Shown one piece after another: positions 1 to 42,204 of a DNA stretch of 42,204 bases (position 1 is the first letter of the stretch; each line of letters begins with the position of its first letter). Below the pieces are notes generated by a model. That model saw only the letters and a list, made by a program, of their open reading frames with translations. It made no database searches and had not been told where the DNA came from. The DNA comes from a virus (taxonomy: Duplodnaviria > Caudoviricetes): the IMG/VR virus record IMGVR_UViG_3300039216_000097, positions 1-42,204 of that record; one strand, given 5' to 3'. The position numbers were made by a program, and so were the translations under genes.

Positions 1-361
1 ATGCCGATGTGCGCTGGGCCACCGCGGGGAACCCTAACACTCCGCCCGCGGCGCTGGAGAAGCTGGACGGCGATGACGATGCCGATGTGCGCTACCGCGT
101 CGCGCAGAACCCGAACACGCCGCCCACGGCGCTGGAGAAGCTGGACGGAGATGACCATGCCGGTGTGCGCTGGGCCGCCGCGCAGAACCCCAACACGTCG
201 CCCGCGGCGCTGGAGAAGCTGGCCGGCGATGACGATGCCGATGTGCGCTGGGCCACCGCGGGGAACCCTAACACTCCGCCCGCGGCGCTGGAGAAGCTGG
301 ACGGCGATGACGATGCCGATGTGCGCTACCGCGTCGCGCAGAACCCGAACACGCCGCCCAC
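1..361 (+). repeat. 78-bp tandem coding repeats; 1-127 is identical to 235-361
   Basis: Direct comparison of the sequence; period 78 bp, super-period 234 bp. Confidence 0.9.
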
Positions 362-395
362 AAGGTTGAATTGCAACTGCAAAACTTCTCACTAG
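3..395 (+). CDS. LRV/HEAT-like helical repeat protein (5'-partial)
   Basis: Five 26-aa repeats of the form VRWA.A.NPNTPPAALEKL.GDDDAD, matching the leucine-rich-repeat-variant pattern. The frame is open from the window edge. Confidence 0.8.
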   Translation, partial: ADVRWATAGNPNTPPAALEKLDGDDDADVRYRVAQNPNTPPTALEKLDGDDHAGVRWAAAQNPNTSPAALEKLAGDDDADVRWATAGNPNTPPAALEKLDGDDDADVRYRVAQNPNTPPTRLNCNCKTSH

Positions 396-407
396 AAAGC
401 GAGTCCA

Positions 408-617
408 ATGCACGAATGCCCAACCTGTCATCGGCCTTTTGAGAGCAAGTGCAAGCTCTGCTTTTCTTGCTCTCGCCCCATCAAGCGCCACCATAAATGG
501 CATATCGTGGGCAGCTACATCGTTCACGACGACTGCGCTAACCCCGAGATGAACTTGACTCAAGAAACGCCATTGCTGATGCAGAGCCAAGAAAAACTAA
601 GCACCGGCGCTGAATAG
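408..617 (+). CDS. Small Cys/His-rich putative zinc-binding protein
   Basis: CPTC, CKLCFSC and HDDC motifs in 69 aa; fits the co-oriented gene run. Confidence 0.65.
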   Translation: MHECPTCHRPFESKCKLCFSCSRPIKRHHKWHIVGSYIVHDDCANPEMNLTQETPLLMQSQEKLSTGAE

Positions 618-646
618 GTGCTGTGGTGCCTGCTGAAAGAGAGGAA
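601..646 (+). promoter_or_regulatory. Hairpin element copy 1 (boxB-like GAATA loop) followed by RBS
   Basis: GCACC-GGCGCT-GAATA-GGTGCT-GT-GGTGC then GAAAGAGAGGAA; near-identical copy at 1065-1107. Confidence 0.55.
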
Positions 647-649
647 CAA

Positions 650-1060
650 ATGGAAGGACAAAATGCAAAGTTTGAGGGATGGGCAATGATCGAACTTTTC
701 GGTCACGGCCACGAGGCTGGATTCGTCACGACGCAATACTACGGCGACAAAGCAATGTTTCAGGTGGACGTTCCGGAGATCCCTGCACGACAGGAAACGT
801 TGAAATCCCCGCAGTGGGGCGACGTGTCGCTGATGCCGGTTGGCACGGTAATCGAGAAGGAAGCCATACCTGGACGCACCCGCCTTATCAACCCCGGCGC
901 GGTCTACTCGATGAATCCAACCACAGAAGAAGCAGTGCGCGAAGTAGTTTCACGCAATGAGCGTCGCGAGATCAAAGTGATCTCCATGCCTGAGATTGCA
1001 GAGCGGACTTTGTTACCAGGAAAAACGGCCGACGAAGACCATGTCAACAGAGATTATTGA
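650..1060 (+). CDS. Phage hypothetical protein
   Basis: GAGGAA RBS before ATG 650. The WA.IELFGH..AG.V N-terminus resembles phage hypothetical proteins (recall, not searched). Confidence 0.75.
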   Translation: MEGQNAKFEGWAMIELFGHGHEAGFVTTQYYGDKAMFQVDVPEIPARQETLKSPQWGDVSLMPVGTVIEKEAIPGRTRLINPGAVYSMNPTTEEAVREVVSRNERREIKVISMPEIAERTLLPGKTADEDHVNRDY

Positions 1061-1064
1061 TTAG

Positions 1065-1107
1065 GCACCGTCGCTGAATAGGCGCTATGGTTCCTGAGAA
1101 AGAGGAA
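1065..1107 (+). promoter_or_regulatory. Hairpin element copy 2 (boxB-like GAATA loop) followed by RBS
   Basis: GCACCGTCGCTGAATAGGCGCTATGGTTCCTGAGAAAGAGGAA. Confidence 0.55.
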
Positions 1108-1111
1108 TTTT

Positions 1112-1813
1112 GTGGGGGAAATGACGGAAGAGGTTTTTTTAAAGGACGTTTCAAAACATGCTATGGAAGTCCTCAAAGATGACGGCATTTACCGGCACCT
1201 GCGTTTCGCACAAAAGGGTGAGCACTCGTGCAGTCAGTATTTCAACATCGTTACATGGCCAGGATACTTGGCATACTCGGGAGACATGGGCTGCTTTGTT
1301 TTCAGCCGTCTTCGTGACATGTTTGAGTTCTTTCGGACTGATCGACGGGACAACTTAGGAAGCCTTCGCATCAATCTGAACTACTGGGCCGAGAAACTGG
1401 AAGCCGTGGATTGCCATGGTGGCTCGTCAATCGGCGCCGCAAAGGAGTATTCGGAAACTATCTTTAAAGATCGCGTCAACGAACACGTCAACGAGTGGAT
1501 TGAAGAGTTCCAAGGTGAGTACGACTCCGGAGAAGAGGAATTCGCTAAGCAGAAAAATGCTTTTGCCGCCGAATTGCGTTTTGCCGTTAAAAACGAAGTT
1601 CTTCGGTACGCAGACGACGGAGAAAACATGGCTCGCGATGTGCTACGCGACTTCTCCTGCGAGATCGGCGGCAAGAAGTTTAAGTTCGTAGACACATGGG
1701 AATGGGATCTCAGGGAATACACACTTCGGTTTGTTTGGTGTTGCTATGCAATCGCCTGGGCACTGAAACAGTATGACGAAGCCAAAGCGGGGACAACCCA
1801 GGAGCAACATTGA
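1112..1813 (+). CDS. Conserved prophage hypothetical protein
   Basis: 233-aa ORF with RBS. The motifs TWPG.L..SGDMG.FVF.R..DMF.FFR and F.WCC.AI.W are typical of a widespread prophage family of unknown function. Confidence 0.8.
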   Translation: MGEMTEEVFLKDVSKHAMEVLKDDGIYRHLRFAQKGEHSCSQYFNIVTWPGYLAYSGDMGCFVFSRLRDMFEFFRTDRRDNLGSLRINLNYWAEKLEAVDCHGGSSIGAAKEYSETIFKDRVNEHVNEWIEEFQGEYDSGEEEFAKQKNAFAAELRFAVKNEVLRYADDGENMARDVLRDFSCEIGGKKFKFVDTWEWDLREYTLRFVWCCYAIAWALKQYDEAKAGTTQEQH

Positions 1814-2271
1814 TGCGTTCCAAAAAAACAGTTTTGTTGGCGATCAGCGATGAACAGCTATTGGGCGACTTGTTTGTTTTGCTTTATGTGAACAACTACC
1901 TCCCCATAAAGGCTGAGAGTGCTCAGCAAGCACTGGAATTGCTGGGTAATGGGTACCATCTTCTTATCGCAGACAACGCCAATGGTCATGATTCAGCCAG
2001 CGATCAATTGATCGTGCAGGCAAAAACCAATCATCCGACGCAGCCAGTCATTTTGTTGGTAAAATCTGTTTCGGAACTTGCAGAAACAGAGTTATCTCCC
2101 GCCGATGAGCGCATTGTGCTCCCTTTATCGATTGCGGATTTTCTACACCGCGTCAAGTTTAAAACCATCCAGAAAAAAGGACCGAAGCGTGGTTTTCGGT
2201 TTAATCGCGCGCCGGCCAACCAAAACACGGAGGACTTTCATGGCACAGAACAGCAAAATCGAATGGACTGA
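1813..2271 (+). CDS. Degenerate single-domain response-regulator receiver (pseudo-receiver)
   Basis: CheY-like pattern KTVLL...A.SA..ALELL...HLLIAD...P..PVILL; TGATG coupling to the upstream gene. Confidence 0.7.
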   Translation: MRSKKTVLLAISDEQLLGDLFVLLYVNNYLPIKAESAQQALELLGNGYHLLIADNANGHDSASDQLIVQAKTNHPTQPVILLVKSVSELAETELSPADERIVLPLSIADFLHRVKFKTIQKKGPKRGFRFNRAPANQNTEDFHGTEQQNRMD

Positions 2272-3340
2272 CAGCACCTGGAACCCTGTACGTGGCTGCT
2301 CGCGCGTGAGTGAAGGATGCCGCAACTGCTACGCCGAACTGATGGCGGCGCGCTTCAGTAATCCTGGTCAATGGGGCCATGGCCTGGCGGTGATGCAGCA
2401 TGGCCGGCCGCACTGGACCGGCAAAGTGGAGATGGTCGAAAAGCATCTGCTGGACCCATTGAAATGGGGTTATGTCACCGTGCATCGCCCTGACTGCAAC
2501 AAGCATGGTGAACGGGCGCTTTGCACTTGCCCTAAGCGCCGACGCCGCATCTTCGTGAACAGCGTCAGCGATCTCTTTCACGAGGCCGTGACCGATGAGA
2601 TGCGCGACCGGATCTTCGCGGTGATGGCGCTGTGCCCTCAGCATGATTTTCAAGTGCTTACCAAGCGGCCGGAGCGGATGCGGACCTATATGGACATTTC
2701 AACAGATAATAGATCAGAGGATATTGGAAGAGAAATGTTATTTTTAAGCAAAGGAAATCATAATGGAATTATAGAACTCCCGCTTGCGAACATCTGGATG
2801 GGCGTGAGCGTGGAAAACCAAAAAGCAGCCGACGAACGCATTCCGGTGTTACTAGAAACTCCGGCAGCGGTGCGATTTGTGAGCTTCGAGCCGCTGTTGG
2901 GTCCGGTAGATTTGGATCAAGATGCGAGATTTGGCGGACTGCACGCATTCGGCGGCGGCCCAACTTGGTGTGCCTGCCACCATGGCAAGTTAGATTGGGT
3001 GATCTGCGGCGGTGAGAGCGGCCCGAACGCCCGGCCCATGCACCCGGACTGGGCGCGGTCGCTGCGCGATCAATGCAAGAACGCAAATGTGCCATTCTTC
3101 TTCAAGCAATGGGGCGAGTACAAAAATGGATCGGATTTTGCGGATGATGCTATTGCGGTCCTGGACGATGGGCGCGTTTGTGACGGAACTATCGGTGAGA
3201 TGATGCGCCTGGATAAAGAAAGCCCTACCAGTGGCGGGACCATGATGCGTCGTGTGGGTAAGAAAGCCGCTGGCTCGCTGTTGGATGGCGCCGAGCATAA
3301 GGAGTTTCCAGAGGTGAGTCTTCGTTGCTGGTGGTCATGA
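2240..3340 (+). CDS. Phage Gp37/Gp68 family protein (DUF5131)
   Basis: SKIEWTD.TWNPV.GC..VS.GC.NCYA, IFVNS.SDLFH, QVLTKRP, FVSFEPLLG, WVICGGESG and FFFKQWG motifs; GGAGG RBS before ATG 2240. Confidence 0.92.
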   Translation: MAQNSKIEWTDSTWNPVRGCSRVSEGCRNCYAELMAARFSNPGQWGHGLAVMQHGRPHWTGKVEMVEKHLLDPLKWGYVTVHRPDCNKHGERALCTCPKRRRRIFVNSVSDLFHEAVTDEMRDRIFAVMALCPQHDFQVLTKRPERMRTYMDISTDNRSEDIGREMLFLSKGNHNGIIELPLANIWMGVSVENQKAADERIPVLLETPAAVRFVSFEPLLGPVDLDQDARFGGLHAFGGGPTWCACHHGKLDWVICGGESGPNARPMHPDWARSLRDQCKNANVPFFFKQWGEYKNGSDFADDAIAVLDDGRVCDGTIGEMMRLDKESPTSGGTMMRRVGKKAAGSLLDGAEHKEFPEVSLRCWWS

Positions 3341-3448
3341 TCACCGAGTAGCCGTGCTGCTTGGCCACGGTGGTGACCGCGTGCGGACCCCAGGGCAATC
3401 GGGTAAACAGTGCTGGGTTGTGACTCCAGAAGAAATTGATGTGAGCAT

Positions 3449-4135
3449 ATGAAAATTCATCCGATCATTTTTAGCAGCGCAATGGAGCGCGCCATCTTGG
3501 AAAACCGAAAGACGCAAACCCGGCGCGTTATAACTGCCGCAAACAGCACAGTAGATGGTTGGATATGGAACAGCGTTCGGTTCTCATCGCTTGACCTGGC
3601 TAATCCTAAGCTGGCGGAGGATTGCAGCTACCGGAGCAGTTGCGGATGTTTAAAATATGCGTCCAGTTCCGAAGACGATGACCCCACTATTGGGCATCGC
3701 ATCCGTTCTCGCTGGTGCGTGGGAGACTTGCTCTGGGTGCGGGAAAGCATCGCAGTCAACGCCATGAACTATGCAGCCATGAAGACCATGAAAATAGCTT
3801 TTGATCCTCTTGGAATATGGTATTTGGCAGATGGAACCAAACCCAGCTGGTGTGACAAAACCCTGACCGCCCGCTTTATGCCCGGATGGGCTAGCCGCAT
3901 CACGTTGAAGATCACCGAAGTCCGAGTGCAACGTTTGCAGAAGATAAGCGAGAGCGACGTAATGGACAAAGGCGCCGGGGCGACCGGACCATCGCACGAA
4001 GAGTGGGATGGAGATCCTGACCAATATCAGAAGCGTTTCCGAGAATTGTGGGATTCCATCAACTCCAAGCGTGGGTTAGATTGGGTCACAAATCCTTGGG
4101 TGTGGGCGATCAGCTTCGAGCGGGAACAAGCATGA
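3449..4135 (+). CDS. ASCH/PUA-like phage protein
   Basis: PIIFS..M.RAIL..RKTQTRR, GD.LWVRE, MP.WASRITL.IT.VRV.RLQ.IS and NPWVW.I.F motifs. Confidence 0.8.
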   Translation: MKIHPIIFSSAMERAILENRKTQTRRVITAANSTVDGWIWNSVRFSSLDLANPKLAEDCSYRSSCGCLKYASSSEDDDPTIGHRIRSRWCVGDLLWVRESIAVNAMNYAAMKTMKIAFDPLGIWYLADGTKPSWCDKTLTARFMPGWASRITLKITEVRVQRLQKISESDVMDKGAGATGPSHEEWDGDPDQYQKRFRELWDSINSKRGLDWVTNPWVWAISFEREQA

Positions 4136-4437
4136 CGCCCGAGCAGATAGAGCAGGATGTCATCTTTTTGCGCAGCCAGGTGCAGCGGCTAAGCCGTCTC
4201 ATCGATGCACTGGAATCTTCACCTCTACTGATTCACGCGGTGACTGCGCCCGAACCCGAGCCGGAGCCGGAAACGTTCTGCGAGATTGAGATTCGCAGCC
4301 TTGCAGAGCTTGAAAAAGAAGCGATCTTAAATGCTCGTAAAATATTTGGAAAGAACAGTTACAGCGCGTGCGCGGCGCTGGGCATCGGTCATTCAACCTT
4401 TTATCGCAAATTGAGAGCATATGAGGTGCGCAAATGA
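4132..4437 (+). CDS. Fis-type (HTH_8) DNA-binding protein
   Basis: SLAELEKEAI.NA....G.N...A..ALGIG.STFYRKL; ATGA overlap with the upstream gene. Confidence 0.8.
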   Translation: MTPEQIEQDVIFLRSQVQRLSRLIDALESSPLLIHAVTAPEPEPEPETFCEIEIRSLAELEKEAILNARKIFGKNSYSACAALGIGHSTFYRKLRAYEVRK

Positions 4438-4607
4438 AACTTGCAGAACTCATTCTTGAAGTCTACGAGAAAACACACTGGCCTCCAGAAGAGATCAAAG
4501 CCATTGTTTTGAAAAATTGGCCGCATCGCCAAGACTTCACGCCTACGCAAGCAAAACTTGTTATTGGCCTTATCAAACTCAAAGAAAAAGTTTTGCGAAA
4601 TAAATAG
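4434..4607 (+). CDS. 57-aa hypothetical protein (not in the ORF track)
   Basis: ATGA overlap and GAGGTG RBS; translates as MKLAELILEVYEKTHWPPEEIKAIVLKNWP...KVLRNK. Confidence 0.6.
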   Translation: MKLAELILEVYEKTHWPPEEIKAIVLKNWPHRQDFTPTQAKLVIGLIKLKEKVLRNK

Positions 4608-4711
4608 CAAAGGTCTGAAAGAATTTGTTGGCTTTGTTTTTTGATGCGAATCTACGAAATTTCATAGTTTCAATTCAAACTGTGATACGATTTTACCCGA
4701 GGAGGTTTGCC

Positions 4712-5095
4712 ATGGTCATGTCGATCCCAACTCTATGCCCCACGGCTTTCCCCTGCCGTGCTTGCGGTTCCCCGAGTGCTTTTGGGAGCAGATATTGTTC
4801 TCCTTGTTTGCGCGCTATCTCGGCTCGGGAGCGGGATGTTAGCTTTTCGGATCACCCGCGTTTGACGAAACCCGTTATTGACGCTTCCCGCGCCCTCACG
4901 CTCCGGTCAAACGTCCGCGCCGCCGATCTCCCGCCTGAGGCCTTTGAAACGATTGAGGAACAACTTGATCGATATAGAGCCATTGTTCAAATTGCTCACA
5001 GTTGGACCGAGACCGGATTGACCAGAAATCCAGAGGATGTTGCGTGGTGCAACCCACAAGCACCCTTCGACTTTACCAACCCGGCAAGGATCTGA
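4712..5095 (+). CDS. Hypothetical protein with N-terminal C4 zinc finger
   Basis: AGGAGGT RBS before ATG 4712; CRAC...CSPC. Confidence 0.65.
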   Translation: MVMSIPTLCPTAFPCRACGSPSAFGSRYCSPCLRAISARERDVSFSDHPRLTKPVIDASRALTLRSNVRAADLPPEAFETIEEQLDRYRAIVQIAHSWTETGLTRNPEDVAWCNPQAPFDFTNPARI

Positions 5096-5130
5096 GGGGT
5101 TATGCTAAACTCTCTAACGGGAGGAAGCCA

Positions 5131-5406
5131 ATGTCTTGGAGCATCTCACTATCAGGTGGAAAGCAACAGGTGCAGAATGAATTGCGCAATGCTGCCATTG
5201 AAATCAATCACGCCATGGACGCTCTTGATCGCGCCTCTGGCCCTCTCGTCAACGTGTCAGTCAGCGGCTCGTCGTATGCGAGTCCTGCCGACTCAAACGG
5301 TAACAGCAACAATGGAACCAGCGCATCTTTCCACGTCGGAAGCTATGCTCCTGAACCACCGCCCGCACCATTGGAAAATATGGTCACAGAAGCCGTTTCC
5401 TTGTAA
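5131..5406 (+). CDS. Hypothetical protein
   Basis: GGGAGG RBS before ATG 5131; starts MSWSISLSG. Confidence 0.65.
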   Translation: MSWSISLSGGKQQVQNELRNAAIEINHAMDALDRASGPLVNVSVSGSSYASPADSNGNSNNGTSASFHVGSYAPEPPPAPLENMVTEAVSL

Positions 5407-5432
5407 CCGCAAAACTCACCGATCATGCATCC

Positions 5433-5474
5433 TATGGCGCCGCCGCAGATCCACTGTAACGGCGCCATATTTCT
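5433..5474 (+). terminator. Probable intrinsic terminator at the convergence of the two transcription units
   Basis: TATGGCGCCG (5433-5442) pairs with CGGCGCCATA (5460-5469), followed by a short T run. Confidence 0.5.
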
Positions 5475-8271
5475 ACCGACGCAGCGGCAACCCCTTCGCC
5501 CGTGTCTGTTCTTTCTTTTTCAGTTTTGCCATCTCCACCAGGCTACGCCGCGCGATCGCGGTAGCGTCGGCGCCCGCTGAACGCATCTTTTCCAAGATGT
5601 CCTGCAGCTTCAAATAGTCGGGCTTGACGCTCTCCATCACCCAGGTGTTATAAGCGTAGGCCAACATATCGTAGAGATCGTCCAGTTCGTCCCCATGGAT
5701 CTTCTTCACCGCGTGACGGTCGTCGATCACCCGCGTTTGCACTGAGTTGAAGGTCTTGCGCATTGCCGTGGTCAGCACAATGTGAAAGTTGCTCAATCCG
5801 GTGTATAGCACCTGAGCATTGTCTGCCGGGTTCTTGTGCCCGTAAATCGCTGGCAGACCGTACTCCTGAAATACTTCAGCCATCTGCTCAAAATTGCTCT
5901 TGCCGGTGTCGTGGTGCTGATCCATGGCGGAGTCCATGCACACAAAAAGGTAACGCGGCCGTTCCTCGCCCATTTTCGGTTTAAGCCAGGTCTCGCAGAT
6001 TTTCTTGGCAAAATCCACCGCGCCCATCTTGCGCTCGACAATCTCTCCGGTCCCGTAGATGCGGCCATTCTCGTCCACGCTAAACCGCCCGGCGGCCGCC
6101 GCCGAGCTGCCAAAGCCAAAATCGATGCTGATGAAGTGGTTCCACCACCACTGATCGTTGATCGATGGGTAAGGGACCATCCATTCGGGCCGCATAAACC
6201 CAAAGTAAAGGCTCGCCGCGTTACACCAGCACCCATGGAGCAGTTGCATCTGGATCTCTGGCGTCTGCGAAAGCAGTTTGTTGACCTTGCCCGCGCCATA
6301 AAGCGGGTTGTCGGTCACCGCAGCCGGAAAGAAGGCTGTGGTCATGTGGACCAATTCGGCCCGCGACGGAGGCCACTTCCAACTTGATCCTTGGTACACG
6401 CGCCCTGACCAAACCGAGGAATTCGGGTCGTTGTCTCGTTCGGTCGCCGGAAAATGCAGTGGGCATTTATTGCGAAGAAACACAGCCATCTGCCAGCCAT
6501 GCCCCACACCGCCAGGGTTTGAAGTCAACCGCATCCTGCCCCGCAACCTTGGATCGGTGGGCGCCAGCCAGGGAAGGATCGAACGCACCCGGCGCTCCGG
6601 CTGCAATCCACTTTCGTCGATTCCGACCCAACTGCGGAGATTGCCGCGGTAGCGGCCCAGATCTTTGTCTTGTGCCAGGTAGCCAAACCGAATGCGCGCG
6701 CCGCCCTTCGAGCGCACCGCCTTGCGCGTTTGCTCGTCAAAAATGGGAAACTCCCACTGGCCGCCACCCGAGCGCTGTTTGTACTGCGCTCCTACCGACA
6801 GACAGAGCTTCTCCAAGCGGTCGGCAATCTGATCCATCTCACCGAGGCTTTCGCGCAGCAGCAGGCCGCGGAATGTGGGAATGTAGTATTCCTGCACCGC
6901 ATCGCCCACCAGAAAGTCGGTGTTATGAGTCGGAATCAGTTGCCGACCAGCCAGGTATAAATGCGTAGGCGAATCCACCGCAATGCAGCGCATTGGACGG
7001 TCTAGAACCTTCTCGACTGAAACAATAAACCGCCATCTCTGGCACCCTCGTATCTTGCTCTTGATCCGGCAGGACTTTCGTTTCAGTCTAAAAACTTGCA
7101 AAGAATCCGTCCAACTCACACGCCACTTTGGGCCGCAATCTCGCCCATAGAGTGTAGCGCGGCCCTCGCGCATCGTGGCTTTTAGTCCCAACCCCAACGC
7201 AAGAGCATAAACACCATCAGCTAACTCGCGATTGGTGGACGTGAATTCGGCTTTGCCATCTAGTCCGCAGTCGCCATCTGTATCCATCAAGCCCTGCAGC
7301 AATGCAAGTCGCTGTTCTTTCGAAGCGCGCAAATAGATCGCCGGGATATGCTTGTGGAAGAGGAGACCATGCTCGCGCGCAAGAGTCTTCCACTTCCAAA
7401 TACCCCAACTGTGCTTGTGACTTGGGTGGTGGACTACTTTGAATCCATCAGCGCGAATATAGTCCGCGATCTCGGCATCCTCAGATGTATAGCGCCCGCT
7501 GTCATGACTTCCATCTCCAAGCCAAACTCCCAATGTGTAGGGCGGCAAGGGAAGTTTGATTTCGCTGGTTTCCAAAGCCTCTGCGACCCTAATCGAATGA
7601 TTGGCGGCATCGCGCTTCACGCGTAATGTTTGGAGGATTTCCAGCGTGTTTCGAATCTGTCCGCGTGGCGGCTCTTCATAAATATACTTGCGATCACGAT
7701 TGAGCATTGTCACGCTGGCTTGAACACCAGGCTTTCGAGGATTGTCAATCGCGCGGCTCGGACGTTTGGCGCGCCGGTGCGCTTTTCTTTCTTCTGTCCG
7801 CGTTGCTTGAGCGTAACGCTCGGCAACAGTTGCCGTAAACCACCGATGCTCCCGATCGGCCACCAGTTCCGAGCCATCGTCGAAAGTTAACCGATAGGAA
7901 TCACCTATCTCAATTGGACTGATATAGGTTACTTGAGTCGGGTGGCCCGTCTCATCGAAAAGAGTATCGCCCACTTTTACTTCGCGAACTGTCGTCCATC
8001 CTCGTGACGTTGCAAGCGGCGTATCGAGGTCTAAACGCTTGCCACCTCCGCTCTGGCCGCCGAACAGCAGCATCTCCGCCAGCGAACACAGTGCCGCCTG
8101 CTGCGGTGAATCGCCAAGAGGGGATGGAAGAGGCCACCAGCACGGGTCAACGCCGGGCGGTGGTGGCACCCAGGCAGGAAAGTTGCGTGGGATGGTGAGG
8201 TTCGCCGGCTCAATCAGCATCGCAGGCGACGGCGGCGCCCAGGCCAGCGTCGGAATGTGCGCGGTGATCAC
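5473..8271 (-). CDS. terL: Terminase large subunit, intein-containing
   Basis: Walker A GGQSGGGK|T split by the intein, Walker B VGIDE, coupling motif LTSNPGG, nuclease motifs ISIDFG and DDLYDMLAY. Confidence 0.93.
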   Translation of the reverse strand: MITAHIPTLAWAPPSPAMLIEPANLTIPRNFPAWVPPPPGVDPCWWPLPSPLGDSPQQAALCSLAEMLLFGGQSGGGKRLDLDTPLATSRGWTTVREVKVGDTLFDETGHPTQVTYISPIEIGDSYRLTFDDGSELVADREHRWFTATVAERYAQATRTEERKAHRRAKRPSRAIDNPRKPGVQASVTMLNRDRKYIYEEPPRGQIRNTLEILQTLRVKRDAANHSIRVAEALETSEIKLPLPPYTLGVWLGDGSHDSGRYTSEDAEIADYIRADGFKVVHHPSHKHSWGIWKWKTLAREHGLLFHKHIPAIYLRASKEQRLALLQGLMDTDGDCGLDGKAEFTSTNRELADGVYALALGLGLKATMREGRATLYGRDCGPKWRVSWTDSLQVFRLKRKSCRIKSKIRGCQRWRFIVSVEKVLDRPMRCIAVDSPTHLYLAGRQLIPTHNTDFLVGDAVQEYYIPTFRGLLLRESLGEMDQIADRLEKLCLSVGAQYKQRSGGGQWEFPIFDEQTRKAVRSKGGARIRFGYLAQDKDLGRYRGNLRSWVGIDESGLQPERRVRSILPWLAPTDPRLRGRMRLTSNPGGVGHGWQMAVFLRNKCPLHFPATERDNDPNSSVWSGRVYQGSSWKWPPSRAELVHMTTAFFPAAVTDNPLYGAGKVNKLLSQTPEIQMQLLHGCWCNAASLYFGFMRPEWMVPYPSINDQWWWNHFISIDFGFGSSAAAAGRFSVDENGRIYGTGEIVERKMGAVDFAKKICETWLKPKMGEERPRYLFVCMDSAMDQHHDTGKSNFEQMAEVFQEYGLPAIYGHKNPADNAQVLYTGLSNFHIVLTTAMRKTFNSVQTRVIDDRHAVKKIHGDELDDLYDMLAYAYNTWVMESVKPDYLKLQDILEKMRSAGADATAIARRSLVEMAKLKKKEQTRAKGLPLRR
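6922..8037 (-). mobile_element. 372-aa class 3 intein with LAGLIDADG homing endonuclease
   Basis: Begins RLDLDTPL, ends IPTHN with +1 Thr. W in block B (EHRW), C in block F (MRCIAV), T in block G. Endonuclease motifs LGVWLGDGS and LQGLMDTDG. Confidence 0.9.
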
Positions 8272-8329
8272 AGCCCACCCATAGATGAAGGTTTATCGCC
8301 AAACCAAGGAAAAAATGCGTTTAAATATG

Positions 8330-9022
8330 TCATCCAATCTGCAACTTTCCCGCCTTACGGCTTGGTGAAGAAGCCGGAGCCAACGCTGGCGCGGGCTGGT
8401 TTGTCAGTTTCCTAACTCGCTGGCGTATTGTCTCGGCGTCTACCGAATTATCTGGTTCGCTGACCGGCTGTTCTTGCGCCAAGACAGATGTTGGACCTGA
8501 TGAATGGGAGCTTTCAGCTGATGAAGAATCTTCTGAACTCTGGCCTCCAACCTCCGCCTCTTGCTCCGCTGGGATGATCGGCGCCGCGGCAACGCCCACG
8601 GGGATAAACGCCTGGTAAAACGGCGCGGTGTTCGTCACGATCCCGTTGCCAGCCGGCTCCAGCAACTTGGTTGCCCCGGCCTGAATGCGCCCAGTCACAA
8701 TGTAGCCCAGTTGGATCGCCTCTTTCTTCAGCGACCCTTTTTCTTCTTTGATGACCTTGATCAGTTCTCCATCCAAAAAAGCGTTCGTCAGGTTTTCAGT
8801 CTCCACCTGCTGCCGAGCGCGCTCGTGGCGCACAATGTCGTCTTGCCGCTCGATCTCCTCTTGCACCTGAATCAGATGAAAGGTGCGCACCGCGGCATTT
8901 TTTGCGATGCCGGCCTTTTCAGCGGCCTTGTAAATATCGCGGTACTTGCGAAAAAGCGTGGCGAACTTCTCCTGTTCGCGCGTCAGCGGCTCTTCTTCGA
9001 TGTGTGGGCCTTTCCTGGGCAT
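8330..9022 (-). CDS. Putative terminase small subunit
   Basis: LT.EQEKFA...D.YKAA.KAG N-terminal HTH pattern; immediately upstream of terL; start taken at ATG 9022. Confidence 0.65.
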   Translation of the reverse strand: MPRKGPHIEEEPLTREQEKFATLFRKYRDIYKAAEKAGIAKNAAVRTFHLIQVQEEIERQDDIVRHERARQQVETENLTNAFLDGELIKVIKEEKGSLKKEAIQLGYIVTGRIQAGATKLLEPAGNGIVTNTAPFYQAFIPVGVAAAPIIPAEQEAEVGGQSSEDSSSAESSHSSGPTSVLAQEQPVSEPDNSVDAETIRQRVRKLTNQPAPALAPASSPSRKAGKLQIG

Positions 9023-9053
9023 TGCCGGGCCTTCCCGTAAAACAATTCTCAGT

Positions 9054-9575
9054 TCACAGTTTGCAGTTATGAGACGGGGGCAGCACTTGAGCTTGGAATG
9101 TCGGGCGCGGGGGCGCATATCCTCCGAATTTATCTCGGTAGTAATCATCGAGCCGCGCAGTCTTGCCGCCGCCGGATGAACCATAAAGAAAATCCACTTT
9201 AGGGCTGCATCCGTACAGCGTGCGTGGGTGCGGATCTGCTGAAATAGGATTGCCCAAGTCAATGCCCTTCATTGACGCGCGATCAATGCCGACATAGGTC
9301 GTCTTATCGCCTTTGTCGCCACCACGATCGAACTGTAAACCGTTAAGCCACAATGGCTCTGGCTCGGTGGCCCATTCGCCCGTGTACATTGTTTTGAACG
9401 CATCGCCTTTGTCGCCATCACGAGCAAACTGTAAATCGTTAAGCCACCTCTCGCGTGCTGTCTCCGCAAAGAAAGGGTGCATCGCCTTGTGCTTCGGCGG
9501 ATCACCCGCCAGCAGCAATTCGACCCCAACCACAGGCCGAAACAGAATTTCGCCTTGCCGTCTGCCAAACATCAT
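9054..9575 (-). CDS. Hypothetical protein with internal repeat and terminase-like motif fragments
   Basis: AAGGGAAGG RBS; WLN.LQF.R.GDKGD twice; YTGEW, YVGID and FLYGSSGGGKT motifs. Confidence 0.6.
   Translation of the reverse strand: MMFGRRQGEILFRPVVGVELLLAGDPPKHKAMHPFFAETARERWLNDLQFARDGDKGDAFKTMYTGEWATEPEPLWLNGLQFDRGGDKGDKTTYVGIDRASMKGIDLGNPISADPHPRTLYGCSPKVDFLYGSSGGGKTARLDDYYRDKFGGYAPPRPTFQAQVLPPSHNCKL
9306..9447 (-). repeat. 46-bp imperfect direct repeat (9306-9351 and 9402-9447)
   Basis: ATCGCCTTTGTCGCCA.CACGA...AACTGTAAA.CGTTAAGCCAC occurs twice, 96 bp apart. Confidence 0.85.
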
Positions 9576-9579
9576 TGTT

Positions 9580-11718
9580 CTACCTTCCCTTCTCGCCTTG
9601 CCTGTGTGCTGCGCCGGCGTCGCGCAGCGCCTTAAGACCACCGATGAGCTTTCCGGTGTTCTCTTGCGCCTGCACAGCGCGGTCGTCAAGCAACTTTACC
9701 ATTTTCGCATCTTTCCGGTCTGTCACGGGAAGCGCTTTGCCTATAAATTGCTGAGTCCATGCCTCAATCGCGGATCGGCCTTCGCCTTTAGGATCATCCG
9801 AAATCTTTGCGCTCAAAATGCGCACGTCCTTGCCCTCGGCGATCCACCGCTTCACCGTGCTCAACGCACTGTCAGGATTGTCAACGCCAATCGGATCCCC
9901 AATCTTTTCCAACCCCTCAAAACCGTGATATTCAGCCAGGGTTCCGTCGAGGTCGCTGCCATACCAGCTACTTTCAGAGTCCACCTCGGGCACAGTCACC
10001 CTCGTCAGTTCTTCCGGGCGAACATTGTTCGCGATCTTGCCATCCGCCAGCCGCACCCGCGCCCGCGCCGGCTGCCCATTGGCTGGATTGAAGTAGCGCA
10101 CCACCCCGGCCCGGCCATCGGCAAACTTGACCACTTCGCCTGGCTTCAGCGCGATCTGCGATGCGCCACTGCCGAACGAAACCGATCCTTGATTTCTGCG
10201 CGCGTCGCTTGCGCCTGGCTCTTGTAGGGCATCGCTACCTCCTTTCATTCGTACATCGGTTTGCCCACCGTTTCGGTCAATGATTGAGATCGTATCTACC
10301 GGAAACTCCGAGCCCTCCATCTCGCCGCGGCCCTTGTATTCTTCCGCGCGCTGCGGATCAATGTAGGCGATCGTTGCGTGAGGTTTGTAGCTGTCAAAAC
10401 TCGACGGCTCAAAATCTCCATGCTTCTGAATTCCATCGTTCATTCGCTCAAGTTCAGGCGACTGCACCTGAGCATGTACCACCGCCGCACCATTTGAATA
10501 CGGCGTAGGCGAAAATACGTCCGTCTTGCCCAGCCGCGCAGTGAACGTCTTTTGCGCTTCAATGAACTTGCGGATGCCATCTGTATTGTCGCCACGAATC
10601 CCATACCGCACTGTCACATGGTTTCCGACGTCGCCGACATCCTTGCCATCCCCGGCCAGGTGCTCGTCTGGAATCTTGTCGCGAAACGTATCCAGGGCCT
10701 CGGCCGCATCCGACCCGTCGGGGATATTCGCCTGGGTATTGCCAAACTTGTATTTCGTCTCACCGGCAGGCGGTTTCGTCTCATTTTTATGCGTTTTGAC
10801 CTCGTTTTTATGCGCCGCCGCAGCCCTGAACCGATCTCGCGTGGCCTCTTTATGCACGGCGGTAATCTCCGCACTCAGCCGCGAGGCCTCCGCCGTGTCG
10901 CCCCGCGCTTCCGCCTTCTTCTGCTTTTCGTAGAGCGGCTCCGTCTGTTTCAGCGCCTCGACCTGAGCCTTCGTACCCACCTGGATCTCAGAAACTTGAT
11001 TTGCCGCTCCCGCGCCGCCTGTGCGCACGGCATACTGATCCATATTCAAGCCATTTGAATCGATTTTCTCTTTCCGCTCCACCGGCAGCCGCGTCTCGAT
11101 ATGCTCTCGGAGCCGCTCAAGCGCCGAACGTGAGTTCGCCGAAATCCGCGCTCCCAAATTATCGATGTTGGTTTCTGGAGGCTTGCCACGCTCCGTTTTC
11201 GTCTGCTGCGACTCAGCGGACTTTACCCGCGATCCCTCCAGCTTGGCCCCAGGCACTGCGGAAACCACCGCTCCGGCCATAGCCTCCAAAACCGGCTGCT
11301 GTAGCTTCGCTGAGTTTCGGATCGCCGCCGCGTCGTTGCTCCCCTGCTCCACCGGCCTCTGTGCAGCCTCCGCGGTCGTTCCAGATGGCTTCTCTCCGCG
11401 CCCCGCGCGGCTGTTTTTAGGCACATACAGGTCCGCGTAAGTTCCCAAATCTGGCGTGTGCCCAGCGTCGCGCCGCACAATCGGCAGCCCTGTCTCTTCA
11501 TCGATCGCAGTCACTTTTCCGGCCGGGTGGCTCAGCACTTTGCCCGTAGTTTTAGCGGACCGTTGGCCGCCGTTCGCCGGCAGCTCTCGCAGCATCGCCC
11601 CGGCCGGAATTCCCTTCGGCGGCGTCAGCAAGCGCAACAACGCGCCAGCCGGCAAATTCTTCGGCAGATTAAGCCATTCGGGCGCAGCGGGTGAAGATAA
11701 AGCGGTGGCCATCGTCAT
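9580..11718 (-). CDS. Multidomain 'polyvalent' protein: RelA/SpoT-like NTase + 2H phosphoesterase + SH3/KOW-like + HAD phosphatase
   Basis: RVKS..S...K, D.LGARI and EIQV.T; HVT (H367) and HAT (H447); LKPGEVV....GRAGVV; DLDGTL and LLDDRA. Confidence 0.8.
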   Translation of the reverse strand: MTMATALSSPAAPEWLNLPKNLPAGALLRLLTPPKGIPAGAMLRELPANGGQRSAKTTGKVLSHPAGKVTAIDEETGLPIVRRDAGHTPDLGTYADLYVPKNSRAGRGEKPSGTTAEAAQRPVEQGSNDAAAIRNSAKLQQPVLEAMAGAVVSAVPGAKLEGSRVKSAESQQTKTERGKPPETNIDNLGARISANSRSALERLREHIETRLPVERKEKIDSNGLNMDQYAVRTGGAGAANQVSEIQVGTKAQVEALKQTEPLYEKQKKAEARGDTAEASRLSAEITAVHKEATRDRFRAAAAHKNEVKTHKNETKPPAGETKYKFGNTQANIPDGSDAAEALDTFRDKIPDEHLAGDGKDVGDVGNHVTVRYGIRGDNTDGIRKFIEAQKTFTARLGKTDVFSPTPYSNGAAVVHAQVQSPELERMNDGIQKHGDFEPSSFDSYKPHATIAYIDPQRAEEYKGRGEMEGSEFPVDTISIIDRNGGQTDVRMKGGSDALQEPGASDARRNQGSVSFGSGASQIALKPGEVVKFADGRAGVVRYFNPANGQPARARVRLADGKIANNVRPEELTRVTVPEVDSESSWYGSDLDGTLAEYHGFEGLEKIGDPIGVDNPDSALSTVKRWIAEGKDVRILSAKISDDPKGEGRSAIEAWTQQFIGKALPVTDRKDAKMVKLLDDRAVQAQENTGKLIGGLKALRDAGAAHRQGEKGR

Positions 11719-11734
11719 AGATCTCCATCTTTCC

Positions 11735-11743
11735 TGTTATACT
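11735..11743 (+). promoter_or_regulatory. Putative extended -10 promoter for the antisense membrane-protein gene
   Basis: TGTTATACT (TGn-TATACT) lies 27 bp upstream of ATG 11771. Confidence 0.45.
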
Positions 11744-11770
11744 AATCCTGCAACACTGGAGGCTCACCCC

Positions 11771-12031
11771 ATGTCCCTCTTTCTCAGCATCGTCGGCATT
11801 CTCTTTGCAGCCGTTTGCTTGTTCTTTCTGCTCATCGGTATCGTAGAGCACTTTTCCAAATCCCTCGCCAATCAGCTTTTTGTCTACATCCCCGTTTCGC
11901 TTCTCGCGCTTCCCTTTGTCGTTGGCCTTGTCTGGGCGACTGGTGTTGCCATCTGCGCTTACCCTCTCATCTTCATCAGCGTGTCTCTTCTGCTCTTTTT
12001 TGTGCGCTCTCTCGCTTCAGATCAGAGATAG
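11771..12031 (+). CDS. 86-aa membrane protein (about 3 TM helices), moron-like
   Basis: GGAGG RBS; highly hydrophobic; fills the gap between two - strand genes in the opposite orientation. Confidence 0.75.
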   Translation: MSLFLSIVGILFAAVCLFFLLIGIVEHFSKSLANQLFVYIPVSLLALPFVVGLVWATGVAICAYPLIFISVSLLLFFVRSLASDQR

Positions 12032-12060
12032 CAGCTCAAGATCGGCAGTCGCGGCGCCGC

Positions 12061-15000
12061 CTATTCTCCTGTTGGGGACAAGGGGACATATTGCCCGTCC
12101 ACCACGTGCCCCAACACCGATCCATCTGGGTGCAACACCTCGTGGGTAGCGCCGGCGGGCGCTGTTAGAGACGGCTTTTGCGTCTGGTCGCCGGGCGTTG
12201 AGTTCCGATAGATCATCTTTCCAGACGAATCCCGCAGGGCAGCCACGCCGCCGTTTTGATTCACTGGCTCTGGCGGCAAAATTTCAGCGCGACCAGGGTT
12301 CAATTGCCGCATGACCTCGGCTTCTTCAACCGGATTGTGAACCTCATTAGGCTCGCTGCGCGTCACATCGCCGATAACGCCGCCGCCAGGCGGCGTTGAC
12401 ACGCCTTCGCGCTGGTCAGGTTCCTGCTGTTGCGGCATCTGCGCCTGTGCCGCCACCGGCGCCGCCTTCATGCCCCCTTTGATCGCCCCCTCGGCTGCCG
12501 CGCGCGCTGCGGTGCCCACACCGCCGGCTACGTCTCCAGCTTTCAATTGGCCAACCGCCTCGGCCGCCTCTGGAAACTTTTTTGCGAGCGCTGTGCTCAG
12601 CGGCACAGGTTCGGGATGTTCCATGAGCGCAGCCGTAGCCTCTGGATTTACCAGATGCTTGGCAATTGCCCCTTGTGCCAACGATGTGGCGATTGGGCCG
12701 GCCACCGCCCCAATTGCAGCGCCAACCGGGCCACCGGCAGCGGCCCCAACTGCGGCGCCACCGCTGCCTACCAGTGCCGGAATGCCTTTGGACGCACCCT
12801 CCAAAATGTTGCGCGCTTCGGTTGCGGGCTGCAGAACCGTTGCTGTGTTGCTCGGGTTCGAAGGCAAGTTGACCGTCCGTGAGACCTGCGCCAGATCGTC
12901 CAGGTTATTGGCCTGCTCCGGAGTCAGCACAGCGCTCAAACGCTCCTTTTCGGCTCGGTTGAACCGTGTAGCAAAGTTGCGCAGATCCACAGTTCCATTC
13001 CCCGGCGGATCAAACTGCCGCTCGATTGCCTGACGCCGCAGCATCGGAATCAGATCGGGGTCGGCCTGCGCCAATGTGCGCACTTCTTCCGGCGTCAATT
13101 TCATCGCTCCGGTGCTGGGAGTAAAAATGGCGTCGGCAGCTTTTGTGCCATCGGCGTCTGTCGCCAAAATGTTTTTCAGTGCGCCAGGCTTGTCGTACAC
13201 CGTAGGCCTCATAGCTTTTTCTGCTAGATCGTTTACGGCGGCCAGCCGATCAGATCCAAGCAACTCGGTTGCGGTTTCCTGATTCACCTTCCCAGCTCGC
13301 GTTTTGAATCCCGGCAGATCAATCGATCCGCTATCGGTGGGGTCCATCAAATGCCCCACGAACTGCCGCTGCTGCTGATCGACCAAACTGCGATATTGCC
13401 GCCTGTCTCCGGCTTTTAGATCGGGCTTTTCCGCCAGCCGCTGTTCGTCCAGGTCGGCCATCGCCTCACGGAACTGACGCGCTGCCACCGGCTTAAGATT
13501 TTCCAGAGTTTTGGCAACGGTCTTTGTTTCCGGATTGCGCAAAACAGAGAAAAATGGGCTTTGCGGGTTGTCGTACATCGACTTCATCCGCTCCCAATCT
13601 GCATTTCCTGCTCGAAACTTTGAAATCTGTCCATGGCTCATGCCCTCTTCGTTGCGCGGATTGGTCAGGGAGTTGTCAAGCGACTCAACCATCTGTTTCA
13701 GCCAGCCCTCAGCCCGGCTGCCTACAATATCAGGCGAGCGATACTGATTCATTAGGTCGCTGCGCAGCTTGGCCACATTGGCCGGAGAACTTACCGGCGC
13801 CTGCGGTGCGGCGGCACTCTTATCCCCGCTGAACGCCGCCTGCCCAGGCGCTTTTTCCGGGGAAAACTGCGCGTTCCACCGCTCCCTCATCTCTGGGCTG
13901 GCCTTGGGAAGAATCTGTTCAAGCGTGGTGCGGATTCCTGGCATTTTGAGCGATTCGGGGTTGTCTTTGTAGTAATCGAACTCCCCATCTAAAATTTCGT
14001 CCGCAGTCTCCTGCACCCCCTTCAAATCGACCTTTGCATCCTTCGATCCCAGCGCATCGGTCAGTTTCTGCGCGGCGCGTGTATACATGTGCTTTTGATG
14101 CTTGTTCAGCGCATCCTGCGCCGCCGCACCAAACTCCTCACCTGTCTGCTGCTCTAGGTGGATCGAGTCCAGCAGATCCTGCGCAGCCTTCGTCTGCCCC
14201 GGCACATCGGCCAGCGCATCCCGATGCGCGGCCAGACGATCGTGAACCAAACTGCCAAACTGCTCGCGTCCCATCGTCTGGGGATGCGCGTCGCTGGCTA
14301 TTTTGGCCGCTTGCTCATGCAGTGCCTGCACATTGGCCGTGTTGTTGTTCTCAAAATGTCGCGCTCCAAACAGAGACTTTTCGGTTGCGGTCTTTGCCCC
14401 TCCCGTCGTTGCCCCGCGCGCGGTGGAGGCCTGCGCGGCATCCAGATTGACACCCATATCGTTTGCTGCTCTCCATCGATCCATCGGCGAGAGCTGCCCA
14501 GGCACAATCGGTCTGTCGAGGTCCGCGCGCTTGGCGCGCATCTCCTGCAATCTTCCCTTTCCAGCCTCTTTGAACGCACTTAGAACTTTGGGAGCCGCCT
14601 CGGTAGCTCCAGCCACTGCCAGGTTCCCAACCGCCGTGCCCGCTGCGCCGGCATAGTTCCCCGCCCCGGCCTGCTGCGCCATCTCGTCTTCCGTGCCCAC
14701 CACCCAGGGGCCAACCATCGGCACAGCCGCGCCCACCGTGTGCCGGGCGGCCTCCAATCCGTGCGCGACAGCGTCCGGACCTCCCTGCGCCGCCAGGCGA
14801 GCTTCTTCCTCCGCTTGCTGCTCCATCTGCACCTGAGGCTCAATCAACCGCGTCAGAGGTCCGCCAGCCGCAGCCAGCGGCGTGTTCCAAGCCGGATGTG
14901 TTCGCTCGAATTCATTTGCACGCGGATCAAAAAGCGCTGGGATGCCTTTCACTGCTCCCATAATGGCATCGCCTGCGCTCTCTAAAAATCCTGGCGGCTC

Positions 15001-15342
15001 CGGTGTGTGCTGATAGATTGGATACCCGGCCTCGTCGCGGCCCAAATACTTTGGTCCAGTGCCCCAAATAGCCTGACCGTTGGCATTGGCCCCGGTGATG
15101 ACCGGTTCCTGGCCGGCGGGATACTCGCTGCCGTCGTTCTGAACAAAACGGCCGCCATGCGCCTGGGCTTCGACTGCCTGATCCACCGGAATCCAATGCT
15201 GATCGCCGCTCGGGGCCTCGACCCGCAAAGCGATCTTGCCGCCATGCAGGTGAGCCTCAGCCACTTGTTCCGGAGGGATCATATAGACCTGACCATCCGG
15301 AGCCAGGATCGGAATTGCAGTCGATTTTGTGTTATTCGCCAT
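12061..15342 (-). CDS. Large internal virion / DNA ejection protein
   Basis: 1093 aa, Ala/Gly/Gln-rich and helical with a glycine-zipper segment; third of three genes following the tail hub, as in podoviruses. Confidence 0.65.
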   Translation of the reverse strand: MANNTKSTAIPILAPDGQVYMIPPEQVAEAHLHGGKIALRVEAPSGDQHWIPVDQAVEAQAHGGRFVQNDGSEYPAGQEPVITGANANGQAIWGTGPKYLGRDEAGYPIYQHTPEPPGFLESAGDAIMGAVKGIPALFDPRANEFERTHPAWNTPLAAAGGPLTRLIEPQVQMEQQAEEEARLAAQGGPDAVAHGLEAARHTVGAAVPMVGPWVVGTEDEMAQQAGAGNYAGAAGTAVGNLAVAGATEAAPKVLSAFKEAGKGRLQEMRAKRADLDRPIVPGQLSPMDRWRAANDMGVNLDAAQASTARGATTGGAKTATEKSLFGARHFENNNTANVQALHEQAAKIASDAHPQTMGREQFGSLVHDRLAAHRDALADVPGQTKAAQDLLDSIHLEQQTGEEFGAAAQDALNKHQKHMYTRAAQKLTDALGSKDAKVDLKGVQETADEILDGEFDYYKDNPESLKMPGIRTTLEQILPKASPEMRERWNAQFSPEKAPGQAAFSGDKSAAAPQAPVSSPANVAKLRSDLMNQYRSPDIVGSRAEGWLKQMVESLDNSLTNPRNEEGMSHGQISKFRAGNADWERMKSMYDNPQSPFFSVLRNPETKTVAKTLENLKPVAARQFREAMADLDEQRLAEKPDLKAGDRRQYRSLVDQQQRQFVGHLMDPTDSGSIDLPGFKTRAGKVNQETATELLGSDRLAAVNDLAEKAMRPTVYDKPGALKNILATDADGTKAADAIFTPSTGAMKLTPEEVRTLAQADPDLIPMLRRQAIERQFDPPGNGTVDLRNFATRFNRAEKERLSAVLTPEQANNLDDLAQVSRTVNLPSNPSNTATVLQPATEARNILEGASKGIPALVGSGGAAVGAAAGGPVGAAIGAVAGPIATSLAQGAIAKHLVNPEATAALMEHPEPVPLSTALAKKFPEAAEAVGQLKAGDVAGGVGTAARAAAEGAIKGGMKAAPVAAQAQMPQQQEPDQREGVSTPPGGGVIGDVTRSEPNEVHNPVEEAEVMRQLNPGRAEILPPEPVNQNGGVAALRDSSGKMIYRNSTPGDQTQKPSLTAPAGATHEVLHPDGSVLGHVVDGQYVPLSPTGE

Positions 15343-17316
15343 TTACTTAGCCTTCGGATGCTGCGTAAACCAGTTGTCTCCGCCGCTCGTGGCCGCCGGC
15401 TGCGCGCCGCGTTCGGAGCCTTGAACTTGATTTCCGCCTGTAACGTTCGGAATCCCTTTTGAAAGACGATTTGCAGTCGCTCGGATTTGTCCCGTTTGCC
15501 TTAGCAAGTAATCCAGATCTGGTGTTGCAGCACCGGGGGCCATTTCCATCAATCGATCTACCTGAGAATCAGAAACTCCGCCGCCAGCCGATTTGCGCAA
15601 CGCCTGCAAGTTCTCTCGGAAGGCGCGCAAATTCGTCACATAATCGCGCTCTTCGGGGCTCATCATCCCATTTGCAACCTGACCTTGAACCCATTTTCCA
15701 AAAGTTCCAATCGGCTCCGCCAATGCGGCTGCCACCTTTGTGCTACTGATCGCTCCTTTGCCGCGCGTGTTGACTAAACGCCGGGCAGTGTTCTCCAGGT
15801 TATCCGTAGCTCCCAAAACATCGTTAAACTGGGCCACACGTCCCTGCTGATTTTGAACTGTTGCTTGGAATTTACTACCAACCGGTTTATTCCCTACCAC
15901 TGTCGAACCTTGCAAGGGATTTCCGGCGGTGTCTGTTCCAAAATTTGCTCCAGTAGCATTCAACGCATAAGCCTGCGCTCTCTCGATAGCCGCTCCGGCG
16001 TTTGCATTTGCAGTTGCAGCTCGTTGCGATGCAAGTTTAAAAGCGGGACTGTTGGGATCATTCTGAGCGCGCGCCAAGGCAGCTCTGGCTTCCGCTTGTT
16101 CTTGTAATGCGCTATGCAAATCCATTTGTGTCAACTGTTCCGGGCTCATCTCTGAGCGATCAAGAGGAGCGATGTTTCCTTGCCCATCAGTTTTGTAACC
16201 TGCTTTTCGTAATTGCGTTTGGTTTTTACTTACGTTTGTCTCAGCATTTTGCAATGCCGCAGACTCTTTCGCGATGTTGGTGAACGCTTCCTGGCCTTGG
16301 CGCATTTCTCCGGCGGCCTTTCCTTTGCTCTCGATCATAGCCTTGAATTGATCGCGCACGTTCTGCAACTGCTGGTCCTCAGAGCCCAGCCGCGCCGTGC
16401 GCGTGGCTTCAGTTGCCTGATAGGCCCGATCCGGCGCGCCGTAAGCCGTCCCGCCGCGAATATCTTGCGGCTCGATCGCGCCTACCACCGCGCCTGGGAT
16501 GCCGCCCGTCATCAACCCCACCACGCCGCCGCGCAGACCGCGCAAAATCTCGGTCCCAATTCCCGGCTTGTAGCCCGCCTTTTTGGCGGAGTCCAAAACC
16601 TTTCCCGTGTCGGGGTCGCGGTACGGAGTCGGCATTGCGTCTTTCGCGCGCTGAGCCTCCAGATCGGCAGTCTCTGGCCCCGTTGTCGAGCCGAGGTCTT
16701 TCGCCATCTGCTCGGCACTCTCACCCAACCCCATGGCTTTCCGCAGCGCCTGGTCCGCATTGTTGTCATATTGCGCTGCGCCGCTGCCGCCGGCGCGCGC
16801 CGGCGCGACTTGGGCGCTGGTCGCGCCGGTTGTCTGCGGCATCGGTGCTGCCTGTGGTGCCGGGCTTGATTGCGTCATCGGTCGCTGTGCGCCCGGCGCG
16901 GGCGGCGTTTGCTGCGTTGGGCCAGGTTGCGCCGCGGTGCGCGGTGTAACAGATGGTAGTACCGGTGTCGACTGGGTGGTGGTCTGCGCGCCCATCTGCG
17001 TTGCCATCGGCGAACCTGCTGACGCCGAACCAGCCGCCTGCATCGCTTGTGGCCGCGGCTGCATGGCCGCCAATTGCGGAGCATTCTCTCGCAGAGATGA
17101 GTTTGCGCCCATGCCCGGCTGGGCAGTCATGGGCCCACCCGCCGGCGCCATGCCAGCGGCTCCGTAGGGGGAACTCAACTGCTCCATCAATTTCGCGCGC
17201 AACTCGGGCCGCATCCGAACTTCGTCGGGATCGTAGCCCATCTTCTCCAGAATGTTCCCGCTCTGGCTCAGGCCGCCGAGTTCTTTTGGGTCAACCCAAT
17301 CGCTGCTATCCGACAT
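15343..17316 (-). CDS. Internal virion / DNA ejection protein
   Basis: 657 aa, A/Q/P-rich; synteny with podovirus ejection genes. Confidence 0.6.
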   Translation of the reverse strand: MSDSSDWVDPKELGGLSQSGNILEKMGYDPDEVRMRPELRAKLMEQLSSPYGAAGMAPAGGPMTAQPGMGANSSLRENAPQLAAMQPRPQAMQAAGSASAGSPMATQMGAQTTTQSTPVLPSVTPRTAAQPGPTQQTPPAPGAQRPMTQSSPAPQAAPMPQTTGATSAQVAPARAGGSGAAQYDNNADQALRKAMGLGESAEQMAKDLGSTTGPETADLEAQRAKDAMPTPYRDPDTGKVLDSAKKAGYKPGIGTEILRGLRGGVVGLMTGGIPGAVVGAIEPQDIRGGTAYGAPDRAYQATEATRTARLGSEDQQLQNVRDQFKAMIESKGKAAGEMRQGQEAFTNIAKESAALQNAETNVSKNQTQLRKAGYKTDGQGNIAPLDRSEMSPEQLTQMDLHSALQEQAEARAALARAQNDPNSPAFKLASQRAATANANAGAAIERAQAYALNATGANFGTDTAGNPLQGSTVVGNKPVGSKFQATVQNQQGRVAQFNDVLGATDNLENTARRLVNTRGKGAISSTKVAAALAEPIGTFGKWVQGQVANGMMSPEERDYVTNLRAFRENLQALRKSAGGGVSDSQVDRLMEMAPGAATPDLDYLLRQTGQIRATANRLSKGIPNVTGGNQVQGSERGAQPAATSGGDNWFTQHPKAK

Positions 17317-18208
17317 TCTCGGCCTCCAGATTCAAACGATACGGCGATTCCGCGCGTAACCAGAGATTTCTTGCACGGGCCGCTTGGCGACCTTCCTTTG
17401 TGTTCAGCCAAAGCTCAGCTTGCTCCAGAAAGAAGTCAAAAAGCCTTTGAAAGATCCAACGCTTCCACCGGCAGGTTTTGATTTCCTCGGCGGTGCGCTC
17501 GCCCCAGCGCGCGTAAGCTGCCAGCAACGCTGGACCATACCATCGCTGCGTAAACGAGACTTGCAGCCATAGCCGAACCAAAATCGTTCTCGGATTCTCC
17601 CAACCACCAAAAAGCTCTGCGGCAATCCAGCAGAACTTGGCTCCAGCCCCACCTGCAAATGCCGTTCCTGCGCTCATCAAACCACTTGTCAGTTCATCCT
17701 CAAAATCAGGGGTTTGCGCGGCGCCCTGTGCGGTGTTGAGAGATCCAGTTTGCGCTCCCAATTCCTGACTGTTCAGGGTTGATTCCATTTTGGCCGGCTC
17801 TTCGCTGGCGCTCAAAACCGACTTGTTATAATCCGCCCCAGAACTGATGCGGCTGGCGTTATTCTGCGCCTGCTGCTGCATCAGGTTGCGCGTGTTGGCC
17901 TCGTTCGCTGCCTGCCCGGCGGCAATGCCGCCTGAGGCATTCTGGCCGGTCCGCACCGCCTGCGACTGCATCTGTTGATTGGCCGCCTGGCTCGCCGCAT
18001 CCGCGGTGTTAGCTGTGGCCTGGTTCTGTGCGGTTTGCAATTGACCACCTTGGCCGTAAGGGTTCGCCGCGGCAAACTGTGAAAGCTGGTTTTCATAATT
18101 GCTGATGTCGCCCTGGGCAGAGTTGTAACTCTGCTGCGCATTGTTCGCCGCCGTCGCGTTTTGCGAGGTTGAGGTGTTAAAAACTTGATTTTCCTGCCCT
18201 CGGCTCAT
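17306..18208 (-). CDS. Small ejection/pilot protein with C-terminal CWIAAELFG domain
   Basis: Q/N/A-rich body; CAGGAG RBS before ATG 18208; distinct basic/aromatic C-terminal domain. Confidence 0.6.
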   Translation of the reverse strand: MSRGQENQVFNTSTSQNATAANNAQQSYNSAQGDISNYENQLSQFAAANPYGQGGQLQTAQNQATANTADAASQAANQQMQSQAVRTGQNASGGIAAGQAANEANTRNLMQQQAQNNASRISSGADYNKSVLSASEEPAKMESTLNSQELGAQTGSLNTAQGAAQTPDFEDELTSGLMSAGTAFAGGAGAKFCWIAAELFGGWENPRTILVRLWLQVSFTQRWYGPALLAAYARWGERTAEEIKTCRWKRWIFQRLFDFFLEQAELWLNTKEGRQAARARNLWLRAESPYRLNLEAENVG

Positions 18209-18222
18209 GGTCCGCTCCTGGT

Positions 18223-18657
18223 TCACAGCATTCTGAAAAAATGGGCCAATCCTTGGTCGAGCCGGGTCAAGCCATAGCTTTCAAGCCGTTGGCGGTGTTC
18301 GTCAGACACGCGCTGAGGCGGCACAAATATATGTACATCATCGTATCCCATTCGGCGCAACATATCGAAGGCTAAAGGGATGTGCCCGGCATCAAACTCC
18401 ATATCCTCTCGACCGCCGCCAAAGTGCATCGCCTCGATGGTACGCAAAAACACCGTGCCGCTCCGCACTCGTCCATCCCGTTCGGTTGTCAGCGCCAACG
18501 GCACATTCTGAAGCAATTGCGCAAATCCAGGCGTTCCCTCGGCCAGATTGAAGACCGGCGGAAACGGATACTTCGTTCCGTCGCGCCGGTTCTGCGCCGC
18601 GGCAATCTGCCACAGCGTCACCAGGTCTCCGGGCTCCATGTTGCGAACGATCCTCAT
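18223..18657 (-). CDS. GNAT-like virion assembly protein
   Basis: VRNMEPGDL N-terminus and LE.YGL C-terminus fit a GNAT fold; occupies the slot before ejection genes (cf. P22 gp14 / T7 gp13). Confidence 0.45.
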   Translation of the reverse strand: MRIVRNMEPGDLVTLWQIAAAQNRRDGTKYPFPPVFNLAEGTPGFAQLLQNVPLALTTERDGRVRSGTVFLRTIEAMHFGGGREDMEFDAGHIPLAFDMLRRMGYDDVHIFVPPQRVSDEHRQRLESYGLTRLDQGLAHFFRML

Positions 18658-19010
18658 TTTGCAGAAACCTTTACGACCTGAGCCCCATGCCGTTGGGCAT
18701 GTTTATCCATTCGCTCGTGGTGGCCTGACAGTTGCGTCAATATTTTGTTTGCCTCTTCCCGCGGGATCACCTCTTTACCGTCGGCGTCGCGCAGCACCCC
18801 TTCCGCATCCAGTTTCCATGCTCTCGTTATCGCTTGGCCGCAGTGCGGACAACTTTCTCCATCGGCTCCCGTGCCCAGTTGGATGCTCAGTTGATAGCGC
18901 GCCGGCGCACCCTCCAAAGAAGAGCTGTTGCGATCGATAAAAAAAAAGTGGTGCATCCCATGCGCTTTGTCAACTGTTCCGTTGGGATGACCTTCAATTT
19001 CCCATGCCAT
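18654..19010 (-). CDS. Hypothetical protein with a CPHC motif
   Basis: AAGGAG RBS; ATGA coupling to the next gene. Confidence 0.65.
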   Translation of the reverse strand: MAWEIEGHPNGTVDKAHGMHHFFFIDRNSSSLEGAPARYQLSIQLGTGADGESCPHCGQAITRAWKLDAEGVLRDADGKEVIPREEANKILTQLSGHHERMDKHAQRHGAQVVKVSAK

Positions 19011-19021
19011 TGTGCTTCTCC

Positions 19022-19828
19022 TTAAACGTTCGTCATCCGGCCACCGTTACCGCCATCGGCGCCGCCTCCACCAGAGACGCCACTGCCCACGGTCACTGCT
19101 CCAACTGGAACCTCTCCATCGTCCAAGGCATCGGCCAGTGTCGAGTGCAGTGTGTAATTCGATCCGTTATAAGTTACAAACTGCTTACTGCCCCCAGTCA
19201 CATTCAGAAGCGTGGCTCCAGGTAGAACGCTTTGCGTGCTGCCTTTTACGGCGGCTGCGTTGCTCAGGCTTCCACCGCTTCCAGATACTTGAATGTATGG
19301 GCTTGAACCCGCCAAGTTGCTGCTCACCGTGGCAAAATTCGTCTGATTAAAAGCTCCGCCATTGTTGGTTGCCGCGCTCGACACCAACCCGGAACTCACA
19401 GCGCTTTGTCCGTGCAATGTCGGTTCATTGAAAACCTTTTTGTTATAACTTGAACTCACCCTAAAAAAAAGTTTCTGATCGGTTCTGTTGATCGTCACGT
19501 TATTGGCTGTGGTCAAAGCCTCCTGCTGAACTCCACTCGTGAATCCCTTCACCGGAGAAGATTCAATCTTATGGTAGATCGTTCCGGCGCCGCTTGTTTC
19601 TGCCGGAGTTACATTTACAGAATAAACACCATTTCCCCCGCTCACGCTTAAAGACGACTTTGGGGGAATAGCCGCATTGCTGGTCTTTGTCGAGCTTGCG
19701 ATTCCCAAGGCGTTTTGCGACTTCGTGTCATTCGAGCTTAGCTGCTGCAGCAACGTCCTTAAGTCGTTTTTGTTGCCAGCGATCGCGCTTTCAATCAAGT
19801 CATAGTATTGTGGCGACGTGTTGCTCAT
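19022..19828 (-). CDS. Putative virion structural protein
   Basis: S/G/N-rich beta-type sequence within the tail module; translationally coupled. Confidence 0.55.
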   Translation of the reverse strand: MSNTSPQYYDLIESAIAGNKNDLRTLLQQLSSNDTKSQNALGIASSTKTSNAAIPPKSSLSVSGGNGVYSVNVTPAETSGAGTIYHKIESSPVKGFTSGVQQEALTTANNVTINRTDQKLFFRVSSSYNKKVFNEPTLHGQSAVSSGLVSSAATNNGGAFNQTNFATVSSNLAGSSPYIQVSGSGGSLSNAAAVKGSTQSVLPGATLLNVTGGSKQFVTYNGSNYTLHSTLADALDDGEVPVGAVTVGSGVSGGGGADGGNGGRMTNV

Positions 19829-20016
19829 CTTTCGCTCCGCTTCGAATAATCAGCTTCCACCAACAGCGCCGCAATCGCCCCTGCCTGGAATGCCTTCCAC
19901 TCCGGCATCTGATTTCTGCGAGACCAGTCGCCTGGATGCTCTGCTTTGAACCATTCCAAAAACTGGTCCCACAAAACAGGTTGATTGCTTTTCAGATCTG
20001 ATTTCTGTTCGCTCAT
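19825..20016 (-). CDS. 63-aa hypothetical protein
   Basis: ATGA overlaps on both sides; GGAAGGG RBS. Confidence 0.6.
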   Translation of the reverse strand: MSEQKSDLKSNQPVLWDQFLEWFKAEHPGDWSRRNQMPEWKAFQAGAIAALLVEADYSKRSER

Positions 20017-23000
20017 TTCCCTTCCAAGCCTCCGCGCGCCATCTTCACCGGGATGATGTAGACCGCTGCCTTTTTCAGACTAGCCCAAACATCTGGCTGT
20101 TTGCCGTTGTCGTAGCGCACCCGCCAGTATTCATCCGTTGCTCGATCCGGCTTGCGAGTGTAATCAACCGGCCCTTTTGGGTCCAGATCCATCGGCTGGC
20201 AGCGCAAAACACGCTTCGGGCCGCTGTTGTCGGTCATCGAAAGCCGTCCGGCCAAAAAACTTACATTGATGGGGCCATTGCCAACGCAACTGGTTACTAC
20301 CCCCTCGGGCTTGCAGGGCTTTTGCATCGCCTGGGTAGAGGTCGTCTCATAGACCCAGTCGATTCCAGCTCCGTTATCGTTGAAGCGCCCCGGCGTGCGC
20401 GCATTCACCGTGCCGCTCTCATCCGTGCTCGTATAGGCCAGTTGCGACACGTAAAAATCCGATGTCGTCTGCGAAAGCCCGTCCGCGCTCAGCGGCAGCG
20501 GCGGAGGGTTCGGTACGGTTCGATAGATGCGCTTGCAGATGTAGGCGGAAACGTCGTTAAAGCTCCAGCGGCGGCTGGCCTCTTGCGAGATCTCTTTCTG
20601 CGCAAAAGTCGAAAAATGGATTGGGTTCAGCCAGCCTTCCAAATAACTGAGGCAAAATTCCTTATTGGGAACCATCGAGTTGCCCACCGGGGCCTGGATG
20701 CGCACCGTGTGCGTGTCGTCGTCAATCGCCACAGAGATCGTGGTGGCGGCCGCCCAGTTGATCGTGCCCCACTCCCGCGGAATCTCCTTGGTCATCAGGT
20801 CCGGCGTGGTCTCATCGAACTTATAAAACCCTGTCCGATGCACAAAGCCGATGAATTGCCCGTTTTGCGCAAATGCGCGCGGCCCGCAAGGCCCCACTCC
20901 ATTTCCTTGATCGCCGCTCCAGCGCGCTTTGGCGTCCCAGCTTGACGGCGCCCCAACGCCCGGCGTCAAAACTATCCCTGAACGCTCCCGCATCGCGTAA
21001 ATCTGATTCCGATATTCCAACAACCCCCAGCAGTTCTCTCCGGAATTGGTTGTGATGGGCAGCGCGCTGGTCGAGGCGTCGAAGCTCTCATAATCTCCAG
21101 CCAGCGAGATCACCGGCCCGCTGGTGTAACCAGGAACCCCGCAGATGCTCACCCGGTTGCACGTCATCAGGTAATCCACGCGCACACCGGCGGGCGGAGC
21201 CATCAGCGTCAACCTGTCGGTGGTGTTATTTCCCTCGGTTCCCGCATCGATTTCTCCGGTCAAGTATTCGTCGGTGAAGTTGAAGGTTCCCGAGGTTGTT
21301 GCATTGTCCAAAAAAACCGTTGGAATGATGGTGATGCTATCCGATTGAAAGCTGTTCGGATAGATCTGGTTTTGCGTTGGAACCTGGAGATCGACCAGAC
21401 CAATCCAGGCAAAGGGGCCATCTTGCGTGCCATCAGCCACAGTCCAATTGATTAGTCTGCCGATGATGTTCTGTGGCCCGGTTGCGACTTTAAAAACACA
21501 TATTTCCCAGCCATCTTCATCCACAATATACTGAGATACCGCTGCCGGCGTAAACCCTGAAATCGTCTCGTTGCGGTTCATCCAAGCTGGCACCGCAAAG
21601 CGGTATCCCTGCGTTCCGTTGATCCCACCGTCGGCCGTGTCTGCAACAATGTTGCCGCCTGGGCCGGTTCCATTTACGGTCACCGGAGAGCTTCCGGTCG
21701 CCGTTTTCAAAATAAATAAAATGTCGGTCACGTTATAAGCGCCGACCTTTGCATAAGCATTGATGGGAGGTTCCGTTGCTCCATTGGCCACATCCGCTTC
21801 ATACACGTTGATAATGGAAATCTGCGGATAATTTACCACCGCGGAGAGCGTTACTTCCACCGCGTCGTTGGCCACCGTATCGATAATCGAGTTAGAAGGT
21901 CCAAGCGGCGTTTCACCAATTGAATTCGAGTAGCTGAGTCGCACCCAGACATCGCGGCCAGCTGGGAAACTACCCTGTGGCAAAGTGGCTGTGTTCGTCT
22001 TGGGTGGGTAGGTGCCACTCGACGGAAAAGATGTGATAATCACAGTCGAACCCAGTGCGTACCTGCCATAAAGTTGAAATTGGTCGCTCGTGGGCGGTGT
22101 CGAGCCATAAGAAACCGATTTCACGTAGACATTCACACCGGTTACAGTCGTGCCATAACTGCTGGCCAGCGAAAGCTCCACGGCCTGACCTGCCGCGACC
22201 GTTGTAATATTCGATATAGATCCGGCAGTTGTCTCACCATATGAATTGGTCAGAGTCAACAAAACGTAAACGGTCTGATTGGTTGAGAAATCTCCGCCAC
22301 TCGCAAGTTCCAGAGTGGGCGCGCCTGGCACCGGCACTGTGCTGCCCGCTGGCACGCGCGCAATCACCGCTTCAGTAATTGGCGTGGGCAATTGCCCCGG
22401 CGTGATGCGCGCGGAGTTCAAAGTTGGAATTGTGGTTCCCGCGGCGGTTCCCGTGATCGTGTGATTTGTCCCAAGCGGCACATCGGTTGCCGCTTGCAAA
22501 TAAGATGATTGAGCCGGAGATGAAGCGCCAAATGCCACGTCTGCTTCGTAGATATTCACTCCGGTAATTGCATACGGAGATACCAAATCTGAAAGCCATC
22601 CGGCCAGCGCAGCCAGCGCAGGCACACTGACCTGCACTCCCTGCCCAGATCCTGTGGTGCTGATCGATGCCACAATCCCCGCCACCGTCTCGCCCATGCC
22701 ATTCACGAAGGTCAGCAAAACGTAGATGGTTCGATCGGCAGCAAACGCTCCACCACCTACCAATGTGAGCACGGGCGCCGGCGGAAACGGAATGCGGTCG
22801 GCGATGACCATTGTCTGCTCTTTCCACGTCACAGGCGTCAGACCAGCGGCAATCTGCGCTGCGGAGAGCGCTTCTGTGACTTCCGCGCCCTCTGCGCGCG
22901 ATCGTTGGGCCGATCCCGCCACAACCGTGGTATCAACAGGCCATGCCGGTTCATTTGGTCCGGTATAACCCAGGTTCTGCGCCTGATAGGTATGACCGTT

Positions 23001-23603
23001 GCCCTGCTGTCCGCTGTTCGAAATCGATGGGCAAGCAACTTCCTGCGCATAGACAATCGTTGTCGGCAGCCAATACCAGCCAAAGGGCTTCATACCCAGC
23101 GGATCGTATTTGAGCGTTTTTGGATTGTAGACCGAGCATCCCGCTGACGGTGTGGTCAGCGGCGCCGCGCCCGTCGCAAACAGCGCGCTGGAATAGGCTG
23201 AAAAAACCAGATTCGATGTTTGAGTGTCGATCTTGTGGCTGTTCGCGGGCGGCGTAAACATGCCGACAGGAACCGGCTGCATCCGGCCAGTTCCCACCGG
23301 GTATTCACGCTCCAGCGTGCCCGTCATGCTAAAACGCAAAAGCTGCTGAAAAAATGGATCACCGGCAAATTCCGGCTCATACTGAAAGTCCCACAGGCCC
23401 GTACCCGGCGAAGGCAATCCTTGACAAATCAGGTTATTCCCCGCGCGCGTCGTGGCGGCCAGGCTGGAGCCGGTCGAGTCGCGCGTGAAGTCCGTGTTTT
23501 TGCAGACCGCGGCGCAGCCGGCGGGCAGGTTGGTAGGGTCATCCTGATCCACCTGCCCCAGCATACGGCTGATCTGTATCGCCGTGCCAGACCATTGCGG
23601 CAT
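20013..23603 (-). CDS. Tail hub/nozzle-like structural protein with inserted FN3-like repeats
   Basis: About 1200 aa, beta-rich, with a C-terminal GVGPCGP.A...GFVH.TG.Y.FD propeller-like pattern; located between adaptor and ejection genes (P22 gp10 / T7 gp12 slot). Start taken at ATG 23603 (GGAG RBS). Confidence 0.6.
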   Translation of the reverse strand: MPQWSGTAIQISRMLGQVDQDDPTNLPAGCAAVCKNTDFTRDSTGSSLAATTRAGNNLICQGLPSPGTGLWDFQYEPEFAGDPFFQQLLRFSMTGTLEREYPVGTGRMQPVPVGMFTPPANSHKIDTQTSNLVFSAYSSALFATGAAPLTTPSAGCSVYNPKTLKYDPLGMKPFGWYWLPTTIVYAQEVACPSISNSGQQGNGHTYQAQNLGYTGPNEPAWPVDTTVVAGSAQRSRAEGAEVTEALSAAQIAAGLTPVTWKEQTMVIADRIPFPPAPVLTLVGGGAFAADRTIYVLLTFVNGMGETVAGIVASISTTGSGQGVQVSVPALAALAGWLSDLVSPYAITGVNIYEADVAFGASSPAQSSYLQAATDVPLGTNHTITGTAAGTTIPTLNSARITPGQLPTPITEAVIARVPAGSTVPVPGAPTLELASGGDFSTNQTVYVLLTLTNSYGETTAGSISNITTVAAGQAVELSLASSYGTTVTGVNVYVKSVSYGSTPPTSDQFQLYGRYALGSTVIITSFPSSGTYPPKTNTATLPQGSFPAGRDVWVRLSYSNSIGETPLGPSNSIIDTVANDAVEVTLSAVVNYPQISIINVYEADVANGATEPPINAYAKVGAYNVTDILFILKTATGSSPVTVNGTGPGGNIVADTADGGINGTQGYRFAVPAWMNRNETISGFTPAAVSQYIVDEDGWEICVFKVATGPQNIIGRLINWTVADGTQDGPFAWIGLVDLQVPTQNQIYPNSFQSDSITIIPTVFLDNATTSGTFNFTDEYLTGEIDAGTEGNNTTDRLTLMAPPAGVRVDYLMTCNRVSICGVPGYTSGPVISLAGDYESFDASTSALPITTNSGENCWGLLEYRNQIYAMRERSGIVLTPGVGAPSSWDAKARWSGDQGNGVGPCGPRAFAQNGQFIGFVHRTGFYKFDETTPDLMTKEIPREWGTINWAAATTISVAIDDDTHTVRIQAPVGNSMVPNKEFCLSYLEGWLNPIHFSTFAQKEISQEASRRWSFNDVSAYICKRIYRTVPNPPPLPLSADGLSQTTSDFYVSQLAYTSTDESGTVNARTPGRFNDNGAGIDWVYETTSTQAMQKPCKPEGVVTSCVGNGPINVSFLAGRLSMTDNSGPKRVLRCQPMDLDPKGPVDYTRKPDRATDEYWRVRYDNGKQPDVWASLKKAAVYIIPVKMARGGLEGK

Positions 23604-23624
23604 TGGTTCGCTCCGCTCACAGTG

Positions 23625-23793
23625 GTCAGTTTTCAACTATCAGTGATCAGTCAAAATGCGGCCAGTTTGCTGTGAGTCTTATCTTGATTTTCCCTCAGTT
23701 ATTTCGCGCCGTTACGCGCACCGCAGGAAATCTCAACTCAGGGAGGCTTTGCTCGGTTCAACTGATCACTGACAACTGATCACTGACAACTGT
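23625..23793. repeat. Inverted heptamer-repeat arms enclosing an inner stem-loop
   Basis: TCAGTGATCAGT at 23640-23651 is the reverse complement of ACTGATCACTGA at 23761-23772; CAACTGATCACTGA is repeated in tandem. Confidence 0.7.
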
Positions 23794-23795
23794 TT

Positions 23796-24875
23796 CTACT
23801 GATGCACCGTCGGGCAGAGAATTTCCAGGGTCATCTCGCCATTCAAAATGGGGCTGACCCCGCTGCCGGAGTTCGCCAACGCTGGAACCGTGATAGCCGT
23901 GGCAGCCGAAATGGTGACTGGACCCGTGGTTGCCAAGGCGCGGCCATTCAGCACGCCGCCGCCCAAGGTTATTCCACTTACCGCCAGAATGTTGCCATTC
24001 ACGGTAGAGGTCGCCACAGACGTGAAGGCGCTCCCAGCCACAAAAACGACATTCGCAGCCTGGGCGCCGTTGACCAAAGCAATCGTCTGCCCGCTGGCCA
24101 GGTCGATGGTTGATCCGGCCACAAACACAAACGTGGCGTTGGGGTTGCCCTGCGCATCCAAGATGATGCCGGTAGGCATCGTCAAACCAGCCGAGCCCAC
24201 ATAAACGCCGGGCGTATATGTCGAAGCGCTCGACCCGTTGCCGCCGGTGCTGAGGTTGCTCAAGCCAGAGAGCGTGGCGGTCAATCCCTGATAATACGTG
24301 ATCGCAGCCGTCAGCGCGGTCTGCGCGGCCTGTGCGCCTGCATTATTCACCGCTGCCGGCGCGGTCAAAACGCCGGGTGGGAAACCCGTCTCGGTCGCCG
24401 TGGCATACGATCCGATGTTGCCGCCGGTGACAACCGTATTCCCGCTGTTGGTGATGCCCGCCGAGGCCAGCACCGCAAAGGCCGCGGCCACCCCCAACTG
24501 TGTTGCAACCGGGGAGGGGGTGGGTAATACCGAGGCGTTCGAATAGGGCGTGTTGGCGGCAAATTCAACTCCTCCAGGATTGAACATCCGCAGATAGAAG
24601 TTCGTCTGCGCGGCCAATCCGCTGCCGGTTACCACGCGCTGGATCTGCCCATAGTAGCCGTCCAGCCACTCGTTCAAAATGTACGGCGTCACGGGCGGCG
24701 GCGCCTGTGTCGGGTTGTTGAGCGGAACCTGCACCAGCACTTGCGGGTCTGCAATGTTTGTCAGCGGTATCAGGTCACCCCCCGCCGGATAGATCCCGGA
24801 GAAGTTGACCTTCACGATGTTCCGATCCGGATTGGTGGCCGGACTCGTCTGTAACAACGTCAATCCCAGACTCAT
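23796..24875 (-). CDS. Putative virion protein containing an ice-binding-like DUF3494 beta-solenoid domain
   Basis: LG.AA.FAVLA..GITNSG.TVV.G.IG, TPGVY, ILDAQGNPNA.FVF, L.NGAQA.NV.F..GS, GNILA...ITL, LNGRALA.TG.VT. AAGGAG RBS. No signal peptide. Confidence 0.88.
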   Translation of the reverse strand: MSLGLTLLQTSPATNPDRNIVKVNFSGIYPAGGDLIPLTNIADPQVLVQVPLNNPTQAPPPVTPYILNEWLDGYYGQIQRVVTGSGLAAQTNFYLRMFNPGGVEFAANTPYSNASVLPTPSPVATQLGVAAAFAVLASAGITNSGNTVVTGGNIGSYATATETGFPPGVLTAPAAVNNAGAQAAQTALTAAITYYQGLTATLSGLSNLSTGGNGSSASTYTPGVYVGSAGLTMPTGIILDAQGNPNATFVFVAGSTIDLASGQTIALVNGAQAANVVFVAGSAFTSVATSTVNGNILAVSGITLGGGVLNGRALATTGPVTISAATAITVPALANSGSGVSPILNGEMTLEILCPTVHQ

Positions 24876-24970
24876 GATGCTCTCCTTAAAGTTGATTTGT
24901 CCGGCCAGGGTCTTGCCTTCGCTACATCAACTATCGGCTGTCTGCTGTCGGCTGCGGCGTTTTGCGCCGA

Positions 24971-25708
24971 TCACCACCAGTTCCACCCGCAGCCGCGCGC
25001 GCGCTGCGCGTTCGATCCGGCCCGCGCGGTCACACCCTGCTTTTGGAGCACAATCTTGGCCACAATGTCGTCCGCCGCGGCCTCGCACTCCGCCAGCATG
25101 GCCTGATAGCTTGGGTTGCCCGCTTCCACGCCGATCAGTGGAATTGTGCCCGCCGTCAAACAGACCTCCATGTCGGGGTCTACCACCAGCACATCTTCGT
25201 CCTTCACCAGCGCTGGAGGGTTGAACCGGCCGTCAACCAAAATGTCGATGCGGTTATTCATCGGCGTCACAAACAGTTGGTTGCCGCGCCAGCACCAGTT
25301 CATGCCGCCGCCAAAGAACCCGCCTCCCGAGTAGGCCCCTGGCACCGCCATACCTGGCAAAATCGTCTTCACCTCGCGCGCTTCGCGGTAGCTGCGCTCC
25401 CGGCTGCCGGCCAGCTTCCACCAGATGTACAGTGGCTCGTACATCCCGTAAAGCGGTTTTTCCTTTTGCTGATAAACGGCCAGTGAGGTCAACCCCTGGT
25501 TTGTCGGGTTTACGTCGGAGTCCATTGCGTTCGGGATCTCCACCATCTGTTCCAGGTTCGTCCCAGTCGAGCGCTTGATGTAAAGCGTCTGACGGCGATA
25601 GGCAAAGTTGATCTTTGGCCCAAGATAGCCCTCTTTCAGCCATCCGTTCGGATCATCGTCTCCGATGATCGATCGCACCGTCTCTTTCACATCAAAATAC
25701 GTGTTCAC
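24971..25708 (-). CDS. Putative head-tail adaptor
   Basis: Helical N-terminus (VR.IIGDD....W......INFAYRR), about 245 aa, located between capsid and hub genes. Confidence 0.55.
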   Translation of the reverse strand: MNTYFDVKETVRSIIGDDDPNGWLKEGYLGPKINFAYRRQTLYIKRSTGTNLEQMVEIPNAMDSDVNPTNQGLTSLAVYQQKEKPLYGMYEPLYIWWKLAGSRERSYREAREVKTILPGMAVPGAYSGGGFFGGGMNWCWRGNQLFVTPMNNRIDILVDGRFNPPALVKDEDVLVVDPDMEVCLTAGTIPLIGVEAGNPSYQAMLAECEAAADDIVAKIVLQKQGVTARAGSNAQRARGCGWNWW

Positions 25709-25743
25709 CGTTTACTCCGACTTGTAGCGTCGCCATCTGAACA

Positions 25744-25779
25744 GTCTGTGGCGCTGGCATCCCTGCCAGCGCCACAGAC
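25744..25779. repeat. Perfect 16-bp inverted repeat (REP-like hairpin)
   Basis: GTCTGTGGCGCTGGCA-TCCC-TGCCAGCGCCACAGAC; the loop reads GGGA on the transcribed strand. Confidence 0.8.
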
Positions 25780-25796
25780 CTTTACAGACAACTGTA

Positions 25797-27038
25797 CTAC
25801 TCTTCTCCTGGCAATGCCGTCGTTTCCGCCGCGGGGATTTCCTCGTTGGGGTCGATCTTCGCTCCGCGGGACTTCTTGTACGAACCTCGCGTGTGACCGG
25901 CGGGGGACTCCTCGGGCTTTTCCGGCTCCTGACTGCTGTTCTCCGGTCCCTGCTCCTCGAACCCTTGCAAACGGAGTTTGCGCTCGGCCAGCGCCACCTC
26001 GCGTTCTTCGCCGCGCAAGCTCATCAACCACGCATCGGCCATGGGATAACCCGCCATGTACGTGGTAAACGTGTTCACCGGCGAACCGCAACTGCAGAAC
26101 GGCGTGTCGGGCTCGGGCTCCAGCTTTTTGCAACTCTGGCACTTCCGCAACCGGCTGTCGGCCTTTGCCTCCGTCTCCGCGCCGGTCAGCGAAAGCATCT
26201 GGTTCAACCAGCTTTTCTCGCCAGATTTCGGTTGCGGGGCATAGCCCAGGTGGATCGCCCAGCGATACCATACCCGATCATTCTCGCTGATTTCCCGAAT
26301 GCTTTGATCCTCACTCCACCTCTGCTGCGCACGGCTGATGGTGGCGTCGGCAAAACGCTTTTGGCCCGCAAACATGCGCTCGATGTACTCCTGCAGGTTG
26401 ACCTTCGTCGTGCGATAGGTCTTCAGCGCTTCTTTGCCGATCATCCGATAATGCGCAATTGGAACCTCGATGATCTGCTTGGCGGGGTCTTCCTTCGCCA
26501 ACTCGCGCTCCAGCGTGTGTACGTCGCCCTTGAATACCAGCAGCCCGTAAATCCGCCGAGCGTCTTTCGGGGTCGGTGGCAGCACCACGCCGGCCGGGGC
26601 CATGAAGAGTGGTGAAAAATGCTCCAGAAATGAGTAGGCAATTGCAATCGGCAAAAGATACTTCACCTGCTGCTGTGGAACGACCTCGCCTGGGTTTCCC
26701 ACTCCCTTGGCGCCGATCATTCCGCCATATATCTTGGGAAAGCGGCACGTCCACAGGTGCCCCACGCGGTCTTTGCCGTCGTAGGGCAAACGAATGCGAG
26801 ACACATCGGGAGGCAGTCGCACGTCTGAAGGCGAAGGAACCTTGTACTGCTTCAGCAGCCCTTGCAATCCAATCTCGACGGGATTGAAATTGACCACGGT
26901 GAAGGGTTCCACCTGGCCGGTCTCCATCAACTCTTCGTATTTTGCTCGCGCTTCCTGAGCAAAAAGCCTCTGCGCCTCACCCACTTCTGAGTTATCGATT
27001 GCAGTCGTGCCTTGATACCCCAGCGCCGCCGTTGCCAT
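25797..27038 (-). CDS. Hypothetical protein with C-terminal zinc ribbon
   Basis: 413 aa; CQSC...CSCG; GGAGA RBS. Confidence 0.8.
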   Translation of the reverse strand: MATAALGYQGTTAIDNSEVGEAQRLFAQEARAKYEELMETGQVEPFTVVNFNPVEIGLQGLLKQYKVPSPSDVRLPPDVSRIRLPYDGKDRVGHLWTCRFPKIYGGMIGAKGVGNPGEVVPQQQVKYLLPIAIAYSFLEHFSPLFMAPAGVVLPPTPKDARRIYGLLVFKGDVHTLERELAKEDPAKQIIEVPIAHYRMIGKEALKTYRTTKVNLQEYIERMFAGQKRFADATISRAQQRWSEDQSIREISENDRVWYRWAIHLGYAPQPKSGEKSWLNQMLSLTGAETEAKADSRLRKCQSCKKLEPEPDTPFCSCGSPVNTFTTYMAGYPMADAWLMSLRGEEREVALAERKLRLQGFEEQGPENSSQEPEKPEESPAGHTRGSYKKSRGAKIDPNEEIPAAETTALPGEE

Positions 27039-27111
27039 GCCTATTCTCCATCTATTCAGTGGTGGTTCTGGGGTTGGTCCCTCAGATCCTTGTTCCCGTT
27101 CCCTGCCAGCA

Positions 27112-27789
27112 TCATCCCGCCGACAAGTGACTGTTCATTCCCATATCGCTCATCAGCCCATCTCGCACCCGCTGTGCGGTGGCGCCGATGGTCGCCAGCA
27201 TCGGGTCAACGATTCCCCGATGAATTCGGTTTACATCCTCGGCGTACTGTTCTGCCCGCCGTTCTTCCCGCACGCGCGCCAGATAAAGATGCCTGCTCAG
27301 CCTGGCCGCTTCGTTGCCGGTCATCGCGTCCATTTGCCGCATCCACTTCAAGATCTCTGTCTTCCAAAAATCGGCGCCGTGCAATTCCTTTTCAAAGCTG
27401 TCATTGACCATCTGGTATTCGCCATGTCGCGGGAACTCACCCAGCAAGCGAGTCACCTCATCCTGGCTGGTAATGTTTTCCCAATCAACCTGACTGCCCC
27501 AGACATTTGCCGGGAACCACCGCTCCAAACAGTATCCCTGGCCGTCATACTTTGGCAGCCACATCTCGCCAGCGCTCCAGGCCTCGGGTTCCACCTCCGG
27601 AACAGGTTCAACGTCGTCAGCGCACAATTGCGGCATGTGCCGCATTTGCCCAAAGCGTTGCTCTAGCACATGCTCTGCCAGCACAACCCTCCACAGCGGC
27701 TTGCCAAATGGATTCAACCCACCAAAACGGGTGATCTCCTTCACCAACGCCATCGGAATGTCGAGCAATGCGCGCTCAGAGGATTGCAT
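27112..27789 (-). CDS. Hypothetical phage protein
   Basis: Long ORF with G.NPFG.P.WRVV and LERW.P motifs; start at ATG 27789 after CAGGA. Confidence 0.75.
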   Translation of the reverse strand: MQSSERALLDIPMALVKEITRFGGLNPFGKPLWRVVLAEHVLEQRFGQMRHMPQLCADDVEPVPEVEPEAWSAGEMWLPKYDGQGYCLERWFPANVWGSQVDWENITSQDEVTRLLGEFPRHGEYQMVNDSFEKELHGADFWKTEILKWMRQMDAMTGNEAARLSRHLYLARVREERRAEQYAEDVNRIHRGIVDPMLATIGATAQRVRDGLMSDMGMNSHLSAG

Positions 27790-28579
27790 GGTTTCCGTCC
27801 TGTTTGGCTTTCGCGTCCGCGGCGACAATAGTCAAACCCACATCGTCGGGTTCACCAAATGCCAGCATTTGCGTTTGCATGAACCTATCGGCTGAAACTT
27901 CATACACCGAACAATAACCCAATTCCGGTCCGTTTCTGACTGGAATCTTTAAGTTTCCTCCACTCAAATGATTTTGAAAGGAATCGGATTCGCCAATAAA
28001 AGCAATCACACCAGACAAAACCCTGGCATCATTTCTTCGAAGTTGCACGGTTGGAAAAAGACATTTCCGGTTGAATTTCTCCAAAATAGCTCCGCCAATC
28101 TCTGCTGGCGTCAGACTTACGGCCATGCGATGCACGACAGCCTCATCGGGGGCTCCGATCCTGGTTGCTCCAACTGCTTTCCCGTAGATCAGTGGCGCAT
28201 CAATCCTCAACATGGATGCTTCAAATGTTTGGCCGCTCCACCTGCATTGAAATCTTTTTTCAAACGGAACCTCTTTTCGCGCTGGCAAAGAATATCGTTT
28301 CAAAATTCCATCCATGCGCAACGGGATGTCCGTAAAGTTCAGCACTGTGCAAACCGGGGTCGCCCCTAACCGGGTTTTTTCTGATTTCACTTCCATTTGA
28401 AAACGACGCTCTTCATATCCTGCACTTACATCGTCCGCCAGCGTAGGGAGAAGCGCCAATATCACACGCCAGTTTTCAAAGATCAGCCGCAAGTTGTTCC
28501 AAATCTGTCCAATCTTCAGCCTTGCCATTGTCTCACCAAGTTTCTTCATTGGTTTCAGGCCAGAGCGACGACCCTTCAT
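27776..28579 (-). CDS. Hypothetical protein, diverged paralog of 25797-27038
   Basis: Collinear similarity blocks (see findings); start codon uncertain. Confidence 0.6.
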   Translation of the reverse strand: MKGRRSGLKPMKKLGETMARLKIGQIWNNLRLIFENWRVILALLPTLADDVSAGYEERRFQMEVKSEKTRLGATPVCTVLNFTDIPLRMDGILKRYSLPARKEVPFEKRFQCRWSGQTFEASMLRIDAPLIYGKAVGATRIGAPDEAVVHRMAVSLTPAEIGGAILEKFNRKCLFPTVQLRRNDARVLSGVIAFIGESDSFQNHLSGGNLKIPVRNGPELGYCSVYEVSADRFMQTQMLAFGEPDDVGLTIVAADAKAKQDGNHAIL

Positions 28580-28628
28580 TGCATCGTCGCTCCGCCCGGT
28601 TGACTACCTTCATCGGCGCATCGCAGCG

Positions 28629-29933
28629 CTACACCGCGTCCGCAAATCCCGGTTCAATGCCCAGCGTGGTGATCACGCCATTCCACCATGGCAGCTTGCC
28701 ATAGTAGTTGCTGCTGTCCTGGTAGTACATGTCAAATTCGCTCAGCCAGCGGCCGTTTTGGTCCATCCGCGGCCACCAGAGAGTGTTGCCTCCGGCAAAC
28801 GGCAAAAACTTCTGCGATCCGGGATAGCGCACCGCGCGTAGCCCACTCTTGCGCAGCGAATACAGCTTGTCGATCGCGGCGGTCGATTCCGAGATCACCT
28901 TGCGGCCGGAGATCACCCACTCATCGGTGCCCTTCGGTCCGATGTCATAGTTGGCATTCTTGCCATTTTCCATGAAATAAGTGCTCTTGGCAAAACCCAG
29001 CGTCTCGGCCGAGGTGGCCTGGGCAAAGTGGGTGTACCAGAAGCAGTCGTCGCCACCGTCCATCCAGCTTGCAGTGCCGAGCGCCTGCTGCTGCCGGGCC
29101 TTGAAGATGCTGATCGTTCCCAACGTCAGCGTTCCGTTGGTGGCATTCAGTGCAGGCGCTTGTACCCAGCTCAGACTCCGGTCGACACCGTCGTAATCGC
29201 CCGTGTTGCTGGGGTCCACAAAGTATTCCAGGCCCTGCAACCACAGCGGAGTGCCGCTGGTGACGCCCGTGGGAATGAAGTTGCAGCCTGCGGCCAGGCC
29301 GGCCGGAACGTTGTCGATGGTCACCGTATCGCCGGCGCCAATCGAGGTCGAAAACTTGTCGGTGCTGGTCACCACGCCAATCACGTTCAGGTTGGCATCG
29401 GTCACCTGATACCGCTCATAGGCATCCAGCAGACGGGCGCCAAAACTGACGTTCGCCAACGGCACGATGTTGCCGCCGGCATAGCTCGGGTCAACGGTGG
29501 CCAACACGCCATTGTTGAAGCCTTGCAGATAAGTATCCCGACTGTGCGCGTGCTTGGTTTTGGCGTCGCTGACCATACGCGCTACCGGATCAATCGCGCT
29601 CACATCCTTGCCGCCCTCGGCGATCCACTTCATCAACTGCGTTGCCGTCCAAGCCGAAATGACCGGCACAGGCGAGATGATGAACTGCGAATACCCAGGG
29701 CCAAAGCCCTGCGGCAGACTGCCACCGTCCGGCTGCCAGCCTCCGGAGTGGCCGCCAATCGAGAACTGAATCCCGTGACGGTATTCCTGGAGCGATACGT
29801 CGGACCCCTTCTCCACCCAAAACATGCTTTCCAGCTTGGAGTCCATGTTCTGGGTCAGCTCAATATCCCGAGCCACCATCTGCAAATCCAGCGGCACTTG
29901 GGCCGCTGCAGTTCCAAAATCCTGAACAGCCAT
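28629..29933 (-). CDS. Major capsid protein
   Basis: 434 aa, directly after the scaffold-like gene, strong AAGGAG RBS and GC-biased codons. The GLE.FVD...T.DY.GVDRS...W motif is typical of P22-coat-like capsid proteins. Confidence 0.8.
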   Translation of the reverse strand: MAVQDFGTAAAQVPLDLQMVARDIELTQNMDSKLESMFWVEKGSDVSLQEYRHGIQFSIGGHSGGWQPDGGSLPQGFGPGYSQFIISPVPVISAWTATQLMKWIAEGGKDVSAIDPVARMVSDAKTKHAHSRDTYLQGFNNGVLATVDPSYAGGNIVPLANVSFGARLLDAYERYQVTDANLNVIGVVTSTDKFSTSIGAGDTVTIDNVPAGLAAGCNFIPTGVTSGTPLWLQGLEYFVDPSNTGDYDGVDRSLSWVQAPALNATNGTLTLGTISIFKARQQQALGTASWMDGGDDCFWYTHFAQATSAETLGFAKSTYFMENGKNANYDIGPKGTDEWVISGRKVISESTAAIDKLYSLRKSGLRAVRYPGSQKFLPFAGGNTLWWPRMDQNGRWLSEFDMYYQDSSNYYGKLPWWNGVITTLGIEPGFADAV

Positions 29934-29957
29934 CGCAATTCTCCTTGGCGACGACAG

Positions 29958-30024
29958 ATTTCAGTTTTCAGTTTTCAGTTTTCAGCCGCAGGCTGATCCC
30001 CGATCCCCGATCCCTGACCCCTGT
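29958..30024. repeat. Heptamer tandem repeats (TTTTCAG)x4 and (GATCCCC)-like x4
   Basis: Directly visible upstream of the major capsid RBS. Confidence 0.85.
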
Positions 30025-30219
30025 GATCTTGTTTCAGGCCATGATGCGCGCAGGGCCATTGCCCTCCGCGGACGATTGCATTGTCCAACCATTGCCTTGC
30101 CAAGTTACTGCGATGTGCGTTCGATTGACCCGCTTCGAAGTCCTTTTGCGCCTGAGCCCCCCGGTAGGGCGATACACGGTGACGCGGACCAGAATCGGTT
30201 CATTCGGTTCGTACTGATC

Positions 30220-31962
30220 TTACTTCTTCCTGCTCAACTTGTGAACCTGCGTAATCAGCATTGCCTGCCGGTCGCGCGGGTTGGCGCTACCCCACTCCGG
30301 CAGTTTGCTGGCGGCTTCTTCAGCCGCCGCCATAATTTGCGCGTCGCTGGCGCCCTGCGGCAAGCTCGATCCGCCCGTCGATGGCTCGGGGTTGGCGGCT
30401 TGACGCCGGCGATTCAATTGCTCTTCTTGCTTCTGCTGGTCCACCTTCACCAGCGCCTGAATGCGCGCCACTTCCTTGTCAACCAGCCCTGGAATAATCT
30501 CCACCGCCTTGCGCTGGTAATACTCCTGGCGAATCTTGCGGGTCTGCTCGTTACGCGGCAGTAGCTCGTGCTGGGTAATCTCCAGCAGGGTTTTCGAGCC
30601 TGGCCGCATCAATTCCTTTTCAAATTGGATGAAAAGTTCCGCCGAGATCCGCGGCGTATTCCATTCCTTTCCGTTCTGATCCCGGTATTTCTCTTGCTTG
30701 TACATCTCTGGGATGTAGGCGCCAGATTCTTCAATTCTCTCCAGCGCCTCCTGCATGATCTTGCCGGCGGCCAAACCCATGTCGCCGCGCACGTCGGCGT
30801 TGAACTTTTGGGCAGCGGCGGTGCGCTCTTCCTTGTTGGCGCCCTTCTTCTGATCATCAAGCTCCTGCCGTTGCCGCGCCAAATCGGCCTGCTGCTGCGC
30901 AAACCAGGCTTTCTGCTCCTCGGTGGCATCGGCGGCCAGCGCCGGCGCGGGCGTCTCGAAAATCGAACCATCCCGAATCTGATCCAGCACCTGAAGCGCC
31001 AGATTTCCCAGTTCCAGGTTCTCCAGACGCTTCTGGTCGGCCGCCTTTGCAGCCTCATTCGGATAGTAGCCGCCCAGTTTCGCCGTCAGTTGCTCGATCT
31101 CCGTCTTGAATTTCCCAGAAAACTTCTGCAATTCCCGGTTGACCAGGCCGCCCACCACCGCCGCGTGGTCCGCGTCGAAGATCGGCTGACCCTGAGCGTC
31201 CACCACCGGGTTGCCCTGCGCATCCACCTGCTGAAACTGTTGATCGAAAATGCTCAAAAACTCAGGCACGCTCTCAGGGTTGTAAATCGTCCGCAGGCTG
31301 GCCGTCTTGAGCGCCACCTGGTTCGATGCCTGCTCCTGCAAAAACTGCGCATCGCCTACGGTCGGCGCAATGGCCAATATCGGCTCCGCCTCCGCCAGCT
31401 TGCGCGCCAAAGCAAAGACTGGGCCTTTAACCTCGGGATGCGCGTCCATGAACGCGCCAAACTCCGGCGTTTTCTCCATCAATTCAGAGAGTTGCCGCGG
31501 CGTCGCCGGGGCGGCTTCCGCTTGCGGCGGTTTTTGGCCATCCGCTATCTGCTCTTCAGTACCCTGATTCGCTTGCGTGGCGGTGGCGGTCTCCGTGGCG
31601 GTGGCATCGGCAGCCTGGGCATTTTCGGTCGGAGCGGCCGCGCCATCGGGATGCGCGCGCCACCACTCATTGTTCGCCTTGGCAAATTCGTACTGCCCAG
31701 TCGTCGTGTTTGGGAAGTCGGTAGCCTTTGGCGCCTCAGCCCCCTTTGGCGGGGCTGCCGGCGCAGCGGGAGCCGCTCCAGTTCCAGGTGCGGCCGCGCC
31801 GCCAGTCGGCGTGGCCGAAGTGGCGGGCGTCTGAGGCGTAGCCGGGGTAGAACTTGGGGTGCTGCTGGCGCCTTGCGAGGGCGCGCTCGACGAGGCCGGC
31901 GCTGAAGAAGCCGGGGCGGATGCAGGTGCGCCCGATGAAATTGGAATTACCGGAGATGCCAT
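30220..31962 (-). CDS. Putative scaffolding protein
   Basis: A/P/T-rich disordered N-terminus, coiled-coil body; between portal and capsid genes. Confidence 0.6.
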   Translation of the reverse strand: MASPVIPISSGAPASAPASSAPASSSAPSQGASSTPSSTPATPQTPATSATPTGGAAAPGTGAAPAAPAAPPKGAEAPKATDFPNTTTGQYEFAKANNEWWRAHPDGAAAPTENAQAADATATETATATQANQGTEEQIADGQKPPQAEAAPATPRQLSELMEKTPEFGAFMDAHPEVKGPVFALARKLAEAEPILAIAPTVGDAQFLQEQASNQVALKTASLRTIYNPESVPEFLSIFDQQFQQVDAQGNPVVDAQGQPIFDADHAAVVGGLVNRELQKFSGKFKTEIEQLTAKLGGYYPNEAAKAADQKRLENLELGNLALQVLDQIRDGSIFETPAPALAADATEEQKAWFAQQQADLARQRQELDDQKKGANKEERTAAAQKFNADVRGDMGLAAGKIMQEALERIEESGAYIPEMYKQEKYRDQNGKEWNTPRISAELFIQFEKELMRPGSKTLLEITQHELLPRNEQTRKIRQEYYQRKAVEIIPGLVDKEVARIQALVKVDQQKQEEQLNRRRQAANPEPSTGGSSLPQGASDAQIMAAAEEAASKLPEWGSANPRDRQAMLITQVHKLSRKK

Positions 31963-32078
31963 GTCGTCCTCAATCCATTCCTACGAATTTTCATATCCTA
32001 CCACTGAAATCTGGCGATGTGAAGGCTGTGCAGACCCTCACATCGCCCGTTACAGCACAATTTTAGATGATGCGCCAA

Positions 32079-33164
32079 TCAGTTTGTTGGGCTGCCGCCG
32101 TCAGATATGGCGCCCTCCGCCGCTGTCGTGTCAGGCTCTTGGCCGGCTGTCGCGTTAACGTCCCCACCCGCGGATGTTGCATCCACTTGCTTCTCGATGA
32201 CGCTTGGAGCGCTCGCCTGGTTCTGCTGGTTGTCCACTGTCTTCTGCTCTTCACTGTCCGAAGAACCCGCCGCCGTGGTTGTCGCCAAAGCCGCTGAGGG
32301 AGAGTCGGTGACGTTCGGTGCGCTTGTTTGGCATATCTGGTCGCTGATTTCCTCCACGCGCTGGGCGGCCTCGCGCAAAACGTAAACTAAAACCTTCACT
32401 GGGAAGTATTCTGGCGAGTTCTGAGCCTCGGGATGGTCCTTCAAAAAACCTTCAAGCGATCCATAAAGAACGTTTTTTGGTGCGCTTCCGAGTTCGTAAC
32501 GTGCTGTGGCATCGTCGCAAAACATCTCGACGATGCGAACACCTTGCGCAATGACCGGCTGAGTTTCTGTGGAAGTCAAAATACCGTTTGCGCTTTCCGA
32601 AGCCGGCGTGGGCTGGTCTTCGACCGGCGGGTGAGCTTCCACGTAGCCGCTGAAAGCCTCATTCAAAATACTGAAATCCTGCTCAAGTGAAGCGATTGTG
32701 GCCTTCAACTGTGCCACTTCCACGCTGTTGGTGTCAGGCCGCCAGCCGATGGTGCGCGGGTTGGCCTTCACCTGCGCCAACTTCTCTGCGACAATCTCGG
32801 CGCGCTTTTCCGCGTCGGCTAGTTTCCAGTCCAATTCCCGGTACGCCGCCTCTTGGGCCACGCTCTTCAGATACGCTTCATCTCCTGCGGCTGAAAGCAA
32901 TGTCGCAGCGTAGATCTTGACTGGCGTCCCCTGCTCGTTCAGATAGATGAGGTTCAGACTCAGCGTCGCGCCTCGAATCGCGCCGCACAGTCCAAAGTGT
33001 GGTTCGCCCAACGCTATAGCTTCATACTCCACGCTGCCAATCGCGTACACCACGCGGTCGCCTAATTTCACAAAGTGTGGTTCTCCCAACGCTACAGCTT
33101 CATACTCCACGCTGCCAATCGCGTCCACCACGCGGTCGCCTAATTTCACATTGTCTCCTACCAT
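32079..33164 (-). CDS. Hypothetical protein with duplicated 26-aa N-terminal segment
   Basis: AAGGAG RBS; VKLGDRVV.AIGSVEYEA.ALGEPHF twice; acidic low-complexity tail. Confidence 0.75.
   Translation of the reverse strand: MVGDNVKLGDRVVDAIGSVEYEAVALGEPHFVKLGDRVVYAIGSVEYEAIALGEPHFGLCGAIRGATLSLNLIYLNEQGTPVKIYAATLLSAAGDEAYLKSVAQEAAYRELDWKLADAEKRAEIVAEKLAQVKANPRTIGWRPDTNSVEVAQLKATIASLEQDFSILNEAFSGYVEAHPPVEDQPTPASESANGILTSTETQPVIAQGVRIVEMFCDDATARYELGSAPKNVLYGSLEGFLKDHPEAQNSPEYFPVKVLVYVLREAAQRVEEISDQICQTSAPNVTDSPSAALATTTAAGSSDSEEQKTVDNQQNQASAPSVIEKQVDATSAGGDVNATAGQEPDTTAAEGAISDGGSPTN
32993..33150 (-). repeat. 78-bp tandem duplication with 3 mismatches
   Basis: Units start at 32993 and 33071. Confidence 0.9.
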
Positions 33165-33177
33165 CGGTTTCTCTCCT

Positions 33178-35742
33178 TCATGCCTTCAAAAGCTGCGTTT
33201 CCACCTTGCCAGCCGTGTCGATCACTTTGCCCGCGGCGGCCACCTGGCCCGTAATGCTTCCGTCTGTTTGCGAGGGATCGATTGCTGCCAGCCGCTCGCA
33301 CAGTGCAATCATATCGGCGGCGGCCGACCGCAGCATTCCCAGCGCCTGCTGTTGCGCCGGCGCATTCGGGTCCGGCGGCTGGCTGGCAGCCTTCACCTTC
33401 AAGTCAAGCCCGGCCTTGCGCACACCCTGCTGCGCTTGCATGTCCTGGCACAAGCCAAAATACTGCTCAATCTGCGAGTAGCCCAGCGGGTTCTTGATCC
33501 GTAAATCGGCGTTCTCAATGTAGAACTCCGTAATCGTCGGAATCACAATCTCAAAGTTCTCTAAAATCGATGGCTCGACGGGCAACTTTGAACCAATCGA
33601 CCCATCCGGCTGCATCACCGGCTCCGCCGTGCGCTCCAGCAGCGTGTTCAGATCTTCCAGCGTCTTGGCGCGCTGCGCGCTGACCGGGCTGATGATGTTC
33701 GGGTAAAGCACCGACCCAATGGTCTCCTGATTCACCGGCACATCAAAGATCGCCTGCGCTACCGGATTGCCTTTGGTCAGTTCCTGCACCAGCGTGGTAA
33801 AGCTCTCGCGGATCTGCTGCGCCGTCTGTGGCAGATCCTGGTCTTCGTCGGGATAGACCTTCACGCGGCCCTGCATTTTTTGCAGGTTCACGTAATTGGT
33901 GCGGAACTGTTGACCTTTATCTTCAACAACCTCCGCAATCTCCTGTGCCGCGCCGCACTTCAGCAGCATGGTCAAACATTCAATCGCGTTCTGGGCCGCC
34001 TGCGCGTGTTCTTCCTTCACGTTTTCCCAGAAAGGCTCCATGCCCGTGCTGCCGGCCTGCGCCTGCATCTGCTGGCCGCCCAACGTCTCCACGCCCGGCG
34101 TAGTGCCGTTACCCGTCAACTGCGCCGGTAGCCCGTTCAGCATCTGCGCAAAGTTCAGCAACATGCTCGGATACATACCCAGCGCAGGATTCACCGGGAT
34201 CTCAAAATGCAAAAAAGCATCGGCCAGCGTCTTTTGTGTGGCGCCAAACTTCGTTGGAACTGGGATCACCGTGGCGGGAGCCAGCGTGTTTCCCTTCCAC
34301 TTATCGCTGTCGATCATCGCCGCGTCGATCAGGTTCATGCCGCAGCTTGCGCGCATCATCCAATCGTCGTAGAGGTACATGGCGTTGTTGAAGCGCTCGT
34401 TGAAGCTGGTCACGTTCTCCGCAATGCTCTGCGAATAGATGCCGTGGTTCTCGTGCAGCCGGCCCAGCGACCATACTTTGGTCAGCACCGACTTTTTCAC
34501 ACCCACAACTTCCGGGCCAAGCATGGTGATCCTCAAGCCATCGGGCGCTGCCTTCATCATGCGCGCCACATACTCTCGGTCGCCGGTGCGATTGTAGGCC
34601 ATCGGCTGCACCCAGACCTGGCTGTATGTCGGCTTCTGCTGGTCCGTGTCCGTCGTGTAGCCCGTGCCCATGGCGTAGCTCTCGCTACGCCGCAACTTGT
34701 CGTAATTGGAGTTCTGCGCTGTTGACGCCTCGGCGCCCTCGTGGATCTTGTCCCAGGCATCCGGGAACATCATGCGCGCTTCGCCAATGTCGATTTCAAA
34801 GTCAAAAGCCAAAATCGGCGTCCCAGCCAGTTCGTTGGCCATTGGGTCGCAATCCACTTCCAGCGGCGAGTGGATGGTCTGTTTCACCATCGCCCGTGGA
34901 ATCTTCTGCATCCCCACTACGCCCATGCGCGGCGCGCCGGGTTCAGCCGGATAAAAGCTCTCTTCGCCCATCTGCTGCCCGCAACCGGGGCATTGCGCGC
35001 CATTCTCGTCAATCTTCAACGCCGCCGCCGGCGTCTCCTTGCCGCATCCCAGGCAGCGCATCCGGTCAGGTTGATCTGCGCTGATCTCACCAAAGACCGG
35101 CTGGGTGTCGTATCCGCTCCAGTTGCCGTCGAGCACTCCGCGGGTCTGTTTGAAGTAGGTTCCGTACAAATAGAGCATTTCAAACTCGCCACGCACCATC
35201 TGGCGAATCTTGTTGCGCCGCTCGATGATGCCCACGGCCTCCTGCGCCGCCGACGCCGTTGTCATGTCGGCCAAAATGCGCGCGTCCTGCGGCTTCACCA
35301 CGGTGTTGGGAACCTCGCGGCTCATGTTACCCACAAACGTCTGACCTAGCAACAGCGTCATCGGGTGCAAAAAGCGCTGCAGGTGCGTTGACTCGCCGTC
35401 GCGCACCTTGTCCGAACCCTGATACCAACTGAGCGCATCCACCCAGTTGCCGTTTTGCTCATCGCCAATCCAGTCAATCACCTGGATGCCCCGATAAAAC
35501 AGCACATTTTTCAGCCAAATCTGCTGCCGCGCCAGCCGGTCGGGGCCCCACTGGTTTCTGTACATGCCGACGATTTTGACGGTGAGGTTGATGTCGTCTT
35601 CGCTTAGATCGAGCTGCATCCACTGATCTGCCGGCGCGCCTAAAGTGGGGTTTTCGGTACTGGTCGCCGCCACGGCGCTCGCTTCAGAGCGGCCAATCCC
35701 GGCAGGGACTTTCATCGGCAATAAGCTCGTCCCTGCAGCCAT
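33178..35742 (-). CDS. Portal protein (P22-like, large)
   Basis: 854 aa, helical; W..N..FY.G.Q start, SPLEV..DP and G...PGV.T.GG motifs; upstream of scaffold and capsid genes. Confidence 0.8.
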   Translation of the reverse strand: MAAGTSLLPMKVPAGIGRSEASAVAATSTENPTLGAPADQWMQLDLSEDDINLTVKIVGMYRNQWGPDRLARQQIWLKNVLFYRGIQVIDWIGDEQNGNWVDALSWYQGSDKVRDGESTHLQRFLHPMTLLLGQTFVGNMSREVPNTVVKPQDARILADMTTASAAQEAVGIIERRNKIRQMVRGEFEMLYLYGTYFKQTRGVLDGNWSGYDTQPVFGEISADQPDRMRCLGCGKETPAAALKIDENGAQCPGCGQQMGEESFYPAEPGAPRMGVVGMQKIPRAMVKQTIHSPLEVDCDPMANELAGTPILAFDFEIDIGEARMMFPDAWDKIHEGAEASTAQNSNYDKLRRSESYAMGTGYTTDTDQQKPTYSQVWVQPMAYNRTGDREYVARMMKAAPDGLRITMLGPEVVGVKKSVLTKVWSLGRLHENHGIYSQSIAENVTSFNERFNNAMYLYDDWMMRASCGMNLIDAAMIDSDKWKGNTLAPATVIPVPTKFGATQKTLADAFLHFEIPVNPALGMYPSMLLNFAQMLNGLPAQLTGNGTTPGVETLGGQQMQAQAGSTGMEPFWENVKEEHAQAAQNAIECLTMLLKCGAAQEIAEVVEDKGQQFRTNYVNLQKMQGRVKVYPDEDQDLPQTAQQIRESFTTLVQELTKGNPVAQAIFDVPVNQETIGSVLYPNIISPVSAQRAKTLEDLNTLLERTAEPVMQPDGSIGSKLPVEPSILENFEIVIPTITEFYIENADLRIKNPLGYSQIEQYFGLCQDMQAQQGVRKAGLDLKVKAASQPPDPNAPAQQQALGMLRSAAADMIALCERLAAIDPSQTDGSITGQVAAAGKVIDTAGKVETQLLKA

Positions 35743-36137
35743 CAGTTCACCTTCCCGCGAATACCATAGGTTCCGTTTTTGACCGCGGCCCGCAGCGCCT
35801 CATGCACATCGTCAAACCCAACCCGCGATCTCGGGCTGGGCATTTCTTGCTGTTCGCCTGACTCCCGGTTCTTGGCCTCTGCGGTCGGCTTTTCATAAAG
35901 CGCCGGCTGCCCGCTCATCTGCACAATCCGGTCGAGCAGCAGTTTGCGCTCGGCGTTGCTGACCTCCAACTGCTCCTGTGTCTTGCGCCAGAGACCGAAG
36001 ACAGCTTCGTATTTTTCGCGGGCGGCGTCCTCCGCCTTGATGCGCGCCACTTCGCTCTGTGCCAGCATCTGTTGCGCCGCCAAACGCAAATGCTCGGCGG
36101 CCTCAAACTCTGCGCGGCTTACCCACGGAAATCTCAC
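35742..36137 (-). CDS. Hypothetical coiled-coil protein
   Basis: Stop overlaps the portal start; heptad-like pattern. Confidence 0.65.
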   Translation of the reverse strand: MRFPWVSRAEFEAAEHLRLAAQQMLAQSEVARIKAEDAAREKYEAVFGLWRKTQEQLEVSNAERKLLLDRIVQMSGQPALYEKPTAEAKNRESGEQQEMPSPRSRVGFDDVHEALRAAVKNGTYGIRGKVN

Positions 36138-36581
36138 CTAACGCCTCCGGTTCCATGGCTTGAATTCCAGCATCTCCGCCACTGAAGGGAAACTCCCTTG
36201 AAACTGCATCGCCCGATCATCAATCAGCAAGTGCGACGGCGGCTTCAGCAGCGGGAAGCGAATTTTTCCCAACTTGTGTTTCGGGAACCCCCACTTCACC
36301 AGCCAGCGCTTCATTGCCGCCCGCGCACCCCAGTACCGAGCCCGCGAACTGAAAATGCAAACGTCAAACTCGCGAAAACGCGGCGCCATAGTGCAAACGG
36401 AGTCACCATCTTCAACCAGCGAATCGAGCCACTCGATGGCGCCCGGCACTGGCGGGTCCGGCAGCGTCGTAGCACCCTTCCAGCCAGAGGTGTAACTATG
36501 CAGCACTCCGTCAAAATCAATGGCCAAGACCGGCGTGCGGGCCGGTAAATCGTTGCTAATCAGGTTTTGCCGCGCCATCAT
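36138..36581 (-). CDS. HAD-superfamily phosphatase/nucleotidase-like protein
   Basis: IDFDGVL (motif I), IFSSR (II), KP (III) and IDDRA (IV). Confidence 0.85.
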   Translation of the reverse strand: MMARQNLISNDLPARTPVLAIDFDGVLHSYTSGWKGATTLPDPPVPGAIEWLDSLVEDGDSVCTMAPRFREFDVCIFSSRARYWGARAAMKRWLVKWGFPKHKLGKIRFPLLKPPSHLLIDDRAMQFQGSFPSVAEMLEFKPWNRRR

Positions 36582-36599
36582 TATCCCCAATTCAGGTGC

Positions 36600-36899
36600 C
36601 TATCCTTTGCGCTTCATTGCAATTCCCGCAAACTTTTTGCGTACCGCGGCTCTGTCTTCAGGCGTTCCGTTCGGCATTGCAATAGCGATTGCCGGGGCCT
36701 TCCCGTTCGATGTGGCTGTGGCTGTGGCAGTAGCGTTCTTTGTCGCTTCCGTCGACGTTTTTGTAGAGGTCGGAGAACCTCCCGTAGAAGTTCCTCCCGT
36801 AGATGGCAGGGACGGTGGTGGGCTGCCGGCAGATGGCCACTTCACATCAAAGGTTTCCGGTGGTCCCTTTGGTTCATCCCTTATTGGTTTCTTCATCAT
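36600..36899 (-). CDS. Low-complexity T/P/S-rich basic protein
   Basis: GAGG RBS before ATG 36899; fills the gap between neighbouring genes. Confidence 0.55.
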   Translation of the reverse strand: MMKKPIRDEPKGPPETFDVKWPSAGSPPPSLPSTGGTSTGGSPTSTKTSTEATKNATATATATSNGKAPAIAIAMPNGTPEDRAAVRKKFAGIAMKRKG

Positions 36900-36904
36900 T
36901 GGCC

Positions 36905-37309
36905 TCAGTACCACTCTGTGACGTTGATGACCGTTGCCAGCCCAGCTGAAGTAACCTGAGCTTTCGCGGTTCCCAGGGTGGCCGGGCCGCCAGGCCCTAC
37001 CGGCTGGCCGCCGCTGCCGCCGTTGCCGATCGGCACGGTGTTGGGTGGGTGGTCGCCAGTGTACCCGTTGATCCAATAGGGTTCTCCAGGCTCTCCAGCC
37101 GTGGGCTTGGCAATGGTCACCGTCGGCCCTACCGCATTGCGCCCAAAACCTTGAGGCGTCAGTTCTTGGATGACCAACCCTTGAAAAGCGCCAGCATTCG
37201 GGGCGCCATCTTCTTCGATCTTCATCCGGCTCGACACGCGCGTGCAGCGCACAATCGTCGGAGTTCCCCCCACCGCCGGAACATTGTATTGCGTCACCAC
37301 CTGACCCAT
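36905..37309 (-). CDS. Putative small structural protein
   Basis: GGAGGG RBS; G/P/T-rich beta-type sequence. Confidence 0.6.
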   Translation of the reverse strand: MGQVVTQYNVPAVGGTPTIVRCTRVSSRMKIEEDGAPNAGAFQGLVIQELTPQGFGRNAVGPTVTIAKPTAGEPGEPYWINGYTGDHPPNTVPIGNGGSGGQPVGPGGPATLGTAKAQVTSAGLATVINVTEWY

Positions 37310-37335
37310 CACACCCTCCAAACCGCAAACTTAAA

Positions 37336-37580
37336 TTGCTGTGCGTGTTTCACAAGGGATTTCGTGGGCCCCGTCCGCGCATCTCGCGCGACACCATGCG
37401 CACAGCAAACCGATTGCTGGTAGGGCTGTCAAGGCCCTCTTGACCGTCAGGCCGGCGTCCCGGCGTTGGCTTACAGATGGAGGTCCACCCTACACACCCC
37501 AGTCATCCAGCAAGCCTGGCGGCGGGGTTGCTGAGGGGCTAGAGAAAGGAGAAGCTAACCACCCAGGACGCCGCCAAGGC
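37336..37580 (-). ncRNA. Candidate structured non-coding RNA (three abutting stem-closed domains)
   Basis: Stems 37336-37345/37399-37408, 37414-37420/37507-37513 and 37514-37524/37569-37580, with several internal hairpins; no credible ORF. Strand is assumed from the operon. Confidence 0.5.
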
Positions 37581-37592
37581 ACCTAAATCTTA

Positions 37593-38492
37593 TCAGAATC
37601 CCGCGCGCATCAGCAGCGCAGTGTTGCGATCGATCTCCAGTGCGGCCGCATCGTATGAGATGCCGTAGTGCGTTGCCACCATCTGCACAGCCTGCCCGCG
37701 GTCGATCAACGGCGCCAGTGCCGCCAGTTTCGGCGTCGTCACACTGGCTGGGGTGATTGTGCTCCCCTTGATGGTGGTAATCAACGCCAAAATCGCGCTG
37801 ATGCCGGTCACGGCCGCATTGATGGCCACGGTGACCTTTTGCTGGCTGGCCGCATTGGTGATGCGCGCCGCCTGCAGCAGCGCCGTGGTCACATTGCCCT
37901 GAAACGCTGTCGCCTGCGCCTGTAGCTGTTGTAGCGTCGTCGCGTTGGGGTTGGCCAGATAGGTTTTGGCCTGCGCTTCCACCAGGTTTGCCACCGCCGT
38001 AAACGTCGTTCCGGCCAAAAGGATCAAACCCGCGTTGGCCGGGTCCAGGGCTGCCACCGTCGCATCGATCGTCGTCGCGGCGCTCACGATGGTCGGCGTC
38101 CAGTTCACAATGTCCTGAGCCACCGTTGTGGCCGAGCAGGCCGAGCATGGCCAAACCAGCAGCAGCGAGATCAGCGCCAGCACGCCCAGCTTCGCCGTCG
38201 ATGCTCCCTGATCGGATGAAGCCGACGAAGCGCCGGGTGTGGCCACGGGGTTGTGAAGCAACGCCAAAATCGCTGTCACCGCGGCAATCACAGCCGAAAC
38301 CACCGGGTGCGTACCCAAAAACGAGGTGACCGCCGCCTGCACCGACGGGATGCCCAGCAACGATGTGAGCAGCGCAATGACTGCGCCAATGATCTTCGTC
38401 GAGTTCTTCATCTTGATTCCTTCCTCCACGGTGTCCACCGTGCTGTTAAGCTGCCGCAGCAGCCGTAGTTTTTGCATCAGCGAGATTCCCAT
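37593..38492 (-). CDS. Lysis-module membrane protein: two holin-like TM helices plus internal lipoprotein-like signal
   Basis: Two TM segments, then KLGVLALISLLLVWPCSAC; two RBS-preceded starts (38492 and 38411); near the endolysin. Confidence 0.6.
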   Translation of the reverse strand: MGISLMQKLRLLRQLNSTVDTVEEGIKMKNSTKIIGAVIALLTSLLGIPSVQAAVTSFLGTHPVVSAVIAAVTAILALLHNPVATPGASSASSDQGASTAKLGVLALISLLLVWPCSACSATTVAQDIVNWTPTIVSAATTIDATVAALDPANAGLILLAGTTFTAVANLVEAQAKTYLANPNATTLQQLQAQATAFQGNVTTALLQAARITNAASQQKVTVAINAAVTGISAILALITTIKGSTITPASVTTPKLAALAPLIDRGQAVQMVATHYGISYDAAALEIDRNTALLMRAGF

Positions 38493-38503
38493 TCTCGGTC
38501 CTT

Positions 38504-38881
38504 TCAAGCTGCGCGAAGCGGCCAGTGACAAACGCCAGGAGCCGGTTGATCGGCTACCTTTGCGCTCGTCACCCAATACGTGTCGTTGCCATCAAGAAAC
38601 ACTTGACCGTTGACGCCAATGGTGTCTCCCCACTCATATGGCCATGTAGCTGTGACGATCATGGGAAGAACCTGCCCCTCATATGCGGTGTTGCCAATGT
38701 GCGCTTGGGCGCCGAGCGGCCACTGGTCAGGAAAGTTTGTGCTTAGGCCAATCTCTGCATCGTTGTTATTGATGCGCCTAATGATCTCCTCTGACGTGGT
38801 GCGTCGTCTGTTGATTTTTTGTGCATCTTCCGCCGTTAAGGTGTAATGCAAAAAACGGCCAATGGTAGGTTGACTTGACAT
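38504..38881 (-). CDS. Conserved phage hypothetical protein
   Basis: PTIGR.LHY, P.IVT..W, VN.QVFLDG.D..W and HWP.R motifs; AAGGA RBS. Confidence 0.75.
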   Translation of the reverse strand: MSSQPTIGRFLHYTLTAEDAQKINRRRTTSEEIIRRINNNDAEIGLSTNFPDQWPLGAQAHIGNTAYEGQVLPMIVTATWPYEWGDTIGVNGQVFLDGNDTYWVTSAKVADQPAPGVCHWPLRAA

Positions 38882-38890
38882 ATGTTCCTT

Positions 38891-39382
38891 TCACGCCGCA
38901 TCGTAGGCGGCTTGCAGTTCGGCCACGTATACCGGGTCCGCCTTCACGCTGCCCGTGTTCCACACCTCGCCGATCTCGGCCAAATTCTTGGCCTTGCGGC
39001 ACCCAATGTCGTAGCGGTTGAAGTAATCCACGGCGCCTTCTATAAGCGCCGGCAAATCGTGCAGCAGCTGGTCCGGCGTGCAGCCGGGATAGTTCATAAA
39101 CATCAGTTGCCACGGTCCATAAGAGCAAGCCGCCGCGGCGCCGTGGCGCGTTACCAACTCCTGCTGTAGTGTACTTGTCTTGTACACCTTCCCGCCCACA
39201 TCGTAGGCAGGCTCGTGCCGAGGTCCGCAGTCGTGGCCAACAGCCTTCACGTCGCCGCCGCCCGATTCCGCCGCCGCCAGCGCCGTCAAGATCTTCACGC
39301 CATCGAGTCCGGCGGGCGCGTGCAGAAATCCGCCATATTGCCGGCAAGCCGCCAACACGTCTGCAACCGGAAAGCTATTCAT
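38891..39382 (-). CDS. Endolysin, lysozyme-like / lytic transglycosylase fold
   Basis: AAAESGG (catalytic Glu), R.EP.Y, SYG.WQLM, WN.G....Y; GAGGAG RBS before ATG 39382. Confidence 0.75.
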   Translation of the reverse strand: MNSFPVADVLAACRQYGGFLHAPAGLDGVKILTALAAAESGGGDVKAVGHDCGPRHEPAYDVGGKVYKTSTLQQELVTRHGAAAACSYGPWQLMFMNYPGCTPDQLLHDLPALIEGAVDYFNRYDIGCRKAKNLAEIGEVWNTGSVKADPVYVAELQAAYDAA

Positions 39383-39512
39383 CGCTCTCCTCTGCATCTT
39401 CCGCCGCAAAATCTTCCGGCGCATTGCAGTTCACAGGCCCATCTCCGCCAGGGGAGCCAGGGGTAGGCAATGGCTGCGGCGGCGCTCCAATTGGGGTGTT
39501 GCTTGTGCTCAT
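39375..39512 (-). CDS. 45-aa Pro-rich/acidic peptide (not in the ORF track)
   Basis: AAGGAG RBS and ATGA overlap; MSTSNTPIGAPPQPLPTPGSPGGDGPVNCNAPEDFAAEDAEESDE. Confidence 0.55.
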   Translation of the reverse strand: MSTSNTPIGAPPQPLPTPGSPGGDGPVNCNAPEDFAAEDAEESDE

Positions 39513-39874
39513 GGTTGGCTCCTTTGCGCATCGGCATAGATAGGGAATTTGTTCCTAGCATATGCCGGATCTGCATGATTCGTCGAGTGAATTCTCGGCA
39601 CAATCAGTTCTGAGCGATGACGATATTCCAGGGTTGTGAAGTACACCGTGGCCGCCGTGAAACCAAGTCCAAGAATTGTAGCGATGACCTTGGCCAGCAT
39701 CACCGATGTTTTCCCATAGGTTTTGATTTCGATCAGCTCATCGCGCATGGTGGCCACATCTGCAATCAGGCCCGGCTTCCCATTCCCGGCCAGCACAGAG
39801 TGGTGATTCATCAGCGTGCTGCGCATGACCGCAAACTGTTGCTCCGGTGTGCCATCGATTACAAAATCGCTCAT
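39509..39874 (-). CDS. Single-TM membrane protein (holin/XhlA-like)
   Basis: L.GNGKPGL, a coiled coil and a C-terminal TM; upstream of the endolysin. Alternative start at 39913. Confidence 0.55.
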   Translation of the reverse strand: MSDFVIDGTPEQQFAVMRSTLMNHHSVLAGNGKPGLIADVATMRDELIEIKTYGKTSVMLAKVIATILGLGFTAATVYFTTLEYRHRSELIVPRIHSTNHADPAYARNKFPIYADAQRSQP

Positions 39875-39909
39875 CCCTCGATCCTCGTGGTAGATTTTAT
39901 TGCAAAACG

Positions 39910-40179
39910 TCACTCACCGGCAGCCAGTTGCGCCGCCACCCAGTTTGCTTTTCCTGCATCCGATTGCGCTCGCACCGCCGCAATAGCTGTGTCGCTGGTC
40001 CAAGGTGTGGCGGCTACTGCATCGCCGTTGCTGTCTGTTTTGGCAGCCGGGGATGGCAGGTCATAGGTTGTGCTGTTGGCCGCGCACCATGCGCCCAGGC
40101 CGGTGCCGGTAGTGTCCCATTGTACTGAGACTGTGGCGCTGCCATCCGAATTCACTGTTACGGCAAATGTGTCGGCCAT
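39910..40179 (-). CDS. Small hypothetical protein after the tail fibre
   Basis: AGGAG RBS; 89 aa. Confidence 0.6.
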   Translation of the reverse strand: MADTFAVTVNSDGSATVSVQWDTTGTGLGAWCAANSTTYDLPSPAAKTDSNGDAVAATPWTSDTAIAAVRAQSDAGKANWVAAQLAAGE

Positions 40180-40188
40180 TCCCGTCTC

Positions 40189-42204
40189 CTAGTATCCAGG
40201 GCATGAATAGGTGATGTTGTAGGCGGTTGAAGCCGTCAGCGCCGTGCCCACATTGAGCGTCCAAACACTCGTGGTATAGGTAAACTGGTAATTCGTTAGG
40301 GCGGTGTAGGGTGAGGCTGCCAGCACAATCGAGGCTAAGCAATTCGGCAACTTGGCGTGCGCCTTTGCCGCGGTGATGGTCAGCAGCGTCCCCGTGGCTG
40401 TGCCGGTGCCCGTCGTCAGCGAGATCGTTCCCTCCGAGGCTGAACAGGTGTGGCTTGTGGCGCAGGCGATGGTTGGCGACGATCCCGCCCCTGCCGTTGC
40501 CGCCACCGTCGCCGCAATCGATGAACCGTAGCCGCCATTGATGACTGCATAGGATTGATCGGTTCCCCCAAGGGTAGATGTATAGCTCCCATTCCCTGTG
40601 GCACTGGCGCCGATAACGTATTCCGAAGTATCCGAGCTCGTGTTTTTTGGGTTTGACGACGCTCCTATAAAAATTGAATTCGTTGTCCCAGCAGAAATGG
40701 TGTTATAACCCGCCTTGAAACCAACCGCGACATTGTCCGACCCACTTACATTATTGTAAAGCGCTTGAAAACCCACTTCAACGTTACCCGAGGCGCCGTC
40801 AGAATACCCGGCTTGAGAACCAACCGCGACTGCATCGGATGAATTATTTACGTATATCGTAGCGTAGCCGATGGCAACATTATCCGGATTTGTTGTTATA
40901 CCTATACCGGCCTGATACCCCATGGCGGTTTCATCATAACCCGATATGTTGGCACTTAGGCATTGAGTACCTTCACAGGTGTTATCAATTCCAGATGTGT
41001 TGGCAACCAGGGCTTGATTCCCTACACCTGTGTTGCTGCTGCCTGTATCAACTTTTAAAGCACTATTTCCCACGGCGACGTCATTCAAAGCCGAGTTGCC
41101 AGCCAAATAGCCAAGCGACAGGTAACTATGATTCGCCCAAGCCTCGGTCAACGTCCCGCTCGTGGTCACCGGCGAGTTGGTAATCGTAAATGCTGAAGGC
41201 GCCGAAAGTCCAACGCTCGTCACCGTTCCCGAGCCACCGCCGCCGCAGGCCGCCCCGGTGTTTGTCACCACGCCCGCCGTCGAGATCTGCAAGCAACTCG
41301 TCGTCGAGGCCGCCTCGATGCCCGTCAGCGTCACCGTGCTGCTTCCCGCCAGCGTCGTCGCACTCACCGATCCGCCAGACAGGTTCGTCGCCGTCACCGC
41401 ATTTGTAGCGTTGACCGCGTTCGTCGCGTTCGTCACCGCCGTCGCCCCGATCCCCGACACAATCTGCGCCGCCGTCGCCACCGTCAGCGCCGACGTGCCG
41501 TTGCCGTAGAGCACCCCCGTCAGCGTCCCAGCTTCACCCGTGCCGCCCTGGGCCGCGCTCAGCGGCGTCGTCAAGCCGGTCAACGACGTGATGTTGCTGT
41601 TCGCCCCGCTCGTCGCCAGGCTCGCCGGGAAGCTCGTCAGGTTCGCCGCGCTGAACGTCGGCGCCGTCTGGTAGCTCGGCGCACCCGCCCCACCCGTCGC
41701 CGGCCCGGCCAGCACGCTGTTCTGCGCCGCATTCGCCAGCGCGGCCGTCAACGTCCCGCTGGTTGTCACTGCCACGCTCGGCGTCGATGACAGCACCGTG
41801 CCATCGCCCGTGAACGTCACGCTCGTTACCGTGCCGCTGCCCGTGCCGGTTCCGCAGGCCGCCCCAGTGTTTGTCACCACGCCCGCCGTGCTGATCTGCA
41901 AGCAACTCGTCGTCGTAGCCGCCTTGATCCCCGTCAGCGTCACCGTGCTGCTCCCCGCCAGCGTCGTCGCACTCACCGACCCGCCAGACAGGTTCGTCGC
42001 CGTCACCGCATTCGTCGCGTTCGCCACCGCCGTCGTCCCGATCCCTGAAACGATCTGCGCCGCCGTCGCCACCGTCAGCGCCGAAGTGCCATTGCCATAG
42101 AGCACCCCCGTCAGCGTCCCAGCTTCGCCCGTGCCGCCCTGGGCCGCGCTCAGCGGCGTCGTCAAGCCGGTCAACGACGTGATGTTGCTGTTCGCCCCGC
42201 TCGT
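40189..42204 (-). CDS. Tail fibre / receptor-binding protein (5'-partial)
   Basis: T/G/A-rich repeats, GSGTVTSV linkers and N.A.G..AL beta-roll repeats; the frame stays open to the window edge. Confidence 0.8.
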   Translation of the reverse strand, partial: TSGANSNITSLTGLTTPLSAAQGGTGEAGTLTGVLYGNGTSALTVATAAQIVSGIGTTAVANATNAVTATNLSGGSVSATTLAGSSTVTLTGIKAATTTSCLQISTAGVVTNTGAACGTGTGSGTVTSVTFTGDGTVLSSTPSVAVTTSGTLTAALANAAQNSVLAGPATGGAGAPSYQTAPTFSAANLTSFPASLATSGANSNITSLTGLTTPLSAAQGGTGEAGTLTGVLYGNGTSALTVATAAQIVSGIGATAVTNATNAVNATNAVTATNLSGGSVSATTLAGSSTVTLTGIEAASTTSCLQISTAGVVTNTGAACGGGGSGTVTSVGLSAPSAFTITNSPVTTSGTLTEAWANHSYLSLGYLAGNSALNDVAVGNSALKVDTGSSNTGVGNQALVANTSGIDNTCEGTQCLSANISGYDETAMGYQAGIGITTNPDNVAIGYATIYVNNSSDAVAVGSQAGYSDGASGNVEVGFQALYNNVSGSDNVAVGFKAGYNTISAGTTNSIFIGASSNPKNTSSDTSEYVIGASATGNGSYTSTLGGTDQSYAVINGGYGSSIAATVAATAGAGSSPTIACATSHTCSASEGTISLTTGTGTATGTLLTITAAKAHAKLPNCLASIVLAASPYTALTNYQFTYTTSVWTLNVGTALTASTAYNITYSCPGY
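41243..42204 (-). repeat. About 360-bp near-identical internal duplication (41243-41613 vs 41852-42204)
   Basis: Offset 609 then 591 bp, i.e. one 18-bp indel, with few substitutions. Confidence 0.9.

Follow-up and report, generated by a model that had tools for sequence, protein, structure and literature searches.

A short polyvalent-type phage protein of four predicted modules, with a RelA/SpoT-fold synthetase that keeps its ATP-donor site and lacks the acceptor tyrosine

The protein described here, 712 amino acids in length, is a short form of the polyvalent proteins already known from phages, and is built from four modules: a RelA/SpoT-fold synthetase, a 2H phosphoesterase, an SH3-like barrel and a HAD phosphatase. 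What is new, as far as sequence can tell, is the synthetase. It has kept the site that binds the ATP donor, it has lost the acceptor tyrosine, and it shares this combination with a clade of 30 members. The protein is likely packaged with ejection proteins and is predicted to act on host nucleotides at entry, an account of its function that we regard as probable, if well short of assured.

The window analysed is the whole of a 42,204-nucleotide IMG/VR virus record (IMGVR_UViG_3300039216_000097), from a peat-soil phage. Here, the gene lies at positions 9580..11718 on the minus strand, where homologs and an AlphaFold model support it; the plus frame over the same interval is interrupted by stops. 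As homologs start with MATT, translation may really begin at Met3 (11712). The AlphaFold model (mean pLDDT 82.9, pTM 0.43) has disordered linkers between the domains. Values of dN/dS between 0.07 and 0.19 across the four domains, measured against the relative L020, indicate purifying selection on all four. A polyvalent protein is a single chain that joins at least two biochemically unrelated domains and is encoded among the late or virion genes of a terminase-portal phage; the one studied here holds four predicted folds, and its gene adjoins those for the small and large terminase.

The original prediction had placed these four domains in the protein, and every fold assignment was upheld as a predicted fold by VIA comparison. 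The details that it had pointed to were also recovered: the motifs of a small alarmone synthetase with an NGLNMDQ substitution, two HxT motifs 80 amino acids apart, an SH3/KOW barrel, a complete set of HAD motifs, and a duplicated N-terminal peptide. A PDB sequence search with the whole protein or with alignment A1 gave three chance-level matches (E 0.65-0.89) or none, and PADLOC, run on 8 proteins, gave no match. Neither the four-domain cassette nor this synthetase clade is described in the literature searched, which included few subscription papers. NARP3 was considered as well, and the available text on it (PMC13464706) shows no relation to the 712-aa protein. Contigs from two RNA runs, X9 and X17, cover the gene, and 16 of 17 X9 records are at least 99% alike; contigs, of course, cannot show transcription.

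The synthetase, a RelA/SpoT-fold (SAS/toxSAS-like) pyrophosphokinase domain, occupies aa 119-292 (10843..11364, minus strand) and was assigned by VIA fold match and by conservation. The fold matches are SAS1 (5dec; Z 15.1, rmsd 2.9, 171 aligned), RelP (14.4), Tas1 (13.0) and CapRel (12.0). Pfam RelA_SpoT is weak on this slice (E 0.019); it is found at E of 0.1 or below in 10 of 13 aligned members, with 1.5e-6 the best. The motifs read R164-V-K166-S..S170..K174, D186-x-L-G-A-R191, E244-I-Q246 and L-Y263-E-K. In FaRel2, the donor site is made by R64, K66, S70, K74, R77, D90, G93, R95, E145 and Q147 (PMC11782079). All ten are kept here, as R164, K166, S170, K174, R177, D186, G189, R191, E244 and Q246, where the pairing is by motif and spacing rather than by structural superposition. 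Further, R164, K166, K174, D186, E244 and Y263 are invariant in all 77 synthetase-bearing proteins.

The acceptor side has been rebuilt. The position of the G-loop motif holds N222-GLNMD-Q228, in which L224 replaces the acceptor tyrosine, and E260 replaces the Syn5 histidine. The signature of the SAS/toxSAS group combines a G-loop tyrosine with a Syn3 motif that reads SxH (for ppGpp) or GxN (for ppApp); L224 and N-M-D-Q stand there instead. Among the relatives, the aromatic residue that stacks on the acceptor is present in 37 of 77 and absent in 40. The 30-member clade lacks both this G-loop aromatic and the Syn5 histidine, and has fixed residues of its own: N222, N240, S243, Q266 and K267 (30/30 each) and Q228 (29/30). 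This pattern suggests an acceptor pocket that has been re-specified. The synthetase domain evolves with a dN/dS of 0.15-0.17. Its net charge is negative in all three clades (medians -6, -9 and -11), a measure too crude to count against tRNA as an acceptor.

The 2H phosphoesterase domain follows at aa 321-493 (10240..10758, minus strand), identified by Pfam 2_5_RNA_ligase2 (E 2.3e-8) and by its HxT motifs, H367-V-T369 and H447-A-T449. This pair is intact in all 136 near-complete 2H domains. The prediction had called the domain Acb1-like. The 2H fold and the HxT tetrad are both there; the label itself is not specific, as LigT, CPDase and Usb1 score at least as high as Acb1 (VIA Z for drCPDase 14.6, LigT 14.1, Acb1 12.2, PDE-9 11.2). 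The Pfam Acb1 model (PF23474) gives 18.7 bits on the whole protein and 22.4 on the slice, below the curated cut-off of 27 bits, which two homologs reach (L005 with 31.2, P0026 with 27.0). Acb1 is marked by a C-terminal lid, an aromatic cage and a glutamate that reads adenine. The domain studied here has conserved aromatics at Y372, F441, Y444 and Y452, where the fold comparison gave ranges with no pairing of residues. On a panel of 18 messengers, viral 2H enzymes of two structural groups were inactive.

The C-terminal part of the protein joins an SH3/KOW/Tudor-type barrel, aa 526-575 (9994..10143, minus strand), to a minimal HAD phosphatase of the T4 Pnkp type, aa 585-692 (9643..9966, minus strand). 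The barrel matches Tudor/NusG-KOW folds (VIA Z 8.2, rmsd 1.1-2.0, 49-55 aligned), a middling score that establishes a fold class and nothing finer. A model of the two together (pTM 0.89) predicts that the barrel packs on the HAD domain. The HAD was placed by VIA alone, with T4 Pnkp phosphatase (5uj0) its best match (Z 9.5, rmsd 2.9, 102 aligned); Pfam finds nothing in this region, a HAD profile against the PDB gave three chance matches, and Foldseek on the SH3-HAD model gave no match at E of 0.001 or below. The Pnkp-type signature (DxD, Ser, Lys and the Mg-binding Asp), paired by motif order, is present as D589-x-D591, S636, K669 and D678-D679. All catalytic motifs are present in 51 of 62 members of this HAD family, with one lost in the other 11. 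Most of the family are stand-alone phage proteins of 100-250 amino acids, and 58 of the 62 carry an arginine where the 712-aa protein has K638.

At the other end of the chain, a peptide at aa 19-30 is repeated at aa 34-45 (11584..11664, minus strand); none of 500 shuffles reached its repeat score. Such a duplication is found in 43 of 71 giant relatives, against 6 of 213 internal windows, and is weak (score 11-17) in 5 of 15 short relatives checked. We predict from this that the peptide is a packaging or docking tag. A pair table of 13 hand-picked loci suggests that it co-varies with the C-terminus of the 1093-aa protein encoded upstream, a trend confounded by relatedness; in the same table, a single type of C-terminal motif stands before two different N-terminal peptides. 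A conserved beta-hairpin motif at aa 62-85 (11464..11535, minus strand) occurs mostly in short cassette proteins. Homology of this hairpin, or of the SH3 barrel, to the C-terminal modules of the upstream ejection-type proteins was considered and rejected, the scores falling within the shuffled range.

The gene was originally said to lie after the ejection genes. Its position behind the gene for the 1093-aa putative ejection protein (12061..15342, minus strand) is clear. The ejection identity comes from gene order and from one lead given by a language model, which points to a cluster made up 63% of P22 gp16 (score 0.93, rank 12); the protein matches nothing in Pfam, PHROG or NCBIfam, and has an N-terminal duplication of its own and a short conserved C-terminal module. 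Between the two genes lies an antisense ORF for a hydrophobic membrane protein of 86 amino acids (11771..12031, plus strand), for which GGAGG serves as the ribosome site. Both close relatives have a comparable hydrophobic ORF, also antisense, at the equivalent place, making three close phages in all. This gene parts the 712-aa ORF from the upstream operon, so that separate expression is possible. Downstream lie a 173-aa ORF that has no family match and is not kept in relatives, a small terminase-like gene (8330..9262, minus strand) whose homologs match terminase small subunits, and a large terminase (5473..8271, minus strand; PHROG terminase large) with a LAGLIDADG insert (Pfam LAGLIDADG_3).

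The relatives, 160 proteins (P0001-P0161 without the self-match P0002) picked by similarity to the 712-aa protein, place it in a larger family. The synthetase domain is found in 77 of these, 29 of which are at least 1500 aa long; 27 of the 77 have all four domains, 16 of them shorter than 1000 aa and 11 longer. The same cassette appears inside giants of 1,500-5,000 aa, whose genes occupy the same slot, with ejection-type genes on one side and terminase on the other. The giants add SNF2/MTase, ART-PolyVal, ddrB-ParB, His-phosphatase and LPD1 domains, and 6 of 11 giants scanned have GGDEF, a set of partners that is the repertoire described for polyvalent proteins (PMC5512222). The slot, behind homologs of the window's 17306 and 15343 genes and/or before terminase, is kept in L001, L005, L011, L012, L013, L016, L017, L018 and L020, and also in L093 and L094, which are prophage remnants. 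Natural short forms also exist: the close relative L001 lacks the 2H domain (589 aa), and the two remnants have synthetase and SH3 only (about 275 aa). Cultured phages contribute 20 records, which match no more than the 2H or the HAD; a synthetase+SH3 query found none. In Tunturi_5, an isolated phage of Acidobacteriota, these 2H and HAD families are part of two ART-PolyVal proteins encoded among the head and tail genes; the main text of the Tunturi paper does not mention mass spectrometry. The host of the phage studied here is probably a member of the Acidobacteria, to judge from its relatives only.

How might such a protein work? Packaging is likely, given the slot, the duplicated N-terminal peptide and the fusion partners. 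Carried in with the ejection proteins, the protein would use its 2H domain to cut cyclic defence signals and its HAD domain to take off terminal phosphates, substrates proposed by analogy with Acb1-type 2H enzymes and with T4 Pnkp. The RelA/SpoT-fold domain, whose activity is suggested by its conservation, would take pyrophosphate from ATP and pass it to an acceptor, probably one other than GDP or GTP. Loss and reordering of domains in relatives imply a toolkit rather than an obligate pathway. Most likely, then, the modules act in parallel, and the 2H and HAD can work in series where both are present. The obligate relay from 2H to HAD that had been proposed is weakened by L001, by the two remnants, and by the HADs that have lost a catalytic motif. 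The broader proposal, a co-ejected anti-defence polyprotein, survives as the best reading; it is not new as a class, which Iyer 2017 had described, and phage 2H+HAD fusions were noted by Doherty 2025. A bolder version is doubtful: that the clade represents a RelA/SpoT-fold enzyme of a new kind, which is injected from the virion, docks through its duplicated N-terminal peptide on the last ejection protein, and pyrophosphorylates a non-canonical acceptor. That acceptor could be a defence signal or the product of its cleavage, some other metabolite, or a hydroxyl group on a protein; together with the 2H and the SH3-capped HAD, the enzyme would destroy or mask host nucleotide signals before phage genes are expressed.

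Other explanations must be weighed against the packaged toolkit. The protein might heal RNA ends: where anti-phage RNases of the host leave 2',3'-cyclic phosphates, the 2H would open them and the Pnkp-like HAD would clear the phosphate, so that tRNA or mRNA ends could be repaired; here, the synthetase would be incidental or would cap 3'-ends. T4 Pnkp, the best HAD match, is an RNA end-healing enzyme (PMC3592404), the 2H finds its top matches in drCPDase, LigT and Usb1, not in Acb1, and the RNA 2',3'-cyclic phosphodiesterase model TIGR02258 matches weakly (E 0.0018). However, a scan of 35 + 13 window ORFs or slices turned up neither an RNA ligase nor a 5'-kinase, on a contig that may be incomplete (it has no terminal repeat); Iyer 2017 (PMC5512222) never found polyvalent 2H domains with RNA ligases; and the company of GGDEF and RelA-fold domains speaks for soluble nucleotides. 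We consider RNA end-healing unlikely.

Still less likely is a synthetase that is catalytically dead, or a very weak ATP-binding decoy or sensor, leaving the 2H and HAD as the only enzymes. The clade could indeed be inactive: the acceptor tyrosine is widely absent, the change Y128F of that residue impairs catalysis in FaRel2 (PMC11782079), and swaps of Syn motifs inactivated Apk2. Moreover, a tis1-like gene always comes after an Apk2 toxin, whereas the next gene in L016, L017 and L018 is the small terminase, with no conserved immunity or hydrolase gene. Against this stand the Mg-binding D186 and E244, invariant throughout, the purifying selection on the domain, and the residues that the clade alone has fixed. 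With all donor residues kept as well, an active pyrophosphokinase with a non-standard acceptor fits better than a dead decoy; of the roles once offered for this domain (decoy, sensor or non-canonical transferase), the transferase gains and the decoy recedes. Least likely, and in our view improbable, is a protein that is not packaged at all, a moron-like or late-expressed gene that acts inside a lysogen or an infected cell; with the antisense membrane gene as its partner it might, for instance, use alarmones in superinfection or dormancy. That gene is indeed upstream in all three close phages, synthetase+SH3 forms persist in the two prophage remnants, and stand-alone HADs of this family lie in non-structural regions. 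Yet orientation and slot match those of giant virion-type proteins, even the minimal form retains a duplicated N-terminal peptide, and no sigma-70-like promoter was found in 9000-12300.

The packaged toolkit matters for practical reasons as well. Polyvalent proteins are predicted to be early weapons of phages, and those met here, mostly 1,500-5,000 aa long, are hard to study. The 712-aa form and its shorter natural variants make the nucleotide-acting core testable. The clade could reveal another class of substrate, and could show that enzymes of a family met chiefly as toxins and defence effectors also serve in counter-defence. It also offers an entry to how phages of peat bacteria, probably Acidobacteria, handle nucleotide-based immunity.

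Among known systems, the DarB-like polyvalent proteins (PMC5512222) are a close parallel, with unrelated enzymatic domains in one chain and genes that lie among late virion genes; relatives of the 712-aa protein carry SNF2/MTase, ART-PolyVal, ParB, GGDEF and LPD1. The 712-aa protein differs in being short and in having a gene separate from that of the putative ejection protein. The domains that Iyer 2017 lists for polyvalent proteins packaged in virions include RelA/SpoT, with examples from Spirochaete and epsilonproteobacterial phages, and 2H, proposed there to degrade defence nucleotides; the main text does not mention a phosphatase, SH3, KOW or HAD domain, or acidobacteria. With T4 Acb1 and the viral 2H phosphodiesterases, 13 of 75 of which are fused, some to HAD (PMC13577500; bioRxiv 2025.08.21.671373), the protein shares the 2H fold and the HxT/HxT tetrad. 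Unlike T4 Acb1, its 2H is about 173 aa rather than about 140 and is part of a multidomain chain. T4 Pnkp 3'-phosphatase has DxD, Ser, Lys and DD in the same order, whereas the 712-aa protein has no kinase domain, a shorter HAD of about 108 aa, and an SH3-like barrel before it.

Characterised enzymes of the RelA/SpoT fold either synthesise (p)ppGpp or (p)ppApp or else modify tRNA, with a stacking tyrosine described at the acceptor site (PMC11782079). The fold and the ATP-donor residues are common to the 712-aa protein and to toxSAS, Apk1 (Tas1), MuF-Apk2, FaRel2, CapRel and the exported alarmone synthetases; Apk2, too, is joined to a virion domain, and a C-terminal motif aligns weakly (E 0.036) with the exported Streptomyces SAS 8vx3. 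Unlike that group, the 712-aa protein has no acceptor tyrosine, no match to MuF, no PAAR, no recognisable antitoxin domain, and no conserved immunity gene or recognisable adjacent antitoxin or hydrolase gene, and its synthetase is fused to a 2H and a HAD.

Every motif that the original prediction named is present in the 712-amino acid protein encoded on the minus strand of the window (11718 to 9580), and the four-domain anatomy it proposed is correct. The full-length AlphaFold model, built from a 60-sequence alignment (mean pLDDT 82.9, pTM 0.43), consists of confident domains joined by disordered linkers. In a VIA comparison with 48,161 PDB representatives, residues 129-309 match small alarmone synthetases (5dec at Z 15.1, with rmsd 2.9 over 171 aligned residues; RelP, 14.4; Tas1, 13.0; CapRel, 12.0). 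Residues 317-497 match 2H phosphoesterases, where drCPDase (14.6), LigT (14.1) and Usb1 (13.7) all score above Acb1 (12.2); a specifically Acb1-like 2H domain is therefore not upheld. Residues 520-575 match KOW/Tudor barrels (7.7), and residues 581-687 the T4 Pnkp phosphatase (9.5). Modelled together without the rest of the protein, these last two domains reach high confidence (pLDDT 92, pTM 0.89) and retain the same best matches (Z 8.2 for SH3, 9.5 for HAD), so that barrel and HAD are predicted to form a single structural unit. Against the close relative L020, dN/dS in the four domains is 0.17, 0.085, 0.19 and 0.073.

The 42-kb virus record is present in peat and permafrost sequencing runs. 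Downstream of the cassette gene lie a small-terminase-like gene and the large terminase (5473-8271, minus), the latter with a LAGLIDADG-bearing insert of ~370 amino acids that is absent in the close relatives L001 and L020 and is likely an intein. Upstream are genes for proteins of 306, 657 and 1093 amino acids, an order typical of P22-like ejection genes. These had no matches in the family libraries searched; the sole tool support for the ejection label is a language-model lead linking the 1093-residue protein with a cluster of which 63% is P22 gp16. Between the 1093-residue gene and the cassette gene runs an antisense, very hydrophobic ORF of 86 amino acids (11771-12031, plus), with GGAGG and TATACT upstream. 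All three close phages have such an ORF (80-93 amino acids), that of L001 at 6219-6534 (minus) and that of L020 at 9650-10006 (minus), each separating the cassette gene from a putative ejection gene. It has no family match, and its position resembles that of superinfection-exclusion genes. Elsewhere, a structural-region gene (23796-24875, minus) of this peat/permafrost phage carries an ice-binding-like domain (PF11999, E 7.6e-33).

A related prophage was found within a MAG titled Acidobacteriaceae. The synthetase profile matches three of 401 genomes sampled from the family of that MAG and three of 401 sampled from its phylum, the latter three being the same MAG again, a long RSH of the ordinary kind, and a weak match unconfirmed by our own profile.

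A full-library homolog search gave 4,592 matches at E<=0.001. The best 150 of these, joined with an earlier search, made a set of 160 proteins without the self-match, from which domain profiles were built. In this set, 77 proteins carry the synthetase, 59 of them with 2H, 53 with HAD and 52 with SH3; all four domains occur together in 27 (16 shorter than 1000 amino acids, 11 longer). Their order is not fixed, 2H being first in one relative (P0018) and last in two others (P0024 and P0025). In related phage contigs, among 27 loci compared (several duplicates), the modules sit inside proteins of 1,474-4,155 amino acids, which follow homologs of the window's structural/ejection-type genes and precede the terminase wherever the contig extends that far. 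These giants additionally carry SNF2 helicase, methylase, ART-PolyVal, ddrB-ParB, histidine phosphatase and LPD1 domains. A GGDEF-like domain lies beside 2H or synthetase in six of 11 giants scanned (P0022, P0024-P0027, P0031); thus, giants join two nucleotide-synthesising folds to a phosphodiesterase.

The giants and the 712-residue protein belong to the class of polyvalent proteins described by Iyer et al. 2017 (PMC5512222). That paper names RelA/SpoT and 2H domains, takes a late-gene position as the basis for inferring packaging, and puts forward degradation of defence nucleotides as the role of 2H. An anti-defence polyprotein, as originally predicted, is plausible as a general idea, but already falls within that class. 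Doherty et al. 2025 (bioRxiv 2025.08.21.671373) describe phage proteins that join 2H to HAD and show wide variation in 2H specificity, two groups being inactive on their panel; the literature consulted also includes PMC12691689, PMC9503650, PMC11924767 and PMC13464706. In the cultured Acidobacteriota myophage Tunturi_5, two ART-PolyVal proteins encoded among head/tail genes contain members of these 2H and HAD families. The HAD family is elsewhere mostly stand-alone (60 loci), and the window holds a second, free-standing member (36138-36590, minus; PHROG 1238/23773) with DxDG, S-R and DDRA motifs, 25% identical to the fused HAD.

The modules do not form an obligatory chain. The L001 protein, 63-68% identical, lacks almost all of 2H; two prophage remnants, L093 (G760:C14) and L094 (G596:C1), have synthetase and SH3 alone in the same slot; and a catalytic motif is missing in 11 of 62 HAD domains. 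Both HxT motifs are intact in all 136 near-complete 2H domains. The remnants are reduced prophage-like elements in two genomes from the family of genome G001; they share their flanking host genes (oxidoreductase, sugar kinase) and keep a synthetase-SH3 gene of 275-339 amino acids and a terminase.

In the synthetase, the FaRel2 donor-site residues given in PMC11782079 (R64, K66, S70, K74, R77, D90, G93, R95, E145, Q147) correspond by motif and spacing to R164, K166, S170, K174, R177, D186, G189, R191, E244 and Q246. The counterpart of Y128, which stacks the acceptor there, is L224. All 77 synthetase domains share R164, K166, K174, D186, E244 and Y263. Their tree has three groups: 37 that combine the Syn5 His with an aromatic residue in the G-loop, on one side of a branch with support 97/90; 10 with the His but not the aromatic residue; and 30, including the 712-residue protein, with neither. 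In this last group N222, N240, S243, Q266 and K267 are invariant, and Q228 is found in 29. The loop has neither the SxH (ppGpp) nor the GxN (ppApp) signature as defined in PMC12226406. Taken with the lack of a conserved immunity gene beside it (below), these residues lead us to read the domain as a pyrophosphokinase that is active, uses ATP, has a changed acceptor and is of low self-toxicity. Loss of the Tyr impairs FaRel2, which makes a dead, ATP-binding synthetase serving as a decoy possible; with the donor residues so uniformly kept, we consider this improbable.

We lean towards a protein that acts on nucleotides with 2H, SH3-capped HAD and synthetase. It would be made late, packaged via an N-terminal tag, and ejected together with the DNA; 2H would cleave cyclic oligonucleotide signals in the manner of Acb1 (PMC13577500), HAD would strip the resulting or other terminal phosphates, and the synthetase would pyrophosphorylate some acceptor, probably non-guanine. 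The duplicated N-terminal peptide scores above 500 of 500 shuffles, and L093 also keeps a duplicated peptide at its N-terminus; 43 of 71 giants have an N-terminal duplication, versus six of 213 internal windows. Together with the C-terminal end of one synthetase-SH3 protein (P0073), a short motif shared with ejection-type proteins, these duplications fit loading alongside ejection proteins. The low duplication score in five of 15 short relatives checked counts against loading via this peptide. An unpackaged moron or lysogeny function is the least likely reading, ranking below the decoy; RNA end healing, to which LigT-like 2H and Pnkp-like HAD folds could also be put, is unlikely too, if slightly less so than either.

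The C-terminal module type of the upstream ejection-type protein appears paired with the N-terminal peptide type of the next protein (window 12064-12198 and 11584-11664, both minus; L012, L017, L018, L005, L016, L010, L003). Daisy-chain loading of internal virion proteins is possible from this pairing, which is confounded by relatedness. In L006 (3528-5258 and 4899-9799; 9800-10837), gene starts are repeated and an SH3-2H-SH3 protein has near-identical SH3 copies, reflecting either tandem duplication or an assembly artefact.

The polyvalent class has been known since 2017; the apparently new parts are the recurring four-domain cassette and a clade of synthetases whose acceptor site is rebuilt, and a literature search, two relevant supplements aside, found neither of them described in print. 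Unlike Apk2, as presented in PMC10083569, the synthetase-bearing gene has no conserved immunity gene beside it in the relatives compared; in L016, L017 and L018 the small terminase follows directly. The HAD has the same catalytic set as T4 Pnkp, paired by motif order with the residues in PMC3592404.

Follow-up and report, generated by a model that had tools for sequence, protein, structure and literature searches.

A possible plug-in cassette of ice-binding-type domains in phages of peat and permafrost Acidobacteria, with a putative role in adsorbing virions to ice

The Ig-like domains of T4 Hoc are optional, exchangeable, weak-binding domains on phage structural proteins. To our knowledge, the molecular basis of phage persistence through freeze-thaw in northern peat is not known. 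Among cellular proteins, SfIBP_1 of Shewanella frigidimarina (6BG8) has a DUF3494 domain as a tethered tip that grips a surface, and is presumably anchored to the cell by Ig-like repeats. The protein is described as an ice adhesin in the available part of its source (PMC12337378). In viruses, three PF11999 genes on Arctic contigs, with a link to Flavobacteriales, have been presented as host cryoprotection genes (PMC11515562), and one viral antifreeze gene as a cryoprotection gene (PMC8407431), as far as the accessible portions of both papers go. The accessible portions of three other papers add nothing on virions (PMC11645318, PMC10970483, PMC10405475), and a literature search covering few subscription journals yielded no description of virion proteins with DUF3494.

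The fusion gene and its DUF3494 domain

The window, meaning the whole stretch of phage DNA that was analysed (42,204 nucleotides), ends without terminal overlap, so the genome is probably incomplete. The contig start falls inside a repetitive coding stretch (1-395). The gene of interest, P0001, is laid out as follows.

24882..24887, minus strand: ribosome-binding site AAGGAG, 6 nt before the P0001 ATG
23796..24875, minus strand: fusion gene P0001, encoding a small phage beta-sandwich protein (the carrier) into which DUF3494 is inserted (ORF, Pfam, alignment, model)
24540..24875, minus strand: N-terminal part of the carrier, aa 1-112, five predicted beta strands (15 insert-free homologues; models)
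24516..24539, minus strand: linker 1, Pro-rich, aa 113-120, with aa 116-119 at pLDDT <50 (AF2 model)
23877..24515, minus strand: DUF3494 / PF11999 beta-solenoid with bracing helix, aa 121-333 (Pfam, model superposition, face alignment)
23853..23876, minus strand: linker 2, Gly/Ser-rich, aa 334-341, with aa 334-339 at pLDDT <50 (AF2 model)
23796..23852, minus strand: last strand of the carrier, aa 342-359, completing the beta-sandwich, with the stop codon (alignment; models)

P0001 is a 359-aa ORF read on the minus strand from 24875 to 23796, and the plus frame over 23796-24875 is interrupted by stops. The initial annotation had claimed a strong ribosome-binding site and the absence of a signal peptide or lipobox, and all of this holds. 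The AAGGAG lies 6 nt ahead of the ATG, our own hydrophobicity heuristic finds no signal peptide (score 0.87, threshold 2.2), and a lipobox is excluded because the sole Cys is residue 354. In a permafrost run not flagged as a possible source (X3), one 40.8-kb contig covers the region with 10 differences, and the six listed differences that fall within the P0001 gene are all synonymous. An assembly chimera or chance ORF is ruled out by this single contig, the synonymous differences and the PF11999 match. Contigs identical to parts of the gene occur in the RNA runs X7 and X11, which lack a silent control and are not taken as expression.

The inserted domain was identified with the Pfam profile that the initial annotation had named as a check. 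PF11999 matches aa 135-326 well above its gathering cut-off (E 7.6e-33, 114.4 bits versus 28.7) and is covered from profile position 1 to 206 of 208. The claim of a complete DUF3494 domain is thereby borne out, with an extent of aa 121-333 in place of the earlier estimate of about 127-331. NCBIfam NF045625 (IBP_CFB) scores 59.8 bits, under its curated cut-off of 400 bits. All 25 PDB sequence matches of P0001 are DUF3494-type ice-binding or antifreeze proteins, the closest being EfcIBP (6eio, E 1.4e-21) and 5uyt. An AF2 model built on a 26-row alignment has a pLDDT of 83.7 and shows two compact domains. In this model, aa 121-333 superpose on AnpIBP (7bwx) with a Z of 30.8 and an rmsd of 1.4 Å over 198 residues. 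Against four solved ice-binding proteins the model reaches Z 27-31, versus 12.8 for the next fold. The insert is thus predicted to be a discontinuous beta-solenoid braced by a long helix (aa 181-196), which is the IBP-1 fold.

The carrier and its place in the morphogenesis operon

The regions flanking the solenoid had been annotated as an unrelated N-terminal domain and a C-terminal strand, together with a suggestion to look for homologues lacking the ice-binding part. Such homologues exist: when shorter proteins were searched with aa 1-125, 15 of 21 candidates proved to be insert-free, at 123-134 aa. These match aa 1-112 and then aa 342-359, and the gap between the two is the whole DUF3494 domain. 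The last strand occupies positions 347-353 in the P0001 model and 118-124 in the insert-free model. By this alignment the N-terminal part, together with the last strand, makes up a carrier domain separate from the solenoid, so that a simple N- or C-terminal fusion is ruled out, and the aligned proteins indicate that DUF3494 is a true insertion into one loop. The N- and C-termini of DUF3494 are probably at the same end, which would allow the domain to take the place of a short loop.

When 1.84 billion representatives were searched with a profile, 59 matched; 58 of these are 68-163 aa long, the exception being the query itself. Among 156 candidates of similar length, another five proved to be fused. 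Two insertion sites are used: one after about aa 112 (P0001, P0017, P0018, P0019 and the distant L016), and a second about 12 residues earlier (P0020, P0021, L002, L005, L011). In a carrier-only tree of 26 rows and 115 columns, the insert-free P0003 is sister to the fused P0020 (bootstrap 97), and the insert-free P0002 is sister to the fused P0019 (bootstrap 99), nested among fused forms. The domain tree conflicts with this topology, as the P0017 domain groups with the L029 domain from another carrier family (0.959) and the L016 domain with domains of the other loop (0.913). Given this disagreement and the insert-free sisters among fused forms, the domain has therefore been gained, lost and exchanged.

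The carrier is a small beta-rich, phage-restricted protein encoded in a morphogenesis operon. Its insert-free form is modelled as a small all-beta domain (pLDDT 79); in Atlas, the clusters closest to it are 87-95% viral and have no Pfam annotation. PHROG searches gave no match with a function, and PDB sequence, PDB profile and VIA searches gave no name. Foldseek searches of PDB and BFVD returned nothing at E 0.001 or better, an absence that is no proof of a new fold. The best Z against solved decoration or cement proteins is 4.6, within noise, and a first pattern scan of GTDB for the carrier found no match. The initial annotation had placed the insertion in a decoration protein of the head or neck. 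That the recipient is a small phage protein stands; since no solved fold or annotated family matches the carrier, its designation as a decoration protein is putative and comes from context.

Kinship between the carriers of family A and family B is suggestive, on the evidence of an hhalign probability of 47% (E 1.9e-4) and a similar motif pattern. The family B carrier is small and encoded 2-4 genes after annotated major head genes, and it takes DUF3494 in the loop equivalent to the earlier of the two sites. Tandem insert-free and fused paralogues of family B occur in L017, L019 and L022, and one family B carrier (L020:6784-7341) bears a different small insert in the same loop. Atlas rows for H-type lectin and Gp53-like proteins, at 0.75, provide a lead only for the family B protein.

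The neighbourhood of P0001 contains the following features.

24971..25708, minus strand: upstream neighbour of 245 aa at a conserved position (synteny); candidate head-tail adaptor from gene order
23619..23793, minus strand: long imperfect hairpin of 7-nt periodic units right after the P0001 stop (folding, z -5.06)
20013..23636, minus strand: downstream neighbour, a virion structural protein of about 1200 aa (PHROG matches of homologues) whose place in the gene order is tail hub/nozzle-like
28629..29933, minus strand: probable major capsid protein, 434 aa (weak, by transitive homology)

In all 12 viral or metagenome loci, as far as they extend, the carrier gene keeps the same neighbours; the 12 loci represent about six distinct phages, three of the loci being fused and nine insert-free, and L003 has one extra gene upstream of the carrier. 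It lies directly before the hub-like gene in all five prophage-like loci examined. Homologues of the N-terminal domain are thus tied to phage structural operons. The window gene order resembles what we take to be a P22-like podophage operon.

The virion-structural identity of the downstream gene comes by transitive homology only, four of five prophage homologues matching phrog_3287 'virion structural protein' (best E 3.4e-13, aa 3-629). For the 434-aa gene, two of five prophage homologues weakly match phrog_14242 'major head protein' (E 3-4e-4), and this capsid candidate is 85-91% identical in L002-L004, L007, L008 and L010. Direct library matches of window genes are confined to the terminase large subunit, a fibre-like protein and some early genes; capsid, portal and adaptor could not be named in this way, and the 245-aa neighbour has no library match. 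The placement of P0001 between adaptor and tail hub in the initial annotation is thus upheld as a fixed position in a virion operon, with neighbour names that have no direct library match.

Hairpins of other 7-nt units occupy the same intergenic place in related loci (L002:11066-11160, L004:6400-6500, L005:1185-1262), and the post-stop hairpin may determine how much carrier is expressed relative to hub. The window's hairpin unit also recurs in many unrelated contigs with other flanks, like a REP-type element, and its single match in each of three of five genomes is uninformative as a host marker.

Several other features of these operons were observed. Two minus-strand window genes (25797-27038 and 27776-28579) are paralogues of no known function (24-28% identity, tblastn) that separate the capsid candidate from the adaptor candidate; in L003 the shorter of the two is at another position. 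A GroES-like gene, recognised by eye from its translation, lies between scaffold-like and capsid-like genes at L002:4732-5034. The terminase large subunit (window 5473-8271, minus strand) contains a LAGLIDADG domain at aa 319-371 with intein-like segments, and is probably interrupted by an intein there. A 712-aa protein encoded after ejection-protein-like genes (window 9580-11718, minus strand) matches the 2H phosphoesterase family PF13563 (E 2.3e-8) and, below cut-off, weakly Acb1; it is a possible counter-defence protein.

A phage lineage of DUF3494 domains, its hosts and habitat

A domain-only search recovered 60 IMG/VR loci at 35-82% identity, and all 30 viral carriers scanned pass PF11999. 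Once the domain is masked, the 54 unique carriers group by single linkage into 14 families, the largest of which may be chained. One carrier is a tail sheath (L047:79-4344, phrog_2839, E 7.7e-24). The same domain clade occurs in three proteins of 1290-1769 aa (L018:2896-6768, L031:1816-7125, L056:2962-7257), and an 824-aa protein carries the clade domain twice (L040:2102-4576). In L013, L017, L020, L029 and L061, clade carriers are encoded 1-4 genes after PHROG-annotated major head genes.

In a FastTree phylogeny of 149 unique domains, 51 of 56 viral domains form one clade (support 0.905) and five lie elsewhere. Cellular domains were drawn from a GTDB scan with one peptide pattern, as the best 80 of 486 matches; the phage clade contains none of the resulting 93 and is at most 45% identical to the best domains found among those 80 of 486. 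A recent capture from a host gene is therefore unsupported, the best GTDB domains (best 80 of 486) lying at or below that identity and outside the clade. In 401 genomes of the probable host order, the best domain scores 167 bits, compared with 317 for that of the window, itself included in the profile. Signal-like N-termini, by our own hydrophobicity heuristic, were found in none of 50 viral carriers versus 70 of 89 cellular proteins. The cassette is under purifying selection, with a dN/dS of about 0.09: values were 0.08-0.10 in four of five pairs, and the fifth was saturated and undefined. Taken together, the sequences suggest that the P0001 domain is a member of a phage-specific, exchangeable cassette family rather than a one-off capture from a cell. 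This cassette is optional, having been gained, lost and swapped between carriers, across many virion proteins and, in the carrier described here, two loops. Among cultured phages (50,697 records), neither the five carrier and capsid queries nor the domain had a match.

The listed sequencing runs that contain DNA of this phage are all peat or permafrost metagenomes, runs with small shares of its words being left out. Setting aside two possible source runs, five runs in four studies hold at least half the words. This search sees near-identical DNA and so places this phage rather than the whole cassette family. The sample habitat, which the initial annotation had asked to have checked, is therefore cold. 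In the order of Acidobacterium sp. record L110, which we take to be Terriglobales, the capsid candidate is present in 23 of 401 genomes and the carrier family in 29; in the phylum of L080 (Conexibacter), the carrier was found in none of 301 genomes. The host tallies include genomes marked unpublished (G014, G024, G028, G032, G036, G042). In five annotated prophage-like regions from other genomes, the carrier genes encode 121-144 aa and have no insert. Many genomes with neighbouring handles (G006-G058) each hold one copy of the morphogenesis cluster, a pattern as in a conserved or domesticated prophage or a gene-transfer-agent-like element.

Particle display, ligand and comparison with known systems

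The insertion, predicted fold, operon place, phage clade, purifying selection, lack of a secretion signal, and occurrence in peat and permafrost are established. The best explanation of P0001 is a virion accessory protein that displays DUF3494 and whose particle adsorbs to ice, a reading to which we give about an even chance. Its first part, display of the domain on the virion, had been proposed in the initial annotation and is likely, and we count it as supported; given display, ice is a reasonably probable ligand. The carrier would dock on the particle as a multi-copy accessory at the neck, tail base or capsid, and the domain would hang on two flexible linkers without breaking the carrier. 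Its flat threonine-lined face would be held outward from the particle, where this B face may bind the ice-water interface through ordered water, as AnpIBP does. Binding would probably be weak per copy, with avidity over copies. Virions may thereby be kept in unfrozen films where hosts concentrate, or recrystallisation damage may be limited over winter. We advance more tentatively the broader proposal that phages of peat and permafrost Acidobacteria share their own ice-binding-domain lineage as a plug-in cassette and so form ice-adsorbing virions. In that equally tentative joint reading, capsid-region proteins, tail sheaths and large tail proteins would be the cassette's targets.

The evidence on the ligand comes from the putative ice-binding face, which was mapped by sequence alignment to AnpIBP segments rather than by model coordinates. 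The available part of the AnpIBP study lists the B-face segments and reports that S153Y and T156Y each keep 17% activity (PMC7277481). By alignment, S153 and T156 correspond to S282 and T285 of P0001, and the phage clade keeps Ser at 282 in 48 of 51 domains and Thr at 285 in 49 of 51. Column 4 of the putative B face comprises T142, T321, T303, T285, D258 and T232 (five Thr, one Asp). Residues of the bulky or charged test set occupy none of the 24 outward positions, a set that excluded Asp, with D258 lying among the 24. A flat small-residue face with a Thr/Ser row thus appears to be present in P0001. The row does not discriminate it from cellular controls: five or six Thr/Ser of six are found in 39 of 51 phage-clade domains versus 55 of 93 cellular ones from mixed habitats (best 80 of 486).

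That the domain is displayed but has another ligand, such as exopolysaccharide, host glycan, peat organic matter or mineral, and serves as a weak adhesin near hosts, is less likely, though it is favoured by several of these observations. The Thr row is common to cellular relatives, and the face shows clade-specific changes: position 287 is Val or Ile in 49 of 51 phage-clade domains versus Gly in 88 of 93 cellular ones (best 80 of 486), a change at the face edge that could point to another ligand. A general display site would be expected to take other inserts, as the family B loop of L020:6784-7341 does. Against another ligand, the P0001 face is made of small residues, carries almost no charge and lacks aromatics at its 24 outward positions, whereas aromatics are usual in glycan-binding faces; the listed runs with this phage are also all peat or permafrost. 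The accessible part of one source places PF11999 in many ice-free habitats and in substrate-binding proteins, which favours another ligand, and also links Ser, Gly or Thr in B-face column 2 to possibly weaker ice binding (PMC12337378). Column 2 of P0001 reads G, P, G, A, T, G, assuming that this column is AnpIBP column 2, and if the columns correspond, a weaker-binding pattern would fit the phage clade.

Much less probable is a non-virion protein, made in the infected cell and freed at lysis, where it would act as a cryoprotectant of the host or of progeny. The available text on three PF11999 genes from Arctic viral contigs takes this view (PMC11515562), and the carrier is without structural annotation. 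However, the carrier that encloses the domain is conserved, also occurs without it and has a fixed place among particle genes, and the same clade occurs inside a tail sheath; a free protein would not need such carriers. A structural add-on, either a near-neutral recombination passenger or a rigid spacer or shield with a stabilising or masking effect on the particle, is also improbable, for although insert-free sisters exist and are common and conservation of the outward B-face positions (0.74) is barely above the domain average (0.70), a dN/dS near 0.09 and use in about 14 carrier families argue against neutrality, and tethering by low-confidence linkers would be a poor design for a brace.

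If the ice-adsorbing reading of P0001 is true, virus adaptation to freezing acts on the particle rather than the host, and the carrier offers, at no fewer than two tolerant loops, a natural scaffold for display; should the ligand be other than ice, P0001 is a well-placed DUF3494 example with another target. The ice question is directly testable, as it concerns one 210-residue domain, and as nature supplies both matched carriers that have or lack the insert and prophage-like elements of Acidobacteria.

Compared with AnpIBP (7BWX) and EfcIBP (6EIO), the P0001 domain has the same predicted fold, with no capping insertion in the alignments, and aligned B-face Ser/Thr equivalents of AnpIBP S153 and T156. 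It differs from both in having no signal peptide, in being nested in a phage protein and in belonging to a separate phage clade. P0001 is likewise unlike microbial type-1 ice-binding proteins in lacking a secretion signal or lipobox anchor. The viral genes reported earlier (PMC11515562, PMC8407431) also place DUF3494 in viral genomes and are read as host-protecting, with no insertion into a particle protein mentioned in the available text. The three DUF3494 proteins of Hyperionvirus sp., the sole significant viral structure matches in BFVD, are likewise in a viral genome. Viral ice-binding genes have so far been read as help for the host, and the architecture described here would put them on the particle. 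If the particle itself carries the domain, PF11999 hits in soil viromes may often be structural rather than auxiliary metabolic genes. What is new here is a carrier with two insertion loops and matched insert-free sisters.

SfIBP_1, with a Z of 27.2 to the P0001 model, resembles the proposal for P0001 in using DUF3494 as a tethered, surface-gripping tip. SfIBP_1 is cell-anchored and hyperactive with an all-Ala column 2, whereas P0001 is proposed to be a virion loop insertion and has a different face. No likeness of the carrier to Hoc or other solved decoration proteins was detected. The likeness to the Ig-like domains of T4 Hoc lies in optional, exchangeable display; the P0001 fold differs, and its ligand would be inorganic if the best reading holds.
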